DNA of 64,000 nucleotides. Origin: Candidatus Wolfebacteria bacterium GW2011_GWA1_44_24 (lineage in GTDB: Bacteria > Patescibacteriota > Minisyncoccia > UBA6257 > UBA9933). The DNA is taken from the NCBI GenBank assembly GCA_001001115.1, contig LCIO01000001.1:172710-236709 (forward strand), given 5' to 3'. A model generated the notes under the pieces. It made no database searches. It was not told where the DNA came from and was given only the letters and a program-made list of their open reading frames with translations. Below are positions 1 through 64,000 of this stretch, piece after piece. The position numbers and the translations under genes are program-made. Numbering within the stretch: position 1 is the first letter of the stretch; every line of letters begins with the position of its first letter.

Positions 1-1206
1 AATCTCCGTTATTCGGCTCTTATATATGTTCCAGGTGGAAGGAATAAATTGCGCCGGTCCCATCGCGCCGCCGTAAGCTCCGTCAGCGTTGGCGCAAGAA
101 ACTTTTATCACTCCTGATTCGACATTGCTCGTTAAACCCAATTCCCAGATAATTTCCAAAAATATCGGGATATCGCGTTTCGGATGCATCGCCGTTTTAT
201 AATCGCATTGGCCGACATTTTTGCCTAAAGCCGATTCCCTGTCCAAGACCGCCAAAATCAACGCCGCCCGCACACCGGTCGCTTTTTCGGCATATTTTGC
301 CAATTGATAAGCTTCTTCAAAAGAAAGTTCGCCGCCGCCAAGCAATTTAAAAATTTGTTTTCGGATTTCAGCCGCGGTTTTTTTGGTTTCAACCAGAATT
401 TTTTGGTATTCCGATTCCCTCCCCTTGGTGACTTTAAGCAAAGTATTTTTGTCTTCCTGAGTTTTTTGAATGCTCGTTTTTTGAGCATCCTGATAAGATT
501 TTAACGCGGTTGCGTCAGAACGCTCCAAAGCCAGCGCTTCTTTTTCATCAACCAATTGATCTTTCAAAGACGTGATTTTTTCCAGAACGGTTTTCAAATT
601 ATCCTGAACGGACAAAAGATTGTTCAAATCGTTGAAAAAATCCGAAAGCTGAGGATTGGCCAAAAGCACTTCGAGCATTTTTTTATTGCCGCTTTCGTAA
701 ATGTTTTGCAGAGTTTCCGATAAAGCTATTTTGTTGAAATCAATGTCTTTTTGAGTGGAATCGATTTTCGATTGGGTAACGCCTATTTCCTCATCAAGCC
801 TTTTAAGATTTAAGACAACGGCTTTTATCTGAAGATTAAGTTTGGCGATTTTAGCGTTAAGTTTTTCAACTTCGGATTTAAGAGTGTTTCCCTGTTTTTT
901 TAAATTTGCGATAGTTGTTTCGTATTCATCTATCTGATTTTCATATTTTTCAAGTTCCGCTTCCAATGTTTTTCTTTTATCTTCATTCTCGACGCTGGAA
1001 GCGGCCAGAGAGACGACTGTTGGCGCTTTAACCAGCCCGAAAACAAAAGGAAGAGCGACGATAAAAATCAAAATGATTCCCGTAAAAGATTTTAAGGAAA
1101 TGAAAAAAAATTCGCCTTTTTTGAGACTGACTCTGGGAGAGAGACGCCGAAAAGAATTTAAACCAGAGTCTTTTTTTATGTCGATTAAGACGCGAGGTCT
1201 TAACAT
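1..1206 (-). CDS. Membrane-anchored coiled-coil protein with C-terminal MltB/SLT_2-type lytic transglycosylase domain (3' end runs off window)
   Basis: Absent from the ORF track because it has no in-window stop. My own minus-strand translation from ATG at 1206 gives MLRPRVLIDIKKDSG...IILIFIVALPFVFGLV (TM helix). It continues with ENEDKRKTLEAELEKYENQIDEYE (coiled coil), then AALILAVLDRESALGKNVGQC and GAYGGAMGPAQFIPSTWNIYKSRITEI. The last two carry the catalytic ES and GAMGxxQFxPSTW motifs. Confidence 0.7.
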   Translation of the reverse strand, partial: MLRPRVLIDIKKDSGLNSFRRLSPRVSLKKGEFFFISLKSFTGIILIFIVALPFVFGLVKAPTVVSLAASSVENEDKRKTLEAELEKYENQIDEYETTIANLKKQGNTLKSEVEKLNAKIAKLNLQIKAVVLNLKRLDEEIGVTQSKIDSTQKDIDFNKIALSETLQNIYESGNKKMLEVLLANPQLSDFFNDLNNLLSVQDNLKTVLEKITSLKDQLVDEKEALALERSDATALKSYQDAQKTSIQKTQEDKNTLLKVTKGRESEYQKILVETKKTAAEIRKQIFKLLGGGELSFEEAYQLAKYAEKATGVRAALILAVLDRESALGKNVGQCDYKTAMHPKRDIPIFLEIIWELGLTSNVESGVIKVSCANADGAYGGAMGPAQFIPSTWNIYKSRITEI

Positions 1207-1213
1207 TTTACAA

Positions 1214-1870
1214 TTATTTTGTTTTTTCCTCGGTTTCTTTTTCTTTTTCCCTTAATTCTTTCTTTTCTTCGGTTTCCACTTTTACTTCTTCAACGCCTGC
1301 CGGTCCGGCCGGAATTTCTTCTTCTTTGGCCATTTCCGTAACGGTGGCGATTACGGTTTCCGGAGCAACCAAAACTTTGACTTCTTTAGAGATTTTCAAA
1401 TCTTTGACAAAAACGCTCGCGCCGATGTCTGAAATAGCGTTGATATCAACTTGAAAATTATGAGGCAAATCTCCGGGCAAAGCTTCTACTTCTATTTCGT
1501 GCATCGCTTTGACCAAAATTCCGCCTTTTTCCCTGATTGCCGTTGATTCACCGACGAATTCCAGAGGAATTCGCGCCCGGATTTTTTCATTCATCTTGAC
1601 GCTGTAAAAATCAATGTGGGAAATTTCGTCGGTAAAAGCGTTTTTATCGATGTCATGAATTAAAACATTGAATTCTTTTTCTCCGACCTTCAGTTTAATG
1701 ACGGTATTTTCGCCGGCTTCTTTGAAAAGGCGCGAAAATTCTTTGGCCGAAACGCCGAGATGCAAATTTTCCAATCCATGGCCGTAAAGCTCGGCCGGAA
1801 TCAAGCCCGTTTTACGCAAGGATTTGTTTTTCTTTCCGAATATTTCTCTTTTTTGAACGATAAGTTCCAT
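1214..1870 (-). CDS. rplY: 50S ribosomal protein L25 / general stress protein Ctc
   Basis: ORF 1214..1912 has L25/Ctc-like sequence (GLIPAELYGHG, ISHIDFYSV) and an acidic C-terminal tail. Start trimmed to ATG 1870 (MELIVQKRE) because the longer ORF would overlap the clpP 3' end. Confidence 0.8.
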   Translation of the reverse strand: MELIVQKREIFGKKNKSLRKTGLIPAELYGHGLENLHLGVSAKEFSRLFKEAGENTVIKLKVGEKEFNVLIHDIDKNAFTDEISHIDFYSVKMNEKIRARIPLEFVGESTAIREKGGILVKAMHEIEVEALPGDLPHNFQVDINAISDIGASVFVKDLKISKEVKVLVAPETVIATVTEMAKEEEIPAGPAGVEEVKVETEEKKELREKEKETEEKTK

Positions 1871-1877
1871 ATGGTTT

Positions 1878-2468
1878 TCAGCGATTATTTTTACCTTTGA
1901 TGATTTCATCAATCACGCCGTATTCTTTGGCTTCCTGAGCAGTCAGATAAAAATCGCGGTCCGTGTCTTTTTCTATTCTCGTCAGCGGCTGACCGGTATG
2001 TTTTACCAAAATCTGATTAACCCGGTCTTTAATTTTAAGAATCTGGCGGGCGGCGATTTCCACTTCCACGGCCTGGCCGCCGGCTTCGCCCATTACCTGA
2101 TGAAGCAAGATTTCCGAATTGAGTAAAGCAAATCGTTTGCCTTTTTTACCGGCCGAAAGCAAAACCGCGGCCGCCGAAGCCGCCAAGCCCATGCAAATCG
2201 TCGAGACATCCGGCTTAATATATTGCATTGTATCGTAAATCGCCATGCCGGCGGTTACCAACCCACCGGGGCTGTTGATGTAAAGAGTGATGTCTTTTTT
2301 GAAATCTTCGTGCTCCAGAAAAAGCATCTGGGCAATAATGCTGTTTGCTGTCTGGTCGGTAACCGGACCGCCGAGAAAAATAATCCGGTCTTTCAAAAGA
2401 CGGGAATAAATGTCGTAAGCGCGTTCGCCGTATTGAGATTTTTCTATAACGGTAGGAATCAAATTCAT
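1878..2468 (-). CDS. clpP: ATP-dependent Clp protease proteolytic subunit
   Basis: 196 aa. [28 protein letters not shown] and [11 protein letters not shown] are typical ClpP motifs. The gene ends in TGA. Confidence 0.95.
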
Positions 2469-2475
2469 AAAAATT

Positions 2476-3000
2476 TTATTTTTTTTGTTTGTACGCTTCT
2501 CGCGCTTTATTAATTTCTTCTTTGGCTTTTACCGATCCTTCCCAGCCGAAAATTTTGACTTTTTTGCCTTCCAATTCTTTGTAGGCCTCAAAAAAATGGG
2601 CTATTTCTTTCAAGGAATGTTCGTGGGTGGCTTTAATGTCTTCAATGTCTTTAATATTGTCAAAACGCGGATTGTCCACCTGAACGCCTAAAATTTTATA
2701 ATCTTCATCCCCGTTGTCAACCATTTTTAAAATCCCGATGGGCCGGACTTTAACCGCGCAGCCGGGAAAAAGCGGGTCGCTGCCGAAGACAAGCGTATCC
2801 AGATGGTCGCCGTCCGCGGATAAAGTTTCCGGAATAAAGCCGTAATCTGTCGGATAATGCATCGGCGAAAAAAGAACGCGGTCAAGCTTAATCATCCCGC
2901 TTTCTTCGTCAAATTCATATTTATTCTGGCTGTTTTTTGGAATTTCAACAATAACGTTGAATTCCTCGGGCGCGTTTTCGCCAATGGACATTTTGAACAT
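2476..3000 (-). CDS. ppa: Inorganic pyrophosphatase (family I)
   Basis: 174 aa. [16 protein letters not shown] and [20 protein letters not shown] are family I PPase signatures. Confidence 0.92.
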
Positions 3001-3009
3001 AAAATAATT

Positions 3010-4197
3010 TTACTCTTTTTCTTCGCTTTTTTCAATTTCAGAACCGGCTTCGGCGATTCCTTCGGCCACCGCTTCTTCCGGCCGCGAAAGCGAACGCACG
3101 TCTATCTTCCAACCCGTGAGTTTTGCCGCCAGCCGCACATTTTGCCCCCCCTTGCCGATAGCCAAACTTAACTGGTCTTCTGGAACAAAAACCCGGGCTT
3201 CGCGGCGGGGCAAAATTTCCACTGCCTTGGCTTTAGCCGGCGATAAAGCCGCGGCCACAAATTTATCTGGGTTTTCCGACCATTCAATAATGTCGATTTT
3301 TTCATTGCCTAATTCATTGGTTACGGCCATCACGCGCGTCCCCCGCTGACCAACGCAAGCGCCAACCGGATCCACTCCCTCAACTTTTGAATCAACCGCT
3401 ATTTTTGTCCGATTGCCGGGCTCCCGAGCAATCGCTTTGATTTCCACCGTGCCTTCGTGAATTTCCGGCACCTCCAACTCAAATAACTTGCTGACAAACT
3501 TGGGATGAGATCTCGAAAGGACCAATCCCGGCGACCTCCCGCTTTCTTCTTGAACCGCCAAAAGATAAAATTTCAATCTCTCACCGATACGATAATATTC
3601 GCCGGGTATGGTTTCATTAAAAAACATCACTCCGACCGCCCGGCCGATGTCGACAAAAACATTGCCGCGCTCAATGCGCTGAATGACTCCTGAAACGATT
3701 TCTCCTTCTTTTCCGGCATATTCTTTTTTGATTGATTCCCTTTCCGCTTCCCTAATTTTCTGCAAGACCACCTGTTTGGCCGCTTGAGCGGCAATACGAC
3801 CAAAATCTTCGCGCTCCTCTAAAGGAAATTCCAATTCTTCGTCAATCTTAACGTCGGATTTAACGGCTTTCGCTTCGTCAAGAAAAATATGCCTTTCCGA
3901 ATTGTAAAGCGGCAAAAGTTCTTTTTCACTCTCCTTACTCTTATCTTCAATTTCCGGTTCTTTCCCCTCTTCCTTCACTCTTACCGTTGTTTCATCAACC
4001 ACGGTTCTTATTTTCCAAAATTTAAAACTGCCGGTTTTGAAATTGATTTCGGCTTTGATGTTTTCTCCCCTTTTCCCGAATTCCTTGCGGTAAGCGGCGG
4101 CCACGGCCGATTCCACGGCTTCTGCGACCATCGATTTATCGATGCCCCGCTCATCGGCGATTTGTTCTATAACTCTGTTTAGATTTTTGATGTCCAT
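3010..4197 (-). CDS. nusA: Transcription termination/antitermination factor NusA
   Basis: 395 aa. It has an S1 domain (GEIVSGVIQRIERGNVFVDIG) and two KH domains (GACVGQRGTRV, AIGKGGQNVRLAAKLTGWKIDV). Confidence 0.93.
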   Translation of the reverse strand: MDIKNLNRVIEQIADERGIDKSMVAEAVESAVAAAYRKEFGKRGENIKAEINFKTGSFKFWKIRTVVDETTVRVKEEGKEPEIEDKSKESEKELLPLYNSERHIFLDEAKAVKSDVKIDEELEFPLEEREDFGRIAAQAAKQVVLQKIREAERESIKKEYAGKEGEIVSGVIQRIERGNVFVDIGRAVGVMFFNETIPGEYYRIGERLKFYLLAVQEESGRSPGLVLSRSHPKFVSKLFELEVPEIHEGTVEIKAIAREPGNRTKIAVDSKVEGVDPVGACVGQRGTRVMAVTNELGNEKIDIIEWSENPDKFVAAALSPAKAKAVEILPRREARVFVPEDQLSLAIGKGGQNVRLAAKLTGWKIDVRSLSRPEEAVAEGIAEAGSEIEKSEEKE

Positions 4198-4208
4198 ATT
4201 ATGACAAT

Positions 4209-4235
4209 AAAGTCCGCTCTTGGCGGACTTTAATC
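4209..4235 (-). terminator. Weak hairpin between trmD and nusA
   Basis: Minus-strand RNA reads aaagtccgc-caaga-gcggacttt followed by attgtcat. The stem is 9 bp but the U-tract is poor. Confidence 0.3.
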
Positions 4236-4267
4236 AAGATAAATTATATGGCAGAAAATAAAAATTG

Positions 4268-4939
4268 TCAATTCTCGCGCCGCCATTCATCAATTTTTTT
4301 ATGATTTCCTGAAAGAAGAATTTTTGGAACTTTATATTTTTTCCCTTTGTATTTAAGAACTTCCGGCCGGGTGTAAACCGACAATCCGGCGCCATACCGC
4401 TTCTCTTCCAATGATTCTTGCTTGCCTAAAACGCCGGGGATTTGACGGGAAACCGCGTCAATTAAAACCATTGCCGGCAATTCGCCGCCGGTCAAAACAT
4501 AGGGTCCGACACTTAAATTTTCAATTTTTAATTTTAAATTTTCAATTACTTTTTCCACTCTGGCGTCGATTCCTTCATATCGGCCGCAGATTAAAATCAG
4601 ATTGTCGTAATTTTTCGCCAAATTTGCCGCCGTCTTATTATTAAATTGTTTTCCTCCCGGAGTAAATAAAATAACTTTGATTTTCTTTTTTGACGCTTGA
4701 CGATTGATATTTGACACGGCCTTAATAATCGGCTCAACTGTTATTACCATTCCCGGCCCGCCGCCGAACGGACGATCATCCACTTTGCGATGCTTGTCTT
4801 TCGTAAAATCCCGCAAATTATGGATTTTAATATCAACCAATTTATTTTTTTGGGCGCGCTTCAAAATAGACTCATTTAAATATGATCCGCCTTTGGCGGA
4901 GAAAATCTTCGGGAAAATTGTAATAATATCAAAACGCAT
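4268..4939 (-). CDS. trmD: tRNA (guanine37-N1)-methyltransferase
   Basis: 223 aa. Motifs seen are MRFDIITIFPKIF, ICGRYEGIDARV and LTGGELPAMVLIDAVSR. Confidence 0.95.
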   Translation of the reverse strand: MRFDIITIFPKIFSAKGGSYLNESILKRAQKNKLVDIKIHNLRDFTKDKHRKVDDRPFGGGPGMVITVEPIIKAVSNINRQASKKKIKVILFTPGGKQFNNKTAANLAKNYDNLILICGRYEGIDARVEKVIENLKLKIENLSVGPYVLTGGELPAMVLIDAVSRQIPGVLGKQESLEEKRYGAGLSVYTRPEVLKYKGKKYKVPKILLSGNHKKIDEWRREN

Positions 4940-4952
4940 ATAAATATATTTT

Positions 4953-4983
4953 AAAACAAAAATCCCGCTTTTGACAGCGGGAT
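4953..4983 (-). terminator. Rho-independent terminator/attenuator downstream of the KH-protein gene
   Basis: Minus-strand RNA reads aaaaatcccgc-tgtcaaaa-gcgggattttt followed by gtttt. It has a GC core stem and a U-run, and is symmetric so potentially bidirectional. Confidence 0.6.
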
Positions 4984-4996
4984 TTTTAAAATTTGA

Positions 4997-5293
4997 TTAA
5001 ATATTTCCGGTTTCTCTTTCAACTAAAGGCCTTTCTCTCGTTGAACCTTCCGGTTCGGCTATTTTCAGATTGACTCGGGCGTTGTTTTTAACTCCGACTA
5101 TCCTTAACAATGACCGGATTGCCTGAGCCGTTAATCCCCTTCGGCCGATAACTTGAGCCATATCGGTCGGATGAACATGAAGAGTCAAAAGCACTCCCAT
5201 CTCATCGACTTTCCGCTCAACTTTCACTTCATCGGGATGATCAACAATAGACTGAACGACGAATTCAAGAAATTTCTGGTCTCTTCCTTCCAT
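4997..5293 (-). CDS. KH-domain RNA-binding protein (YlqC/UPF0109-like)
   Basis: 98 aa with a GxxG loop (VIGRRGLTAQAIRSLL). It sits in the conserved position between rpsP and trmD. Confidence 0.8.
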   Translation of the reverse strand: MEGRDQKFLEFVVQSIVDHPDEVKVERKVDEMGVLLTLHVHPTDMAQVIGRRGLTAQAIRSLLRIVGVKNNARVNLKIAEPEGSTRERPLVERETGNI

Positions 5294-5367
5294 AACTATA
5301 TGTCTTTAATTCTGATTTTCTTCCGACCTTTTATATTGCTAAAACAATATCATTTTCAACGATAAAA

Positions 5368-5694
5368 TCAAGCCGCAACCGGCGCTTCCGGCGCTTTAGC
5401 TTCCAAAACCGGCTCTTCGGAAGATTTTTTGGAAACCTTGTGCATCGGTCTTTTCTGTCCTTTAAGCACGCCTGCTTTAATCAATAAATTATAAACTCTG
5501 TCCGTCGGCTGAGCGCCGTTTTTCAGGCGGTATTCGATTCTTTCTTTGTTAATTTTCAATTCGTTGCTGTGAGGATTAAACCAGCCCAAATCTTCGATAA
5601 ATCGACCAAAAACCTTTGACCGCTTTTCAGACACGATAATTCTGAAAGTCGCATACCCCTTTTTCCCAATTCTTTTTAATTTAATGGCTAACAT
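5368..5694 (-). CDS. rpsP: 30S ribosomal protein S16
   Basis: 108 aa. MLAIKLKRIGKKGYATFRIIV...GWFNP...NGAQPTD is the typical S16 pattern. Confidence 0.95.
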   Translation of the reverse strand: MLAIKLKRIGKKGYATFRIIVSEKRSKVFGRFIEDLGWFNPHSNELKINKERIEYRLKNGAQPTDRVYNLLIKAGVLKGQKRPMHKVSKKSSEEPVLEAKAPEAPVAA

Positions 5695-5714
5695 GATAGC
5701 TTATAGCTTATAAT

Positions 5715-7889
5715 TTATGGCTTTTGATTGTCAAGTTTTAATGACAACACTTTTGATGTGCCGTCTTCATTCATTGTCACGCCATACAACACATCGGCAA
5801 TTTCCATTACCGCCCGATTGTGGGTAACAACGATAAACTGGGTTTGGGAAACGGATTCTTTGACGAGGTTGGCGAAGCGGCGAGAATTTCTTTCGTCAAG
5901 CGCCGCGTCAATTTCGTCCAAAACCAGAAAGGGCGGCGGAGACACGGAAATTAAAGCGAAAAGCGCGGCGACGGAAACCAAACTTTTTTCTCCGCCGGAA
6001 AGCATTTCCAAATTGGTAATTTTCTTCTTCGGCAAATTCAATTCAATTTCAATGCCGATTTTTTCTTCCTGTTCTTGTTCTTCCCCATCGCCCGTTTCAT
6101 CGTTATCGCTTTCATTTTCACCGCTACTGTCATCGTTCTTAACTTTTAACTTTGAACTTTTAATTTTTAATTTAGCATGGCCTCCTTCAAACATCAACCG
6201 GAAAAAATGATCGAATTTCTCGTTGATTAAATGGATGGCTTTATTGAATTCGTTTTTAATTTTTTCTTTCAATTCTTTAATTAAAATTTTTAAATCATCT
6301 GAAGCTTTCTCCAGATCTTCAACTTGAGAAGATAAAAAATTGTGGTGTTTTTCGACGGTTTCGGCTTCTTTAAGCAAAAATTCGTCAATTTCGCCGATAT
6401 TGGCAAGTTCGGCGCGAAGTTTGAACATTTGCTTCTCCACTTCCATTAAATTCGGTTCCCCATTTTTTATTTCCGATTTTCCCAGTTCTTCTATTCTTCT
6501 TCCCGCTTGACTCATCTGAACTTCCAAATCCCGGAATTTCAAATCCAATTTTTCTTTTTCAAAAAGAATTTTTTGTTTTTGGCTTTCCAAAACAGACAAT
6601 TCATCTTTCTTTTGTTCAAAAAAACCGTAGGCTTTCTGAAAACGCTTGTTGAATTCTTCCAAACCGAGAGCGATTTCGGATTCCGATTTTTCGACCTCTT
6701 TTATGCCTTCTTCCGCGGTTCCAATTTCTTTAATAAGACCTTGCCGAGATTCTTCTAATTCCCTTAATTCTTCTATTTTTCTGTTTTGCGGCCGATTCAA
6801 AAAATCGTCTATTCTGGAAATTAATCTTTCAATCATTGCCGCGGCTTCCTTGATTTCTTCCAACGCGAGACCATCCTTGAGACCATCTTTGATTTCTCCG
6901 ATAAAGTTTAAAATCTCTCCTTCGCCGAAAGAACCGCCGGCTTCTTGATTTCCCAAAATTTCCAATTTAGCCTCTAAGCGGCTCAATTCTTTCTGAATTT
7001 TCAAATACTTTTCCGATAATTCGTTTTTCCGGCTTCGGAGCAAATTCAAATTATGGGGGCTGGATTGTCCTTCTATTTTTTTGACCTCGCTTTCGAAAAT
7101 TCTCAATTCTGATATTTTCTCCGAAATCCGTTTTTCCAGCGCTTTCAAATCAAATTCAATTTTTTGTTTTTCTTCGTTAATCCCGCCGGCTTTGAAAGAA
7201 AAATAATTGTCTTCCAATTCTTTTAATTCTTTTTCCACTTCCGCTCTTTTCTGCCACTTAACGGTTTGGCGTTTGAGCATCCTTAAACGCGGAATAACTT
7301 CTTCAATCATCGCTTTCACTTTTTCCAGATTGAAATTGGTATTTTCCAATTTTCTTTCAGCTTCGGATTTTTTTATCTGGAACTCCCTCAGTCCCAAAAC
7401 TTCTTCGATCATCACCCGTCTTTCTTCCGGCGAAACCCGGACAAACAAATCGCTTGAACCCTGATTGATAACGGTCAATCCTTTGGTGCCAAGCCGGCTG
7501 CGGGCGAAAAAATCAATTATATCTTTGAGGCGCGTTTCGGATTTATTGAGAAAATATTGCGAAACACCGTCGCGGCTTACGCGGCGTAAAACTAATATTT
7601 CGCTGAAGTCAATTTGGGAAAAACCGGAACTGTTATCAAAAAAAAGCCCAACCGAAGCCATTCCAACTCTCGATCTTTTCGGGGTGCCAGCAAAAATCAG
7701 ATTTTCTATTTTTGAGCCGCGCAAATTTTTCGCTTCGCGTTCTCCCAAAAGCCAGCGAATAGCGTCGATAATATTTGATTTGCCGGAACCGTTCGGCCCA
7801 ACAATCGCCGTAATGCCTTTGGGAAATTCCAAAACGGTCTTTTGGGCAAAAGATTTGAATCCGTTAAGTTCGAGGGATTTAAGAAACAT
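5715..7889 (-). CDS. smc: SMC-family chromosome segregation ATPase, unusually short (724 aa) with no recognisable hinge
   Basis: The N-terminal head has Walker A (FKSFAQKTVLEFPKGITAIVGPNGSGKSNIIDAIRWLLGE). The C-terminal head has the signature motif and Walker B (LSGGEKSLVSVAALFALI...PFLVLDEIDAALD). Only about 390 aa of heptad-rich sequence lies between the two heads. Confidence 0.85.
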   Translation of the reverse strand: MFLKSLELNGFKSFAQKTVLEFPKGITAIVGPNGSGKSNIIDAIRWLLGEREAKNLRGSKIENLIFAGTPKRSRVGMASVGLFFDNSSGFSQIDFSEILVLRRVSRDGVSQYFLNKSETRLKDIIDFFARSRLGTKGLTVINQGSSDLFVRVSPEERRVMIEEVLGLREFQIKKSEAERKLENTNFNLEKVKAMIEEVIPRLRMLKRQTVKWQKRAEVEKELKELEDNYFSFKAGGINEEKQKIEFDLKALEKRISEKISELRIFESEVKKIEGQSSPHNLNLLRSRKNELSEKYLKIQKELSRLEAKLEILGNQEAGGSFGEGEILNFIGEIKDGLKDGLALEEIKEAAAMIERLISRIDDFLNRPQNRKIEELRELEESRQGLIKEIGTAEEGIKEVEKSESEIALGLEEFNKRFQKAYGFFEQKKDELSVLESQKQKILFEKEKLDLKFRDLEVQMSQAGRRIEELGKSEIKNGEPNLMEVEKQMFKLRAELANIGEIDEFLLKEAETVEKHHNFLSSQVEDLEKASDDLKILIKELKEKIKNEFNKAIHLINEKFDHFFRLMFEGGHAKLKIKSSKLKVKNDDSSGENESDNDETGDGEEQEQEEKIGIEIELNLPKKKITNLEMLSGGEKSLVSVAALFALISVSPPPFLVLDEIDAALDERNSRRFANLVKESVSQTQFIVVTHNRAVMEIADVLYGVTMNEDGTSKVLSLKLDNQKP

Positions 7890-8562
7890 GCTTCAACGCG
7901 TTCTTTGCCGCTTCCACTTCCGCTTCCTGTTTGGAGAAGCCATCGCCCTGAGCAACCAATTTTTCTCCGAAATACGCGCCAACCGTAAAAATTTTGGCGT
8001 GATCCGGACCTTTTTCGGACAAAACTAAATAAATCGGAGTAATTTTAAGCTTTTCCTGCACTATTTCCTGAAGCAAGCTTTTTGGATCTTTATATAATTT
8101 TTTCTCAATTACTTCCCCGAGATGATTCATCACCGAAACATTGATGATTTTTTTTGCCGTTTCGTATCCGGCATCAAGATAAATAGCCCCCAAAAGAGCT
8201 TCAAAAGCGTTGGCTAAAATCACATCCCGGGCTTTACCGATATCTTTAGCCTCTCCTTTTGAAAGCAGGATATAATTATTCAGTTCGATTTCTTTGGCAA
8301 CATCGGCGAGCATCTGATAATTAACCAGAGCCGAACGGATGCTGGTTAAATCTCCTTCAGAAAAATCCGGATATTGATGAAAAAGATTTTCGGTAACCGC
8401 TAATTCCAAAACGGCGTCCCCTAAAAATTCCAGGCGCTCGTTATGGGGCGTTTCCCGTGAAGGATTCTCGTTCAAGTAAGAACGGTGGGTTAAAGATTCT
8501 TTCAATAAATTTTTATTATTGAAGACAACGTCTAATTTTTGTTCTAATTGAGATAAATCCAA
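7879..8562 (-). CDS. rnc: Ribonuclease III
   Basis: 227 aa. It has the RNase III signature ERLEFLGDAVLEL and a C-terminal dsRBD (DHAKIFTV...GFSKQEAEVEAAKNAL). The apparent start is TTG at 8562. It overlaps the smc start by 11 nt. Confidence 0.93.
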   Translation of the reverse strand: MDLSQLEQKLDVVFNNKNLLKESLTHRSYLNENPSRETPHNERLEFLGDAVLELAVTENLFHQYPDFSEGDLTSIRSALVNYQMLADVAKEIELNNYILLSKGEAKDIGKARDVILANAFEALLGAIYLDAGYETAKKIINVSVMNHLGEVIEKKLYKDPKSLLQEIVQEKLKITPIYLVLSEKGPDHAKIFTVGAYFGEKLVAQGDGFSKQEAEVEAAKNALKHVS

Positions 8563-8569
8563 TTTTTAG

Positions 8570-8637
8570 AAATTCCAAATCACAAATTCCAAATAACAAA
8601 AATTTATTTGGGATTTGGCGCTTGTGATTTGGGATTT
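8570..8637 (-). promoter_or_regulatory. Long imperfect RNA hairpin spanning the nusB 3' end and the rnc leader
   Basis: Arm 8570-8596 (aaattccaaatcacaaattccaaataa) pairs with arm 8604-8637 (ttatttgggatttggcgcttgtgatttgggattt). That gives 13 + 14 paired positions, each block with one mismatch. A 7-nt bulge (8617-8623) and a 7-nt loop complete the structure. The left arm begins 8 nt upstream of the rnc start codon. Confidence 0.55.
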
Positions 8638-9047
8638 AATTCTTTATACACCGTTCCCAAAACTCCGTTAACGAATTTAGAAGAATTTCCGCCGCTGTAA
8701 TTTTTCGCCAATTCAATCGCTTCATTAATGGCCACTTTTTCGGGGACTTCGGCTTTATCGGCATAAAGCAATTCATAGAGCCCGATGCGCAGAATATTGC
8801 GGTCGACAATGGAAATCTGGTTTATCGGCCAAGCCGGCGCGGCCTTTTCAATAACTTTGTCAATATCCTTAATATGTTCTATCACTCCTTTGACAATCCG
8901 CCAGACAAAATCCGGCTCGTTAATGCCAGCGCCGAATTCTTTAATATTGCGTTCAACAATTTCCGTCAAATCCTTTTCTTTATTGTAAAAATCCCATTCA
9001 TAAAGGGATTGAAGCGCGATTGAGCGGGCAATGTGTCGAGTGGCCAT
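8604..9047 (-). CDS. nusB: Transcription antitermination factor NusB
   Basis: 147 aa. [18 protein letters not shown] and [13 protein letters not shown]...KFVNGVLG are typical NusB motifs. Confidence 0.92.
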
Positions 9048-9048
9048 T

Positions 9049-9243
9049 TTACTTCTTTATTTTCAACTTCGGCTCCTTTATTATTTTTCCTTTATAATTT
9101 CCGCAACTGACGCAATAACAATGGGGCAAGACAGGATGCTGGCAATTTTGACAAACGAAAATCTGGCTCGATTTCAAAGCCAAATGCGACCTTCTTCGGC
9201 CGACTTTTGATTTTGTATGATGTTTTACCGGTACGCCTCCCAT
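9049..9243 (-). CDS. rpmF: 50S ribosomal protein L32 (zinc-ribbon type)
   Basis: 64 aa. [20 protein letters not shown] plus CQNC...CVSC. Confidence 0.9.
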
Positions 9244-9284
9244 AATTTAGAAGTTAGAATATAAAATTTAGAATAAAAAGTCAA

Positions 9285-9845
9285 TTAAAACAGATTTTTT
9301 GTTTTTACTCCCATCGGCCCTTTCTGTTTTGAATAAAGAGATTTCTTTCTTTTGTTGTAGGGAATTTCCGCCGGCGAAGACAGATATTCAACCGCAATCT
9401 GGCAAATATGCATATTCGGATATAAAGCAACGGCGATATTCGACTGATTGCTAATTTCCAAAGTAAGCGTTCCTTCAAAACCCGGGTCAACAAAACCGGC
9501 GCTATGCACTAAAATTCCCATTCTTGCCAATGAACTTTTACCCTCAACTCTTACAACTAAATCGGCCGGCACTTTGATATATTCAACCGTGCTGGTCAAG
9601 ACAAAATTATTGGGATGGAGAACAAAAGATTCCGCGTCTTTTAATTTATAAGTTTTATAAAAATCTTTCGGCAGTTCTTTTTTTATGTCCAACAAACTAT
9701 TTCTTTCGGGATGAAAAACTTTGAAAATCGGGCTTAATTTTAAATCAACCGAAGCCGGCCCGATTTGATCCACGTCTAATTTCGGCTTAAAAACCAATTT
9801 GCCTTCTTTAATTGTTTTTTTAATGTCTCTATCTGAAAGAATCAT
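9285..9845 (-). CDS. dcd: dCTP deaminase (possibly bifunctional dCTP deaminase/dUTPase)
   Basis: 186 aa. MILSDRDIKK, GPASVDLKL, EGKSSLARMGI and VDPGFEG are dCTP deaminase/dUTPase-fold motifs. Confidence 0.88.
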   Translation of the reverse strand: MILSDRDIKKTIKEGKLVFKPKLDVDQIGPASVDLKLSPIFKVFHPERNSLLDIKKELPKDFYKTYKLKDAESFVLHPNNFVLTSTVEYIKVPADLVVRVEGKSSLARMGILVHSAGFVDPGFEGTLTLEISNQSNIAVALYPNMHICQIAVEYLSSPAEIPYNKRKKSLYSKQKGPMGVKTKNLF

Positions 9846-9846
9846 A

Positions 9847-11352
9847 TTAAAAAATTAATGATTTATCTTGATTATAATCTAACCGCTGCTTTAACGCAAT
9901 TTCGGCTTTTTGAAGTTCGGCGCCGATATCAAGCAAATGGTCGGTTCTGCTTAAAATCTCAAGCTGGGCAATTTTTTTCATTATTTCTTTGGCTGTTTCG
10001 CCTTCAAAATTCATTAAATCTTCTCCTTGCGGGCCCTGAAAATCAGCGAAAATTTTTCCGTCTTTTACCTTAATTATCAAATATCCCCTAATATCTCTCT
10101 GCGTATCGAGGTCAAAAACCAAACTCGGCGTCCTTTCCCAAAACGCGCATTTTACCAATTGATAAGCATTATTCCAATCTTGTTCGTAAATATGGGCTGA
10201 TTGCGACGTAATCTGAAGATACCCCAATTCAAATCCCAGTTTTTCACAAACTCTTTTTTGTAAAATCCGCAAACCAAAAGCGTTGGGAATCGCGGCTTTG
10301 AAAATATCATGGCTTCTAACTGTCGCCAAAAAATGAAGTTTGCCGCGGCTTTGAAGAGCTTGAAGCTGAGTAATGCAAGGCGGCTCTTTTGAAAAAGCGT
10401 CAACCTCCGGAACCAATGTTGTCGCCACCGCCCTTCGCGAATCCGGAGAATCTTTTAATTGCTTGATAATCACTTCTTCAATTTGGTCTAATTTTCTGTC
10501 ATTCAACGGATAACGCATTAAACGATTTCCGTAAGTGTAAGAAATTCCCGTCGGCGGTTCAGGCGACAAAAACACCGAATAATATTCTTTGATGTCCTTT
10601 TCCGTAGCGCCCGTAACTTTTTGCAATTCTTCCGGCCACTCTAAAGCCAATAACAAGTCCGGCTTATCTGGATTCTCATCGCTTATTACCCAAGTTACTC
10701 CAATCAACTCCCTCTGCTGATAGCCGTATTGCGTTCCTTTAATCAAACCGTATCTCATTATCCTTTCAACCACTCTTGTCCATGCTTCAATAATTGTTTT
10801 CCCGCGCGCCAACCAGCCGACTTCTTCCGAAGGAAAAGTTTCCACTTTTTCCAAAACAGCTTCGGGAAATTTTATCGGCTCCATATACGGTTCGCCAACC
10901 GCTTCGATTTTTTCAATATATTTTTCCGCTTCTTCAAATAAAAGATGGCTTATGTCAATCAATTCAACATTGCCAATAATCTTTTTTACAATCTCTGCGT
11001 CGATTTCTTTTTCCAGTTTGAATTTTGTTCCCCCCACAATACCATCCGAATCAATACCCTCGTTCCAAATTTTCTCAATCAGTGATTTTCCCATTAAACC
11101 GAACTGGGTATTGGAAAGCCCGCCGTTTCCCCAAAGAACGATTTTTCTGATTTGCGGATTAAGCGCCAAATTCCGCAAAACAATATTCACTCCGGAACGG
11201 CTGTAAAGAGTGCCTAAAATCGCTGTTTTTTCCTGTAAAATTTTTGATTTACCGAAAACAGCTTCCGCTTCGTTCCAAATCGTGCAAAAACCGATTGATT
11301 TTCCGCTGCCTAAATACACTTTATATTTTTCCGGCTGATATAAAGAAACCAT
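9847..11352 (-). CDS. Three-domain thymidylate-synthase-like protein (MtrA-like N-domain + ThyA-family core + DUF4346-like pterin-binding-type C-domain)
   Basis: 501 aa. The N-terminus resembles MtrA-like proteins (AILGTLYSRSGVNIVLRNLALNPQIRKIVLWGNGGLSNTQFG...NEGID). The core has ThyA motifs: EPPCITQLQAL (catalytic Cys), RSHDIFKAAIPNAFGL and SAHIYEQDW. The C-terminus resembles DUF4346 (GYLIIKV...GETAKEI...DHLLDIGAELQKAEIAL...YNQD). Confidence 0.7.
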   Translation of the reverse strand: MVSLYQPEKYKVYLGSGKSIGFCTIWNEAEAVFGKSKILQEKTAILGTLYSRSGVNIVLRNLALNPQIRKIVLWGNGGLSNTQFGLMGKSLIEKIWNEGIDSDGIVGGTKFKLEKEIDAEIVKKIIGNVELIDISHLLFEEAEKYIEKIEAVGEPYMEPIKFPEAVLEKVETFPSEEVGWLARGKTIIEAWTRVVERIMRYGLIKGTQYGYQQRELIGVTWVISDENPDKPDLLLALEWPEELQKVTGATEKDIKEYYSVFLSPEPPTGISYTYGNRLMRYPLNDRKLDQIEEVIIKQLKDSPDSRRAVATTLVPEVDAFSKEPPCITQLQALQSRGKLHFLATVRSHDIFKAAIPNAFGLRILQKRVCEKLGFELGYLQITSQSAHIYEQDWNNAYQLVKCAFWERTPSLVFDLDTQRDIRGYLIIKVKDGKIFADFQGPQGEDLMNFEGETAKEIMKKIAQLEILSRTDHLLDIGAELQKAEIALKQRLDYNQDKSLIF

Positions 11353-11965
11353 AATTATAGATAATTTCTTTTATTGATTCGAAGACCTTTTCTGTGGATT
11401 TATTGCCGTCAATAAAAACTATATTTTCGTCCGGTAAAACCGTTGGGAGTGCAAGAAAATTTTCCCGCAATTTTTCCTGAAAATCCTTTTGTTCAAAAAC
11501 TTCTTTATGATTTCTATTGCCATCTTTGGCGATTCTTTCAAGGATGATATCAACGGGAACATCGGGAATAATTGTTAAATCCGGCGCCAAAATTCTCTTA
11601 TGCATTTCAATGAGTTTTTTAAGCGCGACTCCTTGCGCCTGCTGATAAGCGAATGTCGAATATTTATACCTGTCACAAACAACATGAATGCCGCGATTTA
11701 AAAAATTATTAATCAATTCCACATGCGCGCGTCTGTCTTTAACAAATAATTCCGCTAAAAGTTCGGCGTTGTCTTTCGGATTAATGCCTTCTTTTAAGAG
11801 CCGTCTTATTTCCCCGTAGTGTTCGCTATTATACGGTTCACGCGTCAAAAAAACATGATTCTTTTTATCGCTGTCAAAAATATAATTTGCCAGCAATTTT
11901 ACTTGCGTTCCTTTGCCACAGCCATCAAGCCCGTCGATCACTATGAATTTCCCCTTTTTATCCAT
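11321..11965 (-). CDS. tmk: dTMP kinase
   Basis: P-loop FIVIDGLDGCGKGTQ, then TREP and DRYKYSTFAYQ. Start trimmed from 12037 to ATG 11965 (MDKKGKFIVIDG). The 3' end overlaps the ThyA-like gene start by 32 nt. Confidence 0.88.
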   Translation of the reverse strand: MDKKGKFIVIDGLDGCGKGTQVKLLANYIFDSDKKNHVFLTREPYNSEHYGEIRRLLKEGINPKDNAELLAELFVKDRRAHVELINNFLNRGIHVVCDRYKYSTFAYQQAQGVALKKLIEMHKRILAPDLTIIPDVPVDIILERIAKDGNRNHKEVFEQKDFQEKLRENFLALPTVLPDENIVFIDGNKSTEKVFESIKEIIYNYGFFISAGKI

Positions 11966-12036
11966 AAATAAATTTTCCATTACGAATTGATTATTTACCA
12001 TCTTATTATAAAGATAGAAAAAATCAAACTCTGTCA

Positions 12037-12074
12037 AAATAAAAAAGCCCGCCTTGAAAAAATTTTTGGCGGGC
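12037..12074 (-). terminator. Rho-independent terminator downstream of thyX
   Basis: Minus-strand RNA reads gcccgcc-aaaaattttttcaa-ggcgggc followed by ttttttatttt. It has a GC stem and a strong U-tract. Confidence 0.7.
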
Positions 12075-12096
12075 CATGGTTTTATTTACTTATTTT

Positions 12097-12801
12097 CTAT
12101 TCTTTTGTTAACGCGGCGCTTTTCCCGTCTTCGGCTATTTTAAAATCGTCGAAAACTACGGGAAAAAGCTTTTGAAATTGCTTTAAAGTATCAACCATCA
12201 CGTACCTGATTTCCCACTGGGCGTGAATGTCGGTCCTCATTTTGAAGATATGCCGCCATTCGCGGAAATTACAAGAAATTACTATTTCCGAACATACCGC
12301 GTTGGGCAAGAGAAAACGGGCATCTTCATTTACTTTTCCTTTTGTCTTGCCCGCTTTAATCGCTTCTTTTAGTTTCTCCTGAAGCTCCTTATACCAGCCG
12401 TCTATCTGTTTTAATCTTTCGCGGTACCAGTCGAGAAGTCCGGCTTCTATTATAGAAGGCGGAACGACATAGTAGTTATTGAAGAAGAACCCGCTTTCGT
12501 CGCAATAACGCTGACTTTCCTGAGAAATCGCCATTAAGCGATGACGAACAAGCTGGTGGGTGGCGGCGCGCGAACAACCGGTAAATCGCACCGCGACCCA
12601 CGAATGTTCAATAACGCTTTCGTGTCCCAGTTTTCTAAGCATTAATACAAACTTCGCGGCCGAATCGTTAGTAATTTTACCCTGCGATTTATAACAAGTG
12701 CGACCAGCTTGTTCAATAAGCTGAATCGGACCGGCTCCGGTTATTCCTGTTGAATAGCCCAAAATTTCTGCTTTCCCATTCATTCCTTTATCCACACTCA
12801 C
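12097..12801 (-). CDS. thyX: Flavin-dependent thymidylate synthase ThyX
   Basis: ThyX signature RHRxxSxxxxSxR is seen as VRHRLMAISQESQRY. GGAGG lies at 12803-12807. The most likely start is GTG at 12795 (7-nt spacer) rather than the GTG at 12801. Confidence 0.9.
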   Translation of the reverse strand: MSVDKGMNGKAEILGYSTGITGAGPIQLIEQAGRTCYKSQGKITNDSAAKFVLMLRKLGHESVIEHSWVAVRFTGCSRAATHQLVRHRLMAISQESQRYCDESGFFFNNYYVVPPSIIEAGLLDWYRERLKQIDGWYKELQEKLKEAIKAGKTKGKVNEDARFLLPNAVCSEIVISCNFREWRHIFKMRTDIHAQWEIRYVMVDTLKQFQKLFPVVFDDFKIAEDGKSAALTKE

Positions 12802-12811
12802 ACCTCCTCTC

Positions 12812-13401
12812 TTATTTCATCTCCAAGATTTTTTTGACTATTCCCCACGCTTTTTCCTTTACTTCCTGCTCCGACGTCACGGTTGTTTCTATGAGATGCC
12901 AAACCGGATTACTTTTTTCTTCCATATATCTTCTATATTGTTCCAGATATCCGATGCGCGCCATTGCGTAAAACTCGAAATTTTCTTTGTCAAACCGCGT
13001 GCAATGGCCGTCTTTGCTTTTAGCTTTCCGCTCAAGGCCGATGCCCGGCTCAACGTCGAGATAAATCACAGCGTCGGGTTTTAAACCGCCGGTGGCGATG
13101 AAATTTAACTGCTCGCAGATTTGAACAAGCTCTCCCTTGACTCTGCCGAAAATCTGATACGCGACGGTTGAATAAGAAAACCTATCGCTAATCACGTTTT
13201 TGCCGCTTTCTAATGCCGGCTTAATCAGCTCATTAACATGCTGAGCCCGGGCGCCGTCCGGATTTTTTCCGCTATTTTAGTTCCGCCCGGTTCGCGGGTA
13301 AAAATCACATCATCACGGCCGGCTAAACGCTGGCGCAAATCCGCCATTACAACGCCTTTTCCAGCCCCTTCTCCTCCCTCTAAAACTATGAATTTGCCCA
13401 T
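12812..13401 (-). pseudogene. tmk: Second dTMP kinase copy, disrupted by a frame change and an internal shortening
   Basis: The N-terminal ORF (13225..13410) carries [13 protein letters not shown]...[15 protein letters not shown], then leaves frame. The C-terminal ORF (12812..13195), extended upstream in its own frame, reads [35 protein letters not shown]...PDAVIYLDV. The frames differ by one nucleotide around 13255-13270, where there is a 6-nt homopolymer. A strong SD (taaggagg, 13411-13418) lies 9 nt upstream of ATG 13401. Confidence 0.65.
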
Positions 13402-13474
13402 TTTAGGCATCCTCCTTATTTAAATTTTTGTCAAAAATACGCTGTGATTAAAATACTATTATTTTTATAAAATG

Positions 13475-14077
13475 TCAATTGAGAAAATTTTTACAAAAAC
13501 TCCTCCGATGAATTGCCGAATATCCGTATTTTTTTATGGCCTTTATATGTTTTTTTGTTCCATAACCTACATTATGAATAAAATCGTAGCGCGGATATTT
13601 TTTATGCAATCTCTTCATCAATTTATCGCGGCGGACTTTGGCGACAATTGACGCCAAAGAAATCGCTTTAATCTTTTCGTCTCCTTTAATAACTGTCTTA
13701 ATTTTTATATTTTTAAATTGTAATTTTGATTTGTTAATATATAATCCGCCATCGAGATAAACTCGACAATTCTTAATTTTAAATTTTTTAATTAAACTCC
13801 CAAAAGCGTTTGCGGCCGCTAAATTCGCCGCCTGAGAAATATTTATTTTATCAATTGTTTTTGGTGGAACTGACACTATCCCATAGGATAGTATTGATTT
13901 TTTGACATAATTAAACCAAGCTTCTCTCTGTTTCGGCGTTAATTTTTTGGAATCTTTCGGTTTTATTTTAAATTTTTTTTTGATTGGCAGCGCCAAAGCC
14001 ACGACAACAACCGGCCCGGCCAACGCTCCCCGCCCCACCTCGTCAATGCCGATAATATATTTATATTTTGCCGACAT
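13475..14077 (-). CDS. rnhB: Ribonuclease HII
   Basis: 200 aa. GIDEVGRGALAGPVVVVA, DSKKLTPKQRE and ASIVAKVRRD are RNase HII motifs. Confidence 0.92.
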   Translation of the reverse strand: MSAKYKYIIGIDEVGRGALAGPVVVVALALPIKKKFKIKPKDSKKLTPKQREAWFNYVKKSILSYGIVSVPPKTIDKINISQAANLAAANAFGSLIKKFKIKNCRVYLDGGLYINKSKLQFKNIKIKTVIKGDEKIKAISLASIVAKVRRDKLMKRLHKKYPRYDFIHNVGYGTKKHIKAIKKYGYSAIHRRSFCKNFLN

Positions 14078-14080
14078 AAT

Positions 14081-14112
14081 AAAAAAGACTGGCTTTAAAC
14101 CAATCTTTTTAT
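14081..14112 (-). terminator. Weak hairpin + U-tract upstream of rnhB
   Basis: Minus-strand RNA reads aagattgg-tttaaag-ccagtctt (8 bp including one G-U) followed by ttttttatt. The U-tract runs into the rnhB ATG. Confidence 0.35.
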
Positions 14113-14145
14113 TTTAACATATTTATCCCGTAATAAGCCGAGCGT

Positions 14146-14379
14146 TTAGAGAGAATTCAAGTCCGCGTCGATTTCTTGAAATTCTTTATCTAAATTATTT
14201 ATGTCGACGCTGTTGAGAGCATCGTTAATTGAAGCGGTGCTGTCTTCCTTAACAACCGGCGCCCCTGCTTTTGGAGCCGCGGGCTGAATTCCTTTTTGAG
14301 ACTGCCAAACCCAAACGCCAAAACCTATCAAAACAATCGCGATAATCAATATTATAACTGTGAGAATAATTTTGTTCAT
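14146..14379 (-). CDS. Small single-pass membrane protein, unknown function
   Basis: 77 aa with an N-terminal TM helix (IILTVIILIIAIVLIGFGVWVW) and an acidic tail. No family recognised. Confidence 0.5.
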   Translation of the reverse strand: MNKIILTVIILIIAIVLIGFGVWVWQSQKGIQPAAPKAGAPVVKEDSTASINDALNSVDINNLDKEFQEIDADLNSL

Positions 14380-14382
14380 ATT

Positions 14383-15222
14383 TTATTGGTTTGAAGAAGT
14401 GGCTGTGCTGGTAGCGGTGCTTGTCGCAACTTCCAATTCATCGACTCTCGGAATCTGCGCCAAAGTCACGGCCGCTTTTTTGACCGCTTCCCTGGCCGCC
14501 TTTACGGTTTCCTGAACTTTCGTTAAATCGTCGTGCAACACCTGCCTTGTCTTGCCGACATCCGTCCTTAAAGCGGCTTCCGTACTAATGATAATCGTGT
14601 AAGTTTTTCCGGCTTGGGCCGCGATCGCCGCCCGACTGGCCGCGATAACGTTATTAGCTTCGGTAATGGCGGTCCTAACCGCGCTGATATCCAAACCATG
14701 AGCTTCGGCTTTATCCGCCCGGCTACCAATGCGGTCAAGAACTTTCTCCAATTTTTCCAGCACGTCGGAAAAATGATCCAATCTCCTTTCGTTTAATTCA
14801 TTAATCTGATTATTAATTCTTTCGACCGTCTGCTTCTTGCGCTCGTCTTTGATTTTTATCAAGCGATTTTTCAGGTCCTCCCGATTCTTCTGAATCTGGC
14901 TCTGCAATTGGGCGCGTTTTTCTTCTATGGTATTTTTAAATTCTTCTCTCTTCTGCTCTATTAAATTTTTGGCTTCTAACCGCTTTTCTTTAAATTCCTC
15001 CAACGCTCCCTCCCTTAACTGGCTTATCTCTCCTTTTAAATTCTGCCTTACTTCCTCGATATTCTGACGAAAATCCTGCTGGATATCGCGGATTTGCTGG
15101 CGGAACGGAGTTGCCGAAGTCCCAGAAGTTTGAGCGGCTGTTGGCAGAATTAAAGCTCCAGCGCTCAATAAGACCGCGATTATCGCCGAAAAACCCATTA
15201 AAAAAATCTTCTTATTCATCAT
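14383..15222 (-). CDS. Secreted/anchored coiled-coil protein with Ser/Thr-rich C-terminal tail, unknown function
   Basis: Start trimmed to MMNKKIFLMGFSAIIAVLLSAGALILPTAAQ (signal peptide-like). The body is long, charged and heptad-rich (apolipoprotein-like). The C-terminus is EVATSTATSTATSSNQ. Confidence 0.55.
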   Translation of the reverse strand: MMNKKIFLMGFSAIIAVLLSAGALILPTAAQTSGTSATPFRQQIRDIQQDFRQNIEEVRQNLKGEISQLREGALEEFKEKRLEAKNLIEQKREEFKNTIEEKRAQLQSQIQKNREDLKNRLIKIKDERKKQTVERINNQINELNERRLDHFSDVLEKLEKVLDRIGSRADKAEAHGLDISAVRTAITEANNVIAASRAAIAAQAGKTYTIIISTEAALRTDVGKTRQVLHDDLTKVQETVKAAREAVKKAAVTLAQIPRVDELEVATSTATSTATSSNQ

Positions 15223-15297
15223 TTTTAATGATAAGCCGCAAAACATTGATGTCAAGGCCAGCTGTGGATAACTCCTGCCCACCGGCAAACAGGTTTT

Positions 15298-16164
15298 TTA
15301 TATTTTATTGAATAATTTTAATCTTGCTCCAACAATTTTTCTGATTTCTTCGACAGCCGGCGACAACAATTTATACGGAACGATCTCTTCGGGATTTTCT
15401 TTTAAAGCCGCATTGAGTCCATTCCGCCAAGCCAGCCGAATTTCGGTGTTAATGTGAATAATTGAGACGCCGGCGTCAATTGCCGCTAAAAATTCTTCGT
15501 CCCTGATACCAGAGCCGCCATGAAGCACCAACGGAACGCCGGCCGCTTCCCTGATTTCTTTTATTCTAGAAATATTAAGATGGGGATTCGGCGTGTTTTT
15601 GAACATTCCGTGGATATTGCCCACAGCCGGCGCCAATAAATCAACTCCGGTTTCTTTAACAAACCGGCTGGCTTCTTCCGGCTTAGTCAAATCTTCTTCT
15701 TTGATTGCCGCGCCTTCGGGAATTTCTTTTAAAATAGTCGACGAACCACCGATATAGCCAAGCTCACCCTCAACCAAAATATCCGGATTGATTGATTTTA
15801 CGTATTCAACAACCGCCTTTGCTTGTTTAATATTTTCCTCAAGCAGCAATTTCCCGCCGTCAAAAAGCACTGCATCAAAACCGGCTTCCACCGCTTCTTT
15901 TATTTTTTCAAAAGAATGAGTATGGTCGGCGTTCAAAAAAATCGGCCAATTGAATTCTTCTCGCAAATTCTTTACAAGTAAAGCCGCTCTTTTGGTTCCG
16001 ATAAAATCCCGTTCGCCTTCGGAAACGCCGATAAGCACCGGCAAATTAAATTCCTGAGTCGCCTTAAAAATACCCTTCAAAGCAACACAATCGGAAATAT
16101 TAAAATGGCCAATCGCGATTTTGCGGCTTTCGGCTTCGTTAATTATTTCTTTCAATGATTTCAT
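15298..16164 (-). CDS. fba: Class II fructose-bisphosphate aldolase
   Basis: 288 aa. GHFNISD, LNADHTHS, VLHGGSG and HINTE are class II aldolase motifs. Confidence 0.9.
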   Translation of the reverse strand: MKSLKEIINEAESRKIAIGHFNISDCVALKGIFKATQEFNLPVLIGVSEGERDFIGTKRAALLVKNLREEFNWPIFLNADHTHSFEKIKEAVEAGFDAVLFDGGKLLLEENIKQAKAVVEYVKSINPDILVEGELGYIGGSSTILKEIPEGAAIKEEDLTKPEEASRFVKETGVDLLAPAVGNIHGMFKNTPNPHLNISRIKEIREAAGVPLVLHGGSGIRDEEFLAAIDAGVSIIHINTEIRLAWRNGLNAALKENPEEIVPYKLLSPAVEEIRKIVGARLKLFNKI

Positions 16165-17426
16165 ATCTCAAACCACCCCTTAATGATGTTTTCTTTTATC
16201 GTTTCCTCCATTTTTTCTTCGCCGAAATACTCGATAAAAATCCTGTTCCAAAGCGATTCCTGATGATGATAAAAATATTTAACCAGTTCTTTTTCCATAA
16301 CCAAAGACATCACCGTGTCAACAAGATTAAAACTCACCAAAACTTCAATACCGGTTTCGTCCTTAAAATAATCTCCGACCCAATTCAAATTCTGCCAAAA
16401 TGCTAAATCAACCGCAAAACCGTCAAGCAAGTCGCCGGCCCGCGAAAGCATTCTCTCCATTCTTTCCCAGTGCAGCGCCTCGGGATTAAGATGAGGAAAA
16501 GACAACCTCCAGTCATTTATATCGTCTTTACCCAAATATCTTTGGACAATCAGCCATTGGGATTTTTGATCTCCGCCAGCCGGTGAAGGCGGCTGACGGT
16601 CAATCACATCTCCCCTTAACAAAGAAATCAAATTATCAGCGAAAGTTTCTTCATTAGCCGCGAATTTTTTAAATAACGAAGAATAAAAAGGAATTTCGTT
16701 CAAATAATGAAGCACCAAAGAAAACATTCTCAATAATTCTCCGGAGATGCCCAAAACAACCGGTATTACAAAGATTATGCCCATTTCCTTAAGATGAGAA
16801 ATGTTGTGATATTTTTTTCTGACGAATGATTCGGCCGCCACCGCCCACTTTTGGTCCAGGGTTTTCAGAATTATTTCTCTTTCTTCAAAATCGCTCGGTT
16901 TGAGAGTTTCATATTGCTTAAAAAAAACATCGTTCAGCCAATCGGCGTCTTCCAAAAAACGAATAGCGCTGAAAATTCCGAAAATATCTTCTTTTTCCAC
17001 CAGCTCATCGACATTTTTATAACCCAAAGAACTTATTATATTTTGGGGAGGCTGGTTTTTCAGCAATTTAACCGCTTTTTCTTTTTTCAGGAAAAATCCC
17101 TTTGGCAAACCGGCAATTTCTTTGGCAACGTTTAAAACATAATTGGAACTCGCCATTTCGGTGATAATCGGCCGGCCCAAAGCTTCAAACAGCAAATTGT
17201 CGTCGGCTTCAATTTTGCTGATTAAAGCGTCATAAATTTCTTTGGCGCTCGATGTCTTGGCCAATCCCAAAAGATTCAATCTGTCGGTTATCATGGTTTC
17301 GTTTCCTTCAATAATTTTATCCATTACGTCTTTTTTGCCTGTAACGGCCGCTAAACGCTCTTCTATTATTCTGATATTATCCCTGTCGGTCCTTAAAATT
17401 CTCGCGATTTTTTCGTAAGATTTCAT
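16161..17426 (-). CDS. Hypothetical protein (421 aa) embedded in the sugar-phosphate operon
   Basis: Long intact ORF with 4-nt overlaps to both neighbours (PfkB kinase upstream, fba downstream). No motif I can recognise, and no TM segments or signal peptide. Confidence 0.6.
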   Translation of the reverse strand: MKSYEKIARILRTDRDNIRIIEERLAAVTGKKDVMDKIIEGNETMITDRLNLLGLAKTSSAKEIYDALISKIEADDNLLFEALGRPIITEMASSNYVLNVAKEIAGLPKGFFLKKEKAVKLLKNQPPQNIISSLGYKNVDELVEKEDIFGIFSAIRFLEDADWLNDVFFKQYETLKPSDFEEREIILKTLDQKWAVAAESFVRKKYHNISHLKEMGIIFVIPVVLGISGELLRMFSLVLHYLNEIPFYSSLFKKFAANEETFADNLISLLRGDVIDRQPPSPAGGDQKSQWLIVQRYLGKDDINDWRLSFPHLNPEALHWERMERMLSRAGDLLDGFAVDLAFWQNLNWVGDYFKDETGIEVLVSFNLVDTVMSLVMEKELVKYFYHHQESLWNRIFIEYFGEEKMEETIKENIIKGWFEI

Positions 17427-18463
17427 ATTCTTGTTGAATTTATTTTTAATTTTCCGAAGCGAGAAGAAGAATTGAACTCCTTCTTCGTTAAAATTCCCGC
17501 TTTGGCGCCGATGCGTTCAATAACCGAGGTGGCGTTAGCCGAACCGAGACGAATGGCGTATTCAATATTGTCGAATCGGCATAATCCTTTTTTGCATTCC
17601 TCTTGTCGATGTATCAAGCCGGCCACAAATCCCGACCCGAAAGCGTCGCCTGCGCCGGTGCGATCAACAACTTTTTTTTCTTTAAAAACACCTGTCTTAT
17701 AAAGGCGGCGGCCGTCAGATACCAAAACTCCTCCTCCGCCGTCCGTCATTACCGCAATGCCGCCGACGATTTTATCCAATTTTTTAAAAATCTCTTTTTC
17801 CTTTTGATAATCAACGCCGGTCAAATAAGCGGCTTCCTCGCGATTCAAAATAACCGCTTTAGTTTTTGCCAAGAGCGGCTTTAACTTTCCGACGCCCATT
17901 CCGACAAAATATTTGGAAGGATTGAAGGCAATCAAAATTTTATTTTTCGCCAGAAAATTAAAAATTTTTTCCATCACTTCAAGAGAAATTTTCCCCGGCG
18001 AAACATAAACCCAACGGGTTTTTAATTTGTTGAAAGGAATTTCTTTTGTCGCCAGATTTTCAGAAGCGCCCCGATAAACCAAAATCGTCCGCTCGCCGGT
18101 CGGCGCCAGAAGAATAGTTGAATAAGCCGTGCCGTTATTTTTTTCTCCAATCGCCAATGGAGTTATATTTTCTTTTTTTAATTCGGCCAGAACTTCGCTG
18201 GCCGCGCTGTCGCCGCCGATTTTTATCAAAGCCGCGGTTTTCAGTCCTTGACGCGAGAAAGTGACAGCCGCGTTGGTGGCGCCGCCGCCGGTAGTTAAAA
18301 TCGGCTTGCCGATTTCAATTTTCCCCCCTAAAGCGAAACATTGGGCTTCGCCCGCGGCAAAACCCAATTTTTTCAAATGTTTCGGGTCCCTCACCACTTG
18401 AAAAAGCGAGCTGGTTAAAAAAATATCCCGCGTCGCCGTGCCAATAGTTATAACGTCAAACAT
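17423..18463 (-). CDS. PfkB/ribokinase-family carbohydrate kinase
   Basis: 346 aa. GGGATNAAV and DRTGAGDAFGSGFVAGL are the PfkB signature regions. Confidence 0.85.
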   Translation of the reverse strand: MFDVITIGTATRDIFLTSSLFQVVRDPKHLKKLGFAAGEAQCFALGGKIEIGKPILTTGGGATNAAVTFSRQGLKTAALIKIGGDSAASEVLAELKKENITPLAIGEKNNGTAYSTILLAPTGERTILVYRGASENLATKEIPFNKLKTRWVYVSPGKISLEVMEKIFNFLAKNKILIAFNPSKYFVGMGVGKLKPLLAKTKAVILNREEAAYLTGVDYQKEKEIFKKLDKIVGGIAVMTDGGGGVLVSDGRRLYKTGVFKEKKVVDRTGAGDAFGSGFVAGLIHRQEECKKGLCRFDNIEYAIRLGSANATSVIERIGAKAGILTKKEFNSSSRFGKLKINSTRI

Positions 18464-18466
18464 AAA

Positions 18467-19459
18467 TTATTTTTTTCTTTTAATGACTTTCTTCACTGCG
18501 CTGATTACATCCTTCGCTCCCATGCCGTATTTTTCAATAAGTTTTTCCGGCGGTCCCGATTCGCCGAAAATATCTTTCATTCCGACAAATTCCATCGGCG
18601 TCGGATAATTTTTCGCCAAAACTTCAGCCACGCTGCCGCCTAAACCGCCGATTACGCTGTGTTCTTCAACCGTTACCACAGCTCCGCATTTTTTAGCCAA
18701 TTCAATAATTTTTTTCTCGTCAATCGGTTTAATGGTGTGATTATTCAGAACAATAACGCCGATGTTTTCTTTTTCCAATTCCTTGGCGGCCAATAAAGCA
18801 TTGTATAAAATAGGCCCGCAACCGACTATAACAACTTGAGGTTTTTTTGATTCGTAAAAAATTTCCGCTTTGCCCGGAACAAACGGGGTGTCCTCGGACG
18901 TAAAGACCGGCGTTTTTTCCCGGGTGAATCTTAAATAAACCGGGCCCCAAATTTTTGCCGCGGCGATAGTGGCTTTTTTCGCCTCAAAAGCGTCTACGGG
19001 AACAAAAACTTTCATATTCGACATCGCTCTCATTGTGGCGATGTCTTCAATCGCCTGATGAGTGGCTCCATCCGGACCCACTGAAACTCCGGCGTGGGCG
19101 CCGCAAATTTTCACATTGGAATCATTATAAGCGATTGTCGTTCTGATTTGTTCCCAATTTCTGCCCGGCGAAAAAACCGCGTAAGACGAAATGAAGGGAA
19201 TTTTATTGCTTACCCCAAGGCCTGCGGCCACGGTTGCCATATTCTGTTCCGCCACGCCCATTTCAATGTATCGTTCCGGAAATTTCTGGGCAAAGGGAAG
19301 CGAACGGGTTGATTCTTTCAGGTCAGCGCACAGAACAACCACGCCGGGATTTTCTTCGCCGGCGATTAACAAACCTTCTCCATAGCCGTCGCGGGTCGGT
19401 TTTTGCTCAATATCTTCGGAAAAAATTTTTGGGTTGAGTTTTGCGTTTTCGCTAATCAT
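18467..19459 (-). CDS. Transketolase, C-terminal (pyrimidine-binding) subunit
   Basis: 330 aa. ERYIEMGVAEQNM, GATHQAIEDIA and a C-terminal TK domain, forming a split transketolase with the adjacent gene. Confidence 0.9.
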   Translation of the reverse strand: MISENAKLNPKIFSEDIEQKPTRDGYGEGLLIAGEENPGVVVLCADLKESTRSLPFAQKFPERYIEMGVAEQNMATVAAGLGVSNKIPFISSYAVFSPGRNWEQIRTTIAYNDSNVKICGAHAGVSVGPDGATHQAIEDIATMRAMSNMKVFVPVDAFEAKKATIAAAKIWGPVYLRFTREKTPVFTSEDTPFVPGKAEIFYESKKPQVVIVGCGPILYNALLAAKELEKENIGVIVLNNHTIKPIDEKKIIELAKKCGAVVTVEEHSVIGGLGGSVAEVLAKNYPTPMEFVGMKDIFGESGPPEKLIEKYGMGAKDVISAVKKVIKRKK

Positions 19460-19461
19460 AT

Positions 19462-20322
19462 TTATTCATGCTCGCTCTTAATTTTCCCGCCCAATGTTCG
19501 CAGTTCATGTAAAGCCTTTCTTGCCTGCTCTTTGTTCGGTGGCATTCCATGCCACAAATAATCGGCTTCCATAAAACTGACGCCTTTGCCGGGAATCGTA
19601 TGGGCGATAATCACCGTCGGTTTTTCAAAAACCGCCTTGGCTTCGTTGCAAGCGTCGACAATCGCCTCAATATTATGGCCGTCGATTTCCAAAACATGCC
19701 AGCCAAAAGATTCATATTTGTCGCGAAGCGGCTCAAGCGGCATCACGTCTTCGGTAAAGCCGTCGATTTGGATATTATTCCGGTCAATAATCGCCGTGAT
19801 ATTGCTCAATCGATTTTTACCGGCGAACAATACCGCTTCCCAAAGATTACCGGTATCATGCTCGCCGTCGGACATCAAACAATAAATATTGTATTTTTTT
19901 CTATCCATCTTGGCGGCCAGAGCCATACCCGCGGCTTGCGACAATCCCGAACCAAGCGGACCGGAAGTGGTTTCTATGCCCGGAAGCGTTCCGCGATGAG
20001 GATGTCCCTGGAGCCGGCTGCCCAATTTTCTTAAAGTTTTCAATTCTTCCAAGGGAAAATATCCTGCCCTAGCCATTGTGGCGTATAAAACTGGACAAAT
20101 GTGGCCGTTTGACAGAACCAGCCGGTCCCTGTCGGCCCAATCTGGTTTTTTCGGGTCGTGATTCAGAATATGAAAATAAAGAGCCGTAAAAATATCAGCC
20201 ATGCCCAATGGCCCGGCTGAATGGCCGCTGCCGGCTTCGACCAGCATTTCGACAATATCCTGACGAACAATATTCGCCATTGCTTCTAAAAATTTAAGTT
20301 TCTTTTCATGGAGAATTTCCAT
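19462..20322 (-). CDS. Transketolase, N-terminal (thiamine-diphosphate-binding) subunit
   Basis: 286 aa. SGHSAGPLGMADI, LSNGH, GSLGSGLSQA and MSDGEHDTGNLWEA are TPP-binding motifs. Confidence 0.9.
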   Translation of the reverse strand: MEILHEKKLKFLEAMANIVRQDIVEMLVEAGSGHSAGPLGMADIFTALYFHILNHDPKKPDWADRDRLVLSNGHICPVLYATMARAGYFPLEELKTLRKLGSRLQGHPHRGTLPGIETTSGPLGSGLSQAAGMALAAKMDRKKYNIYCLMSDGEHDTGNLWEAVLFAGKNRLSNITAIIDRNNIQIDGFTEDVMPLEPLRDKYESFGWHVLEIDGHNIEAIVDACNEAKAVFEKPTVIIAHTIPGKGVSFMEADYLWHGMPPNKEQARKALHELRTLGGKIKSEHE

Positions 20323-20349
20323 TTTATAAAATTATACTAAACATTCTTC

Positions 20350-20382
20350 AAAAACAAAATCCCCCGCAAGACAAGGGATTTT
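20350..20382 (-). terminator. Rho-independent terminator downstream of rpe
   Basis: Minus-strand RNA reads aaaatccc-ttgtcttgcg-gggatttt followed by gtttttg. Confidence 0.55.
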
Positions 20383-20387
20383 ATCGG

Positions 20388-21086
20388 TTAAACTTGGCTT
20401 AATTCTTCGAACGCTTCTTTCAGGTTTTGGCTGTTCCAGATATAAGAAGCCGCCGCTAAAACATCGGCGCCGGCTTCTTTACATAATTTTGCCGTCTCTA
20501 AATCTATGCCACCGTCAACTTCAATAATCGTATTTGCGTAATCGCTGAAATTCAAATTTTTCAGGAATTTTATTTTTTCCAAAATTTGCGGTTGAAATTT
20601 TTGGCCGGCCAATCCAGGATTAACGGCTAAAATTTGAATAAATTTAACTTTATCCAAGTGAGGCACCAATTCTTCAACTGAAGTTTCAGGATTGATCGCT
20701 AAACCAAATTCTACTCCATTAGCTTCGCATTTCTCCAAAATGAAATTTATGATATCAATCTCGTTATTTTCCGGATTGCCCTTCGCCTCTTTACGGATGG
20801 CTTCCAAATGAATAATTATTCTTTTTGCGCCGGTCTTAAACCAATTATCAATCGTCTTTGACGGATTTTCAATCATCAAATGGATTTCTAAATTAACATC
20901 TGACAACTGACCCCCGGCAGCTAACAATTCTTCCGGATTGTTCCAAGTTTTATGCGTCGTAAATTTTCCGTCAGCGATGTCAATTTGAACCCCTCCGTCA
21001 GCTGGCGGAGAAAATTTAACTGCTTTTTCAAGTTTTTCTTTAACGCATTCAAAATTACCGCAATTAATTGCCGGAATAATCTGCAT
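20388..21086 (-). CDS. rpe: Ribulose-phosphate 3-epimerase
   Basis: 232 aa. It has TIM-barrel RPE motifs (IDIADGKF, HLMIENP, VNPGLAGQKF, VDGGI). Confidence 0.88.
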   Translation of the reverse strand: MQIIPAINCGNFECVKEKLEKAVKFSPPADGGVQIDIADGKFTTHKTWNNPEELLAAGGQLSDVNLEIHLMIENPSKTIDNWFKTGAKRIIIHLEAIRKEAKGNPENNEIDIINFILEKCEANGVEFGLAINPETSVEELVPHLDKVKFIQILAVNPGLAGQKFQPQILEKIKFLKNLNFSDYANTIIEVDGGIDLETAKLCKEAGADVLAAASYIWNSQNLKEAFEELSQV

Positions 21087-21087
21087 T

Positions 21088-22125
21088 TTATAAATTTTCT
21101 CCTGCTTTCAAAATGTGTTTTACTAGTGTCGCCGCGTATCCCCATTCATTGTCGTACCAAGACAAAACTTTCACCAAATCGCCGTCAATGACTTTGGTAA
21201 ATTTCAAATCAACAATAGCGCCGAACGGTTCGCCGATAATATCCGATGAAACAACTTGCTCGTCTATAACTTTTAAAATCCCTTGCCAACGCGGCGAATC
21301 CGCCGCCTCGCGTAAAATTTTATTTATTTCTTCAACGGAAGTTTTCCTCTTACTGACAAAAGTGATGTCCGCGATGGAACCGGAAACAACCGGCACTCTG
21401 ACGGCGATGCCATCAAATTTCCCCTCCAATTCTTTAATGACGCGGGTAACGGCAATGGCGGCGCCGGTAGTTGAGGGAATAATATTTTGCGCTCCGGCGC
21501 GGCCGCGTCGGAAATCGTTTCCCTTGACCGGCGAATCAACGATAGTTTGGGTGTTGGTATAAGCATGAACGGTGTTCAAAACCGCCTTTATAATGCCCGG
21601 ATTTTCCGATAGAACCGCCATAACCGGCGAAACTGAATTAGTGGTGCAAGAAGCATTGGAAGAAATTTTACAAATTTTTAATTTGCTGTCATTAATGCCC
21701 ATTAAAACCGTCTGCCCCAATTCACTGTCTGAATCTTTCGCCGGCGCGGTAAGAACCGCTTTTTTCGCCCCGGCATTCAGATGCGCTTTGGCTTTTTCAA
21801 AAGTTTCGAAAACGCCGGTTGACTCAACGACAATATCAACGCTTAAATCTTTCCAGGGAAGTTTTTCCGGCTCTTTTTCCCGTAAAAACAAAATTTCTCT
21901 GGCGTTAACAATAAGATAATTTTTATCGCTCGTTTTTTTCACGGAGATTTCTCCCAGAAACGCCCGATAAACAGAATCATATTTCAACAAATAGGCGAGG
22001 TTTTCAACATCGCCCAAATCGTTAATAGCGACAATGTCAAATTGCGGCTCTTCCATCGCCTGTCGGAAAAACAACCGGCCTATTCTGCCAAAACCATTTA
22101 TCGCAATTTTTATTTTTTTATTCAT
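21088..22125 (-). CDS. gap: Type I glyceraldehyde-3-phosphate dehydrogenase
   Basis: 345 aa. [17 protein letters not shown] (catalytic Cys) and WYDNEWGY. Confidence 0.95.
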
Positions 22126-22675
22126 ATTCCACTATAAACACCGCAACGGCCACAACCGATGTCCAAAGGCCATCTTTGTTTCCCTCAGCCGATTGCGTTG
22201 TGTTAAATGTTTTAAAAATTTTTCCCGAAGCTTTATATTGCTGTTCCCTTTCGTCCCACGCAACATTAGGATCAAATTCTATGCCTAAAGTTGTGGCAAG
22301 CATTGTCGCCGCCAAATCTTCGGCGTATTCCCCGGCTTTATCGGCTTTCTCGCCAAAAGGATGATGTTCGGAAAGATAGCCATATTGAGCGGGATCTTGC
22401 GGCAAAGCCGTGCCGACCGAAGCGGCAATCAAACGGTTCGGCTCATTGGTGGCATTTCTTGCCATAACGCAATGAACAACAGCCCCTGGTTTTAAAATTT
22501 TTAATCCCTCATCACGCGTAATTTTTTTGCAATTCGGAGGAAAAATAGAAGAAACGGTAACCAAATTAAAAGCCTGAATGCCTGCGTCTCTTAATGCCAG
22601 CTCAAACGACGCCAATTGTTCTTTGTGAGCGCCGACTCCTTTGGTAAAAAAAACTTTTTGGGGAACAAAATTCAT
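22118..22675 (-). CDS. pdaD: Pyruvoyl-dependent arginine decarboxylase
   Basis: 185 aa. FFTKGVG...[10 protein letters not shown]...[11 protein letters not shown] contains the self-cleavage Ser-Ser site. Confidence 0.85.
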
Positions 22676-22676
22676 T

Positions 22677-23129
22677 TTAAAAATTATCTTCTATATTCTT
22701 TATTTTTTCAAGCCTTTTTTTGTGTTTTTCTTCTCCGGAAAAAGGCGTTTTCAGCCAAATGTCCAAAATTTTTTTTGCTTCTTCTTCGTTGATAAACCTG
22801 GCGGCCAAAGCCAAAACATTGGCGTCGTCGTCATGCCGACTCAAACGCGCCGCCTCGATATTATCCACCAAAGCCGAACGCGCTCCCTTAAACTTATTGG
22901 CTGTAATATCGACTCCGACGCCGGAACTGCAAATAACGACTCCGCGGCGGTTTGTCGAATCCTGCGCCACTTGCCGCGCCACCAGCCCCGCGAAATCCGG
23001 ATAATCGTCATCTTCGTCATAATGGCTATTGCCGACATCGACAATTTCATATCCTTGATTCTTCAAAAATTTTTTAAGAGATTCTTTCAATCTAAATCCC
23101 TGATGGTCGGCGCCGATGTAAATAAGCAT
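22677..23129 (-). CDS. rpiB: Ribose-5-phosphate isomerase B
   Basis: [25 protein letters not shown] and [11 protein letters not shown] are RpiB/LacAB motifs. Start trimmed from TTG 23147 to ATG 23129. Confidence 0.88.
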
Positions 23130-23135
23130 TGTAAA

Positions 23136-23164
23136 ATTATAAACCAACGGCTGTTTGAAAACAA
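23136..23164 (-). promoter_or_regulatory. Candidate sigma70-type promoter giving a near-leaderless rpiB transcript
   Basis: On the minus strand: TTGTTT (23159-23164), a 17-nt spacer, TATAAT (23136-23141), then 6 nt to ATG 23129. AT-rich context, so the false-positive risk is high. Confidence 0.3.
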
Positions 23165-23169
23165 ATTTT

Positions 23170-25428
23170 TTATTTTGCCGGATTTTCAGGCGACAAATAT
23201 TTTATCGCCTCGCCGCCTTTTTCTTTAATTATTATCCCAAGCAAGGACTGAAAATCTTTGTCGTTTTGGTCGATTTTCAGAGCGGTCATAATTATTCCCA
23301 TCGCTTCTTTTATCATTCCGCTTTCCTTGTAAGCCGCCGCCAAAAAATAATTTATTTCCTTGTTATTGGGATAGCGGTTGTTCAAATCGTTAAAATAATC
23401 AAGCGCTTTTTTATATTGGCGGCCGTTAAGCAGGGAAACGCCCAATCTCATTCTGATGTCAAATTTTTGTTCCTCGGTAAAATTTTCATTCAAAAGATTA
23501 ACTGCCCGTTCGTAATAATAAGCGGCTTCAGAAAATTTTTTTTGAAAAGAAAAAATATCAGCTAAATTTTTATAACTTGAAGCATAGCCGGCTCTAATTT
23601 CATTGAATTCTTTATTCGACTGAATCTGGACATCCGGCGGCTGGTAATAATTCTTGCCGTTATCCATATCCATTCCGGTTTCAAAGCATTCCTTCTTAAA
23701 CAGCCAGCTTAAATCGCAAAATTTAGAAATTTTGAAATCGAAATTCCAATCGTCCACATTCGGCTCTTTGTCTCTAAACGAATATTTGTAGCCGAAGCCG
23801 GCCGGAATGATTTTTATTTCCTCAAAAACATCGGGCATCACGGTGTAAATTTTAAATTTATTAAGATTACCCCGAATAAAAGCCTCAAGATAACTATTAT
23901 TGAACTCGCTCTGTTTTTTCTTGTCCTTCAAATTTTCTTCGCTGATATCCAAATCTGGCAGAAACAATCCTTTTTCTTTCTCATATTTTTTGAGATTCTG
24001 ACGCATCCATGGAGCCCAAAAAGAATTGCGGTGAATGAAAATAACATCCGACTTCTCTCCCAAAATCATCTGGTTATAAATAATCGAATTCAGGGCCGCG
24101 CCGGCTTCGGAAATCACGATTGAGCCGTCTTCAACGCTTTTTAGAATATTGTGTCCGGCTTCTTCGGGATAAAAATTCGCGCTCCGGTCCATTGTCAGCC
24201 AATTATTTTTTAAATTGGACAAAGTTAAAAATATCAAAAGCGCGGCCATCGCGGCTTTTGACAGAAAATTCAATCTGCCTAATCGCAAATTTAAAATCCA
24301 ACTCGAAAATAAATAAAATCCGCCGGCCAGGAAAATTGCCATCACAATGTAAGTCGGAATGAGCCAGCTTTCGTATTCACCTGTGATATAAACGACTCCC
24401 CAAAAAGCGGCTCCCAAAATCATCGAAAGCAAGAAATTGAAAATTCGCCGGCTTTTAAAAAATAAATAAATGACGCCGGTTAGAATAAACGCAATGCCGA
24501 TTGAATAAAATTGATGGTAGGTCAGCGAAAGCCAATTTCCTAAATTCTCAAAAAATTTCCTGTCAAAAAGAACAAAAAGATTGGATTGGCCCGTCCAATG
24601 CCGGGCGGCGGCATGATTGATGAAATTTTTCAAATTTTCCGGATTACCCCAGTCCATCACCGGATTCTGAAGCGAACGGAAAGGAATATAAACATACGGC
24701 AAAAAACCGCTGAACAAAAAAACCAACGCTAAAAAAATAAAAAATTTTTTATTCGCCGGAATTGCCTTTTTTAAGCTGAAAATCAGCCAGATACTTAAGG
24801 GCAAAAACCCGACGGTCATCGGATGGTTGGCGAAAGTCAGGCCGTAAAAAAGAAAAACACCGAATAAAAATTTTTTTTGACGAGCGTTCAATCCCGCTTT
24901 GATTTCTCCTTCCTTGGCAAAAAACACCAAAAAATAAATAATCAAAACCGCCAAAAACGCGTGAAAAGTGTAAACCTCGGAATAAGTGGCTTGATACCAT
25001 AAGCTGTGGGAAAAAGCGAAAATTAAAGCCGAGAAAAAAGCGATAGCGTTTATCAAATGCCGATTTTGCGGCTTGCTGTCGCTTGGGATAATTACTCTTC
25101 CGAAAAAAGAAAAGTTATTTTCAAAAAGCTTGCGGATTGTTAAATAAAGAAATCCCGCGGTTAAGCCAGCAAAAACCGACGATAAAAAGTTAATCTTCTG
25201 GGCGAAATTAAATCCCGGCAAAGGCAAAAAAGACCATAATTTGGCGACAATTATATAAAGAGGAAATCCCGGCGGATAAGCAATGCCGAATTCTTTAATG
25301 GTCGTCAGATAAATCGCCGCGTCAATCCAAAACATCGTCGGCGTCAAAGTTAAGTAATAAACCAAAAGCGCCAGAAAAACTATCAGCGAAAAACCGACTG
25401 ATTTTTTATTGATGAAGTCCGAAAGCAT
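23170..25428 (-). CDS. DUF2723/TMEM260-like polytopic membrane protein (GT-C-type glycosyltransferase candidate) with C-terminal TPR repeats
   Basis: 752 aa with about 11 predicted TM helices. It has the N-terminal motif TPTMFWIDAAIYLTT...YPPGFPLY. The C-terminal 170 aa are TPR-like (AAYYYERAVNL..., ALDYFNDL..., YFLAAAYKESG...). Confidence 0.7.
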   Translation of the reverse strand: MLSDFINKKSVGFSLIVFLALLVYYLTLTPTMFWIDAAIYLTTIKEFGIAYPPGFPLYIIVAKLWSFLPLPGFNFAQKINFLSSVFAGLTAGFLYLTIRKLFENNFSFFGRVIIPSDSKPQNRHLINAIAFFSALIFAFSHSLWYQATYSEVYTFHAFLAVLIIYFLVFFAKEGEIKAGLNARQKKFLFGVFLFYGLTFANHPMTVGFLPLSIWLIFSLKKAIPANKKFFIFLALVFLFSGFLPYVYIPFRSLQNPVMDWGNPENLKNFINHAAARHWTGQSNLFVLFDRKFFENLGNWLSLTYHQFYSIGIAFILTGVIYLFFKSRRIFNFLLSMILGAAFWGVVYITGEYESWLIPTYIVMAIFLAGGFYLFSSWILNLRLGRLNFLSKAAMAALLIFLTLSNLKNNWLTMDRSANFYPEEAGHNILKSVEDGSIVISEAGAALNSIIYNQMILGEKSDVIFIHRNSFWAPWMRQNLKKYEKEKGLFLPDLDISEENLKDKKKQSEFNNSYLEAFIRGNLNKFKIYTVMPDVFEEIKIIPAGFGYKYSFRDKEPNVDDWNFDFKISKFCDLSWLFKKECFETGMDMDNGKNYYQPPDVQIQSNKEFNEIRAGYASSYKNLADIFSFQKKFSEAAYYYERAVNLLNENFTEEQKFDIRMRLGVSLLNGRQYKKALDYFNDLNNRYPNNKEINYFLAAAYKESGMIKEAMGIIMTALKIDQNDKDFQSLLGIIIKEKGGEAIKYLSPENPAK

Positions 25429-25431
25429 TTA

Positions 25432-25923
25432 TTAATATCTTAAATGAAAAACTACAATGCCGAAAGCCACGGCCACATTCAATGATTCTTTTTTTCCTTT
25501 CATCGGAATTTCCAAAATTTTGTCGGCGCGCTTCAAAATCGATTGCGGCAATCCTTTAATTTCGTTACCCAAAACTAACACAATTTTCTTTTTTTTCACT
25601 ATCCTATCCGACGATCGTCGGATAGGATAGTGAATGCGATAATACGGTATGGATTTTTTATTTTGTTCAACGGCAAAAATTTTATATTTTTGCTTTTTAA
25701 GCTTATCAATCAGCCGCGCTGTTTGGCCACATTTTTCCCATTTTACGTATTTTTCCGCGCCGAGCGAAACTTTCGCCAGTTGCGGCCGCGGTTTGCCTAA
25801 TTCGTCAATCGGCTTTGGCGTAATGCCGCAGAGATATATTTTCTCGATTCCCGCGGCGTCGGCGGTACGAAAAATTGAACCGACGTTATGCAGACTGCGG
25901 AGATTATGAAGAATAACGGTCAT
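25432..25923 (-). CDS. SpoU/TrmH-family RNA 2'-O-methyltransferase
   Basis: 163 aa. LHNLRSLHNVGSIFRTADAAGI, LVLGNEIKGL and IPMKGKKESLNVAVAFGIVVF are the SPOUT motifs 1-3. Confidence 0.88.
   Translation of the reverse strand: MTVILHNLRSLHNVGSIFRTADAAGIEKIYLCGITPKPIDELGKPRPQLAKVSLGAEKYVKWEKCGQTARLIDKLKKQKYKIFAVEQNKKSIPYYRIHYPIRRSSDRIVKKKKIVLVLGNEIKGLPQSILKRADKILEIPMKGKKESLNVAVAFGIVVFHLRY
25597..25632. repeat. 36-bp perfect palindrome inside the SpoU-methyltransferase CDS
   Basis: cactatcctatccgacgatcgtcggataggatagtg is identical to its own reverse complement. It occupies exactly 12 in-frame codons (HYPIRRSSDRIV), between the SIPYYRI and KKKKIVLVLGNE segments. Confidence 0.9.
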
Positions 25924-25924
25924 T

Positions 25925-27214
25925 TCAATTATTCAGCGGCGTTGACGATAAAATCACAAAATAAATATCCCTGAGAAAAGATGTTGGGATTTCCGAAATG
26001 ACTTCACTTTCTTTTGTTGATTGTCCGTTTAGATAAGAATTTTCATCCACCGAGCCGTAAAAAGTTGATTGCGATTGATAAGTCATAAATCTAAACTTAT
26101 AATATTTTGCCGGAGCAAAAGTAAAATTGTTTTTAACAGGAACAGTCCAGATGTTAGAACCAATATAATAATCAGAGCAAAGAGGACCCGGATAATGTTG
26201 CGGTATATTAGTGCAAAAAGCCGCATTTTCGGAAAAAGATTCCATATTAAAATAATTGGCATCGCTGTATTGATAAATTATTATGGTTATAAAACGTCCC
26301 GCGGCGCTTGTTTTTACCGCAATCGCTTCGGGCGCTCCAGATAAACCATTGCCAAGAGTCTGATAAAATATGCCATTGCTGTTTCCAATTTCGGAGACAG
26401 AACCGTCTGTTTGTTGAACTATGACAAATTGGCTGAATAACGAATAGGGAATGAGTATCTCTTTGCTTAAAGCTGTAAAAGTTGGATTATTGTTAACGTC
26501 ATAACCAACGATTGAAAATTTATATTTTCTTCCGACTTCATTGATGGTAATTTCGCTTGATGTAGCGAAGGTTATAATATCCGGCAAAACCGAGGTTGAG
26601 CTGGAAACCAAATAACTCACGTCGCTTATTTTATAAGTCAAAGCCGGAGAAGTTTCGTTAAAATATCTTGGCTTGTCCCAGCTTAAAGAAAGCGTTAATG
26701 TGCTGGTTGAATAATTTAATTTAAAATTTTGTGGAATGGATTGTGAAATGTTTGCCGGAATCTCAATCGGAGATTGAGATTTAATAATAAAATATATATC
26801 TTTCATCGAGGCATTAATTTCCGAACCTACGCCGTTGTCTTTTGCCGCTTTACCGTAAATATAAGAAGACTCATCATTTGAACCATAAAAATAGGGAGTT
26901 GTCTGATAAGTTAAAAAATTAATTTTATAATATTTATTGGGATCAAAATTAAAACTTCGTTGGATGGGAATCGTATAATCCTTATCTTTATCAACTTCGA
27001 AACCAAATTCAGGACAATTGCCGTCGGGGATATTATCATCATAAACAATTCCGTAACCGCCATACCGATAACAAGTGCTGGAGGAAATTTTGGTCAAATT
27101 GTTGTAATCAGAACTATCCGACTGCCAAAAATCAACACTAAAATAATAAGACGGATTACCTGGACCGGGGGGAAATTTAGCGTGAAATGTTACGCTTTGC
27201 GGCGAACCAATCAA
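25925..27214 (-). CDS. Secreted/cell-surface protein with two copies of a novel ~60-130 aa domain and a central FN3-like segment
   Basis: 429 aa with a TTG start in the track. FNFDPNKYYKINFLTYQTTPYFYGSNDESSYIYG...DIYFIIKS (about 26777-26956) is repeated as FTFAPAKYYKFRFMTYQSQSTFYGSVDENSYLNG...DIYFVILS (about 25946-26125). Confidence 0.6.
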   Translation of the reverse strand: MIGSPQSVTFHAKFPPGPGNPSYYFSVDFWQSDSSDYNNLTKISSSTCYRYGGYGIVYDDNIPDGNCPEFGFEVDKDKDYTIPIQRSFNFDPNKYYKINFLTYQTTPYFYGSNDESSYIYGKAAKDNGVGSEINASMKDIYFIIKSQSPIEIPANISQSIPQNFKLNYSTSTLTLSLSWDKPRYFNETSPALTYKISDVSYLVSSSTSVLPDIITFATSSEITINEVGRKYKFSIVGYDVNNNPTFTALSKEILIPYSLFSQFVIVQQTDGSVSEIGNSNGIFYQTLGNGLSGAPEAIAVKTSAAGRFITIIIYQYSDANYFNMESFSENAAFCTNIPQHYPGPLCSDYYIGSNIWTVPVKNNFTFAPAKYYKFRFMTYQSQSTFYGSVDENSYLNGQSTKESEVISEIPTSFLRDIYFVILSSTPLNN

Positions 27215-27425
27215 GCCATTGCCAAGATGACGATTCCGTCTTCGGCTTCAATTCAACCTGTCCGACTAAACGGAAATCATTTCCGGAATCATTGACCAAA
27301 AAAGAAAGAATCTGGCCGGATAAATTTTTTATTCCGTAAAAATCCCATAACCCGCCATAAAAAGTCGCGCCAAGAACCAATGAAATAATCCCCAAAAATG
27401 CCAGAAAGAAGAAAATAAATTTCAT
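27177..27425 (-). CDS. Signal-peptide-bearing fragment, probably the 5' part of the downstream repeat-protein gene
   Basis: 82 aa beginning MKFIFFFLAFLGIISLVLGA (signal/anchor). It overlaps ORF 25925..27214 by 38 nt in a different frame. The downstream frame is open back to about 27245. Confidence 0.45.
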   Translation of the reverse strand: MKFIFFFLAFLGIISLVLGATFYGGLWDFYGIKNLSGQILSFLVNDSGNDFRLVGQVELKPKTESSSWQWLDWFAAKRNISR

Positions 27426-28339
27426 TTTTTATTCAGATAATCATTAATATTCAAAACCGCCTTGACGGCGTCGCCAATGGCGATATTGATTTGATTATAC
27501 AAAACATCGGCGACGTCGCCGGCCGCCCAAACGCCCTCGCAGGAAGCGGCTTGAGTTTGGTGGTTAACGATTATTTTTCCGGCTTGATTGATTTCCACAA
27601 GGCCGCTTCCTATAGCGCTGTTGGGAGAATAGCCGATTTCCACAAAAACGCCGTCGAGTTTGAGTTCTTTGATTTCATTAGTTTTGCGGTCTTCATACTT
27701 TAAACCGGAAACGAAATCATTTCCTGAAATTTCTTTCACCGCGGCCATCGTGAAAACTTCAACTTTGCCGGAATTTCTCGCTTTTTCCCGATAAATCGGG
27801 TCAGCCCGCAAGACATCGCTGTATTCCAAAACGTAAATTTTCGAAGCGTAAGGCAAAAGGTCCAAAACCGCGTAAAAACCCGAATTGCCGCCGCCGACCA
27901 CTGCCACGGCTTTATCTTTCATCAAGGGCGCGTCACAGATGGAACAATAAAAAACACCTTTGCCGGCAAATTTATCTTCGCCCAGAACGTTTAAGCGCCG
28001 GGGACTTGAACCACTGGCGATTAAAACGGTCTTGGCCTCAAAATTTTCTCCATTGGCGGAAACAAAAAAAATGCCGTCTTTTTTTTCTATTTTTGAAACC
28101 CCAACGCCTTCCTTCAAGTCAGTCCCTCCCTGATGGCGCAAATGCTCTTCAAAAATTTTCTTTAATTCAATGCCGCTGATTGACTTAAAACCGATGAAAT
28201 TGTTGATTTCCGAGGCAATTACCGGCTGGCCGCCGATGGCCTCGGTCAACATCAGAGTTTTAATTTTTTTCCGGCTGGCGTAAATGCCGGCCGCCACGCC
28301 GGCCGGTCCGGCGCCGACAATAATTAAATCGTAAAGCAT
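27422..28339 (-). CDS. trxB: Thioredoxin-disulfide reductase
   Basis: 305 aa. IIVGAGPAGVAAGIYA, the redox-active CSICD, VVGGGNSG and AAGDV. Confidence 0.9.
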   Translation of the reverse strand: MLYDLIIVGAGPAGVAAGIYASRKKIKTLMLTEAIGGQPVIASEINNFIGFKSISGIELKKIFEEHLRHQGGTDLKEGVGVSKIEKKDGIFFVSANGENFEAKTVLIASGSSPRRLNVLGEDKFAGKGVFYCSICDAPLMKDKAVAVVGGGNSGFYAVLDLLPYASKIYVLEYSDVLRADPIYREKARNSGKVEVFTMAAVKEISGNDFVSGLKYEDRKTNEIKELKLDGVFVEIGYSPNSAIGSGLVEINQAGKIIVNHQTQAASCEGVWAAGDVADVLYNQINIAIGDAVKAVLNINDYLNKK

Positions 28340-28342
28340 AAA

Positions 28343-28570
28343 TTACAATCCCAGCGCTTTATCTATTTCTGTCCGGTTGAATCCGACTATAATCGCGCCG
28401 TTAGCGTCAATGACCGGCACGCCCATTTGATGGGATTTTTTTATCAGTTCTTCTCGGGCCGTTTCGGAAGCGGAAACATCAACCTCTTCGTATTGAACGC
28501 CTTTGGATTTGAAATAATCTTTTGCCATTACGCAGTAAGGACAAGTTTGAGTGGTGTAAATTTTTACCAT
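28343..28570 (-). CDS. Glutaredoxin-like protein (NrdH/YruB type)
   Basis: 75 aa. IYTTQTCPYCVMAKDYF has the CPYC active site in a thioredoxin fold. Confidence 0.85.
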   Translation of the reverse strand: MVKIYTTQTCPYCVMAKDYFKSKGVQYEEVDVSASETAREELIKKSHQMGVPVIDANGAIIVGFNRTEIDKALGL

Positions 28571-28578
28571 AATTAAAA

Positions 28579-28634
28579 CAGACTACAGTTTACAGACTAC
28601 GGTGAAATCGCCGTAGTCTGTAATCTGTAAACTG
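28579..28634 (-). promoter_or_regulatory. Extended intergenic hairpin between the SPW-protein gene and the glutaredoxin gene
   Basis: A perfect 13-bp stem (28590-28602 ttacagactacgg / 28611-28623 ccgtagtctgtaa) has an 8-nt loop. It is extendable by 5 + 3 further pairs across mismatches. The arms contain the direct repeat acagactac. On the minus strand it is followed only by ttttaatt and then the ATG. Confidence 0.5.
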
Positions 28635-28642
28635 CAACAAAA

Positions 28643-28831
28643 TTACATTTGAGGCATTGACGGCGTCGAAGAACCGCCACCGAATAATTGCCACAAAGCT
28701 AAAATCGCAACCAGCGCGCCGACAATCACATTGCTCCACAAAGCGGTGGTTAAAGCCGAGAAACCAAGCACCCAGGGCGAAATTAAAATCCAAACCCCCA
28801 AAATCAAACTGACCCAATTAAACGATTTCAT
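28643..28831 (-). CDS. SPW-repeat membrane protein
   Basis: 62 aa with two TM helices and the SPW motif (LGVWILISPWVLGF). Confidence 0.7.
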   Translation of the reverse strand: MKSFNWVSLILGVWILISPWVLGFSALTTALWSNVIVGALVAILALWQLFGGGSSTPSMPQM

Positions 28832-28884
28832 ATTTTTTCACAAAATATATTTGCGACCTTTGTTCTAATTATATAAATAATTAT

Positions 28885-28919
28885 ACAAAAACAAAAATCC
28901 CGCCACAAGAGCGGGATTT
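28885..28919 (-). terminator. Rho-independent terminator downstream of the zinc-ribbon gene (symmetric)
   Basis: Minus-strand RNA reads aaatcccgc-tcttgtg-gcgggattt followed by ttgtttttgt. The plus strand also carries a T-run after the hairpin. Confidence 0.65.
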
Positions 28920-28926
28920 CTGTTTT

Positions 28927-29121
28927 TTATCTGCGCGGAAATCTGTCTCGTCCGCCGCCGAAAGACTGCCTTCTTTCACGGTGGCACTCGCGGCAGAGTA
29001 ATTGGTCAAGCCTTGACGGATCAGGCTGGAAAGGAAGTTCCTTAATGTCACCTTGACACTTTGAACACTTCCAATCTCCCTGATACATCTGGCGTTGAAA
29101 CCCTTGATTATCGTAAGCCAT
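28927..29121 (-). CDS. Small zinc-ribbon protein with Arg/Gly-rich basic tail
   Basis: 64 aa. CSKC...17 aa...CREC followed by RERRQSFGGGRDRFPRR. No family name recognised. Confidence 0.6.
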   Translation of the reverse strand: MAYDNQGFQRQMYQGDWKCSKCQGDIKELPFQPDPSRLDQLLCRECHRERRQSFGGGRDRFPRR

Positions 29122-29220
29122 TTTGCCTATAATTTTATTTTATTCGTCCCTTTGCGTTAGCTCGGGCAAAATGACCTCGATGATTATCTGCTTCACTTTG
29201 TCTTATGCTAAACTGCCGAC

Positions 29221-29249
29221 AGTATAATTGCCTTATCGCTCTTTGTCAA
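29221..29249 (-). promoter_or_regulatory. Sigma70-type promoter for the zinc-ribbon gene
   Basis: On the minus strand: TTGACA (29244-29249), a 17-nt spacer, TATACT (29221-29226). This predicts a leader of about 90 nt. Confidence 0.55.
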
Positions 29250-29270
29250 GCCGGAAGCTTATGGTAATAT
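29243..29270 (+). promoter_or_regulatory. Sigma70-type extended -10 promoter for the plus-strand glycan genes
   Basis: TTGTCA (29243-29248), a 16-nt spacer ending in TGg, then TAATAT (29265-29270), 18 nt upstream of ATG 29289. Its -35 overlaps the -35 of the divergent minus-strand promoter. Confidence 0.55.
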
Positions 29271-29288
29271 ATTTAGAACCCATCTGAT

Positions 29289-30611
29289 ATGTTTGCTCAA
29301 AAATTAAGAAGCGCGGCGGTATTCTTCGGAGATGTTGCTTTCCTTTACGGCGCCCTTGCTTTGACTCTTTTTTTCCGCTACGGCAAATTCGATTTTGGAA
29401 ATTCTTTTTCGGTCCACTTGGAGCCTTTTTCTTTTATTTTCACCGTCTGGCTCCTAATTTTCTATCTCTCCGACCTTTATTCCAATAAATTTTTCAGGCA
29501 CAACTTAAATACTTTAAGAAATTTTTTACTGGCTATCATTATCAGCGTCATAATTTCAATTATCGCTTTTTACGCCTTCGAGCCGTTTTTCAAACTCACC
29601 CCAAAAACCAACTTACTGATTTTCAGCGTTATTTTCGGAATCATTGATTACTCCTGGCGATTAAGTCTGGGCCAGCTTTTTATTTCCGGAGGATTAAGAA
29701 GACAATCGCTGATAATTGACGATTCGCCGAATGCCAATTTAATTGTTGATTATTTGAATGATAATCCTCAGGCCGGCTACAATGTCAATCTCTGGTTGAA
29801 AGAAATTAACAAAGAAAAAATCTCCGATTTGAGTTCTTTAATAACCGACAATAAAATTGAAACTCTTATTATCGGCAATGCAATCAAGAAAAACCCTTTA
29901 TCAATAAAACAGATTTATCAGCTTTTGCCGCTGGAAATTCAAATTTTCAATTCCGCCGATTTTTTTGAACTGATTTTCCAAAAAGTGCCGCTGGAAGAAC
30001 TCGAAGAAAGCTGGTTTATTGAAGAAATCGCCGCCGGCCGCCGAATTTATGACACAATAAAAAGGGCTGCCGATATTGTTATTCCTTTTGGTTTAATTAT
30101 GGTGTTTCTACCGCTGTTTTTTCTGATTTCCATTCTAATTAAAATCACTTCAAAGGGACCTGTTATTTATAAACAAAAAAGAATCGGCAAAAATAATCGG
30201 CCCTTTATCCTTTATAAATTTCGCTCAATGAAAACTGGAGAAAAAGGCCCGCTTTGGACAGAAGAAAAAGATAAGCGCTTGACTTTTATCGGCAAGATTC
30301 TCCGCTATACTCATTTAGACGAATTACCGCAACTATTTAACATACTAAAAGGGAATATTTCTTTTATTGGACCTCGGCCCGAGCGCTCTGAATTGGCGGA
30401 AATGTATTCGAGTTTGCCGCATTACGAAATCCGCCACATAATAAAGCCCGGTTTGACCGGCTGGGCGCAAGTCAATTACAAACCCAGCGCTTCACTGGAA
30501 GAAGCCCACGAAAAACTTCAATATGACATTTATTACATTAAAAACCGTTCGCTCTTTCTGGATTTTTTAATAATATTAAAAACTATTAAATATATTTTTA
30601 TATCTCACTAG
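29289..30611 (+). CDS. Polyprenyl-phosphate glycosyl-1-phosphate transferase (WbaP/EpsL-type bacterial sugar transferase)
   Basis: 440 aa with N-terminal TM helices. The C-terminal domain reads KRAADIVI...KGPVIYKQKRIGKNNRPFILYKFRSM...DELPQLFNILKGNISFIGPRPE...GLTGWAQVN. Confidence 0.9.
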   Translation: MFAQKLRSAAVFFGDVAFLYGALALTLFFRYGKFDFGNSFSVHLEPFSFIFTVWLLIFYLSDLYSNKFFRHNLNTLRNFLLAIIISVIISIIAFYAFEPFFKLTPKTNLLIFSVIFGIIDYSWRLSLGQLFISGGLRRQSLIIDDSPNANLIVDYLNDNPQAGYNVNLWLKEINKEKISDLSSLITDNKIETLIIGNAIKKNPLSIKQIYQLLPLEIQIFNSADFFELIFQKVPLEELEESWFIEEIAAGRRIYDTIKRAADIVIPFGLIMVFLPLFFLISILIKITSKGPVIYKQKRIGKNNRPFILYKFRSMKTGEKGPLWTEEKDKRLTFIGKILRYTHLDELPQLFNILKGNISFIGPRPERSELAEMYSSLPHYEIRHIIKPGLTGWAQVNYKPSASLEEAHEKLQYDIYYIKNRSLFLDFLIILKTIKYIFISH

Positions 30612-30616
30612 TAAAA

Positions 30617-32083
30617 ATGATTAACAGATTGAAAGAATTGCTTTTTCAAAACAAAGGCGCGCGCCAAACGGTGGCTAAAAACGTTTTTTGGCTTAGCATA
30701 TCGCAAATTGGCAGCCGCTTTATTAGAGCAATCATAATCATTTACGCCGCCAGAATCTTGGGCGCGGCGGAATACGGAATTTTTTCTTATATTTTGGGAC
30801 TGGCCGGATTTTTTACGATTTTCTCCAATGTGGGAGTGGATACCATTCTCACGAGAGAAGCGTCTCATCAGAAGGAAAGCGCTCCAAAATATTTTGCAAA
30901 CGCTTTTTGGATAAAAATCTTTTTTCTCTCCATCACCGCCGTCGCAATAATATTTTTTGCCCCCTATTTTTCCAATATTAAAGGCGCAGAAACTTTGCTC
31001 CCGTTAATCGCCGTGCTTATATTCTTTGACAATATTCGAGAATTATGCGTCGCCTATTTTCGAGCTCAAGAAAAAATGGAATACGAAGCCTTGGTGACGA
31101 CTTTTACGAATATTTCCATTACTGTTTTCGGCTTTCTGATATTGGCCAAATTCAAAACATCCCAAGCGGTGACGATAATGTATATCTCGGGAGCGGGAGC
31201 GGGAATGTTTTTAGCCGCCTACATAATCCGGCGCGAATTTAAAAAAGTATTCAGAAATTTCTCAACAAAATTAATCAAAGAAATTTTAAACGCTTCATGG
31301 GCTGTCAGCCTTTACGGTATCGCGGCGTCATTCATGTTAAATACAGATGTCGTCATGCTGGGATGGTTCAGGTCTGCCAATGAAATCGGATTTTATTCCG
31401 CCGGGCAAAGAATTATTTTAATATTGTACACGCTCCCGACGATTTTCGCCTCAAGCACATTCCCGTTACTGGCTCGTCTTATTAAAAACAGCAGCCATGC
31501 GCAAATCCGAATCTTAACCGAAAAAATACTGTTATTAATATTCTTGATGGCAATACCGCTTTGTGTCGGCGGCGCAATTCTCGGGAAATCAATAATGTAT
31601 TCGCTTTACGGCGGAGATTATGTTGCCGGCGCGATTGCTTTCCAGATTTTAAGTCTGGCCATAATTTTTGTGTTTCCGACCATCGCTCTCGGTAATTTGA
31701 TACTCGGCTTTAATCAGCAAAAAAAGATGACGATTTATGTAATGGTTGCTTCTTTAAGCAATATTGTTTTCAATGCCGCGTTAATCCCGTTTTACGGCAT
31801 TGCGGGAGCGGCAATCGCAACCGTATTCGCGCAGGGGCTGTATAATTGGCTCATGTGGCGTTTTTCAAAAAAATTAACCCCTTTTTATGTCATTTCTCAA
31901 CTTAAAAAAATTGCGGTTGCTTCCTTGTTTATGGGGATATTCGCTTTCACTCTCCAACAAATCGGCATCAACGTATTTTTGATTATTGCCGCATCCGTTA
32001 TGCTGTATTTTTCATTGCTTTATCTTTTCAAGGAACCGGCAATGGAAGACGTGAAAATATTTATAAAAGCCCTTAAAAAATAA
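30617..32083 (+). CDS. Wzx-type oligosaccharide flippase (MOP/PST family)
   Basis: 488 aa with about 12-14 TM helices. The N-terminus NVFWLSISQIGSRFIRAIIIIYAARILG is typical of polysaccharide biosynthesis protein family members. Confidence 0.8.
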   Translation: MINRLKELLFQNKGARQTVAKNVFWLSISQIGSRFIRAIIIIYAARILGAAEYGIFSYILGLAGFFTIFSNVGVDTILTREASHQKESAPKYFANAFWIKIFFLSITAVAIIFFAPYFSNIKGAETLLPLIAVLIFFDNIRELCVAYFRAQEKMEYEALVTTFTNISITVFGFLILAKFKTSQAVTIMYISGAGAGMFLAAYIIRREFKKVFRNFSTKLIKEILNASWAVSLYGIAASFMLNTDVVMLGWFRSANEIGFYSAGQRIILILYTLPTIFASSTFPLLARLIKNSSHAQIRILTEKILLLIFLMAIPLCVGGAILGKSIMYSLYGGDYVAGAIAFQILSLAIIFVFPTIALGNLILGFNQQKKMTIYVMVASLSNIVFNAALIPFYGIAGAAIATVFAQGLYNWLMWRFSKKLTPFYVISQLKKIAVASLFMGIFAFTLQQIGINVFLIIAASVMLYFSLLYLFKEPAMEDVKIFIKALKK

Positions 32084-32097
32084 TTTATCGCCAAATT

Positions 32098-34026
32098 ATG
32101 TGCGGAATCGCCGGAGTCTATAAATTTAATAATTCTCAAGTCGTTTCGGAAAACGAAATCAAAAAAATGTCCGACGCGTTAGTGCATCGGGGGCCGGACG
32201 GCAACGGCGCCTATTTTTCGGCTGATAAAAAAATCGGTCTCGGGCATCGACGGCTGGCGATTATCGACCTTTCGCCCGCCGGAGCCCAGCCGATGGCCAA
32301 CGAAAATAAAACAATCTGGATTGTTTTCAACGGCGAAATTTATAACTTTCAAGAACTTCGTTCAAAACTGGAAAAAGCCGGCCATTCGTTCCGCTCCCGA
32401 AGTGACACCGAAGTCATCATCCACAGCTACGAAGAATACGGATTCGATTGCGTTAAAAAATTCAACGGGATGTTCGCTTTCGCGATTTGGGACGAAAACA
32501 AACAATTACTTTTTGCCGGCCGCGACCATTTGGGAGTCAAACCTTTTTATTACGCAATCCAAAACGGAAATTTCTACTTCGGCTCGGAAATCAAAGCCAT
32601 CCTCGTCCATCCCGATTTTAAAAAAGACATCGAGGAAACGAACATATCTCATTATTTGACATTTTCCTGTCTTCCTTCGCCTCACACATTATTCAAAGAC
32701 ATCAAAAAATTGGCGCCAGCCAAATATTTGATAATCAACAAAAACGGAATTGCCGAAGAAAAAGAATACTGGAATCCCGTAGCAGAAGCTTCGCTTCGCT
32801 ACGGGGCAAGTCCCCTCGCCGAAAAAGAATATATAGACGAAATAAGAAAACTTTTGCGGGATTCCGTAAAATCACAAATGGTTTCCGATGTCCCTTTCGG
32901 CTGTTTTTTGTCGGGCGGAATTGATTCTTCAACCAACGCCGCTTTGATGTCGGAAGCGCTCGGCAAACCAGTAGAAACATTTTCAATCGGCTCTCAAAAT
33001 TTCCAAAAATACAACGAATTCCAATATTCCCGGAAAATGGCGGAGTTTTTGAAAACAAAACCGCACGAACTCCTGACAACCGATGAACATTTGAAAGAAT
33101 TTTTAAAACAATACGCCTATTTTAACGATGACCCGAACGGCGACCAGGTATGCGTGCCGCTTTTCTGGCTTTCGGAATTTACAAGAAAAAACGGCGTAAC
33201 CGTAATCCAAATCGGCGAGGGTTCGGACGAAATTTTTGCCGGCTATCCCGCCTATATCCAGGCGATAAATCTTTATAATCGCGTCTGGCGATGGCTAGAA
33301 AAAATGCCCCAATCCGCCAAAAACGGAATTTTTAAATTATCAGCCGGCGCAATTCATCCCCGTTTTGATTTTTATAAAGAATATCTTTTGCGGCTTAAAA
33401 ACAACCAGGAGCCGTTTTGGGGAAATGCCGTCGCTTTCGGAGATTTTCAAAAAGAAAAACTGCTGACTACCGAATATAAAAATAAATTAACTGAATCCAG
33501 TTATTCAATCGTTGACAATTACTATAAAGAAATTAAAAATATCGATTCTTCGGCCGATTTTATGAGCCGGCTCACGTATCTTGAAATAAAACATCGGCTG
33601 CCGGAATTGCTGTTAATGAGGTCCGACAAAATGACGATGGCTCATTCCGTCGAAGCCCGGGTGCCGTTTCTTGACAAACGGCTGGTGGAACTAGCTGTCA
33701 GCATTCCGGCAAACATAAAAATTAAAAATGGCGAACCGAAATATATTTTAAAAAAATCAGTCAATGGAATAATTCCCAAAAAAATCATTTGGAGAAAAAA
33801 ACAAGGGTTTGCCACTTCAATGAGCGAATGGTTTAAATCCGAAAATCCGATGTCCAAAGAATTGTTGAAAATTATATTCAATTCAAAGCTTCGCGAAAAG
33901 AATATCTTAAATTACGACTATATCGAAGATTTGGTTTACGCCCATCAAAAACAAAATATCGAACATAATTTCCGCCTTTGGAATTTGGTCACTTTGTCGC
34001 TTTGGCACGATTATTGGTTTGCTTAA
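32098..34026 (+). CDS. Asparagine synthase (glutamine-hydrolysing)-family amidotransferase
   Basis: 642 aa. It has the N-terminal nucleophile MCGIAG, HRGPDG, RLAIIDLS and the PP-loop FLSGGIDSS. Confidence 0.88.
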   Translation: MCGIAGVYKFNNSQVVSENEIKKMSDALVHRGPDGNGAYFSADKKIGLGHRRLAIIDLSPAGAQPMANENKTIWIVFNGEIYNFQELRSKLEKAGHSFRSRSDTEVIIHSYEEYGFDCVKKFNGMFAFAIWDENKQLLFAGRDHLGVKPFYYAIQNGNFYFGSEIKAILVHPDFKKDIEETNISHYLTFSCLPSPHTLFKDIKKLAPAKYLIINKNGIAEEKEYWNPVAEASLRYGASPLAEKEYIDEIRKLLRDSVKSQMVSDVPFGCFLSGGIDSSTNAALMSEALGKPVETFSIGSQNFQKYNEFQYSRKMAEFLKTKPHELLTTDEHLKEFLKQYAYFNDDPNGDQVCVPLFWLSEFTRKNGVTVIQIGEGSDEIFAGYPAYIQAINLYNRVWRWLEKMPQSAKNGIFKLSAGAIHPRFDFYKEYLLRLKNNQEPFWGNAVAFGDFQKEKLLTTEYKNKLTESSYSIVDNYYKEIKNIDSSADFMSRLTYLEIKHRLPELLLMRSDKMTMAHSVEARVPFLDKRLVELAVSIPANIKIKNGEPKYILKKSVNGIIPKKIIWRKKQGFATSMSEWFKSENPMSKELLKIIFNSKLREKNILNYDYIEDLVYAHQKQNIEHNFRLWNLVTLSLWHDYWFA

Positions 34027-35230
34027 GAACTTCGAGATATTCTCCGGCCAAAACGGACGATCCAAAATAATTTCCAATGTATTCTCTGCCCGATTCTCCG
34101 GCCGACCGACGCAATTCTTTATTTTCATAAAATTTTTTAATCGCTGATATAAATTTATTTTTTTCTCCGGGATTAACGCATATCCCAGCCTGCGCTTTCT
34201 CGCATATCAATTCATCGTTTACCCCCTCAACAGCGGCCACAATCGGAATTCCGGCGGCCATATAATCCAAAGCCTTGCTCGCATAGACATAACGAAGCAA
34301 TTTTATATCTTTGCGAAGCGAAATAATCCCGATATCCGCCGCCGCCATCATTGAATACACTTCTGATTTTGGCATTGAATCATAAAATTTAACGTTCTTT
34401 AATCCCAATTTTTCCGCTTTATTTTTCAAAAATTCTCTTTGCCTGCCGCTTCCGACAAAAGCAAAAATAACCGAAGATTCGGAAAATTCTTTTGCCGCCT
34501 CAAGAACAATCTCAAAATCGTAAACTGCGGCCATTGAACCGCTGTAAAGAATTATGAATTTATCGTTCCAGCCGAATTTTTCTTTTATTTCTTCGGCTCG
34601 GGAAATGTCAATTAATTTCAGGCTCACCGGGTTGGGGACAGTCGTTATTTTCCCCAAATCGATTTTTTTTACCCTGCTGATATATTCTTTTATGCCGGGA
34701 GAATTGGCGACTATTGCCGCCGACCGACGGTACAAAAATTTTTCCAATCGCAGGCTAAAATCGATTAAAATTTTATTTTTCAAGAATCCGAGTTCAATCG
34801 GTTCATCCGGCCAAAGATCGCGCACTTCAAAAATAAACCTTGACCCCTTCAAAAAACTCGCCAACCATCCCAAAAATCCGACGAAAATCGGCGGCGACGA
34901 GGCGATTACGACATCCGCCGGACAAAAAATGCCGGCAAAAAAAGCGGATATAAGATAGGAAATATACGACCAAAGCCGACCCAAAAAATTCCGGTAACCG
35001 ATGCTCGAATCAAATACGCGCAAAATATAAAAATTATCCGCTTCTTTTTCTTTGACCCAGAGCTTTCTTTTGTATTTATCGATTTTCTTTCCCGAAATGT
35101 AATTGATCATCCCGGCGACAATGATTATTTCATGGCCGGCTCTTGCCCATTCTTCAGCCAAATAATAAAAACGGCCGATTCCCGCTTCTTTGGGACTGGT
35201 ATAACGCTGTTCAAAAATCAGAATCCGCAT
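33989..35230 (-). CDS. Glycosyltransferase family 4 (WcaI-like)
   Basis: 413 aa with a GT-B fold. MRILIFEQRYTSPKEAGIGRF plus the C-terminal E-x7-E-type region (ASKALDYMAAGIPIVA). Confidence 0.8.
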   Translation of the reverse strand: MRILIFEQRYTSPKEAGIGRFYYLAEEWARAGHEIIIVAGMINYISGKKIDKYKRKLWVKEKEADNFYILRVFDSSIGYRNFLGRLWSYISYLISAFFAGIFCPADVVIASSPPIFVGFLGWLASFLKGSRFIFEVRDLWPDEPIELGFLKNKILIDFSLRLEKFLYRRSAAIVANSPGIKEYISRVKKIDLGKITTVPNPVSLKLIDISRAEEIKEKFGWNDKFIILYSGSMAAVYDFEIVLEAAKEFSESSVIFAFVGSGRQREFLKNKAEKLGLKNVKFYDSMPKSEVYSMMAAADIGIISLRKDIKLLRYVYASKALDYMAAGIPIVAAVEGVNDELICEKAQAGICVNPGEKNKFISAIKKFYENKELRRSAGESGREYIGNYFGSSVLAGEYLEVLKQTNNRAKATK

Positions 35231-35235
35231 TTTTC

Positions 35236-36222
35236 TTAAAAGTAAAAAATTTTAAAAATCGCCTTATAGATAAAGGCAAATTTCCTTTTAATCCGATTAT
35301 TTTTATAACCTTGGAACTTTGTCCGGTATGAATCGAAAATATCTTCTTTCGATATCAAATGCATTATTTTCAACTGCACGATGTGCAAATCGTGATAAAA
35401 AGGGCTGGCGATCATTTTTAAAAATTGTTTAGAAAGGTCGTAAAGCGACCAGAAGCCGGCGTCGTATTTCGGCAAATTTTCTTTCAGAGTCTTGACGCAA
35501 TTATTCCAAAGATTCAAAGCGTCCTTATCGCCGGTGAGTAGACAATAATCCCAAACGCCCCAAAGCGCCCATAAAAACCCGTTTAAGATGTGGGTCGGGG
35601 AATCAATAATATATTCTTCCAGCCAAATATTGCCGTCGTTGTCCGTGAATTTCACTCCGCCGTCTTTTATGTCAACGTTCATTGAAATGAAAGCCTGCCG
35701 AGCGGCTTCCAGATATTTTTGTTCGCCGGTTTCTTTATAAATTCTCCCTAAAAGAGAAATACCCGTGCCCTGCGAATGCGCCGAATACCAGCCGGGCGAA
35801 AGATATTGTTTGTAATGCCAGCGGAATTTATGTTTCCAAACCGCCAAACCCTTGTCATTCTTTTCCAAATTTTTAACCAGCCAATCGGCTTGAATTTTAG
35901 CGATTTCCAGATATTTTTTATCGCCAGTTTTTAAATATAAATTATAATGGCCGAGCCCGTACTGGGCGACAGCCAGCGGATTATATTGCCGGCCGATATC
36001 AAAATAATAATCGAAAAGAATGACGCCGTCTTTGTCTTTCGGCCCGCCATAATCCGCCTTATCCCTGAAAGTCATATAGTAAGGCCCTTTTATGTCGTTT
36101 ACGGCAATTTCCTCGCTCATAGCCGGCGTTTCATGCCAGAAAGAAAGATAACCCTTATTCTTGGTGAAATAAACTTTAAAAATTCTCCGCCAATAACTAA
36201 GCCGTTGAACAAAAATTGACAT
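35236..36222 (-). CDS. D-glucuronyl C5-epimerase C-terminal-domain-like / heparinase II/III-like (alpha/alpha)6 protein
   Basis: 328 aa. YNPLAVAQYGLGHYNLYLKTGDKKYLE and GWYSAHSQGTGISLLGRIYKETGEQKYLEAARQAF resemble the C5-epimerase C-terminal family consensus as I recall it. Confidence 0.55.
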   Translation of the reverse strand: MSIFVQRLSYWRRIFKVYFTKNKGYLSFWHETPAMSEEIAVNDIKGPYYMTFRDKADYGGPKDKDGVILFDYYFDIGRQYNPLAVAQYGLGHYNLYLKTGDKKYLEIAKIQADWLVKNLEKNDKGLAVWKHKFRWHYKQYLSPGWYSAHSQGTGISLLGRIYKETGEQKYLEAARQAFISMNVDIKDGGVKFTDNDGNIWLEEYIIDSPTHILNGFLWALWGVWDYCLLTGDKDALNLWNNCVKTLKENLPKYDAGFWSLYDLSKQFLKMIASPFYHDLHIVQLKIMHLISKEDIFDSYRTKFQGYKNNRIKRKFAFIYKAIFKIFYF

Positions 36223-36224
36223 AA

Positions 36225-38384
36225 TTACATCTCCGTCGCTTGGCCGGTTTTCAAAGATTCCGCTACTTTGAAAATTGTTGAATGGACGTCGCTTATCTCT
36301 TGAAGGGTGAATGGGGACGGCTTTCCGTTCCTAATCGCGTCGATAAAAATTTCCAATTCATTGGTATACCCCTTGTCTTGATGCCATAATCCGATATTCT
36401 CCGTTTTATCGGAATAAAATAACTTACCTCCCTTAAAATTATCAATTACCATCGATTTGCCGCCTCCGTAAATTTCGATATATTCTTTGGGCAAACGAAA
36501 ACTCCCCAAAGCGCTGTAAAATATCACGGCCAAAGAATTATTTTCATACTCAATATTAACAATAATATTTTCATCGTGAGCAACTTCTTTCCCAACCGGC
36601 ACGGCGCTCGTGTAAATCCGCCGCGGCCTGGAACCGATTAGAAACTGAAAAGCGTCTATAAAATGGCAATCCTCTCCGATTATCCTGCCACCTTCTTTCA
36701 AATCATAACTCCAATGATTTTTTTCCGAAAAAGGATAATTAACCCTGTACATTATCATCATCGGGGCGGCGGAACTGAATTCTTTTTTGGCTTTTATAAA
36801 ATGTTTGGAGAAACGGCGGTTAAACCCCACAAAAAGCCTGCCGCCGGATTTCTTCGCCGCTTCCATCACTTCTTTCAATTCGCTTTTGTCCAAAGCAACC
36901 GGTTTTTCAACATAAATATTCTTGTTGGCCGACAACGCTTCCTTAATTATCTTTGAGTGAGAACTGTGCCGCGTAGCGCAAATTATCAAATCAATATTTT
37001 TGTCGTTGATTATTCTATGATAATCGTTGGTAATGTACTCCGACCCCCATTTCCCGCCGATTTCTTTCGCTTTTTGACCAGTTGAATTGCAAACGGCGTA
37101 AAGCCTGACATTTTTATCTTTCACTTCTTTCAAGTGGGGTAGAATTGTCGAGGTCGCAAAAGATCCCAGACCGATAATGCCGATATTGATGGTTCTGCCG
37201 ACAGCCGCGCTTTTTATTTCGCCCGTCTTTTCTATTTTTAAAAAATCGGTTTTCTTTTCTTTTTTCGGATAAGAAAGGAGGATTCCGTAAAGAAGCCCTT
37301 TGGGAGCGGCGATTAATTCATAGGCCTTCTCCGCTTCTTCAATCGGAAAAACTCCGCTGATCAAATCACCTATCCTGATGCGCTTATCGGCGACAAGTCT
37401 TAAAAATTCTTCCATATTGCGCTTTTCTGTCCATCTCACATAACCAAAAGGATAATCTTTTCCGCCTTCCTCATAATCCGGGTCATATCTGCCGGGCCCG
37501 TAAGAACAGGAAGCGCGATAATCCAATTCTTTTTTATAAAAATCGCGCCACGGGATATTGGTCAAAATATTGCCTATTTGGACAATCCGTCCTTTGTCTC
37601 TACAAATATCAACCGCCAGTTTTAACGGCGCATCGTCTTTGCTTGCCGCATAAATCAGAGCCGCGTCAACACCTTTCCCGTCGGTAAATTTTTCAATCGC
37701 GTTTTTATAATCGTCTTCGTTCAAATTTATCGCCAAATCGGTTCCACTTCCCTTGGCAAATTCGATTTTCTTCGAATCAATATCAATGACAACTACCGAA
37801 TGGCCGTATGCCTTAAGTATCCGCGCCGCCAATTGTCCCAAAAGACCCAATCCAACTACCGCCACCTTCTCTCCGGCGGAAAGTTCGGCTCTTCTTATCC
37901 CCTGCATCGCGATAGCGCCCAAAGTAACGAAAGCCGCTTCTTCATCTGAAACATTTTTTGATATTTTTACGCATAAATTTTTTGGAACGTATATAATTTC
38001 CGCATGCGACGCGTAATTTTGCCCGGCGCAAGCCACCCTGTCGCCGGTTTTGAATTCTTCGACATTATTGCCGACTTCGATAATTTCGCCGCTTGAACTA
38101 TATCCCAAAGCAATATCGCTTTCCAATTTTGATTTTGCCACTTGCCAAGCCGCCATAATTCCCTTGGTCTTAGCCAGCATAAAAAATTTCTGGACATAAT
38201 CCGGACGCTCTTTGGCTTTTTGAACCAAGCCCTTTTTGGACAATTCAATAATTCCCCGTTCCGTGCCAGGACTGATCAAAGAAAAATTGTTTTTTACCAA
38301 AACACCACCGCTTTTTAAGGTCGGCGATGTTATTTCCTCTATTTTGGTTTTGCCGCTTTTAGGATTTTGAAAAACCTGTTTCAT
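36225..38384 (-). CDS. Bi-domain oxidoreductase (N-terminal zinc-type MDR alcohol dehydrogenase + C-terminal Gfo/Idh/MocA domain)
   Basis: 719 aa. The MDR part has GDRVACAG and a Rossmann GLGLLGQ. The C-terminal half has INIGIIGLGSFA and the EKP motif (YVEKPVAL) of Gfo/Idh/MocA. Confidence 0.8.
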   Translation of the reverse strand: MKQVFQNPKSGKTKIEEITSPTLKSGGVLVKNNFSLISPGTERGIIELSKKGLVQKAKERPDYVQKFFMLAKTKGIMAAWQVAKSKLESDIALGYSSSGEIIEVGNNVEEFKTGDRVACAGQNYASHAEIIYVPKNLCVKISKNVSDEEAAFVTLGAIAMQGIRRAELSAGEKVAVVGLGLLGQLAARILKAYGHSVVVIDIDSKKIEFAKGSGTDLAINLNEDDYKNAIEKFTDGKGVDAALIYAASKDDAPLKLAVDICRDKGRIVQIGNILTNIPWRDFYKKELDYRASCSYGPGRYDPDYEEGGKDYPFGYVRWTEKRNMEEFLRLVADKRIRIGDLISGVFPIEEAEKAYELIAAPKGLLYGILLSYPKKEKKTDFLKIEKTGEIKSAAVGRTINIGIIGLGSFATSTILPHLKEVKDKNVRLYAVCNSTGQKAKEIGGKWGSEYITNDYHRIINDKNIDLIICATRHSSHSKIIKEALSANKNIYVEKPVALDKSELKEVMEAAKKSGGRLFVGFNRRFSKHFIKAKKEFSSAAPMMIMYRVNYPFSEKNHWSYDLKEGGRIIGEDCHFIDAFQFLIGSRPRRIYTSAVPVGKEVAHDENIIVNIEYENNSLAVIFYSALGSFRLPKEYIEIYGGGKSMVIDNFKGGKLFYSDKTENIGLWHQDKGYTNELEIFIDAIRNGKPSPFTLQEISDVHSTIFKVAESLKTGQATEM

Positions 38385-38456
38385 AGTTTTAATAATATCT
38401 TAAACAATATAACTATAAATGTAGCCGACATTTTCATAAAAAACAATGACTATAAT

Positions 38457-39227
38457 TTATTTTTCTCCGGTAATAACCTTAAAAAAACCCAATATCGAAG
38501 GAATGAAATAAGCGACAAATTTGGGCCAATAATGATTATGGCTTATTCTGATGTCGTATGGCGTGACAATGTTTTTGACTTCGATATTGCGAAAATCCTT
38601 AAAGAACAAGCGCGCTTCTTTATCAGTAATCGCTTTCGTTCCCGGACTTTCATGGTGTTCGTAAAAAAGACGGTTTAAAGAAATAAAAGGGTTCAATCTC
38701 AATAATCCGTAAAAAAAATATAATTGCAAACCGACCAGCGAATAACGATTATACAGCATAACGCAAAAAGAACCGCCGGGTTTCAAAACGCGATAAACTT
38801 CGTTTATGGCTTTCACCATATCGGGCGTATGATGAAGCACTCCCCAAGAATAAATAAAATCAAAAGCGTTGTCCGGAAAAGGCAAGGCTTCGGCGTCGGC
38901 AAGTTGAAGGTTGGGTCTTAAATCGTTAAATTCAAAATTCTTTTTTGCCAACTCCAAAGAATTAAGCGAAGCGTCTATCCCCGTATAATAAGCTCCGGAC
39001 CTTGCAAATTCAACTCCGTCAGTACCGACGCCGCAGCCGATTTCCAGAACTTTTTTCCCTTTCAATTTATTAAAACCGGCTATTTCCCCGATGAAAGGTT
39101 CAAGCCGATATCTTCTTTTTTTAATATTGTCAAAATAATCGCGATCGACATTTTCCGGTATAATCCCGAAGGTTCCGCAAGGCTTTTTATTCCAAAAATC
39201 ACGGATTCTATCTTTGAATTTATCCAT
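38457..39227 (-). CDS. Class I SAM-dependent methyltransferase
   Basis: 256 aa with motif I VLEIGCGVGTDG and post-I/II regions (FDFIYSWGVLHH, LKPGG). Confidence 0.85.
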   Translation of the reverse strand: MDKFKDRIRDFWNKKPCGTFGIIPENVDRDYFDNIKKRRYRLEPFIGEIAGFNKLKGKKVLEIGCGVGTDGVEFARSGAYYTGIDASLNSLELAKKNFEFNDLRPNLQLADAEALPFPDNAFDFIYSWGVLHHTPDMVKAINEVYRVLKPGGSFCVMLYNRYSLVGLQLYFFYGLLRLNPFISLNRLFYEHHESPGTKAITDKEARLFFKDFRNIEVKNIVTPYDIRISHNHYWPKFVAYFIPSILGFFKVITGEK

Positions 39228-40044
39228 GTTTTATCTTTTTCATCGCTTCATATTCTTTGGCGTCCGTTAAAAATTGATGCCAATATCCCTGTAAAAAATG
39301 AAATATCAGCCCTTCTTTGCCGTCTAAAAATCCAAAGCGAAAAAAATATCGATAAATAAAATAAAGAAAAGCTCTTAAAAAAAGAGGTAGCCGCAAATAT
39401 AAATTTTGTTTAATCCAGCGCTTGCGACCCGCCTGCCCTTCTATTCCAACAAATTCGCTTTTTAACCGCTCTCTGGCCTCTCTTGTTGAAAAATCATTAT
39501 GTTTGGCAATCCAAGATTCTAAATTCTTTTTATTATCATCTATAAAATCATTTTTTAATTTTTCGGCGCTTCCTTCCAATAAAATAATGTGCTCATCCAT
39601 TTCTCTTTGTTCCGAACACGCCTTTCCTTTTCTGAACAATCTTAACAGCCAAGTCGGATAATAGCCGCCGTGTTTCATCCATCGCCCCATAAAATAAACG
39701 CGACGTTTAATAAAATAACCATTTACTTCCGTAGAAGAGGAAATTTCTTTTTTAATTTCCTCTTTTAATTCTTCCGTCAAATATTCATCCGCGTCCAGCC
39801 GCAAAATCCACTCATTTTTAATATCGAGATTGTCTATCGCCCAGTTAAACTGCTGGGCCTGATTTTCAAAAAGATGCTGAACGACTTTCGCGCCGTATTG
39901 TCCGGCGATTTCCAGGGTTTTATCGATTGAAAAAGAATCAACGACGAAAATTTCGCCAGTCCAATCGGCAATGTTTTTCAAGCAATTTTCAAGATTTAAT
40001 TCTTCGTTGTAAGTTAAAATTATGACGCTAAGCGAAATTCTCAT
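39220..40044 (-). CDS. Glycosyltransferase family 2
   Basis: 274 aa. LSVIILTYNEELNL, VVDSFSIDKT and the DxD-like RLDADE. Confidence 0.85.
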   Translation of the reverse strand: MRISLSVIILTYNEELNLENCLKNIADWTGEIFVVDSFSIDKTLEIAGQYGAKVVQHLFENQAQQFNWAIDNLDIKNEWILRLDADEYLTEELKEEIKKEISSSTEVNGYFIKRRVYFMGRWMKHGGYYPTWLLRLFRKGKACSEQREMDEHIILLEGSAEKLKNDFIDDNKKNLESWIAKHNDFSTREARERLKSEFVGIEGQAGRKRWIKQNLYLRLPLFLRAFLYFIYRYFFRFGFLDGKEGLIFHFLQGYWHQFLTDAKEYEAMKKIKHG

Positions 40045-40053
40045 ATGATTATT

Positions 40054-41016
40054 TTACCCAATTTTCTTAAGATACCAATTATAAGCTGTTTGAACGATTA
40101 TTTTCAAATCGGAATGTTTTGGCTCAAATCCAAATGTTTTTTTGATTAAGGCGTTGTCCGCCACCAGTATCGCAGCGTCGCCTTTGCGTCTTTCTTGTTT
40201 TTTTATTTTTATTTTTTTGCCGGAAATTTTTTCAACCATTAATATGATTTCTTTGTTGGAATATCCCTTGCCGGTCCCGACATTATAAGCCGGAAAAAAA
40301 ATTTTGTTTTCCCGCAACGCTTTCAACGCCAAAATATGGGCTTCCGCCAAATCTAAAACATGAATGTAATCGCGGACGCAAGTTCCGTCAATGGTCGGAT
40401 AATCCGTTCCGAAAAGCGAAAATTCTTTTCCCTTAACGGCGCTTTCAATCGCCAAAGGGATAATATGAGTTTCCGGTAAATGGGCCTCTCCCAGACCGGT
40501 ATCCGGCATGGCGCCAGCGGCATTAAAATAACGGAGGGAAATAGATTTTATTTTTTGCCGCTTTAATATCTTTTCAACCGTTAATTTAGTTTCTCCGTAA
40601 GGGCTGGGCGGCGAACATTTAGAATTTTCAGAAATAGGCATTATTCCCGCATCGCCGTAAATGCCAGCGCTCGACGAAAAAACCAAATTATCGGAACCGC
40701 TTGATGCCATGCCTTCCAAAACATTCATCGCGGACCCAATATTATTCTTATAATATAATTCCGGTTTTTCAATCGATTCGCCCGTTGAAATATATCCGGC
40801 AAAATGAATAACCCCGTCAAAACTCCTGGAAAAAACTTTACCGATGAATTTTTTATCCAAAAGGTCTCCTTTTAAAAATTCCGCCCTTGGATCAACGGCC
40901 CATTCATTTCCTCTTTCCAAGCTGTCCGCAACCGTTATTTCATAACCCGAATCAATAAGGTATTTCGCCGCAATAGAACCGATATAGCCCGCTCCGCCGG
41001 TAATTAAAATCTTCAT
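40054..41016 (-). CDS. galE: UDP-glucose 4-epimerase
   Basis: 320 aa. MKILITGGAGYIGS plus the SDR catalytic SPYGETK. Confidence 0.85.
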   Translation of the reverse strand: MKILITGGAGYIGSIAAKYLIDSGYEITVADSLERGNEWAVDPRAEFLKGDLLDKKFIGKVFSRSFDGVIHFAGYISTGESIEKPELYYKNNIGSAMNVLEGMASSGSDNLVFSSSAGIYGDAGIMPISENSKCSPPSPYGETKLTVEKILKRQKIKSISLRYFNAAGAMPDTGLGEAHLPETHIIPLAIESAVKGKEFSLFGTDYPTIDGTCVRDYIHVLDLAEAHILALKALRENKIFFPAYNVGTGKGYSNKEIILMVEKISGKKIKIKKQERRKGDAAILVADNALIKKTFGFEPKHSDLKIIVQTAYNWYLKKIG

Positions 41017-41023
41017 GGCGATA

Positions 41024-42586
41024 TTATTTCGGCTTTACAAGCTTTTTATTTAATTTATGGATAATCTTATGGTGGATTTCTTTTACTTTTCTTATCTCAA
41101 GCGTTGATTCGGTGGAAAACGGAATAATTTCATAATCGCCGGCGCTTCTCTGTTCTTTGATAAAAATGTCATCCGGCAGATGAATAGCTCCGGATTTTTT
41201 CAGGATTAATTTATAAATCGGCCAGATTAATCTTACTTTTCTGTGCTCGGCCTTCGCCAAATCAGCTTGATGGAATAGAACCATAAACGGCACCTTTGAG
41301 AAAAATTTGAAAATTAAAGCCGCCAACGAACCGTAAGTGGCCCTTATTGACCAAGCCAGGGGAAATTTATGGCTTTTATGCAATTTCATGGCCTTAAACG
41401 GACCGATCAGAGCCAACAAATATTTGTCTAAATTGCCGCCAATCCCGACCCGATAGATTGTAAAATTTTCACCCTGATGAATTTTCGGCAAATCGCTTCT
41501 GAATTTACCGGCAATGATATGAAAATGAAAATTCGGCATTTCTCTCACCAAATCTTTGACATTTTTTTCAAGATTCCCCTCAATCGGGTCGTCATAAACA
41601 GTCGAAAAAACAAGAATATTGGTTTTATTTTTTACTCTCTCTTTAAAGTATTCAATCGTTTTCTTTAACCCCGTTTCAAAATCAACTCTCGGCCGCCAGT
41701 TTAATTTTTCTTTGGCCAATGAAATATCGGGCCGTCTCTTCTGGGGATCGTTGGTGACCTCCGGCAAATATATGATTTTTGAGCCGGAACCGGTTAATTT
41801 AATTATCATCTGGGCCAATTTTTTAATCGTCATTTCATTCGGATTGCCGAGATTAATCGGACCCCCGAAATCGCTGTTTTCCATCATCGCCGCCATTCCC
41901 GCTATTAAATCGTCAATATACATAAAACTTCTCGTTTGGTTGCCTCTCCCATAGATGGTGATGTCTTCGTTTTTTAAGGCCTGAATGATGAAATTGGAAA
42001 TCACCCGGCCGTCGTCCAAAGCCATTTTGGGGCCATAAGTGTTAAAAATTCTGACTATTCTGATATTAACGTTAAATTCGCGGGCATAATCGGAAAATAG
42101 CGTTTCAGCCGCTCTTTTCCCTTCGTCATAACACGACCTGGGGCCGGTCGGGTCAATGTTGCCGCAATAAGTTTCTTTTTGGGGATGCTCCAGCGGATCG
42201 CCGTAAATTTCCGATGTCGACGCTTGCATAATTTTAGCGCCGTTTGTCCTGGCCAACTCAAGCATATTTACGGCGCCCAAAACATTGGTTTTAATCGTAT
42301 AAACCGGATCGAATTGATAGCTGATAGGCGAAGCCGGACAAGCTAAATTGTATATTTCATCAACCTCCAGGAAAAACGGATTGATAATGTCGTGTTCGAT
42401 GAATTTAAAATTCGGATGGCTCAACAAATGCCGAATATTATCTTTTGAACCGCTGTAAAAATTATCGACGCAGGTCACTTTATTCCCCCTTGTCAAAAGA
42501 TAGTCGCAAAGATGCGACCCGATAAAACCGGCTCCTCCGGTAACAAGAATTTTTTTGTTTTTTTCTTTTGATTTCATAATTTTCAT
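41024..42586 (-). CDS. UDP-glucuronate decarboxylase (UDP-xylose synthase) fused to a ~200-aa GT-B N-terminal-half-like domain
   Basis: Residues 1-~320 read [31 protein letters not shown] and so on (UXS/SDR). Residues ~325-520 ([20 protein letters not shown]...[10 protein letters not shown]...IYRVG...KYLLA...) resemble only the acceptor-side half of a GT4 enzyme. Confidence 0.7.
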
Positions 42587-43974
42587 CTCCCATATTTGTC
42601 ATTGATCCGCACAATATCGTCTTCTCCCAGATAATCGCCGCTTTGCGTTTCAATCAGTTCCAACGGTTCATCGCCCGGATTTTCCAATTGATGCTTTCCC
42701 CCAACCGGAATGTCAAAACTCTGATGAGTTTCTAAAAAAAATACTTTCCCGTCCAGCAATATTTTGGCGGTTCCCCGCAGCACGACCCAGTGTTCCGATC
42801 TTTTATTGTGGTATTGCAAGCTTAATTTTTCTTTCGGCTTGACGGAAACTTTTTTGACTTTGAATTTTTCTCCTTCTTCTATTACCGTAAAAAACCCCCA
42901 AGGCCGATGAACGGTCGGATGCTCAAAATACTGGGACAGATTATTGGCTTTTATCTGTTCCAAAATATTCTTTATTTCGCCGCTTTTTTCTCTATGGGCA
43001 ACCAAAACCGCGTCTTCGGTGTCAACCACTATCAAATCTTTCAGTCCGACCGCCGCCACAATTCTTCTTTGAGTTCCGTAAATCAAACATTTTTGGCAAT
43101 CGACGCCGAAAATATTTTCACCGATAACGTTTTGGTTGGAATCTTTAGGAAGCAAACCGTAAAGAGATTTCCAGGAACCGACATCTTGCCACTTAAAATT
43201 AGCCGAAATGGCTTTTATTTTTTTTGATTTTTCCAAAACGCCGCTATCAACAGAAATCGAATCAATTGATTTATAAAAACCGGGAAATTTCAACGCTCGA
43301 TAAACTTTGGGAAGGTGCTTCTTAACCTCTTTAAGAAAAACCTCCGCCTTCCAGACAAATATGCCGCTATTCCAAAAATACCCCTCTTTTATGAACCGTT
43401 CGGCTGTTTTCTCATCCGGCTTTTCGGTGAATTTTTCGACTGTTTGAATTTTAGATTTGGATTTCCTGTCTGTTTTGAGATATCCGTATTCCGCGCTGGG
43501 ACCAACTGGCTTTATCCCGAATACCACCAAAAATCCTTCCTTTGCCGGCTTCAGCGATTCCTTAATTGTTTCAATGAATTTTTTATCCGGCTTTATCAAG
43601 TGGTCTGCCGGACACACTGCCATAATCGCTTTTCTATTTTCTTTGAAAACCCGGCTGGCCGCCAAAGCGATTGCCGGCGCCGTGCTCTTTTGCGCCGATT
43701 CTATTATGAAATTTTCCTTTTTAAACCCGAATTCTTTCAATTGGATGTAAATGTCGTCCGCCAGGGGAGCATTGGTAACGACGTAAATTTTTGACGGTTT
43801 TATAATTTTTTTCAGCCGCAAAAACGTCTGTTGAATCAATGTTTTATCGCCGAAAAGTTTAAGCAATTGTTTGGGATAAAATTTGCGGCTTACGGGCCAA
43901 AGCCGCGCGCCGGACCCGCCGCCCAAAATCACGCCGTATAAATTTTTAATTGCCGATTCGTTTTGTTTCGCCAT
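42583..43974 (-). CDS. manC: Mannose-1-phosphate guanylyltransferase / mannose-6-phosphate isomerase
   Basis: 463 aa. The N-terminal NTP-transferase region is [15 protein letters not shown]. The C-terminal cupin is RPWGFF...[15 protein letters not shown]. Confidence 0.9.
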
Positions 43975-45178
43975 TTTGATGATTTGCGATTGTTTTATTA
44001 TACTCTTCCAAAAATCTCTTTGCCACCTTATCGCCGGAAAACTCGTTTTTTACCAGTTTTTTGCCTTGTTCCCCCATTTTTTCCGCCAATTCCGGATTTT
44101 CCAAAATTTCCAAAATTGCTTCCGCAACCTGATTAACATTTTTCTCGACGACCAAACCCGCGCCGCTTGTTTCCACTTCCCCCGAAATACCGACTCCTTT
44201 TGTGACCACGACCGGCAGGCCGAAGCTCATCGCTTCAATCACCGCCATCCCGAAATTTTCCGAATAAGACGGCAAAACAAAAACATCGCTTTCCCGCAAA
44301 GCCGCGATTTTATCTTCGCCCAACAACATGCCGGTAAAAATTACTCTGCCGTCGTTTTTCTCATTTTCGCGCAATTTCGCGTCTCGCAGCATCTCTTCAA
44401 CTTCTTTTTTGTAATTTCCGTCATCCGGCCCCGCCAAAACCAAAACCGCATTCGGCTTTTTTTTAACAACTTCCACGAAAGCCGGAATTAAAGTGTCCAA
44501 TCCTTTTTTCCAATTCAAGCGGCTTAAAAAAAGAATTATTTTCCCGCCCAAAGCGATTTTATTTTTTTTTCTGAAATCAATTTTTTCCTCGTTGTCATCC
44601 GCGCCAACGGCGCTGTCGCCCAAACTATTGGGAATAATAATCGCTTTTCTCATCGGCAAACCGGCTTCCAGATATTCTTTTTTTTCCGTTTCAACGGTGA
44701 AATGGAGCGCGTCGGCGCCGGCTAAATTTCTTCTTTCAATCAAAAAAATATAAATTTTTTTGAGCAAAGAGTTTTTTTTGCCAAGCGGCTCTCTCATTAA
44801 ACTGCCATGCGGAGAAATTATATGCGGCTTGCCGAATTTTCTGGCGTAATAAGTTCCCAAAGCTGAAGCGGACAAAAAAACGGAAGTAATATGGACCAAG
44901 TCAAATTTTTTGATGTTTTTCGCCAAAGCGCGATGCATCGCGAAAGAATATTGCCACGGCCGAAAAGTGACGGAAAAATAAAAAACTTTAACGCCATCAA
45001 TAACGACTTCCCGGTTAAGCGGGACATCCAGAGTTTTGTCGCCGTCAATATTAATAGTGTAAACAACCACTTCAATGCCGTTTTTCGCCAATTCCTTATT
45101 CAAAGCGTGCGTCGGTATAATCGGCCCGCTCGCGAATATGGCCGGCAAATAACTTGGAATAACGTGAAGAATTTTCAT
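43946..45178 (-). CDS. Glycosyltransferase family 4
   Basis: 410 aa. MKILHVIPSY, and LPSYSENFGMAVIEAMSFGLPVV carrying the EX7E motif. Confidence 0.88.
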   Translation of the reverse strand: MKILHVIPSYLPAIFASGPIIPTHALNKELAKNGIEVVVYTINIDGDKTLDVPLNREVVIDGVKVFYFSVTFRPWQYSFAMHRALAKNIKKFDLVHITSVFLSASALGTYYARKFGKPHIISPHGSLMREPLGKKNSLLKKIYIFLIERRNLAGADALHFTVETEKKEYLEAGLPMRKAIIIPNSLGDSAVGADDNEEKIDFRKKNKIALGGKIILFLSRLNWKKGLDTLIPAFVEVVKKKPNAVLVLAGPDDGNYKKEVEEMLRDAKLRENEKNDGRVIFTGMLLGEDKIAALRESDVFVLPSYSENFGMAVIEAMSFGLPVVVTKGVGISGEVETSGAGLVVEKNVNQVAEAILEILENPELAEKMGEQGKKLVKNEFSGDKVAKRFLEEYNKTIANHQNGETKRIGN

Positions 45179-46194
45179 ATTCTTTTATTGAATGAAAATA
45201 ATTTCCTATAAAAATTTTGCCCAAAAAAAGACAGGAATAAATTAACGTAATTTTTAAAAATAAAAGGGTTGGCTTTAACGGCTTTAAGAAAAAATTTTCT
45301 TGCCGATCCGGCTTCGCCTCCGACCATATAAAGCATCCCGATTCCCCTTAATCTTTCGCTGTAAAGCCTCGTCATTTTTTCATATAATCCGCGGTATTTT
45401 TCGGTAAAAGAAGAAAAATTTTCCGCCCGCTTTGCGGCTTCTCTCTCGCTTAACCGATCATAGCTCTTGGTAAAATTTCCTCCGTGAGTGTAAGTCCGAT
45501 AAAGCGGCTCGTCTATAAAATAAAAATCATACCCCGCTTGGGCAATCCTGAATATTATATCCGTGTCTTCAAAAGCTCCGATATTTTCATCCCGGGGACC
45601 GATGATTTCGATTGTTTCCCGGGAGAAAAACATCGAACTGTTGTTGCCGCAATAAAATCCGGGATTAGCCAACACATCATGAACGGATTCGTATTTTAAA
45701 AGTTTGAAAACGGAAAAAAGTCCGTCTTTCCCCTTTATATCAACGGCTTTCGGATGTTTTAATCCGATTGCCGGCTTGGCGATTTTGCCGGCGGATTGTC
45801 CCGGCTTTGTTTCGTCTATCTCAAAAGCGTTGCAACTTACGACGCCGAACTTTTCTTTGCCGACCGCATCAACAAGATTCAATTGTCTTTCCAATTTTTG
45901 CGGCAGCCATTCGTCGTCGTGGTCTAAAAAAGCGATATAATCGCCTTTCGATAATCCAACTCCGATATTTTTGGGATGGGCCGGCGCGCCGGAATTTTTG
46001 TCCAAAAATACGCCTGTTATTCTCCCGTCTTTTTTTTCGAATCCTTCAATTATTTCCCCGGTTTTGTCGCTGGAACAATCATCGACGATAATCAATTCGA
46101 ATTCTTTGAAGGTCTGGTTCAAAACGCTCGAAATCGTTCGAGGTAAAAATTTTTCCGCGTTGTACGTCGGTATAATGACTGAAATTTTTGGCAT
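45175..46194 (-). CDS. Glycosyltransferase family 2
   Basis: 339 aa. ISVIIPTYNAEKFL, IIVDDCSSDKT and FLDHDDEW. Confidence 0.88.
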   Translation of the reverse strand: MPKISVIIPTYNAEKFLPRTISSVLNQTFKEFELIIVDDCSSDKTGEIIEGFEKKDGRITGVFLDKNSGAPAHPKNIGVGLSKGDYIAFLDHDDEWLPQKLERQLNLVDAVGKEKFGVVSCNAFEIDETKPGQSAGKIAKPAIGLKHPKAVDIKGKDGLFSVFKLLKYESVHDVLANPGFYCGNNSSMFFSRETIEIIGPRDENIGAFEDTDIIFRIAQAGYDFYFIDEPLYRTYTHGGNFTKSYDRLSEREAAKRAENFSSFTEKYRGLYEKMTRLYSERLRGIGMLYMVGGEAGSARKFFLKAVKANPFIFKNYVNLFLSFFGQNFYRKLFSFNKRI

Positions 46195-46200
46195 ATTGTT

Positions 46201-46977
46201 TCATTTATAGATAATTCCGATGCCTCCCCAGTCCTGATTTTTATCGTTAATTATCTCAAGATATTTGAAATTATTTTTAATCTCGTTCCATAGTTTATCC
46301 ACCCCGCAATTCGCTTCCGGCGGATGAACGGCGATGTCGTGGAAAGCGATTATTCCTCCGCTTCCGACAAGGGGACCGTACATTTCAAAATCTTTTTTCA
46401 CTCCGCCGTAAGTATGGTCGCCGTCGATAAAAAGAACATCGATCTGCCTATTATTCAAAATCTTTTTCACCTCCTCAACGGTTGACGATTGATGAGAATC
46501 GGCTTTCAAAAGATGGATTTTTTGCCTGCCGGAAGCGAAAGCCGAATAAAGGCGCGTCCTCCAACCGGGATATTTGTTGTCGCTACTCGGCAAATCTACG
46601 CTGATTACGACGGCGTTTTCATGCGCGCTTTTCGCCAATAAAAATAAAACTCCGCCGCGAGCGGTGCCTATTTCCAAAACAACCCGGGGTTTTTCTCTTT
46701 TCCCGATTAAAGACACAAATTGAGAAATTTCTTCTTTTATCTGCAGAGGCGCGATAATTCCCCAGAAACCGTTAAAAACAAATTCCAATGTTTCTTCATT
46801 ACTCCTAAATGAAGCCTTTTTCACTTTCATTAAAACCAACGGGGAAATTATATAGAAAATGGAGGGTTTTAACAAAAAAAACAATTTTTCCGCAAGTTTG
46901 GAGAAAAAATAAAACAATCCCTTCTCTCCGATGATATTCCCGGCTTTTTTAATTTTTCCGACTACTTCGAGTTTCAT
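46201..46977 (-). CDS. Class I SAM-dependent methyltransferase (Methyltransf_24/CmcI-like)
   Basis: 258 aa. VLEIGTARGG, VISVDL, VLFIDGDHTYGGVKKDF and GGIIAFHDI. Confidence 0.75.
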   Translation of the reverse strand: MKLEVVGKIKKAGNIIGEKGLFYFFSKLAEKLFFLLKPSIFYIISPLVLMKVKKASFRSNEETLEFVFNGFWGIIAPLQIKEEISQFVSLIGKREKPRVVLEIGTARGGVLFLLAKSAHENAVVISVDLPSSDNKYPGWRTRLYSAFASGRQKIHLLKADSHQSSTVEEVKKILNNRQIDVLFIDGDHTYGGVKKDFEMYGPLVGSGGIIAFHDIAVHPPEANCGVDKLWNEIKNNFKYLEIINDKNQDWGGIGIIYK

Positions 46978-48124
46978 CTATTATTTTTTTATAATTTTCA
47001 GCGACTTTGTCGCCGTAATCGTCCCAAGTAAAACCGGCGGTAACCCTTTCTTTGGCGGATTGCCCAATTTGACGACAAATTTCCGGATTTTCATAAAGAT
47101 AAATCAGTTTCTCCTTTAATTTTTCGATATCGCGGATTGGAATGATAAATCCGTCGGTGCCCTCCCTGACAATATCTTCCGCTCCCGCATTGACGGTGGC
47201 AATTACCGGAAGGCCGCACGCCATTGCCTGAACCTGCACCAAAGCAAGCCCTTCCTGAATCGACATTATCACAAAAACCGACCCCTGTGAATAATATTTA
47301 TAAAGCTCTTTTTGCGGAACATGGCCGATCCATTTGAATTTTCCTTCATATTTTCTGAAAAACGGCTTTATTTCGTCGCTCATGGAACCGATGAGAAGCA
47401 ATTCGGCATTAGGAAGATTCAATTCGGAAAATGCCTTGAGAAGATAATGAACTCCTTTCGGCAAACTCATGCCGCCGACAAACACAACCCTGAAAACGCC
47501 GTCTTTTTTGGGAACTTGTTTGAATTCGGACAAATCGACTCCGTACGGAATATGGATTAATTTATTCTCCGGCACGCCCTGCTCCATAAATGTTCTTTTG
47601 ACGAACAGCGACGGAACCGAGATGTAATCCGCCTGCTGATAAGATTGCAAATCGTCTTCAATACAGCGGGGATGGGGAAATAAAAAAGGACTCGGGGGTA
47701 TCCCGAATTTATCGTATTCTTCTTTTAAAACTTTAGTTACGTAAAGCGTATGGGCGCTCCCGTTTTCAACCACCGCAATCATTCCCATCCGCATTGCCTT
47801 CCTCATGGTGTGATGGAACACCGACGGCCCGCCGACCAAAATATCCGCCTTTTTCAACCGCTTTCCCGACTGCCGGTCAAAAACCCGGTGAAGAAAGTGC
47901 TGGGGATTGTATAAATTTTTAACCGCCTGGGGAAGCTTTTGCCAGCTTCGCTGCAATATTTCTTTTGCGACAAACGAATCTATTTTATCCTTTGGAATGC
48001 CATATTTAACGACTTCGAATTTGGGGTAGGAAGTGATAAGTTGGCTTAAATAGCCCCGCTTCAATAATTGCTGGGCCAAATTGAACATGTGAAATCTTCC
48101 CAAAACGGAAATTGCGACTTTCAT
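46949..48124 (-). CDS. Glycosyltransferase family 4
   Basis: 391 aa. The C-terminal GT-B donor domain reads FVIMSIQEGLALVQVQAMACGLPVIAT. Confidence 0.85.
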   Translation of the reverse strand: MKVAISVLGRFHMFNLAQQLLKRGYLSQLITSYPKFEVVKYGIPKDKIDSFVAKEILQRSWQKLPQAVKNLYNPQHFLHRVFDRQSGKRLKKADILVGGPSVFHHTMRKAMRMGMIAVVENGSAHTLYVTKVLKEEYDKFGIPPSPFLFPHPRCIEDDLQSYQQADYISVPSLFVKRTFMEQGVPENKLIHIPYGVDLSEFKQVPKKDGVFRVVFVGGMSLPKGVHYLLKAFSELNLPNAELLLIGSMSDEIKPFFRKYEGKFKWIGHVPQKELYKYYSQGSVFVIMSIQEGLALVQVQAMACGLPVIATVNAGAEDIVREGTDGFIIPIRDIEKLKEKLIYLYENPEICRQIGQSAKERVTAGFTWDDYGDKVAENYKKIIDETRSSRKN

Positions 48125-48136
48125 ATTTTCAAAAAA

Positions 48137-49144
48137 TTATCCCGTTAAATACTTTCCGATTGTAGAAGTTTTCAATTTATGCCGCAAGGACGCCGGTATC
48201 ACTTTTTTCAAATGCCAAATCGTTTTTTTTAGCAACAATTTCCGGTTGCTTTGGCTTATAAGCATTATCCTGAATGCCAAATCTTCGCGCAAAGTAATTT
48301 CAGTTTGACCGTCTATATCGTTTTTCTTTATAAATTTGCCGTATAATTCCAATAAAATGGAAATGATTTCTTTTATTTGGTTGTTTGTAAGAGATTTTCC
48401 GAGACGGGAGAACCATTCCGCCGTCGCCTCCGGCACTTCCCTCTCCAACAATTTTTCAAACAATTGTTTTCTTATCTTGACGCTGAAATGATATTGCGTC
48501 TTTGATTGCGTGTTCATTATCGATTTGCCGTGCAGGCGCCGGCTGTGCAAAATTTCCTGCAAATTGGCGAAACGCGTCGAAAAAATAAGCCGGCTCCATA
48601 ATTCGGTGTCTTCTGTGTGGATAAATCGGGGGTCGTATCCGCCGGTCTCCATTACGACATCGCGCTTCATCATCACGGTGGGATGGATAATGGCGCAATC
48701 AAAAAGCATTTTCCAAAAAATCGGATAATGAGTCGCCGGCTGTTCCAAAACCGCTATAAAATTTCCCCTGCTATCGATATGATTGATGTTCGTCCCGAGC
48801 ACTCCTGTTTCCGGATGCCGCTCAAAATATTTTATTTGTTTTTCAAACCTTTCCGGATTGCTTATGTCGTCGGCGTCCATTCGGGCGATAAATTCGCCGC
48901 GTGCTATTTTCAAGCCCAGATTTAAAGATTTCACAAGCCCGATGTTTTTTTCGTTTTTAAGGCGCACGATGCGCTTATCGCCGAATTCAGCAATAATTTT
49001 TTCGGTGTCGTCAGTCGATCCGTCGTTGATAATAATAAATTCAAAATCAGAAAAAGTCTGATTTAATATGCTTTCAACCGCTTCCCTTAAATACTTCGCC
49101 CCGTTATAAACCGACATTATTACCGATATGTTAGGAATATTCAT
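48137..49144 (-). CDS. Glycosyltransferase family 2
   Basis: 335 aa. ISVIMSVYNGAKYL, IIINDGSTDDT and ARMDADD. Confidence 0.88.
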   Translation of the reverse strand: MNIPNISVIMSVYNGAKYLREAVESILNQTFSDFEFIIINDGSTDDTEKIIAEFGDKRIVRLKNEKNIGLVKSLNLGLKIARGEFIARMDADDISNPERFEKQIKYFERHPETGVLGTNINHIDSRGNFIAVLEQPATHYPIFWKMLFDCAIIHPTVMMKRDVVMETGGYDPRFIHTEDTELWSRLIFSTRFANLQEILHSRRLHGKSIMNTQSKTQYHFSVKIRKQLFEKLLEREVPEATAEWFSRLGKSLTNNQIKEIISILLELYGKFIKKNDIDGQTEITLREDLAFRIMLISQSNRKLLLKKTIWHLKKVIPASLRHKLKTSTIGKYLTG

Positions 49145-49154
49145 GATAATGATA

Positions 49155-50216
49155 TTATGCCGTAATTTCGTTGATAAACCGCGTTACTTTATCGCAATAA
49201 TCGTCAAGATTTATATTTCGAGGGACTAAAATACGATAACGTTTTATTTTAGAAAAAGATTTTTCAAGGATTTCTTTCTGCGTTGTTTCGAATTCCAGCA
49301 TGTCAAATAAACCGAGAGCTTCCAAAGAATACAGATATTTCAAACCGCCGGAGAATTCAAGATGAAGAATTCCCGCCGTTTCCCCGACAAGCTCATCCAA
49401 TTTCATTTCTTCTATTTTTATTTCGCTTCCGTCATATTTGCTCAAAAACAAGCCGGCGAACAAATCTTTTTGCTTTCCCATTTGTTCGGAAGGAACAATA
49501 AAATTCGCCGGCACTTTCGCATAATCGGCGTGCCATCCATTCAAAATCGGCTCTCCGGCCAGAAAACGCTTGGCTGCAAAATTCACAGCCCGTTTTCCTT
49601 CGTAATACGGCCAAAATATCTTTCTCATTGTCAGATATCTGCCGAAAGAAGTGTTTCTAATTTCCGGAAAAAATTTTACGTGATAATCGTAGATTGAAAA
49701 ATCGCTCGGATAAGAATGCATCTTTGCGTTTTTATCGATGATTACGAAATCATCTCCGAAAAACTTGAAATTTTTCTCTTTGCGAAGTTTGGACATAAGC
49801 GTTGTTTTCCCCGTTCCCCCGAAGGCCGGGAAAATTAAGCCTTTGCCGTTTATTTCCGCGCCGGCGCCATGTAAAAAACTATACCCGCGCTTCAAAAGCA
49901 AAACCTGCAGCCAAAGATTAGTTGCCCGATTGGCGTAAGCCGTATATTCGCAAATTTTATTGTTATTCAAAGTTAACGCGAATTTCTCCCGGGGAAAATA
50001 TACTCCCGAATCAAAACCGATAAATTCATCCGTTATTTTAAGCCCGGATTCCGGCAATTGAAATTCGGAAAATTTTCTTACTTCATAATCAACGGTTTCA
50101 TATTCCTCGTCCGCCTTGAAATCCCGCAGATAATGATCGTAGCCGGGAGTTAAATCGTTATTTTCTTCAATAACCGCCACTTTCAAAAAATTATGAATAT
50201 TGTAAAAAGATTTCAT
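49155..50216 (-). CDS. Hypothetical protein with HPr-kinase-C-terminal-like P-loop domain
   Basis: 353 aa. LHGAGAEINGKGLIFPAFGGTGKTTLMSKL resembles the HprK/HprK-related kinase nucleotide-binding segment. The rest is not recognisable. Confidence 0.5.
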   Translation of the reverse strand: MKSFYNIHNFLKVAVIEENNDLTPGYDHYLRDFKADEEYETVDYEVRKFSEFQLPESGLKITDEFIGFDSGVYFPREKFALTLNNNKICEYTAYANRATNLWLQVLLLKRGYSFLHGAGAEINGKGLIFPAFGGTGKTTLMSKLRKEKNFKFFGDDFVIIDKNAKMHSYPSDFSIYDYHVKFFPEIRNTSFGRYLTMRKIFWPYYEGKRAVNFAAKRFLAGEPILNGWHADYAKVPANFIVPSEQMGKQKDLFAGLFLSKYDGSEIKIEEMKLDELVGETAGILHLEFSGGLKYLYSLEALGLFDMLEFETTQKEILEKSFSKIKRYRILVPRNINLDDYCDKVTRFINEITA

Positions 50217-50218
50217 TT

Positions 50219-51253
50219 TTATTGCTGCGCCAATTCAATCGCCCGATAGACATCTTCGGCAAATTTTTCAACGCGAAAAGGATAGTTTGGAGAATTGATG
50301 TATTCCCAGCCCCGCTGTCTCATTATTTCATATTCTTTGATGCCGGCAAACGACTGCAAATATGAAACCAGTTCATCCAAATTTTTGAAATTATTGTAAT
50401 TAATGTAAGTGTCGCGGGGAATGTATTCATCGGTGTTCGGCGGCGGGAGATATACCGGCACCGCGCCGGTCGCCATTGCCATAAAAGGGTCGTATTCAAA
50501 ATCTCCCGCGGGAATAGCGTTTTGAATACACAACGCATACCAGTATTCGGCGAACGCTTCCCATTTATCCGGAGCGAAACCTTTATATAAATTCGTATAA
50601 AAAGGCCGCGACATGCCAAGATGGTACGTTTTTTCCGAATTCCATCCCGGGCCAAAAAGATCGAGTAAAGCATCTCCGCGTTTTTCAAAATATCTGATGA
50701 TATCCCTCCGCAAAGAATACAATTCTCCAGGCACGGATGAGTATTTATTGGACTGCATCAAAACGCATAAATTTTTCTTCTCTTTTGAAAGAAAATGTTG
50801 GCGTTTTTCTTTCGGAAAAGGCACAGAAACTTTGAATTCCACGAATTTTCCCGGGTATTGCTTCGCCAAATCGCTTGACCAGGAAAGAAAAACCTTATGA
50901 AACGGCATATAATATTTCAGATATTTCCAAGCCCAAGGATTAACGATATTTGGCTCCAAAATAAAAAAGATGACGTTTTTCGGATGGACGCGCCTTTTCA
51001 GTATTGTAAAGTATTTTGCCGGAGAAGGTTCCATCATTAACCACAAATCAACCTCTTTTAAATTTTTGTAAACGTCGTAGGTGTGAATCTCAATCCCTTT
51101 CTCATTTAAGAGTTTTTTTAAGGCCTCGTATCTTTCCGCCACCGGAAGACCTCCCATGCTTTTTGCAAATTCCGACTTTGAATCAAAAATCTGATCTTTA
51201 AGCATATTGGGATACCCCGGGTCAAAAGCGATTTTTTTTATTTGTTTTGCCAT
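50219..51253 (-). CDS. Putative glycosyltransferase, GT10 (alpha-1,3-fucosyltransferase)-like C-terminal architecture
   Basis: Start trimmed to MAKQIKK (ATG 51253), just after the upstream stop. The pattern is NLCVLMQSNKY...R...LDLFGPGW...K...YWYALCIQNA...DPFMAMATGAVPVYLPP...IPRDTYINYNNF...LVSYL. It parallels the GT10 layout as I recall it. Confidence 0.45.
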   Translation of the reverse strand: MAKQIKKIAFDPGYPNMLKDQIFDSKSEFAKSMGGLPVAERYEALKKLLNEKGIEIHTYDVYKNLKEVDLWLMMEPSPAKYFTILKRRVHPKNVIFFILEPNIVNPWAWKYLKYYMPFHKVFLSWSSDLAKQYPGKFVEFKVSVPFPKEKRQHFLSKEKKNLCVLMQSNKYSSVPGELYSLRRDIIRYFEKRGDALLDLFGPGWNSEKTYHLGMSRPFYTNLYKGFAPDKWEAFAEYWYALCIQNAIPAGDFEYDPFMAMATGAVPVYLPPPNTDEYIPRDTYINYNNFKNLDELVSYLQSFAGIKEYEIMRQRGWEYINSPNYPFRVEKFAEDVYRAIELAQQ

Positions 51254-51263
51254 AAAATAATTA

Positions 51264-52367
51264 TTACTGTTTGAAAAAATCTTTGATGGCATCGCAGACG
51301 CGCGCGATTTCCTCGTCCGTTAACTTACTCGAAGAAGGAAGCCATAATCCTTTGGCGGCAATTTTTTGAGCAACCGGGTGCGATTCACTGCGATTATAAA
51401 CCGGTTCTGCATGCAAAGCCGGATAAAACGGCCGACTTCCTATTTGATTATTTTTTAAAAATTCTATCAAATCTTCTCTCTTGCCGTTTTCCACCAAGAT
51501 ATCAATAAACCACGGCGAGGTGTTTTCTAAATTCGTGGGAATAAAAGAAATCCCCGCAACGCCTTCAAGATTTTTTTTGTAAAGAGCGTAAATGTCTTTT
51601 TTTCTTTGGACGCGCCAAGGCAACTTTTTCATTTGTTCAGTGCCGATAATTGCCTGAATGTCGGTAAATTTAAAATTCCAGCCCATGGTCAAATAACGGT
51701 CGGCGCCCGGCTTTTCGCGGCCAAAGTCGCGCAATTTTTGGATCCGCTCAATAAGAATTTCGTCATTTGTTATTAAGGCGCCGCCCTGCCCCGTTGAAAT
51801 CACTTTGGGCGCGCTAAAAGAAAAACTGCCGATATCACCGAAAGTCCCCAGATGTTTTCCGTTTTTGAATGAACCGAGAGACTGAGCCGCGTCTTCAATG
51901 AGTTTTATTTCTTTTTCTTTGCAAAAAGAAACGAATTCTTCCAGATTTGAAGGATAACGGCCGTTGATAGTGACAAGCATTATAGCTTTAGTGCGCGGGG
52001 AAACAGCTTTTTTCATCAACTCAAAATCCAAACACAAATTATCAGGATTAATATCGGCAAAAACCACTTCCGCACCGGCTAATTTTACGGCATTCGCGCT
52101 CGCTACCATCGTATAATCCGGAACAATCACTTCATCGCCCGGACCAATGCCACAAGCAATCAAAGCCAAAGTTAAACTGATGGTGCCATTGCTTACCACC
52201 GAACAATATTTAGCGCCGGTGTATTCCGCAATCATCTTTTCAAACTCCCGGGTTTTCTTAAATTCCGTCACCCAGCCGCCGCTTTTCAGATATTCTGAAA
52301 TGGCTTGCTCTTCCTTTTCGTCAAACCACGGCTCCATTTGATTTATAAAATTTTCCAGAATCGCCAT
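51264..52367 (-). CDS. DegT/DnrJ/EryC1/StrS-family PLP-dependent sugar aminotransferase
   Basis: 367 aa. DAAQSLGS and SFSFSAPKVISTGQGGALI. The Schiff-base Lys is present, so this is an aminotransferase rather than a ColD-type dehydratase. Confidence 0.88.
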   Translation of the reverse strand: MAILENFINQMEPWFDEKEEQAISEYLKSGGWVTEFKKTREFEKMIAEYTGAKYCSVVSNGTISLTLALIACGIGPGDEVIVPDYTMVASANAVKLAGAEVVFADINPDNLCLDFELMKKAVSPRTKAIMLVTINGRYPSNLEEFVSFCKEKEIKLIEDAAQSLGSFKNGKHLGTFGDIGSFSFSAPKVISTGQGGALITNDEILIERIQKLRDFGREKPGADRYLTMGWNFKFTDIQAIIGTEQMKKLPWRVQRKKDIYALYKKNLEGVAGISFIPTNLENTSPWFIDILVENGKREDLIEFLKNNQIGSRPFYPALHAEPVYNRSESHPVAQKIAAKGLWLPSSSKLTDEEIARVCDAIKDFFKQ

Positions 52368-52371
52368 AAGT

Positions 52372-52944
52372 TTATTTTTTTATCGCCTCCACATTCAGAC
52401 TTATCAAAATGCCTTTCTTTATATCCATATGCGGAACATAGGCGCGCGAGTAATCGTCGTAATCTTTGTGGATGGTCTTTTTCCAGTCATATCTCCCGAC
52501 TTTTATAAAACCATTACCTTCGAGCAGCCGTTTTAAACTTTTAAAATCATAGACGGTTTTGTGATAAACAATTTTCTTGTCGCCGGGAATCGGCCAACGG
52601 CCGAAAAGCGGCCCCAAAATTCCCTGATGTTCCAAATTTTTTCCGTATTTTAAATATACTTTTACAATCGCCTCGAAATCGGGAACCGCCAACCGCAAAA
52701 TGCCGCCCTTTCTCAAAACCCGCCGCCATTCTTTCAAAACTTTTATCGCCTCAAAACGGTCAAAATATTCAAAAGCATGGGAACAATAAATCAAATCAAC
52801 CGAATTATTTTTGAAATTAGACAAATTGTTGATGGGGCGACGATACTTAATATGAGGAAACTTCGCCAAATCAACATGAATAAAGCCGGGAATATACCGC
52901 TTGCCGCATCCCAAGTGGAGCATGAGTGGTTTTTTTGTTTTCAT
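52372..52944 (-). CDS. Class I SAM-dependent methyltransferase (Methyltransf_11-like)
   Basis: 190 aa. LHLGCGKR, VDLIYCSHAFEY and LRKGGILRLAVPD. Confidence 0.8.
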   Translation of the reverse strand: MKTKKPLMLHLGCGKRYIPGFIHVDLAKFPHIKYRRPINNLSNFKNNSVDLIYCSHAFEYFDRFEAIKVLKEWRRVLRKGGILRLAVPDFEAIVKVYLKYGKNLEHQGILGPLFGRWPIPGDKKIVYHKTVYDFKSLKRLLEGNGFIKVGRYDWKKTIHKDYDDYSRAYVPHMDIKKGILISLNVEAIKK

Positions 52945-53675
52945 AGACGTGCAGTAGTCGAAGCGATGAACTTCCTGTTCACAAAGATCGCGTCCGCTAC
53001 GGTGAGCTGGCCGTCCCGCTGGGTATAGGAATCATAAAAGTTAAAAAGCGAGAAGCCCTTCCCGCGAAGGTAGAGCGCAATATCTTCATACAATGGCGCG
53101 CCTTTGTAGATTTCCTCGAACTCCACTTCGGTCACTACCACCTTCGTATTTTTAAGCAGGCGCTCCGCCCCCTTAAGCGCCTCGAGCTCATATCCTTCAA
53201 GGTCGAGTTTTATGACATCCGCCTTTTCTATTTCATCGTCGAGCCGCACTATGGAGGTTTGGACCGTACCCTTCACCGTAACCGCAGTACCGTGGGAACG
53301 CTCCGCCCTCTGAAGAAAAGACGAGGAAACGTCGTTATCGGAAAGCAGGAATGATTTTGTGCCGGCAACACTTCCCAAGGCCTTTTCGCTTACTTTCACG
53401 TTTTCCATCCCCGCGAACTTTTTGCGCACTATCGCGAGCGATTCCGGATTGGGCTCGAATGCATACACGACGGGACGTTCATACATTTTAAGAAGGGACT
53501 CTATCCATGCTCCTCGATTACTCCCACCATCTACCACCGTTGGATCATCAGAGGCAACTAGTTTTTTAACGTCTTCGTGAATGTTCCGGTATGTGAGCAT
53601 CCCCTCTCGCGGCGCGAGCGCTTTTGCAAGCGGCAGCTGAATGTAGTAGCGGATGTAGGGACCAATCTTTCTCAT
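52941..53675 (-). CDS. FkbM-family methyltransferase (GC-rich copy)
   Basis: 244 aa. VVDGGSNRGAW, VYAFEPNP, IKLDLEGYELEALKGA and VVTEVEF. Hand-counted 60-nt lines give about 45-57% GC, and codon choice (GAG/AAG/CTC) differs from neighbouring genes. Confidence 0.85.
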   Translation of the reverse strand: MRKIGPYIRYYIQLPLAKALAPREGMLTYRNIHEDVKKLVASDDPTVVDGGSNRGAWIESLLKMYERPVVYAFEPNPESLAIVRKKFAGMENVKVSEKALGSVAGTKSFLLSDNDVSSSFLQRAERSHGTAVTVKGTVQTSIVRLDDEIEKADVIKLDLEGYELEALKGAERLLKNTKVVVTEVEFEEIYKGAPLYEDIALYLRGKGFSLFNFYDSYTQRDGQLTVADAIFVNRKFIASTTARL

Positions 53676-54058
53676 TATTCGAACACGATTTTGTCTTCCA
53701 CGAAGGGGCCGTTTTTGAATTCCAGCATTTCCGCGTCTTCAAGAACCTCCATGCCAAAACCGCTGTTCACGAGCATCACGCCCTGCCCCGAGTTCAATTT
53801 TAAAACTTCAACCAAGTCTTTCTCGAAATATATTGAAACTTTAACGCTGCCGGAAATAATAATCAGCGCCTCCATCTGGCCTTCCGTTGTCCTGGTCATC
53901 GGCTTATGATAATGCCCAGGCCATATTTTCCCCTTGGGATATTTCAAAGATATGATTTGCAACGGCCATTTTCCATCGGTAATAGGCGTTGTTCCATCTT
54001 GAAATTGGCCGTCGAAAACTATGGCAATCACCTTATCGTCTTTTTTAATAATTCTCAT
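53675..54058 (-). CDS. Small cupin-fold protein (WbuC-like)
   Basis: Start trimmed to MRIIKKDDKV (ATG 54058, 2 nt after the gmd stop). GHYHKP...EALIIISGSVKV...LEFKNGPF indicates a cupin barrel. Its TAA overlaps the ATG of the FkbM gene (TAATG). Confidence 0.6.
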   Translation of the reverse strand: MRIIKKDDKVIAIVFDGQFQDGTTPITDGKWPLQIISLKYPKGKIWPGHYHKPMTRTTEGQMEALIIISGSVKVSIYFEKDLVEVLKLNSGQGVMLVNSGFGMEVLEDAEMLEFKNGPFVEDKIVFE

Positions 54059-54060
54059 AA

Positions 54061-55056
54061 TTAATGTAAAACTTTGATGTATTTTGACGGTTCTTCGCCG
54101 CCGTCTTTTATATCGTGTTCCAGCATTTCTTTTAAAGTTGCTTTCCAATCATATTCCGGTTTCCATCCCAAAGCGCGGATTTTGCTGGAATCGCCTTCCA
54201 AATAAGGGACTTCGTTGGGCCGGAAATATTTTTTATCAATGACCACATATTTCTGCCAATCCAATCCCGCCAGTCCGAAACAAAACTCCAGCGCTTCTTT
54301 AATGCTACGCGCCTCTCCGGTGGCCACCACATATTCATCGGCTTTCGGCTGCTGCATAATAAGATGAATCGCTTTTACGTAATCTTTGGAATGGCCCCAG
54401 TCCCTGACTGCTTCAATGTTGCCCAATCTTAATTCCTTTACCTCGCCGCGAAGAATCGCCGCTATCCCTCTGGTAATTTTTCTCGTAACAAAAGTTTCAC
54501 CGCGCCGAGGCGATTCATGATTAAAAAGTATGCCTGTTGTCGCAAACAAGCCGTATCCCTCTCTATAAATTCGCGCAAGATGAAAAGTGGCTAATTTAGA
54601 AACGCCATAAGGACTTTGCGGTCTGAATTCCGAATTTTCATTGAATGGCGGCTTGCTTCGTGGCGCGCCGAACATTTCCGAACTTGACGCCTGATAAAAT
54701 TTTGTCTGAGGAGCATGCTGTCTGATGTATTCAAGAATATAAAGAGGACCCAAAGCATTGGACATCAAAGTAAAAGCCGGCATTTCAAAAGAAACTTTTA
54801 CGTGGCTCATCGCGCCCATATTGTAAATCTCGTCCGGCTTGAATTTTTCTATGACATTGGCGATGGAAATCGGGTCCGTGAGGTCGCCGTAAAAAGTGTC
54901 GAAATTAGGATTTTTATAAAGATGGTCAATACGTCTGGTGTTAAAATAACTCGCTCGGCGCAAAATGCCACGCACCTCGTATCCTTTTTCCAAAAGCAAT
55001 TCCGAAAGATAACTGCCGTCCTGACCGGTCACTCCGGTTATCAAAGCTTTTTTCAT
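54061..55056 (-). CDS. gmd: GDP-mannose 4,6-dehydratase
   Basis: 331 aa. ALITGVTGQDGSYLSELLLEKGYEV, SSSEMFG, SPYGVSKL and NHESPRRG. Confidence 0.93.
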   Translation of the reverse strand: MKKALITGVTGQDGSYLSELLLEKGYEVRGILRRASYFNTRRIDHLYKNPNFDTFYGDLTDPISIANVIEKFKPDEIYNMGAMSHVKVSFEMPAFTLMSNALGPLYILEYIRQHAPQTKFYQASSSEMFGAPRSKPPFNENSEFRPQSPYGVSKLATFHLARIYREGYGLFATTGILFNHESPRRGETFVTRKITRGIAAILRGEVKELRLGNIEAVRDWGHSKDYVKAIHLIMQQPKADEYVVATGEARSIKEALEFCFGLAGLDWQKYVVIDKKYFRPNEVPYLEGDSSKIRALGWKPEYDWKATLKEMLEHDIKDGGEEPSKYIKVLH

Positions 55057-55088
55057 AAAATAAATATTAGCAATCGCGACGCTTTAAG

Positions 55089-55841
55089 TCAAATAACAAT
55101 TTTCTTTAATTTATTGCTTGAAAAGTTATAAAATGATTCGCCGAATAAACCGATAATCAATTTTCTCAATAAATTTTTAACTTTATAACCGGCGGAATGA
55201 TATTTTTCCCTAATCAACGCGAAATCTTCGGGGTCGTGGAAAAGATATTTTGTTTTTCCAAACAAATTTTGTTTTTCCAAATGATATTTGGCCAACGCAT
55301 GGCTGGAAAGTTCGCAATGATTCAAATAATCGCCAAGATAGTCATAAAGGGTTGAAAATTTATCGATAAAATCCGAATTGGAGAAAAACCACAAATCCGA
55401 CATACCGCTACTGGCATCGCCGTTCCAATTGGGAGCGTAAAAGTAAAACGGATCGAATTCATCAAAACGAATATCCCTGAAAAAACCGAGGTCAAATCTC
55501 GCAATTATTACCCAATCATAAATAAAATTGTTTTTTCTTTCGTGCTCTTTCTTTAACTCAATAGATTTCTTGAGCGAGTACCAGCGGCTGTAAATACCAT
55601 GTTTCTTTGTCGGCTTTTCATCAAACATTATTTGCTTTTCAAAAATACTCGCTTGAGGTTTATAAAATTCTTTTAATTCCGTCTCAAGACCCTGGGTCCA
55701 AGTATGAATAAAGACATCAACATTATTTTTATCTAAAATATGGTTTTTATAAAGGGGGTAGGTAATTTCATTCCAATCTACCGGCTCTCCTCTGTCATTC
55801 TTGCCGCCAGCCAAGCCATGTAAACAAAAAGCGATTTTCAT
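55089..55841 (-). CDS. Hypothetical protein (250 aa), unknown function
   Basis: Intact ORF with a 4-nt overlap to the upstream GDPD gene. MKIAFCLHGLAGGKNDRG...VDVFIHTW...IIARFD is not assignable by eye. Confidence 0.5.
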   Translation of the reverse strand: MKIAFCLHGLAGGKNDRGEPVDWNEITYPLYKNHILDKNNVDVFIHTWTQGLETELKEFYKPQASIFEKQIMFDEKPTKKHGIYSRWYSLKKSIELKKEHERKNNFIYDWVIIARFDLGFFRDIRFDEFDPFYFYAPNWNGDASSGMSDLWFFSNSDFIDKFSTLYDYLGDYLNHCELSSHALAKYHLEKQNLFGKTKYLFHDPEDFALIREKYHSAGYKVKNLLRKLIIGLFGESFYNFSSNKLKKIVI

Positions 55842-56701
55842 ATGTTTAATTTTGTTAATTGTTTAACCAAATCCGGATAATCAGTACAAATAGCATTCGG
55901 CTTCAAACCAATTATTTCAATCAATCTTTTCCGCAATGTTTCTTGATTAACGGCGTCGTTATGCGCTTCCCCGCCAAGAAGACCCGGCGAAGTGCCGTGC
56001 AATTCCGGCGAAACAATGGCCGATTTTATGCCGTTTTTCCGAAGAAGCACGATTGTTTCTTCGGTGTATAATTTTTTATTGCTACCGCCCTCGCCAACCC
56101 TGTCCCACTCGTCAAGCCAAGCCCAATCAAACAAACTCTTATTCTCAATCACTTCTTCTAAAGACAGAAGCGTTCCGCCGACCGCCTCATTATATCGCTG
56201 AATATCATAAGGATGAGCGACCGAAGGCGCCAAAACTAATTCGGGGAAAAATCCTTTTAAAAATCTGGCGGTTTCAACTTTGACGTCAAAAACAAGCAAT
56301 CTGTTGAGATGTCCAACATATTTTTGCAAAAAAGGCAATAATAATTCCAGATATCGTTTTTCCTGGAACTTACTTTTTAAATGAAGGGCGTTTAATTTGG
56401 AATCGTTCTTTATTATTAAATCCATTAACTCGTCAAAATCGGGAATTCTGTCGCCGTTAGGGCGAATCTCCTTAATTCCCGCCAATGTTAAATCTCCGAA
56501 CATCCTCTCGTTTTGGCCATTGGTAATCCTTTCCAAACCGCTGTCGTGGAAAATTATTATTTCTCCGTCTTTGGTGAAATTGACGTCAAATTCAATTCCA
56601 AAACCGCGCCCCAACTGGTCTTCAAATGCTTCATAACTGTTCTCGGTAAAAAATTTTTCTTTGGAAGGTTCAAGACCGCGATGAGTTATAATATGAATCA
56701 T
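55838..56701 (-). CDS. Glycerophosphodiester phosphodiesterase (GDPD) family protein
   Basis: 287 aa. IITHRGL...ENSYEAFE...GIEFDV...DGEIIIFHD are the GDPD catalytic motifs. Confidence 0.8.
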   Translation of the reverse strand: MIHIITHRGLEPSKEKFFTENSYEAFEDQLGRGFGIEFDVNFTKDGEIIIFHDSGLERITNGQNERMFGDLTLAGIKEIRPNGDRIPDFDELMDLIIKNDSKLNALHLKSKFQEKRYLELLLPFLQKYVGHLNRLLVFDVKVETARFLKGFFPELVLAPSVAHPYDIQRYNEAVGGTLLSLEEVIENKSLFDWAWLDEWDRVGEGGSNKKLYTEETIVLLRKNGIKSAIVSPELHGTSPGLLGGEAHNDAVNQETLRKRLIEIIGLKPNAICTDYPDLVKQLTKLNI

Positions 56702-57471
56702 TTAATTCTAATCTTCCCATCTTCCAAGTTCTTCAAAAACACGTTTAAATCTTCCGGCGTTCCCAAACCGTGCATCTTTTCCGCGTCAATATCATAAATA
56801 TAAATGTTCTTGCCCCCCAAAATCATTTCATTGTACACCGGGCAGACATAAAATTCGTTATTATGGCGGATATTTTTTTCAATCATTGACTGGGCCGCTT
56901 TAACAAAATCGCTTCCCTTTTTGAAATAATAAACGCCAACCGTAGCTTTGTCAGAAATTACTTTTTTTTCCGCCACTTCAATTACTTTGTTGTTTTTATC
57001 AACTCTGGCATAACTCCACTTAGGATGGCTGGCTTTAAAAGTCATAATTAATCCGTCTTTCCCTTCCTCGCGTCCCGCTCGGATAAAATCATTCATATCT
57101 ATCTCAACAAATTGGTCGGAGTTGGCTATTAATAAATCATCATCGTTATTAATGTACTGCATAGCCGTTAATACCGTGCAAGCCGCCCCTTCGGTTACGC
57201 CGTTAAGCTGGATTATTTCAAATTTATTGTCCGAAACATTCTGTAAAATATGGTAAAGGTCGTATTTGTCATAATGCTCTTTTTGGCAAATAAAAATGAA
57301 TTTATAGTCAACCTTAGGTTTAAGATTATTCACCACGACTTCAATCATCGTCTTTCCGTTAATGTCAATTAACGGTTTGGGGAAAGTATATCCCGCCTCT
57401 TGAAACCTCGACCCCTTTCCGGCCATAGGAACAACGATATTCAGTTTTTTAGCGTTATTTAAATTTTCCAT
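56698..57471 (-). CDS. Sugar/polyol-phosphate nucleotidyltransferase (GT-A fold NTP_transferase)
   Basis: Start trimmed to MENLNNAKKLNIVVPMAGKGSRFQEAGYTFPKPLIDINGKTMIE (ATG 57471). The 47-codon upstream extension in the track is Arg-rich and overlaps the HAD gene. Confidence 0.8.
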   Translation of the reverse strand: MENLNNAKKLNIVVPMAGKGSRFQEAGYTFPKPLIDINGKTMIEVVVNNLKPKVDYKFIFICQKEHYDKYDLYHILQNVSDNKFEIIQLNGVTEGAACTVLTAMQYINNDDDLLIANSDQFVEIDMNDFIRAGREEGKDGLIMTFKASHPKWSYARVDKNNKVIEVAEKKVISDKATVGVYYFKKGSDFVKAAQSMIEKNIRHNNEFYVCPVYNEMILGGKNIYIYDIDAEKMHGLGTPEDLNVFLKNLEDGKIRIK

Positions 57472-57488
57472 ATTTATATTTTTATTTA

Positions 57489-58100
57489 TTATTCCAGAAT
57501 ATCTTTGAACAGCGACAGGTGCACATCGTGCACTCCTCTTACTTCGTAAACCGTGGCGCCGCTGGCTTTGGCGGCGGCAATGCCGTGGGGAGCGTCTTCC
57601 ACTATTATACATTCGGACGGCTGCAAATTAAAATGGGAGAAAATTTTCAAATAAATTTCCGGATGAGGTTTGGGATTTAGAACCTCATCATTTCCGATTA
57701 TTAAATCAAAAAAATGATGGATTTGAGCCGATTTCAACATCAAATGAAGAGTTTCCTTCACGGAATTCGAAGCGCAAGCCAGCTTGAATCCTTTATCTTT
57801 CAAATGATTCAATAAGATGATTTTCGAATAATCGGGCGCGCAATATTTCGGGATTATTTCTTTGGTATATTTTTGCTTAATCGCGTTTATTGTTTCTTTC
57901 AAGCCGGCCGGCAACCGGCCCGATTCTTCGAGTTTTTCTATTTTTTTTCTGGTCGGCAGCCCATTAAAATAGGAAAAATGCTCTTCATGGTCTATTTTCG
58001 CGCCAAAAAGATTTAATGCCCTGTTTAAAGCCTCATAATGCCCTTCCGGCATATCAACTAATACGCCGTCTAAATCAAAGATAATCGCTTTATACCGCAT
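57489..58100 (-). CDS. HAD-superfamily hydrolase/phosphatase (beta-phosphoglucomutase-like subfamily IA)
   Basis: 203 aa. Motif I IIFDLDGVLVD, motif II ASNS, motif IV VEDAPHGIAAAKASG. Confidence 0.85.
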   Translation of the reverse strand: MRYKAIIFDLDGVLVDMPEGHYEALNRALNLFGAKIDHEEHFSYFNGLPTRKKIEKLEESGRLPAGLKETINAIKQKYTKEIIPKYCAPDYSKIILLNHLKDKGFKLACASNSVKETLHLMLKSAQIHHFFDLIIGNDEVLNPKPHPEIYLKIFSHFNLQPSECIIVEDAPHGIAAAKASGATVYEVRGVHDVHLSLFKDILE

Positions 58101-58184
58101 ATTTACATATAGAATAGCGGAATTTGGCTAAAAATCAACACTGGGCGGATATTTTATTCAGCGCCGTTAAAATTCCTTCAATTT

Positions 58185-58913
58185 TTACGAATAAGTGATA
58201 ACTTCTCCTTTCGCCGCATCAAGATCTTTAATGTTGTAACCGATTTGAGAAAGAAAAACATGACATTCTTGATAAAGCTTTTGAGAATGGGTGGCTAAAA
58301 AAATTATTGGCTTATATTGCCGAAGTGTGCGCCGTGCGCCTTGCAACACGGAAAGTTCTGTACCCTCAACGTCAATCTTTAAAATTCGTGGCGGGAGTAT
58401 ATTTTGGGTTTCGATAAGTTTATCTATAAAAACTTCCTGAACGGCAAAAGAGCCGTTTTTTTCAGAAATCGTCCCCGTCGTAGAACTTTCTCCCTCTTTA
58501 AAGAAAGTTTTTCCTTCTTTATCGCTCACCGCCGCTTCAATAACAGTCACATTAGTAAGTTTATTCAAAACAATATGTTTTTTTAAAATTGCTATGTTTG
58601 ATGGCAATGGTTCAAAAGCATAAACCCTCCCATCGCCGACTAACATCGAAGCCAGTAATGTATAAAAACCGACGTGGGCGCCGATGTCATAAACCACGTC
58701 ATTGTTTTTAACAAATTTTGTAAATAATTGTTGCTTCTCCAATTCATAAGACCCGAGCCAATAACCGTTATCGCCTGAACCCTTAATCCATTTCTTACCT
58801 CTTAAAGGACCTTGGATTATCGGCAGTATTACATTGTTAGGAATTAATTTTAATAAACTGCGCAAAAAACGCCCTATTAACGACTTTGTGCAAATTGAAG
58901 AAAAATTAGTCAT
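58185..58913 (-). CDS. FkbM-family methyltransferase (AT-rich copy)
   Basis: 242 aa. VYDIGAHVGFYT, VYAFEPLP and ILKIDVEGTELSVLQGA. Confidence 0.85.
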   Translation of the reverse strand: MTNFSSICTKSLIGRFLRSLLKLIPNNVILPIIQGPLRGKKWIKGSGDNGYWLGSYELEKQQLFTKFVKNNDVVYDIGAHVGFYTLLASMLVGDGRVYAFEPLPSNIAILKKHIVLNKLTNVTVIEAAVSDKEGKTFFKEGESSTTGTISEKNGSFAVQEVFIDKLIETQNILPPRILKIDVEGTELSVLQGARRTLRQYKPIIFLATHSQKLYQECHVFLSQIGYNIKDLDAAKGEVITYS

Positions 58914-60105
58914 TTTTTTCTATATAAGCAAGCGCTTTTAAAATGCCTTCCACATCTTTTTCGTAATTATAATTTCCGATAATATCCAGCGATTTTTTGC
59001 CGAAAGACAGCCGTTTTTCGGGATTGTCAACCAGAAATTTTAAGTATTCAGCCAATTTATCAATATCACCCTTCGAAATAATAAAGCCGTTTTCTCCGTT
59101 TTTCACCAAATCAGAACCGCTGCCGACGATATTGGAAATAATTATCGGCAACCCGAAACACATCGCTTCATTGACAACCATGCCCCAAGTTTCGCCCATT
59201 CCCGACGGCAAAACAAAAACATCAGACGCCGCAAAATATTTCATCAGATTAATTTTATTCTGAAAGCCGGCTAAAATGACATTTTTAAGATTATGTTTTT
59301 TAATATATTTTTCAAGTTCGGGCCGCAAAATGCCTTCTCCGACGAATACCAAAGAAACTTTGGATTTCAAATTTTTAATTTGGGATAATTTTTCGTACGC
59401 CGTTAAAAGGTTAAGCGGATTTTTCTGTATCACCAGTCTGCCGACAAACACTATCGCCATTGATTCCGCGCCAAATCCCAATTCTTTTTTCAATTTATCC
59501 CTGCTTGGTTTTAATAAATTAGATTCTCGCATCAGGCGCTCATTGTCGGCCGCGTACGGATAAAAAAATAATTTTTTGTCGGGAACACCGTAATGTTTAT
59601 AAAATTTTCTGTTTTCCTCGCCAATATAAAGAAACGCTGCGATATACGGAAAAAAAATTTTACCGAAAATAATTTTCTTAATGAAAAGTTTCCACTTCGA
59701 CTTTAAAATTTCCTGGTTCAGAGGACTTTCACTGGACAAAAAAACCGGCGTTCGGGTCAGAAAAGCGGTAAAAAAGGCCAGCCAATTCGCTAAAGAATTC
59801 CAGCCGTGAATCAAAATGGCGTCGAATTTATTCCGCCATATCTCAACGGCGATTCCAAAATTCATCCCTCCCCAAAATTGGTCCGACGGCCTTAAAAAAT
59901 AATTGCGCAATATTTTATAATTATATCCGCCAAGCACCGGCACTCCCCAATCAACCGTAACGCCGAACGCCGGGTCATATTCGGCTTTTACGCCAAGACT
60001 ATTTCTATAATAAACCGTCAAATCAACGCCTTTTTGCCTGCCGAGCAATTGAAACAGCGGGTTAAGATTCGGTCCCGGCTGATATAAAAGAACGGCGATT
60101 TTCAT
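58906..60105 (-). CDS. Glycosyltransferase family 4
   Basis: 399 aa. LPSGMGETWGMVVNEAMCFGLPII carries the EX7E-type motif. Confidence 0.85.
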   Translation of the reverse strand: MKIAVLLYQPGPNLNPLFQLLGRQKGVDLTVYYRNSLGVKAEYDPAFGVTVDWGVPVLGGYNYKILRNYFLRPSDQFWGGMNFGIAVEIWRNKFDAILIHGWNSLANWLAFFTAFLTRTPVFLSSESPLNQEILKSKWKLFIKKIIFGKIFFPYIAAFLYIGEENRKFYKHYGVPDKKLFFYPYAADNERLMRESNLLKPSRDKLKKELGFGAESMAIVFVGRLVIQKNPLNLLTAYEKLSQIKNLKSKVSLVFVGEGILRPELEKYIKKHNLKNVILAGFQNKINLMKYFAASDVFVLPSGMGETWGMVVNEAMCFGLPIIISNIVGSGSDLVKNGENGFIISKGDIDKLAEYLKFLVDNPEKRLSFGKKSLDIIGNYNYEKDVEGILKALAYIEKND

Positions 60106-60659
60106 TTTCTCTTCACGCTTTCGTCTTCGGGCCAGTATTTCAGAATGATATTTCCAATTTCTTCCGCTTTGGCTTGGTCGCCCTTTGCTGCGTAAAGGTC
60201 AAATAATCCGTACAACACCGGCGGCAATTTCGGGCCGATTAAAAATGCTCTTTGATAATATTCTTCCGCTTTAACAAAATCGGTTTCTTGATGAAATCTC
60301 TGCCACAAAATAAAATGCATCTGGCCGAACATAAGCAAATGACGGACATTGTCCTTGAATAAATGCTGTCCGACATATTCAACCAAATATCGCGACACAT
60401 TTTCGGACTGCTCTTTAGCGGAAATCATGCTAATAATATTGTTTCCCAAAAATTTGGATATTTCCTCGGCGCCGACCGGAGAATAAAAATTGAAAACATC
60501 GTCAAAATGATTTTTAAATTCATCGAGCGTTTTAACGGACGACATTGAATTGAGCGCCGCGACAAAACGGCGGGATTTGACCAATGGCAAAATAGAACCG
60601 AAATACAAGGCTGAGGCGGCGACAATTATCAATATCGGAATAATTATTTTTTTATGCAT
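60102..60659 (-). CDS. Membrane-anchored protein with TPR-like C-terminus, unknown function
   Basis: 185 aa with an N-terminal TM helix (IIIPILIIVAASALYFGSIL). The C-terminus is TPR-like (AEEYYQRAFLIGP...LYGLFDLYAAKGDQAKAEE). Confidence 0.5.
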   Translation of the reverse strand: MHKKIIIPILIIVAASALYFGSILPLVKSRRFVAALNSMSSVKTLDEFKNHFDDVFNFYSPVGAEEISKFLGNNIISMISAKEQSENVSRYLVEYVGQHLFKDNVRHLLMFGQMHFILWQRFHQETDFVKAEEYYQRAFLIGPKLPPVLYGLFDLYAAKGDQAKAEEIGNIILKYWPEDESVKRK

Positions 60660-60693
60660 TTATGTCGTATAATTGATTTTGATTGTAAACTAT

Positions 60694-62442
60694 ATGCTTT
60701 CAATTATACAAGCGCAAAAAGATTGGCGCAAACTCGCCGTCATCATCATTTTGGCAATGACTGTCGCTGTCGGCGCCAGCCTGCCCGACATAATCAACTA
60801 TCTTACCTTAAAGCAAAATTACGAACCGTTTTATTTTCCTTTCACTTCGGAACCCCAATTCGACGAAGTCACTTTTTACGCCCCTGCCGCTTCTTACTTC
60901 AAAGAAAACCTTAAAATACCGCATGAAACGGAGATATACGAATACAAAAATATCGTCAATGTAAAGTTTTTTTTACCGAGCGCCATTGAAGGCGGGCTGG
61001 CCGCTTTGACGGGCAACACAAGGTTAAGTTGGATTATTATCCGCCTTGTTTTCGCGGCGCTTGTTTTTCTTCTCGCTTACGCCCTGGCGAGAAAATTAAC
61101 CGGCGACCGGACGATTGCCTTGTTCGCCGTTTTGATTTTGTGCACTCTGGGTTTCGGACCGCGGACTTTTCTCAGTTTAATTCCGGAAAGAATCTCCCAG
61201 CCGATTTTCTTTTCGAGAATGAACTCGCCGCTTGTCGTTCTCCCGTTCCTGCTTGCCGGATTGATAGGCTTAACCAAAATCAACACCGATCGTTTCCGAA
61301 GCGGCATCGCAATCACGGGCATTGCCAGCGGCCTTCTTTTTTACACTTATTATTTCCATCAAATCGCCTTCATTCTAACGTTAATAATGCTGACTATCTG
61401 CTACTTTTTCTTGAAAGAGTGGAGAAAAATGGCCGCCGTAATAGCGGCTTCAATCATAGCAAACATCTTAGCCGTGCCGTGGTATCTCCAATATCTTAAA
61501 GCGTTAAAATTATCTCCGGGGTATATCACAAGATGGTCGGCGGCGTCTTACCGCCCCTCATTCCCCGTGGTAATAGCCGCAATCGCCATCATCGCCGCTA
61601 TATTTATTTTAAAAAGAAAACAGAAAAAAATCGGAACGGAAAAAATTTCTTATTTGCCGATGGAAATTTTAATTATTTCCGCCGCCGGAATCCAGTTAAT
61701 CGTTTCGCCGCTGTCGCCTCTGATAATCCAGGCAAGCCATTTTTACCAGCAGATTGTCAACAGCTTCGGATTGTTCGTCATCGCCATTTTGGGAGGAAAT
61801 TATCTTGTTGGCAAACGCCGCCTTCGATATTTGCTGCCGGCTTTGGGGATTATTTTGATTGTTACGCTCTTCATCAAACAATTTGCGGTTTGGCGTCAAA
61901 TTGCCGTCTTTTCAGCGAGCCGCGACAACGAAAAAATAGCCGAAAAATTGGTTGAAAAAAACCTTTCTAAAGAAGACGTTTTGGCCATTGCTAATCCTTA
62001 TTTAAACAGCGTTTTTCCGGCCCGCCTCTGGCGATTCCGGTTTTACGCTTTTGTTTCCTTAAGCAACGTAAGAGACGACGAAAATCTCGAACGTTACGTT
62101 TTTACGCAACGCCTGTTTGACAAACCGTGGAGCGGAGTGGACGGCCAGTTGGCCGCTGACCCGAAAACCGTGCTGTCATCGGTTAAAACCATTTCCATTC
62201 CCTCCCTTCTGACCTCCAAACTGTCCCTGTCTCCGCTTCAACGGAATGATCTCAAAAAATTTTATGATTCCGCAAGCAATGATTTTATCAACGACAAAAA
62301 AATCACCCACGCCGTCGCTCTTAACGCGGAAGAAGAGAACGGACTGATTGCCGGCGGGAAAAAACTTAATCTTAAAACGGAATTGATAGATAAAAAAGAC
62401 AACGTGTCTCTTTATAAAATTTCGGCGGTTGGCGGACAATAA
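60694..62442 (+). CDS. Polytopic membrane protein, GT-C (PMT/ArnT-like) glycosyltransferase candidate
   Basis: The track ORF starts at TTG 60673 and the first ATG is at 60694. There are about 11-13 TM helices. The first extracytoplasmic loop contains FDEVTFY, reminiscent of the PMT-family loop-1 DE motif. A soluble C-terminal domain of about 170 aa follows. Confidence 0.55.
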   Translation: MLSIIQAQKDWRKLAVIIILAMTVAVGASLPDIINYLTLKQNYEPFYFPFTSEPQFDEVTFYAPAASYFKENLKIPHETEIYEYKNIVNVKFFLPSAIEGGLAALTGNTRLSWIIIRLVFAALVFLLAYALARKLTGDRTIALFAVLILCTLGFGPRTFLSLIPERISQPIFFSRMNSPLVVLPFLLAGLIGLTKINTDRFRSGIAITGIASGLLFYTYYFHQIAFILTLIMLTICYFFLKEWRKMAAVIAASIIANILAVPWYLQYLKALKLSPGYITRWSAASYRPSFPVVIAAIAIIAAIFILKRKQKKIGTEKISYLPMEILIISAAGIQLIVSPLSPLIIQASHFYQQIVNSFGLFVIAILGGNYLVGKRRLRYLLPALGIILIVTLFIKQFAVWRQIAVFSASRDNEKIAEKLVEKNLSKEDVLAIANPYLNSVFPARLWRFRFYAFVSLSNVRDDENLERYVFTQRLFDKPWSGVDGQLAADPKTVLSSVKTISIPSLLTSKLSLSPLQRNDLKKFYDSASNDFINDKKITHAVALNAEEENGLIAGGKKLNLKTELIDKKDNVSLYKISAVGGQ

Positions 62443-62450
62443 AAGCGCGA

Positions 62451-63194
62451 TTATCTGTGATAAAATCTTGCTTTTACAATCTCCATCAGCGACGTGATTG
62501 CGTCCTTGAATTTGCTGACTTTCGTGCCCGGCATGTCCCTCCAAAGCACGGGAACTTCTATAATCCGATAATTCATTTTCCGGGCAAGATAGAGTATTTC
62601 CGAATCAAACGCCCATCTTTCCAATATCTGGCGACTGAATAAGGCGCGCGCCGCTTCTTTTTTAAATGCCTTCATGCCACAGGTATGGTCTTTAAAATTT
62701 ACGCCGAGGATGATATTGGATAAAAACGTGAATCCCCTGCCCATAAACTCCCTGAGAAACGGCTGATGAACGTCGATTATTGAACCCTTTATCCTTCTGG
62801 AACCAACGGCAAAATCATAACCTTCCTTTATTTTTTCAACGAAAGCGTCGATATATGAGGCCGGAACGGAAAAATCTATGTCCGTGAACAAAACAATGTC
62901 GCCGGCCGCGGAAAGCACGCCGTTTTTCACCGCCGCGCCCTTGCCGAGATTTTTTTTGTTTTCAACCGCCCGCACGCCCAGATAACGATTGGCTATGTCA
63001 TAAATCATATTCCTGGTTTTGTCGGCGCTCCCGTCGTCGACAAAAATTATTTCCCAGGCGTAAGGCTTATCTTTAAAAAAAGAATAAATAATTTCAAAAC
63101 CGCTCATCAACCGCTTTTCCTCGTTATAAAGAGGAATGACAACGGACAACAAGACATTATTTGAAGAATCTTTTTTGGTAATAAATTGGTCCAT
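62451..63194 (-). CDS. Polyprenyl/dolichyl-phosphate beta-glycosyltransferase (GT2; Alg5/GtrB/Ppm1-like)
   Basis: 247 aa. LSVVIPLYNEEKRL, IIFVDDGSADKT, NLGKGAAV and FTDIDFS. Its small size and lack of TM segments are typical of polyprenyl-P hexose synthases. Confidence 0.8.
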   Translation of the reverse strand: MDQFITKKDSSNNVLLSVVIPLYNEEKRLMSGFEIIYSFFKDKPYAWEIIFVDDGSADKTRNMIYDIANRYLGVRAVENKKNLGKGAAVKNGVLSAAGDIVLFTDIDFSVPASYIDAFVEKIKEGYDFAVGSRRIKGSIIDVHQPFLREFMGRGFTFLSNIILGVNFKDHTCGMKAFKKEAARALFSRQILERWAFDSEILYLARKMNYRIIEVPVLWRDMPGTKVSKFKDAITSLMEIVKARFYHR

Positions 63195-63221
63195 AAATAA
63201 ATTATAAAATCATTTTTAAAT

Positions 63222-64000
63222 CTAATCCATCTTCTGGAATTTATAAGACGCGAAAGCGAGAACGGAAAATACATTCAAATAAGTCGGCAAAACGTCGAAC
63301 AAAACAATCCCCTGAACTAAATAGGCGACGGGAATGGCGAATATCAAAGCGTTTTGCAAAGCCGATTGGCGACGCTGATCATCACGCCTCTTGAACAATT
63401 GCCAATAGAACACCGCAAAAATTCCCAAATAACTCGATAACCCCAAAATACCCGTTTCCGCCAGATAATCGAAATATATGCTGTGCGCCCTGTCAAACCA
63501 GGCGCCAAAGCCTTCTGTTGGATTGAAATATTGAACATTAAAATGCCGGTCAAAAATATTGATAAAATTTTCCGGCCCCCAGCCTAAAAGCGGCCGCTCT
63601 TTAAAACCGTCATAGGCGATTTTCCACATGTAAGTCCGATGCTGCCAAGTCTGGGCCGAAAAAGAAATGTCAAAAACCCGCGAACCGGGAATAGATTTTA
63701 CAAACGCCGTATCTTTGAAATAAACCATCGTGCCGACTGCCAGCAATAAAACAACCACTCCCCCGAAAAACCATTTGCGCAGATTTTTCCTGCCGTACAC
63801 GAAATAAGCCGTTCCCGCGACAATTGCCGCCAATAATCCCACAAACGCGCCGCGAGTCGCCGCCAGCCAGAAAAAGACAAAAAACAAAATCATAAAAAAC
63901 ATCAAAATAATTCCTTTTAATGTTTTTAATTTTTCCCAATAAAAAATAATTCCGCGGGAATTTTTATCTGACTCGCGCCGGTCAGCGCCGAATAAAAGAT
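63222..64000 (-). CDS. O-antigen ligase/polymerase family (Wzy_C domain) membrane protein, 5' end beyond window
   Basis: The track ORF is 63222..63905. I checked that the frame stays open to position 64000 (…FGADRRESDKNSRGIIFYWEKLKTLKGIIL-MFFMILFF…). It is multi-TM, has ATRGAFVGLLAA, and carries the periplasmic loop HRTYMWKIAYDGFKERPLLGWGPENF typical of Wzy_C proteins. Confidence 0.7.
   Translation of the reverse strand, partial: LLFGADRRESDKNSRGIIFYWEKLKTLKGIILMFFMILFFVFFWLAATRGAFVGLLAAIVAGTAYFVYGRKNLRKWFFGGVVVLLLAVGTMVYFKDTAFVKSIPGSRVFDISFSAQTWQHRTYMWKIAYDGFKERPLLGWGPENFINIFDRHFNVQYFNPTEGFGAWFDRAHSIYFDYLAETGILGLSSYLGIFAVFYWQLFKRRDDQRRQSALQNALIFAIPVAYLVQGIVLFDVLPTYLNVFSVLAFASYKFQKMD

Follow-up and report, generated by a model that had tools for sequence, protein, structure and literature searches.

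How does a gene for a small, conserved RNA-modifying enzyme come to contain, in frame, a stretch of DNA that is exactly its own reverse complement, and why should this stretch sit where it does? The gene in question occupies positions 25432–25923 on the reverse strand of the window (the whole stretch of DNA analysed here, 64 kb in length) and encodes a protein of 163 amino acids, a SpoU/TrmH-family (SPOUT) RNA 2'-O-methyltransferase. An earlier note on this DNA had singled out a palindromic 36-mer within the gene, and had considered the footprint of a mobile element, recalling those found in Rickettsia (the Rickettsia palindromic elements, RPEs), a recombination or nuclease target, and a hairpin acting at the RNA level. 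Is the palindrome foreign DNA, a regulatory structure, or the trace of a mutational process that needs neither?

The palindrome and its host gene

The symmetry is exact. The 36-mer CACTATCCTATCCGACGATCGTCGGATAGGATAGTG at 25597–25632 equals its own reverse complement, begins on a codon boundary and is read, on the reverse strand, as the twelve in-frame codons of HYPIRRSSDRIV (residues 98–109). It is in fact longer than had been noticed, because perfect symmetry runs two bases further on either side, giving a 40-nt palindrome, ttCACTATCCTATCCGACGA followed directly by TCGTCGGATAGGATAGTGaa (25595–25634, assigned to neither strand), with 20-nt arms and no spacer between them. This is the longest perfect hairpin of the 64 kb, the runner-up having a stem of 12 bp. 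At its heart lies the core GACGATCGTC (25610–25619, likewise without strand), centred on CGATCG; the tetranucleotide GATC is under-represented four-fold in the window, with 57 occurrences observed against about 226 expected. The same 40-mer was recovered from 10 of the 10 contigs that encode this SpoU protein, which derive from several groundwater samples and were assembled by two pipelines. At the level of contigs rather than of reads, this makes an assembly artefact very unlikely; the reading frame is unbroken on both sides. The protein itself is 100% identical to one of Candidatus Wolfebacteria bacterium GW2011_GWA2_42_10.

Transcribed into RNA, the palindrome is predicted to form the 18-bp stem that had been proposed for it, closed by a GAUC loop (-33.3 kcal/mol, z=-7.4). 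An intrinsic terminator was considered and rejected, as neither strand contains a terminator-like site between 25300 and 26000, and what follows the stem on the sense strand is an A run and not a T run. Rfam gave no matches in the whole 64-kb window, so that the palindrome does not represent a known RNA family.

Assignment of the host gene to the SpoU/TrmH family of the SPOUT class follows from its profile match, its motifs and its predicted alpha/beta fold. Residues 2–158 match the SpoU_methylase profile (Pfam PF00588) over positions 3–141 of 142 (E=2.7e-35), and the three SPOUT motifs, N-x-G-x-x-x-R, G-N-E and E-S-L-N-V, are all present, with N13, G15, R19, G119, E121 and E146–V150 invariant in an alignment of 30 orthologues. 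Sequence matches in the PDB were TrmH and RlmB, and Foldseek searches with the structural model returned the TARBP1 MTase, RlmB and TrmH, with TM about 0.75.

Within this protein the insert HYPIRRSSDRIV is flanked by SIPYYRI (residues 91–97, codons at 25633–25653 on the reverse strand), whose Tyr94 is invariant, and by KKKKIVLVLGNE. The codons that follow the insert, at 25561–25596 on the reverse strand, specify KKKK-IVLVLGNE (residues 110–121), that is, a run of lysines, a beta-strand and SPOUT motif 2. The AlphaFold2 model, whose mean pLDDT is 79, leaves residues 97–113 without secondary structure and falls to a mean pLDDT of 56 over residues 101–110, with strand E114–118 leading into motif 2. 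Judged by this model, the palindrome encodes a disordered surface loop just before that strand, which agrees with the surface location that the earlier note had thought worth checking.

The loop is exceptional in its variability. Among 120 aligned homologues, which share 69–81% identity outside the loop, the segment from SIPYY to (K)IVLVLGNE is hypervariable in both length and sequence, and conservation is high everywhere else in the protein. From the S to the E of this segment, minimal orthologues have 20–21 residues and the present protein 31, leaving about 10–12 extra residues, so the suspicion that the spacing before motif 2 is longer than usual was justified. The further claim of a 12-residue insertion needs qualifying: the extra residues are real when set against minimal loops, but they are not private to this genome, since Wolfebacteria-like orthologues have them in common and encode them by palindromic DNA as well. 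Homologous residues lacking such DNA, the finding that would have spoken against the claim, were thus not what these orthologues displayed. R, K, S and G abound in the insert peptides, and conservation of the loop peptide does not exceed what the palindrome itself imposes.

Palindromes at the same site in orthologues

DNA was obtained for about 120 distinct SpoU orthologues; because sampling was centred on SpoU, the sequences flanking these genes are the sole background for the comparisons that follow. Seven close relatives sharing the peptide RRSS(D)xIV are all palindromic or near-palindromic at this site and keep the centre GACGATCGTC unchanged (in Wolfebacteria-like orthologues the shared segment reads RRSSD(R/T)IV). 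In all eight orthologues of what we call family A this invariance of the core extends to the synonymous positions of its CGA and TCG codons. Outside the core the arms differ from one genome to another, and they do so in pairs: CGT..ACG in L091, TGT..ACA in L094 and AAT..ATT in L097, with CCT..AGG common to the studied palindrome, L093 and L092, such that adjacent pairs change jointly (CG/CG, TG/CA, AA/TT, CC/GG).

Across the eight family-A sequences 82.5% of the cells are paired, as opposed to 24–44% in slid registers, and 7 of the 20 pairs have changed on both sides. The double-changed cells number 12 where shuffles give 3.1±1.4, a value that none of 500 shuffles reached, and they include the transversions C-G to G-C and C-G to A-U. 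Set against these 12, a single cell holds a G·U pair. What mismatches there are, A·A and C·A for the most part, can be put down to synonymous drift (TCG>TCA, CGA>AGA); in the relatives they sit near the centre of the palindrome and not at its ends, and in L092, L095 and L096 the palindrome has decayed. An attempt to use wobble bias as a test of selection on sense versus antisense RNA proved uninformative, C·A and A·A arising from this synonymous drift on an A-rich coding strand.

What are the arms made of? In L091, L094 and L097 the DNA reads TAC TAT xxx ATC CGA CGA / TCG TCA GAT xxx ATA GTA, so that YYxIRR/SSDxIV is the codon-wise reverse complement of itself, and the 5' arm starts at the conserved Tyr-Tyr codons, one of which specifies the Tyr94 that is invariant in the 30-sequence alignment. 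The studied gene, L092, L093 and L095 have in addition an extra copy of a (Y/H)YP(I/N/K) module after the native YYxI, which could reflect one more short duplication or, alternatively, a deletion in the other class.

More distant orthologues have at the same site perfect palindromes of unrelated sequence, with arms of up to 20 bp. Those in L028 (arms of 20 bp), L011 (19 bp) and L042 (14 bp) have a 1-nt spacer; L043 combines arms of 12 bp and a 4-nt spacer with a second hairpin; and L100 (15 bp), L015 (11 bp) and L102 (10 bp) are centred on CCGCGG, CCCGGG and ACGCGT, respectively. In two of these, L011 and L028, the conserved residues at which the strand begins (RKIGL and RLVL) are specified by the 3' arm, of which the 5' arm is an inverted copy. 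To judge by their sequences, palindromes with such conserved-codon arms arose by inverted duplication in place and do not represent foreign DNA.

The phenomenon is far from universal. The hairpin at this site beats all 200 codon shuffles in 15 of 113 orthologues (about 13%); among longer loops the proportion is 13–35%, and among the minimal loops of 20–22 residues (n=36) none beats its codon shuffles at p<=0.01, although 2 of the 36 do reach a hairpin score of at least 9. Nor is every long insert palindromic, given that those of L178 and L180 are at best decayed palindromes; the insert of L179 resembles a complex indel with the direct repeat AATGTC. A neighbour-joining tree of 120 short core sequences (150 residues) was without resolution, and the loop types are scattered across it.

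Hairpins elsewhere in SpoU genes and at other loci

Absence of a spacer sets the SpoU-site palindromes apart, as 7 of the 9 perfect ones have a spacer of 0–1 nt compared with 29 of 117 elsewhere (Fisher p=0.002); those other perfect hairpins, drawn from 765 kb of the same genomes, most often have a loop of 4 and are terminator-like. When all loci are taken together, CGATCG stands at the centre of more spacer-less palindromes with arms of at least 8 bp than any other sequence does (6 of 53), and it centres 5 of the 6 whose arms reach at least 19 bp. Per occurrence, GC-containing centres are 10–20 times likelier than AT-only hexamers to have been extended into palindromes.

The loop before motif 2 is not the only site affected within SpoU genes. 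The loop preceding the helix LI(D/E)KLKK forms a second hot spot, some 49 nt ahead of the EQ codons, with CGAGCAACTTTAAAGTTGCTCG, CAAGCAATTTCAAAATTGCTTG and ATCAACCGCGCGGTTGAT as examples; covariation there is borderline, being equalled in 23–25 of 500 shuffles. A third loop, from KLKK to YKIF, carries a GC-rich mini-palindrome in L097, L116 and L178, and L174 has a perfect palindrome of 31 nt within conserved motif 1, made by synonymous codons only. Palindromes in several variable loops, together with this synonymous one in motif 1, fit a mutational process whose products are filtered by tolerance. Strong hairpins occur in SpoU genes at 0.47 per kb (57 kb; 6 score at least 14) and in the cores of other long ORFs at 0.13 per kb (447 kb; 4 score at least 14), their density in SpoU genes being 4–12 times that of neighbouring coding sequence. 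The borders of SpoU genes have long palindromes too: CGATCG centres those found before the start in L024 and L181 and after the stop in L094, each no more than about 25 nt away, and in L144 one with ACTATTC arms follows the SpoU stop at a distance of 19 nt.

Is the studied palindrome repeated? Not in the 64 kb, where neither a second copy nor a half-site was found with up to three mismatches allowed (100 shuffles of the window likewise contained no match at that threshold), and the proposal that it is the recent footprint of a multi-copy, RPE-like element consequently found no support there. A weaker hairpin of similar sequence does exist in rnhB, which the earlier note had placed at about 13875–13892 and had linked to the palindrome by a shared heptamer. 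This short hairpin, tACTATCCTATgGGATAGTG (13873–13892, reverse strand), is real and the resemblance goes beyond the heptamer, as 10 + 8 nt of it (coding strand, ACTATCCTAT...GGATAGTG) recur in the outer SpoU arms, its 5' arm being in a different reading frame. The corresponding match of the CACTATC...GATAGTG type in rnhB of the window is ACTATCCTATgGGATAGTG. Related palindromes are found in frame in the RNase HII gene of L089 (ACACTATCATTTTATCACGATCGTGGTAAAATGATAGTGT) and in an intergenic region of L024 (CCTATCtcACGATCGTgaGATAGG), and ACTATTCC..GGAATAGT occurs both between genes in L144 and in the SpoU loop of L015. The pattern ACTATYC-N(0-30)-GRATAGT has 2 matches in the window and 0.00 in its shuffles; the heptamer ACTATCC is not clearly enriched there (7 occurrences where 2.6 are expected, a count reached in 4 of 100 shuffles).

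There are 16 copies of a separate mini-palindrome, TCCGCC-N-GGCGGA, in about 0.9 Mb, most of them in frame, where by a rough estimate chance would give about 0.3. It recurs in frame across different genes and genomes, and a tandem pair of it has the same four hexamer arms, around differing loops, in the SpoU loop of L016 and the GAPDH loop of L028. L025 has repeated, REP-like palindromes of its own. Viral contigs held no match to CTATCNNACGATCGTNNGATAG, and within the 64-kb window no target-site duplication was evident and no RAYT gene or repeat family was seen.

Origin and maintenance of the palindrome

The best way of bringing these observations together is to suppose that the palindrome is made, and repeatedly made symmetrical again, by template switching during replication at a short GC-rich palindromic core, in a loop permissive enough to tolerate the product; we would give this account, which is read from sequence comparison, about an even prospect of being correct. 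The nascent strand, on meeting a short GC-rich self-complementary core (here CGATCG), would switch template, either to the opposite strand or back onto itself, copy what had just been made as its reverse complement, and then switch back. The product would be an inverted duplication of the adjacent codons, without a spacer, and the copy would be kept only if its length were a multiple of three and the loop could accommodate the added residues, as the loop before the motif-2 strand of this SPOUT enzyme presumably can. Later switches at the same core would copy one arm over the other once more, so that a substitution in one arm would surface as a compensatory double change and the palindrome might regain perfection, as it would have done in the studied genome; where such re-copying ceased, it would decay. 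We infer that a palindrome of this kind could be kept without any need for function.

Two properties expected of template-switch products are seen at the SpoU site, namely an exact reverse complement of the immediately adjacent sequence and multi-base changes that come in clusters and bring back pairing with no G·U intermediates. That complementarity continues across the centre, that the arms pair perfectly by Watson-Crick rules and that wobble pairs are lacking together point to an origin and maintenance at the level of DNA, and not to selection on RNA alone. Template switching is also the best-supported explanation for the arms made of conserved codons, the absent spacer and G·U pairs, the lineage-specific sequences, the location in variable loops and the coexistence of perfect and decayed versions. 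Single events that yield perfect stems together with multi-base compensatory changes are documented (Mönttinen & Löytynoja 2022, PMC8794818), as are quasi-palindromes of E. coli that act as template-switch hotspots (PMC7202029). Among known systems it is this quasi-palindrome correction (the Ripley/Lovett model) that the present case most resembles in its working, since one-event perfect reverse-complement repeats, repair of stem mismatches and multi-base 'compensatory' changes without G·U were all observed here. The known cases come mainly from rRNA and microRNA stems and from reporter hotspots, whereas the SpoU product is translated, and SpoU differs further in that the same loop is affected across many lineages, with arms of up to 20 bp and a preference for CGATCG centres. 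Template switching alone does not explain everything, however: it leaves unaccounted for the excess in SpoU genes, the conservation of the core above that of the arms, and the related palindromes at other loci. A purely mutational model does not predict a 4–12-fold hairpin excess, and the recurrence of TCCGCC..GGCGGA is not easily explained by local copying alone.

Might these leftovers betray selection? A cis-acting stem-loop tied to SpoU, present in the mRNA or in single-stranded DNA and selected because it controls SpoU expression, is a plausible if doubtful alternative. Such a hairpin could possibly serve as an RNase III or stability site, as a ribosome pause ahead of the knot-forming half of the protein, or as an operator for the methyltransferase itself; among rRNA methyltransferases, ErmC controls its own translation in this way, through binding to the ermC mRNA. 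In favour of this alternative speak the persistence of the position while the sequence varies, the significant arm covariation, the enrichment of strong hairpins over flanking coding sequence, the long palindromes adjoining the SpoU start or stop in L024, L181, L094 and L144, the motif-1 palindrome built in L174 from synonymous codons, a core more conserved than the arms, and a stem of great predicted stability. Template switching may then be merely the way in which the hairpins originate. Yet the hairpin is significant in no more than about 13% of orthologues and three family members have let theirs decay, the second hot spot covaries only at the borderline, and the stem comes without a terminator-like T run or an Rfam match. 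An RNA hairpin could make no use of complementarity through the centre, and selection on RNA sits awkwardly with the near absence of G·U where A·C mismatches are tolerated. Moreover, centres and loops differ wholly from lineage to lineage (CGATCG, ACGCGT, CCGCGG, CCCGGG, GTCCGAC, GGCTAAGCC), which makes a single loop-specific binding protein unlikely; for the same reason mimicry of the enzyme's substrate was judged unlikely. A more specific combination deserves mention, although we regard it as rather improbable, in which parcubacterial SpoU genes carry a dedicated and evolutionarily mobile stem-loop (in the 5' leader, in any of the three coding loops or past the stop), generated by a CGATCG-dependent DNA process and kept because it controls the methyltransferase, with the enzyme or a nuclease possibly binding its own message.

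The related palindromes outside SpoU can instead be read as members of a small dispersed element of the REP, MITE or RPE kind, with ends CACTATC...GATAGTG and the centre ACGATCGT, which would insert into genes and spacers alike and survive within ORFs only when in frame. The similar palindromes in rnhB, in the RNase HII gene of L089, in the spacers of L024 and L144 and in the SpoU loop of L015 would suit such an element, as would the paired ACTATYC/GRATAGT matches that shuffles do not produce, the repeated TCCGCC-N-GGCGGA, the hexamer-arm tandem pair common to SpoU and GAPDH loops and the REP-like palindromes of L025. It nevertheless seems unlikely to us, for the palindrome is single-copy in 64 kb even at three mismatches, its heptamer shows no clear enrichment, the window offers no sign of a target-site duplication and viral contigs lack a match. 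One arm, besides, consists of the gene's own conserved codons in L091, L094, L097, L011 and L028, and the arms of orthologues differ by compensatory change and not by replacement; the ends themselves could have arisen independently, ATA GTG / CAC TAT corresponding to the Ile-Val codons that start the next beta-strand in both SpoU and RNase HII. Very improbable, finally, is incidental symmetry, whether as a by-product of selection on an Arg/Ser/Lys-rich loop peptide contacting RNA or as an assembly or amplification chimera. The R/K/S/G-rich peptides would suit an RNA-binding loop, and the GW2011 genomes are metagenomic, so that chimeras can occur. Selection on a peptide cannot, however, yield self-complementarity at 40 of 40 positions or invariance of the rare codons CGA and TCG across eight species, and the loop peptide is not conserved beyond the demands of the palindrome; a chimera is contradicted by the continuous frame and by the identity of the 40-mer across 10 contigs, which stem from several samples and more than one assembler.

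Are there precedents for palindromic DNA that is read as protein? RPEs include in-frame insertions into ORFs (review PMC10969869). The SpoU case shares with them in-frame palindromic DNA in conserved protein genes, surface-exposed segments and a reduced genome, and departs from them in its 40-nt length, its single copy in the 64 kb, its partial derivation from the gene's own conserved codons and its compensatory variation. RPEs measure about 100–150 bp and are multi-copy, with a family consensus. Multiple copies of one consensus are not seen here in the 64 kb, where whole element and half-site were sought at up to three mismatches, and the segment is not foreign to its host gene, as orthologues share it and its boundaries include conserved codons; the resemblance is therefore only one of outcome, palindromic DNA translated within a conserved protein. 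Short palindromes also make up the REP/BIME sequences associated with RAYT transposases and the HIP1 sequences of cyanobacteria; GCGATCGC, the HIP1 sequence, or a CGATCG core recurs at the centres of long palindromes in the Parcubacteria studied. REPs are intergenic, imperfect and highly repeated, and HIP1 is an 8-mer without long arms; the SpoU palindrome is not a REP/BIME. PARCELs, the palindromic amphipathic repeat coding elements (PMC2996958), are likewise palindromic DNA within ORFs that is read as protein. They are, by contrast, longer tandem units encoding amphipathic helices, whereas the SpoU insert is short and non-repetitive. In yeast mitochondria, GC clusters and byp elements place GC-rich palindromic DNA in ORFs, and byp elements are bypassed by the ribosome. 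As GC-rich hairpins in AT-rich genes, the yeast clusters resemble the TCCGCC..GGCGGA inserts; unlike the bypassed byp elements, the SpoU insert is simply translated. A literature search found no report of recurrent coding palindromes in genes of the CPR.

What would it mean if template switching proved to be the answer? The SpoU locus would then document with unusual clarity, in nature, how template-switch mutagenesis works on a protein-coding gene, for one loop of a small conserved enzyme would display the birth of perfect palindromes of up to 40 nt, the concerted evolution of their arms and their later decay, across dozens of uncultured lineages. Apparent 'compensatory evolution' of stems would be possible without selection at the RNA level, which bears on the covariation-based discovery of RNAs in CPR genomes, and inverted duplication would be a major source of loop-length variation in such reduced genomes. 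The preference for CGATCG and the excess of palindromes in and around SpoU genes could, for their part, point to a sequence-specific DNA process or to regulatory use; and should the stem-loop turn out to be a dedicated one, a gene-specific system of regulatory hairpins would have been written into the loops of a protein.

Palindromes in RNase HII with arms like those of the SpoU palindrome

In its outer arms the SpoU palindrome has 10 + 8 nt in common with a hairpin, tACTATCCTATgGGATAGTG, that lies at 13873-13892 on the minus strand inside the gene for RNase HII (rnhB), where it encodes the peptide ILSYGIV; the 5' arm of this rnhB hairpin is read in a different frame from that of the SpoU palindrome. 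The pattern ACTATYC-N(0-30)-GRATAGT is matched twice in the window, as against 0.00 times in shuffled sequences. RNase HII is likewise the host gene of a near-perfect 40-nt palindrome, ACACTATCATTTTATCACGATCGTGGTAAAATGATAGTGT, in another Parcubacteria MAG (locus L089, 5265-5304), which is in frame and codes for ATLSFYHDRGKMIVSK, preceding the strand KKIVVLVDG. Both its outer arms and its ACGATCGT centre are the same as those of the window palindrome.

Further hairpins, repeats and composition of the window

Two shorter perfect hairpins fall within ORFs: AATCTCAATCggaGATTGAGATT at 26759-26781, in the gene lying upstream of SpoU, and AAAACAATCtgGATTGTTTT at 32308-32327. The SpoU palindromes of two related genomes (L011 and L028) have similar arms, CCAATCT/AGATTGG. 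Two long imperfect inverted repeats are intergenic (8570-8637 and 28579-28634), with arms of 31 and 27 nt that are 81-85% complementary; both are composed of direct repeats within them, for example AAATTCCAAAT and CAGACTAC. Across the whole window, GATC is depleted four-fold (57 occurrences vs about 226 expected) and CTAG is close to missing (7 vs 20-230 expected), GC skew is negative throughout, and nearly every gene is on the minus strand.

Long and GC-rich palindromes in related genomes

Very long perfect palindromes without a spacer and with arms of 18-22 bp occur at five loci (L024, 902-939; L181, 256-293; L094, 889-932; L020, 4129-4172; L144, 1966-2001). Four of the five are centred on (G)CGATCG(C), and three of these four have the start or stop of a SpoU gene at most about 25 nt away; the L144 palindrome, with an ATATAT centre and ACTATTCC arms, lies 19 nt past the SpoU stop. 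The MAG represented by L025 carries repeated, REP-like perfect palindromes with 14-21-bp arms, two sequences in two copies each (302-335, 787-818, 2885-2927 and 3526-3564), and one pair of them flanks its SpoU gene.

Sixteen copies of a GC-rich mini-palindrome, TCCGCC-N(2-6)-GGCGGA, are present in about 0.9 Mb, for the most part in frame (SAxGG, PPAGG), their sites including L068 202-216 and L165 1786-1800. A tandem pair in the SpoU loop of L016 (2508-2537) is identical at 27 of 30 nt to one in a GAPDH loop of L028 (4880-4909), and one identical 16-mer occupies two different SpoU loops (L060, 3300-3315; L097, 631-646).

Other palindromes and indels within SpoU

A 31-nt perfect palindrome, ATACGGAGCCTACATAATGTAGGCTCCGTAT, spans the conserved SPOUT motif 1 (IRSLHNVGSV) in L174 (1522-1552), its symmetry being produced by synonymous codon choice alone. 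A second hot spot for palindromes is the loop preceding the helix LI(D/E)KLKK, some 49 nt ahead of the EQ codons, with examples in L014 (3202-3223), L107, L022, L068, L103, L105, L130, L157 and L150, and a weak version in the window (about 25708-25725). Here the first part of the helix is encoded by the 3' arm, and covariation between the arms is borderline.

In the SpoU loop of L179, a long insert, KCPAKSEARRRRQKSNVGCKK, lies between direct repeats AATGTC and contains, in another reading frame, the AATGTCGGATGT of the L178 loop; this appears to be a complex indel rather than a simple palindrome.
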